A program made the translations under genes and the position numbers. Of a DNA stretch of 6,326 nucleotides, positions 1 through 6,326 are shown piece after piece. The stretch lies in the IMG/VR virus record IMGVR_UViG_2690316345_000003, positions 1 to 6,326 of that record; one strand, given 5' to 3'. Source of the DNA: a virus. Its lineage: Duplodnaviria > Heunggongvirae > Uroviricota > Caudoviricetes. The notes under the pieces are model-generated. The model had not been told where the DNA came from and made no database searches. It saw nothing but the letters and a program-made list of their open reading frames with translations. Positions within the stretch are counted from its first letter, which is position 1. Each line of letters begins with the position of its first letter.

Positions 1-115
1 CCTGGCACGGCTGGGACGGAAGTCGCTGTCGTTCTCAAAATCGGTGGAGCTGCATGACAAAGTCATCGGGCATTATCTGAACATAAAACACTATCAATAA
101 GTTGGAGTCATTACC
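1..115 (+). mobile_element. IS1: IS1 insertion sequence, right (3') end only; the window begins inside the element
   Basis: Positions 1-115 match the IS1 right end as I recall it (…CTGGCACGGCTGGGACGGAAGTCGCTG…AAGTTGGAGTCATTACC), ending in the terminal inverted repeat (reverse complement GGTAATGACTCCAACTTATTGATAGTG). Identification is from memory of the IS1 sequence, not a search. Confidence 0.9.
2..100 (+). CDS. insB: IS1 transposase InsB, C-terminal fragment (5' end lies outside the window)
   Basis: Frame 2 translates to [32 protein letters not shown] with stop TAA at 98-100, which matches the InsB C-terminus as I recall it. Confidence 0.8.
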
Positions 116-332
116 CACTCCCACAAACAAAATCATTCCGGGCGATGGGCGCACTCTGGTTGTTCGCTTCGACAAATTCGGCAACGTCGAATTCACTGAA
201 ACCGTTCCTGATGGCGCTCTCGTCTGTACCCTGGACACTTTCCGCCTTTATCTGGAGAAACAGGGCTGGACTCTTGTAAACCGAAGCGCAATTAAAAATA
301 TGACCGTCGAGCAGTTGCTGAGTATTAAATAG
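116..332 (+). pseudogene. 3' fragment of an unidentified protein-coding gene, apparently 5'-truncated at the IS1 junction
   Basis: An open frame runs from inside IS1 to TAG at 330-332 (…PTNKIIPGDGRTLVVRFDKFGNVEFTETVPDGALVCTLDTFRLYLEKQGWTLVNRSAIKNMTVEQLLSIK*). There is no in-frame ATG or ribosome-binding site between the IS1 boundary and residue KNM. Codon choice looks coding and the segment is more GC-rich than the AT-rich kilR/ydaE/racC genes downstream. I do not recognise the protein. Confidence 0.4.
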
Positions 333-378
333 TTTTCTGGAATTTTCTTAATACGAGAAATTTATTAAGGAGATAATT

Positions 379-600
379 ATGATTGCTCATCACTTCGGAA
401 CTGATGAAATACCACGTCAGTGTGTGACTCCTGGCGATTATGTTCTTCATGAAGGCCGGACATATATCGCCTCGGCAAACAATATTAAAAAGCGAAAACT
501 TTATATTCGTAGCCTGACTACAAAAACATGCATTACTGACTGCATGATTAAAGTCTTCCTCGGTCGTGATGGTTTACCTGTAAAGGCGGAGTCATGGTGA
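379..600 (+). CDS. kilR: KilR, Rac prophage cell-division (FtsZ) inhibitor, 73 aa
   Basis: ATG at 379 is preceded by AAGGAG at 368-373. The product [73 protein letters not shown] matches KilR of E. coli K-12 as I recall it in length and near-identical sequence. Confidence 0.85.
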
Positions 601-770
601 TGACTAAGAAAATAAAATGTGCTTACCACCTTTGCAAAAAAGACGTTGAAGAAAGCAAAGCTATTGAAAGAATGCTTCACTTCATGCACGGGACTTTATC
701 AAAAGACGAACCGAGAAAATATTGCAGTGAAGCTTGTGCCGAAAAAGACCAGATGGCACACGAACTTTAA
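600..770 (+). CDS. ydaE: YdaE-like small Cys-rich (putative zinc-binding) Rac prophage protein, 56 aa
   Basis: Not in the ORF track because it is under 60 aa. ATG at 600-602 overlaps the kilR stop (ATGGTGATGA). Translation is [56 protein letters not shown] with two cysteine pairs (C-x4-C … C-x3-C). It matches my recollection of YdaE. Confidence 0.75.
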   Translation: MTKKIKCAYHLCKKDVEESKAIERMLHFMHGTLSKDEPRKYCSEACAEKDQMAHEL

Positions 771-843
771 TTAATTGACTATTCGAAACTGAATTTATGC
801 CAGCAATGGCAGGGATTCGCTCAACCTTAATTAAGGAGAAAAA

Positions 844-1120
844 ATGATTACCAGTTATGAAGCCACTGTTGTAACTACCGATGACATTGTTCACGAGGTT
901 AATCTGGAAGGAAAGCGTATTGGCTACGTGATTAAAACAGAAAATAAAGAAACCCCCATTCACTGTGGTTGATATCGATGGTCCATCAGGCAACGTAAAA
1001 ACACTTGATGAAGGTGTCAAAAAAATGTGCCTGGTGCATATCGGAAAGAATCTGCCCGCAGAAAAAAAAGCCGAATTTCTGGCAACTCTGATTGCAATGA
1101 AATTAAAAGGTGAAATCTGA
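844..1120 (+). pseudogene. racC: racC interrupted by a +1 frameshift in a C5 homopolymer (953-957); would be 91 aa if intact
   Basis: AAGGAG at 834-839 precedes ATG at 844. Frame 1 gives MITSYEATVVTTDDIVHEVNLEGKRIGYVIKTENKETPIHCG* with stop at 970-972. The next frame is open from 932 and reads …PFTVVDIDGPSGNVKTLDEGVKKMCLVHIGKNLPAEKKAEFLATLIAMKLKGEI* with stop at 1118-1120. Removing one C from the CCCCC run restores a continuous 91-aa product matching RacC as I recall it. Confidence 0.7.
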
Positions 1121-1125
1121 AAGAA

Positions 1126-1150
1126 ATAGCCTGCGTATGGCGCAGGCTAT
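1126..1150 (+). promoter_or_regulatory. Perfect 10-bp inverted repeat (stem-loop) in the racC-recE intergenic region
   Basis: ATAGCCTGCG (1126-1135), loop TATGG, then CGCAGGCTAT (1141-1150), which is the exact reverse complement. No U-tract follows, so it is not a canonical intrinsic terminator. It lies about 70 bp upstream of the recE start. Confidence 0.5.
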
Positions 1151-1220
1151 GAACAGTGTGTATCCGGCAAGATTATTCACTGAACAAACGAATTTTAATC
1201 TGAGTTGAGGTTAAAAAACA

Positions 1221-3968
1221 ATGAGCACCGATAAACAAGTTTACCCACTGTATTACGAAGCAAAAAATGACAAAGTAAGAAAACGTCTCGGTATTAAAGG
1301 CGGTTTCTACTGGACTGAAGCGAAAAAATTATCCATTGCCATATCCCGTGGTGCTGTTGCTATTGACGATGCTGGCTACGATGAAGATGACTTTAAAAAA
1401 CCCGTTCGCGTAAATTTCCCCGTCGTGAATGACCTTCCACCGGAAGGCGTGTTTGATACTGAATTCTGCAACCGCTATGAAAAAGGCGGGGAAGATGGCA
1501 TCACCATGATGGCTATATCCTTCAATGACAACATCAACGGTGAAGATGCCACAACTGCTGGCGATGACAACGATGACCCGGACGGAACTATTCCGGATGA
1601 TGTGGAGAAAAGCGAATCCCCGGACAGCGACGATGACTGTTCTGAGTGTGAAATTCCCGTCGCCACTCTGAGCCTTACTCATCGCTTCCTTCACCTCTTC
1701 TTCTTCAGCAAGGATGAAGATGGAAAATACCGGCATCACGCCACACCAGAACAACGCAATAACGTGATCCGTATGGAGATGGACACAGAGGACAGTTACC
1801 TTCAGAGCCTGCTTACTGCTGTGCGCGCCGCACATCATGAACTGGATAAACTGACGAACTATCACCTTAGTCGCCTGGCTGAATCTGTAGGGAAAGCATT
1901 CCCCCACTCTGCAAATCATCGCATCAGCCCGGCTGAATTCGACAAGTTCATTTCCACCTGGATGAAAACTGACTACCTTGATCAGGGCCTGCTGACAAAA
2001 GAATGGCAGAACGGAAATTATGTTTCAGGAATTACCCGTACGCCTTCCGGTGCTAACGCTGGCGGCGGAAATATTACCGATCGTGGTGAAGGATTCAAAC
2101 ATGATAAGACATCACTCGCACGAGATGTAGCCACCGGCGTTCTGGCCCGTTCAATGGATGTGGATATTTATAACCTTCATCCGGCACACGCTAAACGTGT
2201 CGAGGAAATTATCGCTGAAAATAAACCGCCCTTTTCTGTTTTCCGCGACAAATTCATCACCATGCCTGGCGGGCTGGATTATTCCCGCGCCATCGTGGTT
2301 GCGTCCGTAAAAGAAGCACCAATTGGGATCGAGGTTATCCCTGCGCATGTCACTGAATATCTGAACAAGGTGCTGATTGAAACCGATCATGCCAACCCTG
2401 ATCCGGAAATCGTGGATATTGCCTGCGGTCGTTCCTCTGCCCCGATGCCGCAGCGTGTAACAGAAGAAGGAAAACACGATGGTGAAGAAAAACCGCAACC
2501 ATCTTGCGCAATGGCAGATAAACAGGCAACGGCTGAAACAGTGGAACCGGATGCAACTGAACATCATCAGGACACGCAGCCGCTGGATGCTCAGTCACAG
2601 GTAAATTCTGTTGATGCGAAATATCAGAAACTGCGGGCAGAACTCCATGAAGCCCGGAAAACCATTCCGCCCAAAAATCCTGTCGATGCCGACAAATTGC
2701 TGGCTGCCTCTCGCGGAGAATTTGTTGAAGGGATTAGCGACCCGAATGATCCGAAATGGATTAAGGGGATCCAGACCCGCGATTCTGTGTACCAGAATCA
2801 GCCAGAAACGGAACAGAACGACCAGAAAGCGGAACAGAACAGCCCAAATACGCAACAAAACGAGCCAGAAACGAAACAACCTGAACCAGTAGTGCAACAG
2901 GAACCGGAAAAGATCTGCACCGCCTGCGGCCAGAGGAGTGGCGGCAACTGCCCTGATTGTGGCGCGGTGATGGGCGACGCAACATACCAGGAAACATTCG
3001 ATGAAGAGAATCAGGTTGAAGCTAAGGAAAATGATCCGGAGGAAATGGAAGGCGCTGAACATCCGCACAATGAGAATGCTGGCAGCGATCCGCATCGCGA
3101 TTGCAGTGATGAAACTGGCGAAGTCGCAGATCCCGTAATCGTAGAAGACATAGAGCCAGGTATTTATTACGGAATTTCGAATGAGAATTACCACGTAGGT
3201 CCCGGTGTCAGTAAGTCTCAGCTCGATGACATTGCTGATACTCCGGCACTGTATTTGTGGCGTAAAAATGCCCCCGTGGACAACACAAAGACAAAAACGC
3301 TCGATTTAGGAACCGCTTTCCACTTCCGGGTACTTGAACCGGAAGAATTCAGTAACCGCTTTATCGTAGCACCTGAATTTAACCGCCGTACAAACGCCGG
3401 AAAAGAAGAAGAGAAAGCGTTTCTGATGGAATGCGCAAGCACAGGAAAAACGGTTATCACTGCGGAAGAAGGTCGGAAAATTGAACTCATGTATCAAAGC
3501 GTTATGGCTTTGCCGCTGGGGCAATGGCTTGTTGAAAGCGCCGGACACGCTGAATCATCAATTTACTGGGAAGATCCTGAAACAGGAATTTTGTGTCGGT
3601 GCCGTCCGGACAAAATTATCCCTGAATTTCACTGGATCATGGACGTGAAAACTACGGCGGATATTCAACGATTCAAAACCGCTTATTACGACTACCGCTA
3701 TCACGTTCAGGATGCATTCTACAGTGACGGTTATGAAGCACAGTTTGGAGTGCAGCCAACTTTCGTTTTTCTGGTTGCCAGCACAACTATTGAATGCGGA
3801 CGTTATCCGGTTGAAATTTTCATGATGGGCGAAGAAGCAAAACTGGCAGGTCAGCTGGAATATCACCGCAATCTGCGAACCCTGGCTGACTGCCTCAATA
3901 CCAATGAATGGCCAGCTATTAAGACGTTATCACTGCCCCGCTGGGCTAAGGAATATGCAAATGACTAA
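1221..3968 (+). CDS. recE: RecE (exonuclease VIII), 915 aa, 5'-3' dsDNA exonuclease with a C-terminal PD-(D/E)XK nuclease domain
   Basis: GAGG at 1207-1210 precedes ATG at 1221 and a single long ORF follows. From about residue 255 onward the protein closely matches E. coli RecE as I recall it (…GLLTKEW…ANAGGGN…DRGEGF…ARSMD…[12 protein letters not shown]…). The C-terminal domain carries a PD-(D/E)XK signature (RPD at 3609-3611; MDVK at 3639-3650). A C-x2-C-x7-C-x2-C motif lies at 2916-2960. The stop overlaps the recT start. Confidence 0.9.
2791..2910 (+). repeat. Imperfect short tandem repeats (CCAGAAACGGAACAGAAC-like) encoding a Q/E/N/P-rich linker within recE
   Basis: GCCAGAAACGGAACAGAAC (2801-2819), CCAGAAAGCGGAACAGAAC (2823-2840) and GCCAGAAACGAAACAAC (2864-2880) encode [38 protein letters not shown]. 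The antisense track ORF 2595..3194 is a by-product of this repetitive stretch. Confidence 0.5.
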
Positions 3969-4770
3969 GCAACCACCAATCGCAAAAGCCGATCTGCAAA
4001 AAACTCAGGGAAACCGTGCACCAGCAGCAATTAAAAATAACGACGTGATTAGTTTTATTAACCAGCCATCAATGAAAGAGCAACTGGCAGCAGCTCTTCC
4101 ACGCCATATGACGGCTGAACGTATGATCCGTATCGCCACCACAGAAATTCGTAAAGTTCCGGCGTTAGGAAACTGTGACACTATGAGTTTTGTCAGTGCA
4201 ATCGTACAGTGTTCACAGCTCGGACTTGAGCCAGGTAGCGCCCTCGGTCATGCATATTTACTGCCTTTTGGTAATAAAAACGAAAAGAGCGGTAAAAAAA
4301 ACGTTCAGCTAATCATTGGCTATCGCGGCATGATTGATCTGGCTCGCCGTTCAGGTCAAATCGCCAGCCTGTCAGCCCGTGTTGTCCGTGAAGGTGACGA
4401 ATTTAATTTCGAATTTGGCCTTGATGAAAAGTTAATACACCGCCCAGGAGAAAACGAAGATGCCCCGGTTACCCACGTCTATGCTGTCGCAAGACTGAAA
4501 GACGGAGGTACTCAGTTTGAAGTTATGACGCGCAAACAGATTGAGCTGGTGCGCAGCCAGAGTAAGGCTGGTAATAACGGGCCATGGGTAACTCACTGGG
4601 AAGAAATGGCAAAAAAAACGGCTATTCGTCGCCTGTTTAAATACCTGCCTGTCTCAATTGAAATCCAGCGTGCAGTATCAATGGATGAAAAGGAACCACT
4701 GACAATCGATCCGGCAGACTCCTCTGTATTAACCGGGGAATACAGTGTGATCGATAATTCAGAAGAATAA
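3961..4770 (+). CDS. recT: RecT single-strand annealing protein (RecT/Redβ family), 269 aa
   Basis: ATG at 3961 lies 8 nt after an AGGA core (3949-3952). The track's upstream extension from 3904 is rejected because ATG 3955 is only 2 nt from that core. The product [36 protein letters not shown]… matches E. coli RecT as I recall it. The start overlaps the recE stop in ATGACTAA. Confidence 0.9.
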
Positions 4771-4777
4771 TTCAGCC

Positions 4778-4798
4778 TGGCGGTGTAATGCACCGCCA
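4778..4798 (+). terminator. GC-rich 8-bp stem-loop just downstream of recT; possible weak terminator or RNA-stabilising hairpin
   Basis: TGGCGGTG (4778-4785), loop TAATG, then CACCGCCA (4791-4798), a perfect inverted repeat. A TTTTT run follows only after a 12-nt spacer (about 4811-4815), so the terminator assignment is weak. Confidence 0.35.
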
Positions 4799-4826
4799 AC
4801 GCGAGACAGTTTTTATGACAAAAATT

Positions 4827-5021
4827 ATGAGATATGACGATGTTAAACCATGTCCGTTTTGTGGTTGTCCATCTGTTACGGTGAAAGCAATTTCAGGATA
4901 TTACCGGGCAAAATGCAACGGATGCGAATCCCGAACTGGCTATGGTGGAAGTGAAAAAGAAGCACTCGAAAGATGGAATAAACGAACTACTGGAAATAAT
5001 AATGGAGGTGTTCATGTATAA
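4827..5021 (+). CDS. ralR: RalR/Lar restriction-alleviation protein, 64 aa, Cys-rich zinc-finger-like
   Basis: Translation from ATG 4827 is MRYDDVKPCPFCGCPSVTVKAISGYYRAKCNGCESRTGYGGSEKEALERWNKRTTGNNNGGVHV*, which matches Rac RalR (Lar) as I recall it, with a C-x2-C … C-x2-C motif. No strong Shine-Dalgarno sequence is present; in-frame ATGs at 4788 and 4815 are possible but less consistent with the known protein. Confidence 0.8.
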   Translation: MRYDDVKPCPFCGCPSVTVKAISGYYRAKCNGCESRTGYGGSEKEALERWNKRTTGNNNGGVHV

Positions 5022-5202
5022 AATAACTGCCACTATTGAAAAAGAAGGTGGCACTCCTACTAACTGGACAAGATATTCAAAATCTAAATTAACGAAATCA
5101 GAATGCGAAAAAATGCTCTCAGGGAAAAAAGAAGCAGGCGTGTCCAGAGAGCAGAAAGTAAAGCTGATAAATTTTAATTGCGAGAAACTTCTGTCCTCGT
5201 GA
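5014..5202 (+). CDS. ydaC: YdaC-like small Rac prophage protein of unknown function, 62 aa
   Basis: GGAGG at about 5003-5007 lies 6 nt before ATG 5014. Translation is MYKITATIEKEGGTPTNWTRYSKSKLTKSECEKMLSGKKEAGVSREQKVKLINFNCEKLLSS*. The start overlaps the ralR stop (ATGTATAA). The track's start at 4942 is rejected in favour of the ribosome-binding-site-supported ATG. Confidence 0.65.
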   Translation: MYKITATIEKEGGTPTNWTRYSKSKLTKSECEKMLSGKKEAGVSREQKVKLINFNCEKLLSS

Positions 5203-5257
5203 GTTGCATTATATACAAATTAGAACTTCATAGCTGATTATTAAAAATCAACCACAC

Positions 5258-5286
5258 CCGCCAGTATTCTGTATATTTACTGGCGG
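5258..5286 (+). promoter_or_regulatory. Perfect 9-bp inverted repeat with an 11-nt AT-rich loop upstream of xis; candidate operator or RNA structure
   Basis: CCGCCAGTA (5258-5266), loop TTCTGTATATT, then TACTGGCGG (5278-5286), the exact reverse complement. It sits in the AT-rich ydaC-xis gap directly upstream of the xis ribosome-binding site (AAGAGG at about 5296-5301). No U-tract follows. Confidence 0.45.
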
Positions 5287-5302
5287 TCATATCGTAAGAG
5301 GT

Positions 5303-5590
5303 ATGGCAATGAATCTTGTGACACTCAAAACGTGGGGAAAACTCAGATATCCGGATAACCCACCATCAATATCAACGCTGAGACGATGGGCAAGGAATGG
5401 AAACATTTATCCTGCACCTGAACTACACGGGAGGAGTTACAGGGTGGTTCCGGAAGCTTTCTATATCAACCCCAATAAGGTTGATACCGATATAACACAC
5501 CATCAGCCTAATGGGCGACAAGGGAGAGACAGTCCGTTACTGGAGAAGTTAAAACATGCAGCGGAAAAAATACGATCCCAATTTGCCTAA
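5303..5590 (+). CDS. xisR: Excisionase (Xis family), Rac XisR-like, 95 aa
   Basis: The product MAMNLVTLKTWGKLRYPDNPPSISTLRRWARNGNIYPAPELHGRSYRVVPEAFYINPN… has the lambda Xis pattern (…TLxxW…S.xT.RRW.R…P.P…GR.Y…). It sits immediately upstream of the integrase and overlaps it by 35 nt, as in lambda xis-int. An alternative start at ATG 5309 is possible. Confidence 0.7.
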   Translation: MAMNLVTLKTWGKLRYPDNPPSISTLRRWARNGNIYPAPELHGRSYRVVPEAFYINPNKVDTDITHHQPNGRQGRDSPLLEKLKHAAEKIRSQFA

Positions 5591-6200
5591 AAACTTAACA
5601 TATCGAAGGAGGGACAAAGCATATTACTGGCGCAACCCTCTGACGAAAGAAGAATTTACACTAGGTAAAATTTCAAGAAGAGATGCAATCGCGCAGGCAA
5701 TTGAAGCAAATCACTATATATACAAAAACTACTCTACTGCTGCCTTAATTGAAAAACTTAAAGGGTTCGACTCATTTACTATGGCAGACTGGATTGAACG
5801 TTACAAAACGATTCTTATAAGGAGAAAAGTGTCCAGAAATACTTATAAAATTCGGGTAAATCAACTGGAGACAATAAAAGAAAAATTGGGAGAGATTTTA
5901 CTGACAGAAATAACCACTCGCCATATTGCCGAGTTTCTTGATTTGTGGATTGAAGGAGGGAAAAACACAATGGCAGGATCAATGCGTTCTGTGTTGTCTG
6001 ATATGTTTCGTGAGGCCATTGTTGAAGGACGTATATCTCAAAATCCAGTAACGCCAACAAGAGCACCGAAAATAGTAGTTACAAGAGAACGACTGAAACT
6101 AAAGACATACAACTGCATCAGGGAGGCAGCAGATCAACTTCCGGCATGGTTCCCATTAGCTATGGATTTAGCCCTTGTAACAGGACAACGTCGCGAAGAC
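5556..6200 (+). pseudogene. intR: Lambda-family tyrosine integrase, N-terminal 215 codons only, truncated by IS1 insertion
   Basis: GGAG at 5543-5546 precedes ATG 5556. The product aligns with the lambda Int N-terminal and core-binding domains (…LSDMFREAIVEGRISQNPVTPTRAPK…AWFPLAMDLALVTGQR versus lambda …LSDAFREAIAEGHITTNHVAATRAAK…CWLRLAMELAVVTGQR). The frame then runs straight into IS1 at 6201 and stops at 6227 after eight IS1-encoded residues. The catalytic-domain residues downstream of that Arg, including the Tyr nucleophile, are absent from the window. Confidence 0.85.
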
Positions 6201-6326
6201 GGTGATGCTGCCAACTTACTGATTTAGTGTATGATGGTGTTTTTGAGGTGCTCCAGTGGCTTCTGTTTCTATCAGCTGTCCCTCCTGTTCAGCTACTGAC
6301 GGGGTGGTGCGTAACGGCAAAAGCAC
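6201..6326 (+). mobile_element. IS1: IS1 insertion sequence, left (5') end only; the element continues beyond the window
   Basis: GGTGATGCTGCCAACTTACTGATTTAGTGTATGATGGTGTTTTTGAGGTGCTCCAGTGGCTTCTG… is the IS1 left terminal inverted repeat and the start of insA as I recall them. It is in the same orientation as the copy at 1-115. Confidence 0.9.
6256..6326 (+). CDS. insA: IS1 InsA, N-terminal fragment (3' end lies outside the window)
   Basis: From the GTG start at 6256 the frame reads (M)[23 protein letters not shown]…, the known InsA N-terminus with its C-x2-C motif. Confidence 0.8.
   Translation, partial: [23 protein letters not shown]

Follow-up and report, generated by a model that had tools for sequence, protein, structure and literature searches.

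IS1 on both sides of a Rac-like prophage arm with recombination and integration genes in Escherichia coli: probably two independent insertions, and a Tn9-like layout in the formal sense

In E. coli K-12, the genes of the cryptic Rac prophage are arranged in the order intR-xisR-rcbA-ralR-recT-recE-racC-ydaE-kilR. A full-length IS1 has 768 bp and contains insA and insB', the latter being reached by a programmed -1 frameshift. In the transposon Tn9, two IS1 copies surround the cat gene as direct repeats. IS1 makes target-site duplications of 8-9 bp, and IS1 insertions less than 10 kb apart are not rare (PMC12065110). Upon laboratory evolution, IS1 pairs have moved chromosomal segments of 7.5-41 kb, the classical example of such an arrangement being Tn9 (PMC12065110). 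Multi-copy IS elements are also known to complicate short-read assembly (PMC4558774).

The window (the whole stretch of DNA that was analyzed, 6,326 nucleotides) is the complete contig CYCA01000098.1 (6326 bp, range 1-6326) from the short-read E. coli draft assembly GCA_001285045.1. The proteins encoded on this contig are deposited under E. coli. A literature search for GCA_001285045, CYCA01 and ERR137800 gave no match. It comprises that arm of a Rac-like prophage which bears the recombination and integration genes, and its ends are set by IS1 in a regulator gene and in an integrase gene. Its features are as follows.

1-115, plus strand: IS1 right end, corresponding to IS1 positions 654-768, with the 3' end of insB' and the right inverted repeat ending ...GTTGGAGTCATTACC
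116-124: presumed left target-site copy, CACTCCCAC
116-332, plus strand: 3' remnant of a Rha-family phage regulator gene (last 72 codons and stop), identical to L001 6002-6218
379-600, plus strand: kilR (FtsZ inhibitor), 73 aa, intact; Pfam KilR; 95.9% aa identity to K-12 KilR
600-770, plus strand: ydaE (zinc-binding protein), 56 aa; Pfam YdaE; 98.2% identity to K-12 YdaE
844-1120, plus strand: racC pseudogene, frameshifted into ORFs 844-972 (42 aa) and 965-1120 (51 aa)
1221-3968, plus strand: recE (exonuclease VIII), 915 aa; Pfam Exonuc_VIII and DUF3799; 74% identity to K-12 RecE
3961-4770, plus strand: recT (single-strand annealing protein), 269 aa; Pfam RecT; 98.5% identity to K-12 RecT
4827-5021, plus strand: ralR (type I toxin, endodeoxyribonuclease), 64 aa; Pfam Lar_restr_allev; 98.4% identity to K-12 RalR
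5020-5198, minus strand: RalA antitoxin sRNA, antisense within rcbA; Rfam RF02694, full length (1-179)
5014-5202, plus strand: rcbA/ydaC (DUF1187), 62 aa; Pfam DUF1187; 98.4% identity to K-12 RcbA
5309-5590, plus strand: excisionase, 93 aa; Pfam Exc
5556-6200, plus strand: tyrosine integrase gene, 5' part (215 of 358 codons), identical to L001 11442-12086
6192-6200: presumed right target-site copy, CGCGAAGAC
6201-6326, plus strand: IS1 left end, corresponding to IS1 positions 1-126, with the left inverted repeat GGTGATGCTGCCAACTTACTGAT and the first 23 codons of insA from the GTG at 6256

The genes listed in the original prediction, from kilR to the truncated integrase gene, agree with the Pfam labels and with the annotation of identical DNA. 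The Rha-family remnant at 116-332 upstream of kilR had, however, been missed; the identical DNA in L001 is the end of the CDS for a 282-aa Rha family protein (WP_000935592.1). The racC DNA is annotated as "frameshifted" also in the loci L001 and L002 of the relatives described below. A 21-bp tandem repeat is found inside recE (2793-2879). RalA scores 219 bits against an Rfam gathering score of 170, and the ralR toxin gene together with the antisense RalA overlapping rcbA represents a RalR/RalA type I toxin-antitoxin system.

The block had been described as Rac-type, which applies to kilR through rcbA. In this part, the gene order is common to the window and K-12 Rac, the RalA sRNA is present in the window, and the nucleotide identity is 93-98% (97.7% for window 369-1228 and 93.3% for window 1963-5252). 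KilR, YdaE, RecT, RalR and RcbA are 96-98.5% identical to their K-12 counterparts, but RecE (915 aa in the window) is only 74% identical, with the divergence located in the N-terminal two thirds. The description does not extend to xis/int and rha, which lack a counterpart in K-12 Rac. The window xis and int have no nucleotide or protein match to K-12 xisR and intR, and K-12 XisR gives no BLASTP match for the window excisionase, so that the two are non-homologous. The window further differs from K-12 Rac by the frameshift in racC and by having a Rha-family gene upstream of kilR. The prophage adjoins yebY in the relatives of the window but ttcA in K-12. When compared to a K-12-type Rac, the kilR-rcbA module is thus shared, while intR/xisR and the position at ttcA are not.

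Two complete genomes of enterohemorrhagic E. coli (EHEC) carry the arm in uninterrupted form: strain FWSEC0003 (O45:H2, NZ_CP031916.1) and strain 8E (O111:H8, NZ_CP077465.1). Their prophage arms are colinear with window 115-6200 at 100% nucleotide identity, the racC frameshift included. The order is rha-kilR-ydaE-racC (frameshifted)-recE-recT-ralR/RalA-rcbA-xis-int, with int adjoining yebY. In contrast to the window, rha and int are intact in both strains, and IS1 is absent at both sites. Both IS1 breakpoints lie inside prophage genes, the left one in rha and the right one in int after codon 215.

The assignment of 1-115 as an IS1 right end and of 6201-6326 as an IS1 left end, both on one strand, was confirmed upon alignment to an annotated 768-bp copy (L005:901-1668). 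Both ends are 100% identical to IS1A in the same orientation, and the left end matches L005:901-1026 at 100%. The terminal inverted repeats and the adjoining sequence (left GGTGATGCTGCCAACTTACTGAT..., right ...ATCAATAAGTTGGAGTCATTACC) identify the element as IS1, and the inner termini are complete to their final base in direct orientation. The query with the right end matched annotated IS1-family transposase elements in 4963 of the 5426 complete E. coli genomes, so that this is no chance match; the median is 10 IS1 places per genome. The 9-mers quoted beside the two ends (CACTCCCAC at 116-124 and CGCGAAGAC at 6192-6200) were correct. The two IS1 ends are separated by 6085 bp. By our own estimate (10 random copies in 5.3 Mb), about 0.1 IS1 pairs are expected within 6.1 kb. 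Two copies share the same orientation with a prior of 50%, which is unremarkable by itself.

The contig covers the inner 115 and 126 bases of IS1, respectively, together with the inner flanks. Because IS1 is multi-copy, the assembler halted ca. 115-126 bases into each copy, which accounts for IS1 at both window edges. Contigs break in multi-copy IS elements, so that every unique segment lying between two IS1 copies will have a terminal IS1 pair. When a whole draft contig has IS ends on both sides, this signifies repeat-limited assembly and is uninformative with respect to the DNA beyond.

The int ORF continues into IS1 and reaches a stop codon at 6225-6227. The resulting int'::IS1 fusion protein is on record (CTW40669.1) and is present on only 3 short contigs. 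Neither the left nor the right IS1 junction was found in any of the 5,426 complete E. coli genomes (0/5,426). Taken together, this points to recent, lineage-specific events. The truncated integrase retains only the Arm-DNA-bind and Phage_int_M domains (Pfam), and the catalytic portion (PF00589) belongs to the missing C-terminal part. As everything beyond the box-I arginine region is removed, the integrase is presumably dead, and a prophage remnant with a dead integrase would be unable to undergo site-specific excision. The truncated protein falls into a 90% cluster with 229 members, among which partial or interrupted copies of S. boydii, S. dysenteriae and Shigella sonnei are numerous. It thus resembles the IS-disrupted prophage integrases known from Shigella and E. 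coli, but the breakpoint after codon 215 is peculiar to this lineage.

The data are best explained by a prophage in decay that has acquired two IS1 copies specific to this strain; the layout is Tn9-like in the formal sense, and there is no evidence for mobility. We consider it probable that IS1 inserted independently at two sites, in situ, in this prophage arm; the contig edges were set by the assembly. The window represents the early-left arm (kil, recombination, excision-integration) of a Rac-like lambdoid prophage, which is located beside yebY in close relatives. In this lineage, two IS1 copies would adjoin the arm, one in the Rha-family regulator gene and the other in the integrase gene. 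These copies are predicted to be separate and full-length, each being independently inserted and having its own 8-9 bp duplication. The arm would also be severed from its upstream early promoter. As direct repeats, the two copies would formally make up a Tn9-like composite and would also be a substrate for IS1-IS1 deletion, which is a potential and not an observed activity.

Simple insertions predict specific outer junctions. On the left, ...CAGAATAATAC-CACTCCCAC or ...GCCAGAATAATAC CACTCCCAC would be joined to the IS1 left end GGTGATGCTGCC; on the right, the IS1 right end ...GAGTCATTACC would be joined to CGCGAAGAC-ATAACGAATATGCGG. Exact outer-junction DNA patterns, with duplications of 6-12 bp allowed, had no match in the GTDB species genomes or in the JGI metagenomes. 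At the protein level, the 140-aa C-terminal integrase fragment predicted across the right IS1 has an exact match in the protein collection (P0076). The sources given for P0076 are Logan and ENA rather than the NCBI assembly, and a break of any kind shortly before its start codon would yield the same fragment. A protein search with this fragment returned other partial integrases only. For the 76-aa junction ORF that begins in IS1 on the left side, there is no record. A total of 16 fusion proteins between the Rha N-terminus and IS1 were predicted (duplications of 7-14 bp, six start codons), none of which is contained in the protein collection, and a protein search with the Rha::IS1 fusion retrieved only ordinary Rha proteins and partial ones from contig edges. 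The absence of all 16 fusions is a hint against a simple insertion on the left, beyond which the remaining part of rha would directly follow.

This leads to an alternative that we consider unlikely, according to which one or both junctions are endpoints of an IS1-mediated adjacent deletion or of homologous recombination between IS1 copies. The 6.1-kb arm would be an island with unrelated DNA outside, and the other part of rha and/or int would be lost or located in another place. Adjacent deletions promoted by IS1 are classical. The lack of any of the 16 fusions would be in line with such an event, given that the proteins from this assembly are represented in the collection. The same holds for FWSEC0003, where only a short remnant of the prophage is left on the upstream side of rha, so that this region tends to decay. 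However, P0076 exactly matches the C-terminal integrase fragment that a simple insertion on the right would leave, and a predicted protein may also be missing because rha contains a SNP, was called differently or is split between contigs. Intramolecular replicative transposition results in deletions or in inverted-repeat inversions. It was rejected as the origin of the IS1 pair, because it would not give direct repeats around a colinear segment.

The original prediction had also pointed to the layout of Tn9 and had proposed that the block could move as a unit or be lost by IS1-IS1 recombination. The layout stands formally and for the inner ends: an IS1 right end, 6.1 kb and an IS1 left end follow each other on one strand, and, as in Tn9, the same-strand IS1 ends bound a block of less than 10 kb. 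Direct repeats also formally permit movement or loss, but there is no sign of movement. Unlike in Tn9, the block has a single known location, carries no selectable cargo and has kept its ancestral prophage position. In the complete genomes, it occurs only in the colinear prophage without adjoining IS1 and in no other genomic context. For a composite transposon, the same IS-bounded block would be expected in several genomic contexts, which was not encountered among the 5,426 complete genomes. The predicted product of IS1-IS1 deletion is absent from the same 5,426 genomes. No genuine plasmid carries the block; what matches in the plasmid database is either chromosomal DNA under a wrong label or a phage-plasmid.

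An active Tn9-like composite transposon, with a transposed or second copy at a new site and kilR-recET-ralR as cargo, is for these reasons very improbable, even though the block is of suitable size (<10 kb) and is bounded by direct IS1 repeats. The inner breakpoints lie in prophage genes, as is expected at the place where the pair first formed, and the junctions are confined to those few contigs. Still more speculative, and hardly to be expected, is a functional composite that moves a complete RecET module and a type I toxin-antitoxin system between replicons, or the related idea that the left IS1 alters the expression of the normally silent kilR-recET operon as sbcA mutations do. A promoter scan of the left IS1 junction revealed no promoter-like site at the IS1 end, and the sole site (348-377) was below the shuffle expectation; with this result, IS1-driven expression was relegated to speculation. 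If the block were shown to be mobile, a RecET module of this kind would have moderate relevance to the horizontal spread of recombination functions.

In the least credible reading, both window ends belong to one IS1, and this IS1 (768 bp) and the 6,085 bp form a circle of 6,853 bp, either an IS1-IS1 excision product or a small replicon. The window ends are indeed complementary, non-overlapping parts of IS1, and a collapsed-IS1 loop in the assembly graph is identical for a circle and for a direct-repeat segment. However, all ORFs are prophage early-left genes (Rha', KilR, YdaE, RacC', RecE, RecT, RalR, RcbA, Xis, Int'), a non-replicating form would fall short of assembly-level coverage, and the plasmid-database matches include no circle of 6.9 kb. 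A small plasmid was rejected, as the window has neither a plasmid origin nor a gene for a replication initiator.

Two independent IS1 insertions in a prophage arm are an ordinary situation and of small significance beyond strain bookkeeping. They would represent one more route by which a Rac-like prophage is locked in place and undergoes decay, with IS1 knocking out the integrase and the regulator. Any pair of nearby IS1 copies is a potential composite transposon or deletion substrate. A different Rac-like prophage, that of isolate F1022, contains an independent IS1 in the same module, which indicates that such insertions recur.

What the window shows is an ordinary pair of IS1 junctions, specific to its lineage, in a decaying Rac-like prophage; the view is bounded by the ends of a draft contig. 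The layout described in the original prediction is correct. Two IS1 ends in the same orientation bracket the window; both are identical to an annotated, full-length IS1A copy (L005:901-1668, 768 bp) and align to it on the same strand. The 9-mers reported beside the two ends were also confirmed in the sequence.

IS1 ends in the window
1-115, same strand as the other end: IS1 right end (positions 654-768 of the IS1A copy), with the end of insB' and the right inverted repeat
6201-6326, same strand: IS1 left end (positions 1-126 of the IS1A copy), with the left inverted repeat and the start of insA (GTG at 6256)

An exact look-up of the ORF that fuses int to IS1 (5556-6227) led to contig CYCA01000098.1 of assembly GCA_001285045.1. 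The match covers 1-6326 of this 6326-bp contig, so the window is the contig in its entirety. The accession of the fusion protein is CTW40669.1 ("integrase [Escherichia coli]"). The fusion recurs on a Logan contig of 3237 bp (run ERR137800), which ends about 28 bases inside IS1. The window edges are therefore those of short-read assembly contigs. Of 5426 complete E. coli genomes, 4963 have IS1-annotated elements that match the 126-base IS1 end, and the median number of places per genome is 10. The end points are explained by multi-copy IS elements, a standard reason for contig breaks in short-read assemblies (PMC4558774).

Positions 115-6200 are found as a single piece with 100% identity in the chromosomes of O45:H2 FWSEC0003 and O111:H8 8E, and with 99.9% identity in strain 2014C-3061. 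In FWSEC0003 and 8E, the matching DNA continues without interruption beyond both breakpoints. Their annotation and precomputed Pfam labels give the following order for this prophage arm.

Gene order in the uninterrupted relatives
Rha-family regulator (rha), 282 aa
kilR, ydaE and racC (frameshifted)
recE (915 aa), recT and ralR
DUF1187 protein (rcbA/ydaC)
excisionase (xis)
tyrosine integrase (int), 358 aa
yebY-copD-yobA-holE, beyond the integrase

The arm in 8E is part of a more complete lambdoid prophage: upstream of it lie ydaF, repressor-like genes, ydaT and replication genes. In FWSEC0003, it is already a remnant and adjoins a frameshifted nleC pseudogene. The prophage is decaying in different ways in these sister lineages. 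The early side is a truncated remnant in FWSEC0003 (L001 3972-4959 and 5370-6218) versus a full early region in 8E (L002 1-5000).

"Rac-type" applies only to the core. Compared with the Rac region of K-12 MG1655, nucleotide identity is 97.7% for 369-1228 and 93.3% for 1963-5252. KilR, YdaE, RecT, RalR and RcbA are 96-98.5% identical, whereas RecE is only 74% identical (915 aa versus 866 aa in K-12). K-12 Rac has no counterpart of the rha piece, xis or int, and is integrated at ttcA, whereas in relatives the window's prophage type lies beside yebY. The high identity from kilR to rcbA, the unmatched genes and the different site mark the core as a Rac-like recombination module set in a different integration cassette. 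The integration cassette has thus been exchanged as a module: xis/int (5309-6200; L001 11195-12518) are unrelated to xisR/intR, although they adjoin a recombination module that is 93-98% identical to Rac.

Both breakpoints lie within prophage genes. The last 72 codons of rha adjoin the left IS1 end. The right IS1 breaks int after codon 215, directly behind the ...LVTGQRRED motif. By Pfam labels, the truncated int retains only the arm-binding and central domains; the catalytic domain (PF00589) is within the lost part. A tyrosine recombinase without this domain cannot catalyse excision, and the truncated integrase is probably incapable of it. Many truncated copies from this integrase family have been deposited from Shigella sonnei, S. 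boydii and S. dysenteriae (proteins P0062-P0074, P0020), one with a foreign C-terminal tail (P0020). These copies suggest that the same integrase was repeatedly disrupted by IS elements in Shigella.

Both junctions are uncommon. With 100-base queries centred on each and at least 80% coverage required, neither was found in 5,426 complete E. coli genomes, and the int'::IS1 fusion protein occurs in three short contigs only.

Two separate IS1 events in the ancestral prophage, at some time, must have given the direct repeats, because the segment is colinear, the IS1 repeats are direct and the breakpoints are within two prophage genes. IS insertions in dispensable prophage DNA are preferentially tolerated. 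About 0.1 IS1 pairs are expected within 6.1 kb (estimated for 10 random copies and 5.3 Mb), and nearby pairs are not very improbable. Intramolecular replicative transposition was rejected as the source of the pair: it yields deletions or inverted-repeat inversions, not direct repeats around a colinear segment.

If the right-hand IS1 were a simple insertion, the integrase C-terminus should be encoded by a 140-aa ORF from the first post-junction ATG (MRFSD...). Exactly this protein exists (P0076; Logan and ENA, two contigs, the longest 5400 bp), but any break shortly upstream of its start codon would give the same protein. The right junction is therefore compatible with simple insertion. On the left, none of 16 predicted fusions of the Rha N-terminus to IS1 (duplications of 7-14 bp, six start codons) is in the protein collection; all that a search with the fusion returned were normal Rha proteins and partial ones at contig edges. 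The exact outer-junction patterns had no match in GTDB species genomes or JGI metagenomes. These left-side results hint, mildly, at an event that was not a simple insertion. The missing Rha fusion favours IS1-mediated deletion or recombination endpoints, which we nevertheless consider rather unlikely.

It had also been proposed that the block could move or be deleted. IS1 duplicates 8-9 bp of target, Tn9 is the classical IS1 pair, and in laboratory evolution IS1 pairs around chromosomal segments of 7.5-41 kb transposed as units (PMC12065110). As a potential, the proposal is thus legitimate, and the interpretation has partial support. The 5,426 complete genomes contain no match to the modelled product of IS1-IS1 deletion (rha-N, one IS1, int-C). 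No second context was found anywhere, which makes a transposed composite copy of IS1-block-IS1 very improbable. No genuine plasmid was found to carry the inner block; the top "plasmid" matches, which are about 95% identical and lack the window layout, come from a record of 1.4 Mb and a phage-like element of 47.7 kb. In phage records, the identity of the shared module does not exceed about 95%. Least probable of all is a 6.85-kb circle with a single IS1, since the ORFs include no replication function.

IS1 insertions into the Rac-like module recur. In isolate F1022 (NZ_OY754357.1, L007 9679-10376), a different Rac-like prophage, which is integrated by ompW, carries an independent full-length IS1A, oriented as the operon; this copy separates kil from the exonuclease gene. 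A promoter scan gave nothing at the IS1 junction of the window, so the idea that IS1 activates recET in an sbcA-like manner is pure speculation.

Within the block, the type I toxin-antitoxin pair ralR/RalA is intact. The RalA antitoxin sRNA (5020-5198, minus strand; Rfam RF02694, 219 bits) is full length, antisense to rcbA and adjoins ralR. A frameshift splits racC (844-1120) into ORFs of 42 and 51 aa. It is also annotated in the identical DNA of FWSEC0003 and 8E and is therefore older than the IS1 events. RecE (1221-3968) diverges from K-12 in its N-terminal two thirds. A Q/E/P-rich linker in it contains an imperfect tandem repeat (2793-2879; 21-bp, 7-codon unit, about 3.8 copies). A Logan contig (L004) starts within recE.

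Follow-up and report, generated by a model that had tools for sequence, protein, structure and literature searches.

An IS1-bounded fragment of a Rac-like prophage in Escherichia coli, with kilR-recET probably uncoupled from upstream promoter candidates

Results

The DNA analysed here, hereafter the window (6326 bp), carries what its gene content identifies as the left arm of a Rac-like prophage, in the order rha'-kilR-ydaE-racC'-recE-recT-ralR/RalA-DUF1187-xis-int', with an end of IS1 at either edge. The window is identical in sequence to an entire draft short-read contig of E. coli, CYCA01000098.1 of assembly GCA_001285045.1, and the proteins of this contig carry the label Escherichia coli in NCBI (CTW40669.1). 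A window with the same IS at both edges is usually a whole short-read contig.

Positions 1–115 (+ strand) are the right end of IS1. They comprise the C-terminus of insB, its TAA stop codon at 98–100 and the terminal inverted repeat, which ends at 115 with the letters ...GTTGGAGTCATTACC. Translation of 2–97 yielded positions 100–131 of the 131-position Pfam model DDE_Tnp_IS1 (E = 6.8e-14), and a search of E. coli genomes with 1–115 gave tens of thousands of matches to IS1, annotated as IS1 transposase. The left edge of the window lies inside the element, of which just the final 115 bp are present, and the transposase gene (insB) of this copy reads toward kilR. At the other edge, positions 6201–6326 (+ strand) hold the left end of IS1, consisting of IRL and the start of insA, and the contig ends within the element. 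This segment was identical at 126 of 126 positions to what we take to be the IS1 left-end sequence; thousands of E. coli records also contain a match to it that is annotated as IS1 transposase. Both IS1 ends point the same way (direct orientation), with 6085 bp between them. IS1 occupies a median of ∼10 places per E. coli genome. As the contig both starts and stops inside this multi-copy element, we conclude that the short-read assembler stopped at the repeat.

According to the first-pass annotation, IS1 directly adjoins a 217-bp fragment of an unknown gene. The arrangement was confirmed: homology to uninterrupted prophages breaks at 115/116 and the 217-bp fragment occupies 116–332 (+ strand). 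The gene, by contrast, is recognizable. Its 71 codons and stop are 100% identical to the end of WP_000935592.1, a protein of 282 aa annotated as 'Rha family phage regulatory protein', and this identity marks the truncated gene as that of a predicted Rha/AnrP-type phage regulator. The IS1 cut falls at codon 211 of 282 and takes away the whole Phage_pRha domain (aa 119–203 of the intact protein); a Pfam search with the remnant (117–329) returned no domain match.

A spacer of 46 nt (333–378, + strand) separates the rha stop codon from the start of kilR. It holds the Shine–Dalgarno (SD) sequence AAGGAG at 367–372, which had been correctly recognized at the outset, albeit placed one base to the right (368–373). 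The kilR gene itself (379–600, + strand) starts 263 bp downstream of the IS1 end. It is intact from its ATG at 379, as first annotated, encodes 73 aa and is 100% identical in DNA sequence to an annotated kilR (WP_000560228.1). At least 1000 contigs encode exactly this protein, which belongs to the precomputed family PF27398 KilR and is identical to K-12 KilR at 70 of 73 residues (96%). Expression of K-12 KilR inhibits cell division (PMC12482147, PMC5793797), and the window KilR, three substitutions away, may do the same.

The genes downstream of kilR follow on the same strand. The ydaE gene (600–770, + strand) overlaps the kilR stop codon with its start and encodes 56 aa; it is annotated as YdaE family in identical DNA and falls in the precomputed family PF27493 YdaE. 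The racC homologue (844–1120, + strand) is frameshifted into two ORFs, 844–972 and 965–1120. Intact relatives, to which the region aligned without gaps, share this frameshift, and it is annotated 'frameshifted' in CP031916; all other ORFs of the operon are intact. Exonuclease VIII is encoded by recE (1221–3968, + strand; 915 aa), the exact product of which was present in 172 blocks of the sequence collection. The C-terminal ∼640 aa of this protein, corresponding to the nuclease part, are near-identical to K-12 RecE, whereas the N-terminal part is divergent. Intact recT (3961–4770, + strand; 269 aa; Pfam RecT, E = 7.4e-57) and ralR, also called lar (4827–5021, + strand; 64 aa; Pfam Lar_restr_allev, E = 2.3e-14), are followed by a DUF1187 gene (5014–5202, + strand; Pfam DUF1187, E = 5.8e-38) in the slot occupied by rcbA/ydaC in K-12. 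The gene for the RalA antitoxin sRNA (5020–5198, − strand) lies antisense to the DUF1187 gene and was the sole match in an Rfam scan of the window (RF02694, 219 bits, the gathering score being 170); neither isrK nor C4 was detected by that scan. The left arm ends with an excisionase gene (5309–5590, + strand; Pfam Exc, E = 6.2e-14) and an integrase gene (5556–6200, + strand) that is truncated after codon 215 of 358, as compared with the intact 358-aa integrase of the relative L002. The integrase ORF continues into IS1 and stops at 6225–6227, giving a fused int'::IS1 product of 223 aa. This product was found on three contigs, none longer than 10 kb (two places among those listed); its database entry, CTW40669.1, was listed on two contigs.

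To place the two IS1 junctions, we compared the window with uninterrupted prophages, the homology to which spans 115/116 to 6200. Both joins fall exactly on IS1 terminal nucleotides, and an assembly made independently from run ERR137800 contains the right, int'::IS1 junction too. These data indicate that the joins are products of transposition and not assembly chimeras. The left junction comes from this one assembly only; the independent Logan contig covers no more than 2992–6228. A chimera in which the end of an IS1 read was joined to prophage DNA would account for this. Given the precision of both joins, which is the signature of transposition, and the recurrence of the right one, such an artefact is extremely improbable.

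The junctions are rare. A search of 5426 complete E. coli genomes found neither the left nor the right one. Among the PLSDB plasmids the left junction (window 60–400) was not found, and an exact 31-mer search for it in the GTDB species representatives, one genome per species, gave no matches. These results bear on whether kilR-recET-ralR moved out of the prophage as a Tn9-like composite transposon or as an IS1-bounded amplifiable or circular unit. Directly oriented IS1 ends around 6085 bp are the expected form of such a unit, the reciprocal junction ORFs described below were not found, and IS1 is known to make composite transposons and excised circles (Tn9; Turlan and Chandler 1995, as cited in PMC9330008). 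However, the structure was encountered in just two or three contigs, drawn from very few samples, was missing from the PLSDB plasmids and from the complete genomes, and was seen in no second genomic context; direct orientation would moreover arise in 50% of cases from two independent insertions. We therefore consider a mobile unit of this kind very improbable. A plasmid-borne transposon was likewise not supported, as no near-identical copy of the cargo was found on a plasmid: a single record, of 1.41 Mb and filed as a plasmid, covered at least 80% of 116–6200, at ∼95% identity, and the others were partial.

We then considered whether IS1 supplies a promoter to kilR, the first-pass annotation having offered permanent silence, read-through or a hybrid promoter at the IS1 end as alternatives. 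The terminal repeat of IS1 holds an outward −35, which activates a neighbouring gene only in combination with a correctly spaced −10 (PMC8764528); the formation of hybrid promoters by this −35 is credited to Prentki 1986 in PMC9330008. In the window, the −35-like hexamer is TTGGAG at 102–107 (+ strand), 8 bp from the IS1 end. At spacers of 14–19, the hexamers matched TATAAT at just 2–3 of 6 positions. The hexamers at spacers 16–18 were CAAACA, AAACAA and AACAAA (2–3/6), and the only 4/6 hexamer, CAAAAT, sat at spacer 20. A scan of 1–347 for σ70-like promoters returned none even at relaxed thresholds, consensus scans being blind to weak, activator-dependent or non-σ70 promoters. Three weak promoter-like candidates were found at 348–383, all in native sequence, against 3.1 expected from shuffled sequences. 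Their −10 elements overlap the SD sequence and ATG of kilR, and therefore these candidates would yield no translatable kilR mRNA. Nor did the scan of 1–347 reveal an sbcA-type change that would create or unmask a promoter upstream of recE and recT. Overall, the predicted elements do not support an IS1 hybrid promoter for kilR.

Read-through from IS1 toward kilR is possible and would be weak. No intrinsic terminator was predicted on the + strand in 1–378. The IS1 promoter is weak and repressed by InsA, insertions of IS1 are polar, and a terminator reportedly lies within the element (Hubner et al. 1987, from the references of PMC12095673). A Rho-utilization signal in the untranslated rha remnant was considered and rejected, the C/G ratio of 1.2–1.4 in 101–300 not being distinctive. 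The direction of the transposase gene, the terminator-free run into kilR, the outward −35 with its capacity to form hybrid promoters, and the operon ORFs, intact except for racC, would all suit a natural sbcA-like activation, in which read-through from IS1 or a hybrid promoter at its right end drives kilR-recET constitutively. By contrast, −10 partners matching at no more than 3 of 6 positions, the lack of promoter-like sequence elsewhere in 1–347, and a weak, autorepressed IS1 promoter together with the reported terminator argue against activation. Constitutive KilR would, in addition, inhibit division (PMC12482147), such that strong expression would be counter-selected. We regard a constitutively active operon as quite improbable.

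To define the normal upstream context of kilR, we examined the yebY-sited prophages of CP077465 (STEC O111:H8) and CP031916 (O45:H2), which share 6086 bp with the window, including the racC frameshift, with 0–1 mismatch and no gap. The single mismatch lies at window position 4045. In contrast to the window, these prophages contain no IS1, and their rha and int genes are intact. On the kilR strand, the order in intact relatives is a RacR-like HTH repressor, a strong terminator-like hairpin, a 44-aa ORF, ydaF, rha and kilR, and a ydaS/ydaT-like operon is divergent from the repressor gene. Like ydaF and the repressor gene, isrK and C4 lie upstream in these relatives, with the exception of CP031916, in which a rearrangement has brought an nleC pseudogene, uspF and ompN in front of rha. 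The kilR ORF of the window is intact although KilR is toxic when expressed, an observation that counts against a silent operon. With one substitution in 6 kb, however, the IS1 event is too recent for ORF decay to be informative.

In the annotated rha ORF of the relative L002, two RNA genes of the same strand lie within the stretch of the first ∼98 codons, namely those of the IsrK sRNA (8315–8391, kilR strand; Rfam RF01394, 68.6 bits) and the C4 antisense RNA (8416–8503, kilR strand; Rfam RF01695, 78.1 bits). The pRha domain follows C4. A tRNA was also sought in this odd N-terminal stretch of 98 aa and none was found; the region corresponds to IsrK and C4. A σ70-like site, TTGAAA-17-TATAGT (8280–8308, kilR strand), matches the consensus at 10 of 12 positions and ends 7 nt before IsrK. 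This PisrK-like site lies ∼950 bp upstream of kilR. The scan for terminator-like sites placed the IsrK terminator hairpin at 8369–8386 and found none on the + strand from the cut point (8895) to kilR. In Salmonella Gifsy-1, the isrK promoter drives the downstream anrP gene via partial read-through of the IsrK terminator (PMC4825925). With no terminator-like site between the cut point and kilR, it is plausible that PisrK transcripts run on into kilR in intact prophages of this lineage.

The DNA before kilR differs among Rac-like prophages. Homology of the window to K-12 Rac does not start until 369, 10 nt ahead of the kilR ATG, and the alignments of the Rac-like relatives L007 and L008, which lack rha, likewise start at 369. 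The slot upstream of kilR is thus a variable mosaic that is occupied by isrK-C4-rha, by sieB (K-12), or by DNA without rha (L007 and L008).

The first-pass annotation had described the upstream context of kilR as replaced. The context is indeed cut off on the contig; its replacement, by contrast, is not demonstrable, inasmuch as the contig ends in a collapsed IS1 repeat, and a simple 768-bp insertion with prophage beyond it is therefore compatible with the data. The simple-insertion model predicts further fusion ORFs, in which the N-terminus of Rha runs into the IRL of IS1, as well as a C-terminal fragment of int. We looked up 18 predicted reciprocal-junction proteins by exact match in a collection of 15 billion proteins, using for the Rha::IS1 versions target duplications of 7–10 bp with the annotated start, and extra start codons for the 8- and 9-bp duplications only. 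All 18 were absent from that collection, whereas the int'::IS1 fusion from the same contig was present in it. A homology search with full-length Rha yielded 2867 matches; the 120 listed were of 256–284 aa, and none was near the ∼215–222 aa expected for a fusion. Because the reciprocal junction ORFs were absent while the int'::IS1 fusion was present, we infer that an IS1-mediated deletion or rearrangement is somewhat more likely than a simple polar insertion.

The principal alternative is that two independent, simple insertions of IS1, one in rha and one in int, occurred in an otherwise complete prophage, which would retain its normal immunity control with a block from IS1 polarity superimposed. 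In that case the repressor-operator region, ydaF, PisrK-isrK-C4 and the 5' half of rha would be situated immediately past the left IS1. A contig ending in IS1 is the expected short-read product of any simple insertion, and both junctions lie precisely at IS1 termini. The DNA is virtually identical to that of intact prophages, implying recent events, and IS1 is frequent in E. coli (median of ∼10 places per genome). The missing reciprocal fusions argue only weakly against this scenario, as the look-ups depend on a guessed allele, target-duplication length and start codon. We consider it unlikely overall, though well ahead of the other alternatives.

Discussion

The data are best explained by an IS1-cut contig of a Rac-like prophage in which kilR-recET has probably been uncoupled from its upstream promoter candidates and is silent or expressed at trace levels. 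In the mechanism that we propose, the left IS1, in rha codon 211, would separate kilR-recET from PisrK and from the repressor-proximal early promoter. Two routes to this uncoupling are conceivable: a simple insertion with polar effect and, somewhat more likely, a deletion or rearrangement mediated by IS1. IS1 would provide no replacement promoter, and the operon would be silent or transcribed at a trace level by read-through from the IS1 promoter. The best-supported element of this proposal is that the operon would be promoterless regardless of how much of the prophage remains beyond IS1, as we infer from the absence of promoter-like sequence between IS1 and kilR. That the 6.1-kb block is instead a Tn9-like mobile or amplifiable unit, or else a natural sbcA-like constitutive RecET module in wild E. 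coli, is improbable even when the two are taken together.

The window resembles K-12 Rac in several respects. The early-left operon of K-12 Rac is kilR-ydaE-racC-recE-recT-ralR-rcbA-xisR-intR, and the gene order from kilR to int is the same in the window. KilR is 96% identical, the nuclease part of RecE is near-identical, and the window also has RecT, RalR and the RalA sRNA. The differences lie at the flanks and in individual genes. K-12 Rac has sieB, on the opposite strand, where the window lineage has isrK-C4-rha, and both the integrase and the attachment site differ, the latter being on the yebY side in the window lineage as opposed to ttcA in K-12 Rac. In the window, racC is frameshifted and RecE has 915 aa with a different N-terminal part, as compared with 866 aa in K-12 Rac. 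Finally, the immunity region is not on the window contig, unlike in K-12 Rac, which is under RacR immunity.

The regulatory background assumed at the outset, namely that the Rac operon is silenced by the prophage repressor and that recET is activated by sbcA-type changes, is consistent with the literature (PMC9504249, PMC11014345). In particular, sbcA mutations activate recET (PMC9504249), and perturbation of RacR control in K-12 raises expression of kilR, ydaE, racC, ydaF and ydaG 40- to 70-fold (PMC11014345). Rho and NusG silence kilR (PMC5793797), and the left operon of Rac is also kept down by Rho/NusG (PMC12482147).

Comparison with IS1-derived promoters and transposons is instructive. 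In the activation of afaA in ST131 by an IS1 hybrid promoter (PMC8764528), the outward −35 is in the same, correct orientation as in the window. The window IS1 nevertheless lacks the spaced −10 and so corresponds to the osmB/ugd-type outcome, without activation, rather than to the afaA type (PMC8764528). As in Tn9, the cargo, here of 6 kb, lies between directly oriented IS1 sequences, of which the window shows the inner 115 and 126 bp.

In E. coli, cryptic prophages are routinely interrupted by IS elements or reduced to IS-bounded remnants, and the event described here has little significance on its own. It is an ordinary, strain-specific IS1 event, or instance of prophage decay, in a common Rac-like prophage and is limited to one or two of the isolates sequenced. 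It also carries a caution for annotation: replacement of an upstream context is not inferable from a window that is bounded by the same IS at both ends.

The most useful by-product of the analysis concerns the intact relatives, in which an IsrK/C4-Rha module that has a promoter-like site of its own fills the rha slot before kilR. These relatives share with the isrK-orf45-anrP module of Gifsy-1 (PMC4825925) a promoter, IsrK with its terminator, a C4-like RNA and a Rha/antirepressor-like ORF; the window, by comparison, keeps no more of the protein gene than its final 71 codons and has neither isrK nor C4. It is characteristic of this E. coli lineage that the isrK-C4-rha module lies immediately before kilR. 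The c4-icd-ant immunity module of phage P1 is related. In the many STEC strains that carry an intact copy, the IsrK/C4-Rha module could constitute a second, RacR-independent route to transcription of kilR-recET.

IS1 copies and gene content of the prophage arm

The left end of a second IS1 occupies positions 6201-6326 of the window, in the same orientation as the first; the prophage arm thus lies between two IS1 copies in direct orientation, an arrangement resembling that of a composite transposon. The second IS1 cuts the integrase gene after codon 215, creating an int'::IS1 fusion ORF of 223 aa (5556-6227). The prophage arm therefore cannot excise via its own integrase.

Within the arm, a frameshift in racC (844-1120) divides the gene into two ORFs, 844-972 and 965-1120. 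Because intact STEC relatives carry the same frameshift, labelled 'frameshifted' in CP031916, it is older than the IS1 events. The window RecE comprises 915 aa, versus 866 aa for K-12 RecE. The two proteins align only weakly over residues ∼48-270 of the window RecE, encoded by the 5' third of recE (1221-2050). Near residue 530, a Q/E/N-rich stretch of 14 aa is additionally inserted. In the C-terminal nuclease region they are near-identical. Over 6086 shared bases, the sole difference between the window and L002, the intact Rac-like prophage of CP077465, is at position 4045, which is G in the window and A in L002; the same holds for most of the other loci compared. As a result, RecT codon 29 is GTG (Val) in the window versus ATG (Met) in the relatives carrying A. 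K-12 RecT also has Val at this position.

A full-length gene for the RalA antitoxin sRNA was found on the minus strand at 5020-5198 (Rfam RF02694, 219 bits). It is antisense to a DUF1187 gene and adjoins an intact ralR. The prophage remnant keeps the RalR/RalA toxin-antitoxin pair.

Mosaic boundary and probable rearrangement upstream of kilR

A sharp mosaic boundary at position 369 precedes the kilR ATG by 10 nt. K-12 Rac and two Rac-like prophages without rha, L007 and L008, align to the window only from 369 onward, which places the module exchange point inside the kilR ribosome-binding region. In the complete O45:H2 genome CP031916, an identical rha-kilR-recET-int arm adjoins yebY. There, an nleC pseudogene, uspF, ompN and nifJ precede the arm in place of the ydaF/racR region (L014 1-5217). 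This upstream swap suggests an inter-prophage rearrangement that did not involve IS1 and that also parts the kilR-recET operon from its repressor.

The Rha ORF and the isrK promoter

In L002, the start of the annotated 282-aa Rha ORF (8264-8560, a region absent from the window) overlies two Rfam RNA genes, IsrK (8315-8391) and the C4 antisense RNA (8416-8503). Residues 14-108 of this ORF match Pfam Phage_ASH (PF10554) and correspond to the translated IsrK/C4 region. Because the RNA genes and the Phage_ASH match coincide, and because a shorter ORF starting at M99 retains the pRha domain, the long Rha ORF may reflect read-through annotation across an sRNA locus. Part of the Ash family signal may possibly have the same origin. 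The orf45-anrP locus (PMC4825925) provides a comparison case.

In intact relatives, kilR is preceded on its own strand by PisrK, a strong promoter-like site ahead of isrK and ∼950 bp away (L002 8280-9159). Between PisrK and kilR is a weak hairpin (L002 8698-8713), beyond which no terminator-like site was found toward kilR in L002 8280-9159 and window 116-378. In STEC Rac-like prophages, the oxidative-stress-inducible isrK promoter might provide a RacR-independent route to kilR-recET transcription.

What the first reader, a model, noticed from the sequence alone, without database searches (positions are those of the whole stretch)
1221..2000. RecE has a highly acidic N-terminal region that looks more divergent than the rest of the protein
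From about residue 255 onward (…[42 protein letters not shown]…) the protein tracks E. coli K-12 RecE closely as far as I can recall. The first 250 or so residues seem to share only short islands with it (for example [12 protein letters not shown]) and include a strongly acidic stretch ([32 protein letters not shown]). That pattern suggests a mosaic N-terminal module on a conserved nuclease core. This rests on memory of the K-12 sequence and is not verified.
Basis: partly seen in the sequence, partly recalled or inferred. Interest (0 to 1): 0.45.

Follow-up and report, generated by a model that had tools for sequence, protein, structure and literature searches.

The report
Mosaic N-terminus of prophage RecE
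The front end of this prophage's RecE recombination nuclease really is very different from the E. coli K-12 version, because a roughly 780-base patch from a Shiga-toxin-type phage gene was recombined into it; this is ordinary phage gene-shuffling in a part of the protein whose job is still unknown.

Summary
The 915-aa ORF at 1221-3968 is RecE. Against real K-12 RecE, residues 1-240 are about 24% identical and residues 271-915 about 91%. The only strong island is NFPVVNDLP. The acidic stretch (residues 115-146) has 15 of 32 D/E and net charge -14.

The cause is recombination, not drift:
- nt 369-1228 are 97.7% K-12-like.
- nt 1229-1394 are 98% identical to another Rac-type recE (strain AVS0790).
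- nt 1395-2176 (codons 59-319) differ at 3 sites from the nuclease-less "RecE-2" gene of Stx-type phage PhiR5_2.
- After nt 2177 the gene is Rac-like again, apart from one more foreign patch at 2781-2960.

The true crossover is therefore near residue 319, not 255. Residues 250-319 only look conserved because they are under constraint.

The K-12 and window versions are homologous alleles of the same domains (hhalign 98% probability, 17% identity). AlphaFold predicts an α/β domain (1-100), a disordered acidic linker (102-139) and a helical domain (141-272). No fold or family match gives a function, and the literature calls the RecE N-terminus "of unknown function".

The same N-terminal region is joined elsewhere to a DEDD exonuclease or to no nuclease. 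The gene is a rare allele (3 of 5426 genomes) of a known gene, produced by a textbook process. Interest is low to moderate.

The parts
1221..3968 (+). recE (exodeoxyribonuclease VIII), 915 aa, intact
   Evidence: ORF. 100% identical to annotated recE of NZ_CP031916.1. NCBIfam NF007259 equivalog scores 1606 bits against a cutoff of 1269. Pfam PF06630 and PF12684 both match.
369..1228 (+). K-12 Rac-like left flank: kilR, ydaE, a racC-like frameshifted ORF, the RBS and the first 8 nt of recE. The left crossover lies in the short island around the RBS and start codon.
   Evidence: blastn gives 97.7% identity to K-12 over 369-1228. The alignment around the start codon shows all lineages sharing GAGGTT..CAATGAGC.
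1229..1394 (+). Codons 4-58: N-terminal half of the α/β domain, of the 'A2' allele lineage. Closest relative is the Rac-type recE of strain AVS0790.
   Evidence: 98.2% identical to AVS0790, against 39% for K-12 and 72% for PhiR5_2.
1395..2176 (+). Imported patch, codons 59-319, essentially identical to the nuclease-less RecE-like gene of Stx-type phage PhiR5_2
   Evidence: Only 3 mismatches to PhiR5_2 (nt 1832, 2030, 2146) in 782 nt, with dense mismatches on both sides. K-12 mismatches are dense up to nt 2168.
1221..1520 (+). Predicted α/β N-terminal domain (residues 1-100). Its C-terminal half, including [12 protein letters not shown] at nt 1413-1448, is the best-conserved part of the first 300 residues family-wide.
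   Evidence: Full-length AF2 model with a 68-sequence alignment gives pLDDT 87-98, with E6-14 H17-23 E27-34 H37-50 H82-85 E86-89 E95-98.
1524..1637 (+). Acidic, predicted-disordered linker (residues 102-139).
   Evidence: pLDDT 36-41 in both models. Net charge -14 per 32 aa. The tract falls in low-occupancy, variable-length alignment columns. No tandem repeats are present.
1641..2036 (+). Helical domain 1 (residues 141-272), 'B2' allele. It ends in the invariant GLLTKEW motif.
   Evidence: pLDDT 80-96 with six helices. Homologous to the K-12 'B1' allele by hhalign: probability 98.3%, E 1.5e-14, 17% identity.
2037..2090 (+). Invariant but low-confidence loop R-T-x-S-G-A-N-A-G-G-G (residues 273-290)
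   Evidence: Invariant columns R273 T274 S276-G282 in alignment A1. pLDDT is below 50 for residues 275-283.
2091..2456 (+). Helical domain 2 (residues 291-412). The right crossover, at nt ~2169-2176, lies in its first part.
   Evidence: pLDDT 84-98. Nucleotide identity to K-12 steps from 79% to 96% at nt 2177.
2781..2960 (+). Second foreign patch, 100% identical to the DEDD-type 'exonuclease' gene of strain FORC_042. It contains a 21-nt tandem array at 2793-2879.
   Evidence: Sliding identity: FORC42 98-100%, K-12 20-85%. TRF reports period 21 with 3.8 copies.
3138..3920 (+). PD-(D/E)XK nuclease domain (residues ~640-900), K-12-like
3961..4770 (+). recT, overlapping the recE stop by 8 nt
   Evidence: Annotation of L001 and the ORF list.

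Best explanation
The finding region encodes the first three structural units of RecE's non-catalytic N-terminal region: a ~100-residue α/β domain, an acidic flexible linker (residues ~102-139), and a helical domain (residues ~141-272). In this strain these units belong to allelic lineages different from K-12's because the gene is a recombinant.

A Rac-type recE of the AVS0790-like lineage supplies codons 4-58 and most of the gene from codon 320 on. It received a ~780-nt conversion patch (nt 1395-2176, codons 59-319) from the nuclease-less RecE-like ('RecE-2') gene of an Stx-type lambdoid phage. A further short patch at nt 2781-2960 comes from a DEDD-exonuclease-type relative.

Each junction lies in a short island conserved across lineages: the RBS and start codon, the [17 protein letters not shown] segment, and the start of helical domain 2. 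This is what homologous or 'relaxed' homologous recombination between co-infecting or co-resident lambdoid elements produces. Both the recombinant structure and the homology of the alleles are shown here.

The following is inferred. The N-terminal region is an accessory, portable adaptor rather than part of the catalytic machinery. The conserved face of the α/β domain docks a conserved partner. The acidic tract is a variable-length flexible tether. The fast-diverging helical domain tunes specificity. The whole unit is attached to whichever nuclease the phage uses: PD-(D/E)XK, DEDD, or none in cis.
For: Recombinant structure:
- blastn: K-12 97.7% over 369-1228, no match over 1229-1962, 93.3% afterwards.
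- Sliding identity against four relatives.
- SNP-level junctions: 3 mismatches to PhiR5_2 across 1395-2176.
- Step from 79% to 96% nucleotide identity to K-12 at nt 2177, with 21 synonymous and 14 non-synonymous codon differences in 1963-2176.
- AVS0790 is 98.2% identical over 1229-1394.
- The same recombinant is present in 3 independently assembled complete genomes, so it is not an assembly artefact.

Allelic and modular nature:
- All four A/B allele combinations are seen.
- The K-12-type cassette is in 1442 of 5426 genomes and the window-type in 112.
- The cassette is present in inducible Stx phages in the order kil-hyp-'exoVIII'-gam-bet-exo.
- hhalign of B2 against B1 gives 98.3% probability.
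- PF06630 is still matched at 41.9 bits against a cutoff of 25.

Architecture:
- AF2 full-length model.

Portability:
- Of 74 family representatives of at least 550 aa, 23 carry a PD-(D/E)XK nuclease, 12 a DEDD exonuclease, 13 a short tail without nuclease, and 26 nothing detectable by BLAST.

Accessory role (literature):
- The nuclease domain alone substitutes genetically. [quoted passage not shown] The N-terminal function is 'unknown' or 'unclear' (PMC11611040, PMC11610958).
- Nuclease-less 'RecE-2' proteins are noted with unknown role (PMC12315714).
- Rad52-like recombinases recombine phage and prophage DNA at ~78% identity (PMC3945230).
Against: - The direction of transfer (phage to prophage, or the reverse) is inferred only from which lineage surrounds the patch. 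No tree-based recombination test was run.
- No donor copy is present in the source genome today. The cassette has a single place in NZ_CP031916.1.
- The functional part is weakly supported. No partner is identified.
- No structural or sequence relative with a known function was found.
- Low pLDDT is not proof of disorder. My first, shallow-alignment model wrongly made residues 1-142 look disordered.
Confidence: 0.85

Rival explanations
1. Gradual divergence: the N-terminus is simply a fast-evolving, weakly constrained part of an orthologous recE, with no recombination involved.
For: The N-terminal region is dispensable for the core recombination function (PMC11611040). The linker is low-complexity and variable in length.
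Against: The identity profile is stepwise, not graded: 97.7% to undetectable at nt 1228/1229, and 79% to 96% at nt 2177. The divergent block is 99.6% identical to a gene in a different phage type. Sub-modules assort independently.
Confidence: 0.03
2. Non-homologous replacement: an unrelated sequence was inserted in place of the K-12-type N-terminus, giving a structurally different module.
For: Pairwise BLASTP of window residues 96-250 against K-12 residues 96-216 finds only a 10-residue patch at E 0.011. DNA similarity is undetectable.
Against: Profile-profile comparison gives 98.3% probability, E 1.5e-14, over 99 columns. PF06630 matches both proteins. Intermediate sequences match both types. 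The N-terminal domains align at ~32% identity.
Confidence: 0.04
3. The acidic tract is a functional DNA mimic or decoy, in the manner of Ocr, ArdA or Gam-type inhibitors. It would occupy the DNA-binding site of a host nuclease or restriction enzyme, or auto-inhibit RecE or RecT.
For: Net charge is -14 over 32 residues, the most acidic among 37 family members compared (median -7). A second acidic tract lies directly before the nuclease domain. The gene sits among anti-host early-left-operon functions (kil, gam) in phages.
Against: The tract is predicted disordered rather than a rigid charge array. Its sequence and length are not conserved, and K-12 manages with -7. PDB profile searches returned no Ocr, ArdA or Gam match, and the N-terminal region matched only PF06630 in Pfam. 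The Stx phages that carry it also encode Gam.
Confidence: 0.1
4. Decay: in a defective prophage the dispensable N-terminus is drifting toward a pseudogene, and the odd sequence is junk.
For: The host element is a ~9-kb prophage remnant, with frameshifted racC-like and nleC genes nearby.
Against: The 915-codon ORF is intact. The patch is near-identical to the gene of a phage deposited as a complete genome with E. coli K-12 MG1655 named as host. Synonymous changes exceed non-synonymous ones in 1963-2176. AF2 predicts confident folds for residues 1-100 and 141-412.
Confidence: 0.03
5. A separate gene on the opposite strand (ORF 1329..1919, 196 aa) explains the unusual composition.
For: The antisense frame is open for 196-197 codons in the window and in PhiR5_2.
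Against: Asp/Glu/Ser-rich sense codons are free of stops when read in reverse, so long antisense ORFs are expected. The ORF is truncated to 166 codons in the 2013C-4282 relative. The sense frame has family, profile and structure support.
Confidence: 0.01

Closest known systems
E. coli K-12 Rac prophage RecE (exonuclease VIII, 866 aa; nuclease-domain structure PDB 3H4R)
   Different: Residues 1-240 are only 24% identical. The α/β domain and helical domain 1 belong to other allelic lineages (17% identity for helical domain 1). The linker is about 16 residues longer and twice as acidic (-14 against -7). There is a 14-residue repeat expansion at residues ~525-555.
Nuclease-less 'RecE-2' proteins of Stx-type and other lambdoid phages (for example PhiR5_2 XSB41351.1, 690 aa; POCJ13; 75/02 Stx), noted in PMC12315714
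   Same: nt 1395-2176 of the window are 99.6% identical to the PhiR5_2 gene. The N-terminal architecture is the same and PF06630 matches both.
   Different: Those proteins end in a short hydrophobic tail instead of a PD-(D/E)XK domain. They sit upstream of gam-bet-exo rather than recT.
DEDD (Rv2179c-like, PF16473) 'exonuclease' proteins of lambdoid prophages (for example FORC_042 WP_104951148.1, 814 aa)
   Same: They share the N-terminal ~600-residue region, including the window-type α/β domain (83% nt identity) and a segment 100% identical to nt 2781-2960.
   Different: Helical domain 1 is of the K-12 type. The C-terminal domain is a 3'-5' DEDD exonuclease. In that locus there is no adjacent annealase gene.
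Lambdoid phage mosaicism through (relaxed) homologous recombination between phages and defective prophages (De Paepe et al. 2014, PMC3945230)
   Same: Sharp switches of closest relative occur at short conserved islands. One crossover lies in sequence ~79% identical between the parental types, the range in which Rad52-like recombinases were shown to act.
   Different: Here the exchange is intragenic and partly cuts through a predicted domain (codon 59) rather than falling at gene boundaries. The direction of transfer is not established.

Membership tests
RecE / exodeoxyribonuclease VIII (NCBIfam NF007259 equivalog) | Whole-protein score above the curated equivalog cutoff | tested here: met
   1606.4 bits against a cutoff of 1269, covering residues 1-915.
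RecE / exodeoxyribonuclease VIII | C-terminal PD-(D/E)XK nuclease domain with the RecE fold and catalytic motif | tested here: met
RecE / exodeoxyribonuclease VIII | N-terminal Exonuc_VIII domain (Pfam PF06630) | tested here: met
   41.9 bits against a gathering cutoff of 25, over residues 53-197. This is weak compared with 327 bits for K-12.
RecE / exodeoxyribonuclease VIII | Operon partner recT immediately downstream | tested here: met
   recT is at 3961-4770 and overlaps recE by 8 nt.
RecE / exodeoxyribonuclease VIII | 5'-3' dsDNA exonuclease activity and RecT-dependent recombination | not testable with these tools
   Inferred from 97% identity of the nuclease domain to the characterised enzyme.
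Lambdoid mosaic (recombinant) gene | Adjacent segments have different closest relatives, with abrupt identity transitions | tested here: met
   Five switches of closest relative along the gene. The patch has 3 mismatches in 782 nt and is flanked by dense mismatches.
Lambdoid mosaic (recombinant) gene | Alternative alleles of each module occur in several combinations in the population | tested here: met
   A1B1, A2B1, A2B2 and A1B2' are all observed. Three kinds of C-terminal partner are seen.
Lambdoid mosaic (recombinant) gene | Statistical support from a formal recombination test or incongruent phylogenies | not tested
   No GARD, RDP or tree comparison was run. The evidence is identity profiles only.
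Acidic DNA-mimic inhibitors (Ocr, ArdA, Gam-like) | Folded, rigid array of acidic side chains that mimics B-DNA, or homology to a known mimic | tested here: not met
   The tract has pLDDT 36-41 and is variable in length and sequence. PDB profile searches found no such relative, and the N-terminal region matched only PF06630 in Pfam.
Intrinsically disordered acidic linker | Low predicted order, low hydrophobic content, poor sequence conservation with conserved composition, and length variation among homologues | tested here: met
   pLDDT is below 50 with both shallow and deep alignments. Alignment columns are low-occupancy. An acidic tract follows the DLPxEG island in most of 37 relatives, with median net charge -7. 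Disorder itself has not been measured.

The most novel reading that the evidence does not exclude
The first ~420 residues of RecE-family proteins (α/β domain, acidic tether and two helical domains) could be an autonomous, exchangeable targeting or adaptor unit of lambdoid phages. It would be coupled in cis to different nucleases (PD-(D/E)XK or DEDD), or act in trans beside Gam-Bet-Exo. Its deeply diverged, freely reassorting alleles (17-30% identity, kept in one species) would reflect partner specificity or an arms race with a host factor or defence system, rather than neutral drift. In that case the allele in this window would differ functionally from K-12's, for example in how well it supports linear-linear recombination or in which hosts it works.
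Probability: 0.2. Interest if true: 0.6.

Novelty: new member of a known kind. Interest (0 to 1): 0.3.

Why it matters
RecE/RecT is a workhorse of recombineering. Full-length RecE, including this N-terminal region, is what makes direct cloning by linear-linear recombination efficient, yet nobody knows what the N-terminus does.

This work shows three things about that region:
- It is built from discrete, homologous but deeply diverged alleles that reassort.
- It has a confidently predicted domain layout with one invariant surface motif.
- It travels with three different C-terminal partners.

That gives a concrete set of natural variants and domain boundaries for allele-swap and truncation experiments. 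In itself, though, the finding is an already annotated gene shaped by well-known phage mosaicism.

Tried and rejected
1. Shallow-alignment AlphaFold run. With residues 1-450 and 30 near-identical sequences, residues 1-142 had pLDDT below 50 and I first read them as disordered. A 68-sequence diverse alignment gave pLDDT 87-98 for residues 1-100, so that reading was an artefact. Only residues 102-139 stay low.

2. Searches for a function all came back empty:
- Foldseek against BFVD: no hit at E ≤ 1e-3.
- Profile HMM against PDB sequences for residues 1-450 and for the α/β domain alone: only spurious hits at E 0.009 to 1.
- PHROGs and NCBIfam returned only 'exonuclease' labels inherited from the C-terminus.

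3. Unrelated-insert hypothesis. It was raised by the negative pairwise BLAST and rejected by hhalign.

4. Slippage origin of the acidic tract. TRF finds no repeat there.

5. Antisense ORF 1329-1919 as a gene. Rejected.

6. A co-resident donor in the source genome. The cassette occurs once in NZ_CP031916.1.

7. Fu et al. 2012 (PMID 22544021), the one truncation study, is not held in the library. Other recombineering papers add nothing on the N-terminus.

8. The first literature search was swamped by 'receptor' because of word-start matching.

9. Zinc-site idea. C140-x2-C143 with nearby His is conserved only in B2-type alleles, H154 is Q in the B2' alleles, and I could not measure geometry. It remains an untested idea.
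Full report
**What is in the window.** The window is 100% identical to part of the chromosome of E. coli O45:H2 strain FWSEC0003 (NZ_CP031916.1), in a short lambdoid prophage remnant. The gene order there is nleC' - rha - kilR - ydaE - racC' - recE - recT - ralR - DUF1187 - xis - int. The ORF 1221..3968 (+) encodes a 915-aa protein annotated as exodeoxyribonuclease VIII, RecE. It passes the NCBIfam RecE equivalog model at 1606 bits against a cutoff of 1269. It matches Pfam PF06630 (Exonuc_VIII, residues 53-197, 41.9 bits) and PF12684 (PD-(D/E)XK-like, residues 664-899).

**Checking the observation.** I fetched the real K-12 locus (L002) and aligned the two proteins.
- Residues 1-240 share 58/240 identities (24%). 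The only strong island is NFPVVNDLP (residues 65-73).
- Residues 241-270 share 15/30.
- Residues 271-915 share 587/645 (91%).

It has 15 D/E and 1 K/R in 32 residues. The most acidic 32-residue window (net -14) is matched in only 38 of 2000 shuffles of this already acidic protein. The one caveat is that the acidity is a local tract. The N-terminal 250 residues as a whole (pI 4.79) are no more acidic than the full protein (pI 4.73). A comparably acidic tract at residues 601-660 (net -15) lies in the part shared with K-12.

**The divergence comes from recombination, and the junctions can be placed.** blastn against K-12 gives 97.7% identity for window 369-1228, which covers kilR, ydaE, racC, the RBS and the first 8 nt of recE. 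There is no detectable match for 1229-1962, and 93.3% identity from 1963 on. Sliding identity against four relatives, site-by-site mismatch lists and a fifth relative resolve the gene into these segments:
- nt 1229-1394 are 98.2% identical to the Rac-type recE of strain AVS0790, against 39% for K-12.
- nt 1395-2176 differ at only 3 of 782 positions from the 'exodeoxyribonuclease VIII' gene of Stx-type phage PhiR5_2, with dense mismatches immediately on both sides.
- nt 2177-2780 are Rac-like again (AVS0790 96.4%, K-12 93.0%).
- nt 2781-2960 are 98-100% identical to a gene from strain FORC_042, where K-12 is only 20-85% by 60-nt window.
- nt 2961-3968 are 98.4% K-12-like.

Over nt 1963-2176, where the proteins already look alike, the DNA is only 79% identical to K-12, with 21 synonymous and 14 non-synonymous codon differences. 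Identity jumps to 96% after nt 2177. The real right-hand crossover is therefore near codon 317-319, not residue 255. Residue 255 marks the start of a strongly constrained segment (GLLTKEW...[10 protein letters not shown], invariant in alignment A1). All junctions fall in short islands conserved across lineages. The same recombinant, spanning both junctions, occurs in three independently assembled complete genomes: O45:H2 FWSEC0003, O111:H8 strain 8E and 2014C-3061. That excludes an assembly artefact and shows the allele is rare, at 3 of 5426 genomes.

**Population picture.**
- The full window-type cassette (nt 1229-1962) is in 112 of 5426 E. coli genomes. Matches covering only its first ~280 nt bring the total to 1007 genomes.
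- The K-12-type cassette is complete in 1442 genomes.
- The window-type cassette also occurs in Stx-type and related phages: PhiR5_2, phiSTEC1589-Stx1c, POCJ13 and 75/02 Stx.
- In those phages the gene encodes a ~690-aa protein with no nuclease domain, in the order kil - hyp - gene - gam - bet - exo (also L003).

A protein alignment of 30 N-terminal sequences shows discrete alleles rather than a continuum. Sub-module A (residues ~1-95) has a K-12 type and a window type. Sub-module B (residues ~96-250) has a K-12 type, a window type and at least two more. The combinations A1B1, A2B1, A2B2 and A1B2' all exist. A third variable module follows at residues ~285-420.

**Are the alleles homologous?** Pairwise BLASTP of the two B alleles finds nothing beyond a 10-residue patch. 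That raised the possibility of an unrelated replacement. Profile-profile comparison of separately built B1 and B2 alignments gives 98.3% probability, E 1.5e-14, over 99 aligned columns at 17% identity. The α/β domains align at ~32% identity. PF06630 matches all variants with falling scores: K-12 327 bits, the A2-B1 hybrid 119 bits, and the window 42 bits. These are ancient alleles of the same domains.

**Structure.** A first AlphaFold run (residues 1-450, 30 sequences) gave pLDDT below 50 for residues 1-142. That could have reflected the shallow alignment, so I ran the exhaustive profile search. It found only 258 cluster representatives among 1.84 billion proteins, so the family is small. I then re-predicted the full protein with 68 diverse sequences. 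The results:
- Residues 1-100 become a confident α/β domain (pLDDT 87-98).
- Residues 102-139, the acidic tract, stay at 36-41.
- Residues 141-272 (pLDDT 80-96) and 290-412 (pLDDT 84-98) are helical domains joined by the invariant but low-confidence SGANAGGG loop.
- Residues 413-637 are mostly low-confidence. They contain one helix, a CxxC-x7-CxxC cluster and the second acidic tract.

Family-wide, the C-terminal half of the α/β domain (KPVR..FPVVxDLPxEG..D..WCxRYEL..DG.TW) is the best-conserved part of the first 300 residues. The acidic tract lies in low-occupancy, variable-length columns. Most relatives have an acidic D/E/S/T-rich tract in the same place, with median net charge -7. K-12 is at -7, and the window at -14 is the extreme. 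TRF finds no repeats in the tract.

[quoted passage not shown] - A 2025 survey notes nuclease-less 'RecE-2' proteins and DnaQ-like nucleases in lambdoid Rec modules, leaves their roles open, and says domain shuffling was beyond its scope (PMC12315714).

What I can add is that the N-terminal region is portable. Among 74 representatives of at least 550 aa, 23 end in a RecE-type nuclease, 12 in a DEDD (PF16473) exonuclease, 13 in a short hydrophobic tail without nuclease, and 26 in nothing BLAST could detect. A few of that last group turned out to be RecT fusions.

My best inference has moderate to low confidence. The region is a non-catalytic adaptor. Its conserved α/β face docks a conserved partner, the acidic tract is a flexible tether, and the helical domain diversifies. 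The DNA-mimic idea for the acidic tract is not excluded, but its predicted disorder and lack of conservation argue against it.

**Mechanism of the mosaic.** Homologous or 'relaxed' homologous recombination between lambdoid elements is the established source of such patchworks. Rad52-like recombinases, RecT included, were shown to recombine phage and defective-prophage DNA at ~78% identity (PMC3945230). That matches the ~79% identity between parental types at the right junction. The hosts of this allele are STEC strains, which regularly meet Stx phages. The direction of transfer and formal recombination statistics were not established.

**Verdict.**
- The junction is at codon ~319.
- At least two sub-modules assort independently.
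- The part after residue 255 is not all 'nuclease core'.
- The alleles are homologous.

This is a rare recombinant allele of a known, annotated gene, produced by a textbook process. The open and moderately interesting question is what the portable N-terminal region does.

Noticed in passing
window 5020-5198 (-), with ralR at ~4827-5021 (+): Rfam finds the RalA antitoxin sRNA (RF02694, 219 bits against a gathering score of 170). It lies antisense and downstream of the ralR toxin gene, so the type I RalR/RalA toxin-antitoxin pair is intact in this remnant (annotation).
   Followed up: partly
window 2793-2879: A 21-nt (7-codon) tandem array with 3.8 copies encodes the Q/E/N/P/T-rich stretch [26 protein letters not shown]-12 has fewer copies, giving a 14-residue indel. 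The segment is 100% identical to the DEDD-type gene of FORC_042.
   Followed up: partly
window 2916-2960 (residues 566-580): A CxxC-x7-CxxC cluster ([15 protein letters not shown]) is conserved in K-12, FORC_042 and the nuclease-less phage proteins. It looks like a small zinc ribbon inside an otherwise low-confidence region (pLDDT ~60).
   Followed up: no
window 1638-1649 (C140, C143) and His 154/158/172/173: The end of the acidic tract carries a D-D-C-x-E-C-E-(I/V) motif. It is conserved in window-type (B2, B2') alleles and absent from K-12-type (B1) alleles. It could be a metal or disulphide site capping helical domain 1. H154 is Q in some alleles, so the ligand set is unclear.
   Followed up: no
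window 2037-2090 (residues 273-290): R-T-x-S-G-A-N-A-G-G-G is invariant across all N-terminal alleles in the 30-sequence alignment, yet is predicted with pLDDT below 50 between the two helical domains. An invariant glycine-rich loop with no predicted structure suggests a binding or hinge element.
   Followed up: no
window 844-1120: The racC-like gene upstream of recE is split into two overlapping ORFs (844-972 and 965-1120). RefSeq annotates it as frameshifted, although the DNA is ~98% K-12-like.
   Followed up: no
L001 (NZ_CP031916.1 3147149-3173896): The prophage remnant is only ~9 kb. On one side it is flanked by uspF-ompN-nifJ, the genes next to the far end of Rac in K-12 (from my own knowledge of the K-12 map). 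On the other side it is flanked by yebY-copD, with a different integrase from K-12 intR. It also carries a frameshifted T3SS effector gene, nleC. This suggests a prophage-mediated rearrangement or a hybrid element.
   Followed up: no
L004 (FORC_042) 4001-6445; L003 and L005: The DEDD-exonuclease version of the protein sits between dicB/DUF1482 and xis-int, with no annealase gene next to it. The nuclease-less version always sat directly upstream of gam-bet-exo in the two loci examined.
   Followed up: partly
proteins P0080 (703 aa) and P0120 (756 aa): Some family representatives are RecE-N-terminus::RecT fusions (PF06630 plus PF03837) that lack the nuclease domain. They may be deletion derivatives or assembly or frameshift products.
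   Followed up: no
window 1329-1919 (-): A 196-codon antisense ORF lies inside the cassette and is also open in PhiR5_2. It is most simply explained by the stop-free reverse reading of Asp/Glu/Ser-rich codons, and it is truncated in the 2013C-4282 relative.
   Followed up: yes
window 1-1350 against 1351-3300: G+C rises from ~0.38-0.40 over kilR, ydaE, racC and the recE start to ~0.49-0.53 within recE. The step lies near nt 1350, inside the gene and not at its start.
   Followed up: no

Follow-up and report, generated by a model that had tools for sequence, protein, structure and literature searches.

Gene content of the window and its prophage context

The DNA analysed here, referred to below as the window, is 6326 bp long and, by sequence identity, represents the entire contig CYCA01000098.1 of the draft Escherichia coli assembly GCA_001285045.1. 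The genes of this contig form the early-left part of a lambdoid prophage resembling Rac and are arranged in the order of kilR, ydaE, recE (915 aa), recT, ralR together with the RalA antitoxin sRNA, a DUF1187 ORF, xis, and int. The left end of the window lies inside a phage gene of the Rha family and the right end lies 126 nt into a copy of IS1; both contig ends are assembly breaks and not ends of the element. The features on which the analysis is centered are listed below.

4827-5021, + strand: ralR, the toxin of the RalR type I toxin-antitoxin system, of which RalA is the antitoxin
5309-5590, + strand: xis, 93 aa
5556-6227, + strand: integrase ORF, 223 aa
5556-6200, + strand: native 5' part of int, codons 1-215, identical to residues 1-215 of the intact 358-aa allele
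6192-6200, + strand: CGCGAAGAC, the last 9 nt of native int, encoding R213, E214, and D215; IS1 target site
6201-6227, + strand: IS1-encoded tail of the ORF, eight residues (GDAANLLI) and a TAG stop codon
6201-6326, + strand: left end of IS1, nt 1-126 of 768, with the terminal inverted repeat; the R100 copy is annotated as IS1B-family transposase

The integrase ORF, the beginning of IS1 at 6201, and an intact xis gene had all been described in the first-pass annotation, and all three are borne out by the present analysis. The 223-aa ORF has been deposited as CTW40669.1, "integrase [Escherichia coli]". The 93-aa Xis protein matches Pfam PF07825 (Exc) with E = 6.5e-14 over profile positions 3-56 of 77, and an alternative start at 5303 would give a 95-aa version. 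The xis region is 100% identical to that of E. coli 2014C-3061, whose annotation lists this 93-aa ORF as excisionase WP_001311878.1; the protein shares 29% identity with lambda Xis. The xis gene is located upstream of int, and the last 35 nt of xis overlap the beginning of int.

Among complete genomes the closest counterpart is the prophage of E. coli 2014C-3061, which is 99.92% identical to window 115-6200; window 4800-6200 is 100% identical to 2014C-3061 and three other strains, two of these three being listed as O45:H2 and O111:H8. The 2014C-3061 element is a lambdoid prophage of ~43 kb that extends from yebY to pphA and contains regulatory, replication, lysis, terminase, portal, capsid (head), and tail genes, a few of them frameshifted. 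The window had also been called a prophage remnant. This label is unsupported: it describes a property of the draft contig, and a 99.9%-identical relative carries a lambdoid prophage of ~43 kb. Alignment to the prophage of 2014C-3061, otherwise 99.9% identical, begins only after window 1-114, at a break inside the Rha-family regulator gene. Two lambdoid modules are probably joined here as a mosaic, and the left assembly break is located here as well.

Several other properties of the region were noted. The RalA sRNA is present in full length at window 5020-5198 on the - strand (Rfam RF02694, 219 bits, E = 3.7e-53) and is antisense to nearly all of the DUF1187 ORF (5014-5202, + strand), so that the same DNA is used on opposite strands. 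The 915-aa product of recE (1221-3968, + strand) has Pfam matches only at residues 53-197 (Exonuc_VIII) and 664-899 (DUF3799/PDDEXK), and its middle part includes a long acidic, Gln/Pro/Glu-rich stretch of low complexity. The annotated recT start at 3961 overlaps the recE stop codon, and a longer recT ORF is open from 3904. The same prophage with its flanks is also found in assembly GCA_900448355.1 (UGAB01000002.1), in which int, recE, copD, and yobB are each split into several ORFs; this looks like the result of assembly indel errors rather than biology.

The truncated integrase and its junction with IS1

From position 6201 to the end of the window the sequence is identical to nt 1-126 of the IS1 of plasmid R100 (126 of 126 nt), and the same segment matches at least 5000 plasmid records at 99% identity or higher. 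The canonical IS1 terminus (IRL) and the insA-proximal sequence are both present in the window. The GTG at 6256 is presumably the insA start codon, and the contig stops 71 nt into that gene; insA and insB are oriented in the same direction as int. The sole sigma-70-like site in 5150-6326 is located at 6208-6235 (+ strand), inside the left end of IS1 and upstream of the insA GTG, and apart from this site a promoter and terminator scan of 5150-6326 gave nothing above the shuffled expectation. Since the promoter-like site and IS1 both run in the direction of int, read-through transcription from int and xis would enter IS1.

The two DNA-binding domains of a lambda-type integrase are found in the window ORF. 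Residues 3-58 match the arm-binding domain (Pfam PF09003, Arm-DNA-bind_1, E = 3.3e-7) and align with the lambda Int N-domain chain 1kjk, and residues 90-169 match the central, SAM-like core-binding domain (Pfam PF22022, Phage_int_M, E = 1.1e-10), with residues 75-173 aligning to 2oxo. The catalytic domain (PF00589, Phage_integrase) gave no Pfam match in the window ORF. When the intact 358-aa allele was searched with phmmer against the lambda Int structures 5J0N, 1Z1B, and 1Z1G, residues 8-353 were aligned with E = 1.6e-72. Residues 111-213 of the two proteins align without gaps, and the numbering therefore coincides in this part. The active-site residues are assigned as follows.

R212 (codon CGT, 6189-6191, + strand), lambda R212: retained, the only catalytic residue kept
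K235, lambda K235: absent from the window ORF
H313, lambda H308: absent from the window ORF
R316, lambda R311: absent from the window ORF
H338, lambda H333: absent from the window ORF
Y347 (nucleophile), lambda Y342: absent from the window ORF

Of the complete R-K-H-R-H/W-Y active site, then, the window ORF holds the first arginine alone. The isolated catalytic domain (1AE9) aligns to residues 177-353, and the truncated product keeps ~39 of the ~180 catalytic-domain residues. The first-pass annotation had proposed that the frame is cut immediately after the conserved arginine, within the catalytic domain and with loss of the tyrosine nucleophile. The alignment with lambda Int agrees with the greater part of this proposal, as it places Y347 and four other active-site residues beyond a junction that lies after the arginine and inside the catalytic domain; the word "immediately" has to be given up, since the three native residues R-E-D intervene. 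Their codons CGC GAA GAC (6192-6200) belong to int itself, as the intact allele reads ...TGQRREDITNM, i.e., ...LVTGQRREDITNMRF..., and the break after D215 corresponds to lambda ...TGQRVGD/L. Judged by its residues, the window ORF is a fragment of a lambda-type integrase gene and not a functional member of the family, and its product is predicted to be incapable of acting as a recombinase.

Origin of the interruption and fate of the int 3' half

The window ends inside IS1 because short-read assemblers break contigs at repeats. The earlier statement that the remainder of the catalytic domain is missing is true of the contig and of the ORF. It need not hold for the genome: a reciprocal junction with the full 3' half of int is found in SRR23873551. 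The far side of the insertion was searched for by exact look-up of the ORF expected after the IS1 right end, which starts at M219 and encodes 140 aa. A simple insertion predicts a right junction in which the terminus of IS1 is joined to CGCGAAGAC-ATAACGAAT..., as in the sequences GTCATTACC-CGCGAAGAC-ATAACGAATATGCGG and GTCATTACCCGCGAAGACATAACGAATATGCGG, the latter running from IS1 through the second copy of the target into int from codon 216. The ORFs looked up were those of 140 aa (M219), 121 aa (M238), and 120 aa, a 151-aa edge form, nine natural variants of the 140-aa ORF, and one variant of the 121-aa ORF. The 140-aa ORF is carried by SRR23873551 and two metagenomes, and the 121-aa ORF by a frameshift-rich NCTC assembly and contig edges.

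The contig from the Logan assembly of SRR23873551 (L004) begins with CACTATCAATAAGTTGGAGTCATTACC, which is IS1 nt 742-768 and thus the exact right terminus of the element. It is followed by the 9 nt CGCGAAGAC, which in the window stand directly before IS1, and then by int codons 216-358, yebY, copD, yobA, holE, yobB, and exoX. The left copy of the 9-bp direct duplication CGCGAAGAC is located in the window (6192-6200) and the right copy in L004, which is a different sample. Window 1-6200 joined to L004 from position 37 to its end is colinear with the intact prophage/chromosome junction of 2014C-3061 at 99.5% identity, and translation of the joined sequence gives a 358-aa Int that shows no difference from the intact allele. 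The event was very probably a simple IS1 transposition with a 9-bp target duplication, as read from two junctions that come from different samples.

In the genome from which the window was derived, the 3' half of int probably still lies beyond IS1, a conclusion drawn with less assurance than that on the mode of insertion. The alternative is that an adjacent deletion associated with IS1, or recombination with another IS1 copy, has removed or relocated the int 3' half, possibly together with attL/yebY. We regard this alternative as unlikely, though deserving of consideration. None of the 3' ORFs or variants is on record from GCA_001285045.1 or ERR137800 by exact look-up in the index of called genes, and the lack of a 140- or 121-aa 3'-fragment ORF there counts for the alternative insofar as the same look-ups found such ORFs in other samples. 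However, absence from a called-gene index is weak evidence, as the choice of start codon, a single SNP, or the limits of the index would hide the ORF, and the exact reciprocal junction with the matching 9-bp duplication in SRR23873551 indicates that the simple-insertion allele is real. The int gene is inactive whether its 3' half is retained or deleted, and the functional conclusion is unchanged.

In another E. coli assembly (GCA_012292085.1), contig AASDFV010000054.1 starts exactly at CGCGAAGAC (positions 1-18), with nothing upstream on the contig. The int allele of this strain differs from that of the window by a Q-to-R variant and by TTC instead of TTT at codon 221. The contig start hints that a repeat might occupy this site in that strain as well, whether by common ancestry or because the site was targeted more than once.

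The interrupted allele is rare. The junction was not found in 5,426 complete E. coli genomes when window 4800-6326 and a 60-nt junction probe were used as queries, which gave chance partial matches to IS1 flanks only. A 45-nt left-junction sequence had no exact match in the GTDB species-representative genomes, a set that holds one genome per species and is hence little informative in this respect. The 223-aa allele was present on 3 contigs in a large collection. The rarity of the allele is in keeping with a recent, probably neutral or mildly deleterious accidental event and not with selection. A literature search for ERR137800, SRR23873551, CYCA01000098, GCA_001285045, and CTW40669 did not find these accessions.

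The same rarity bears on whether the truncated protein has been put to use. It may be argued that a domesticated, non-catalytic Int of 223 aa and the intact Xis have been retained for binding att or related DNA, since both DNA-binding domains are complete by Pfam and xis is intact; from the arm-binding and core-binding domain content, att binding by the truncated protein is conceivable. We nevertheless hold this proposal to be very improbable, as the allele was found in none of the 5,426 complete E. coli genomes and the large collection has it on only 3 contigs, and the ~39 orphan catalytic-domain residues may render the product unstable. Its extension, in which the domesticated Int would have a regulatory role or would block, in a dominant-negative manner, the integration or excision of related phages, is just as doubtful. 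A stable truncated Int that occupied the att arm and core sites together with Xis might confer a dominant-negative or immunity-like effect against phages that use the yebY site, or might act as a transcriptional regulator, and we attach very little weight to this prospect. Should the truncated Int bind DNA in some functional capacity, this would amount to a small case of domestication at the domain level; nothing here points that way.

An assembly artefact, i.e., a chimeric contig end in a genome with an intact int that reads ...CGCGAAGACATAACGAAT across 6180-6220 without IS1, might be suspected where a short-read draft contig breaks off in a repeat of many copies, and its probability is next to negligible: the independent Logan assembly of ERR137800 reproduces the junction base for base (100% over 3237 nt), the break falls exactly at the IS1 terminus, and a reciprocal junction with the canonical 9-bp duplication exists.

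Consequences for excision and comparison with related elements

The following course of events is proposed from the sequences. A lambda-like prophage with a Rac-type early region, located between yebY and pphA in E. coli, would have received IS1 in its int gene by transposition, and the insertion would have duplicated the 9-bp target CGCGAAGAC. The int frame would then end with 215 native residues and 8 IS1-encoded residues, so that the arm-binding domain, the core-binding domain, and Arg212 are kept. The product, without Lys235, His313, Arg316, His338, and Tyr347, should be unable to cleave or rejoin DNA. Lambda-type excision requires a catalytically active Int, Xis, and host factors; Xis bends the DNA and directs Int and has no catalytic activity of its own. 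Since the catalytic residues of Int are lost and Xis cannot replace them, the prophage is not expected to excise and is probably locked in place. It could escape from this state if an Int of the same specificity were supplied in trans, or if IS1 were precisely lost between the 9-bp repeats.

In its intact form the integrase closely resembles lambda Int, with the same three-domain layout, all six catalytic residues, and identical numbering to residue 213, and in the window, as in lambda, xis precedes and overlaps int. The window copy differs from lambda in that it ends after residue 215 with Arg212 as its only catalytic residue, and in the attachment site, which adjoins yebY and not gal-bio. 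The insertion resembles simple IS1 transposition in the 768-bp element, the canonical left end, and the 9-bp duplication when the window and L004 are combined; the window itself holds 126 nt of IS1. The Rac prophage of E. coli K-12 (intR-xisR-ralR/ralA-recT-recE-kilR) has the same gene order and gene families as the window. Rac sits at ttcA, whereas the present element is located at yebY/pphA.

Disruption of a prophage integrase by an IS element is an ordinary and already well-documented event. Integrases of the same family interrupted by other elements were encountered among the look-up results. In a Shigella sonnei data set (L020, positions 1-60) an IS3-family element adjoins codon 208. In S. 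boydii (L023 and L024, positions 1430-1500) an IS3-family element is found at M219, its terminal A serving as the first base of the ATG codon, and an element ending in ...TTCAACAAAGCC is located at codon 216 in a contig from a metagenome (L019, positions 1-34). An IS hotspot near the Arg212 codon was considered, since four different IS junctions lie within 16 codons, and was rejected as ascertainment: the junctions cluster because the M219 ORF was used as bait, and any insertion between M203 and M219 yields the same 140-aa ORF. Int is also disrupted in the lambdoid prophages Sp3, Sp11, and Sp12 of O157 Sakai, which like the present element combine an Exo VIII/RecT-type recombination module with a broken int gene (PMC2669165). 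What sets the present case apart from the disrupted integrases of Sakai and Shigella is the inserted element, IS1, and the insertion point after D215, which is particular to this allele.

The importance of the interruption extends little beyond annotation. When a draft contig stops within a repeat, a gene left "truncated" there should not be taken for one shortened by deletion. For the biology of these phages, IS1 insertion into int adds to the ways in which a lambdoid prophage with recET, ralR/RalA, and kilR may become fixed in the E. coli chromosome.
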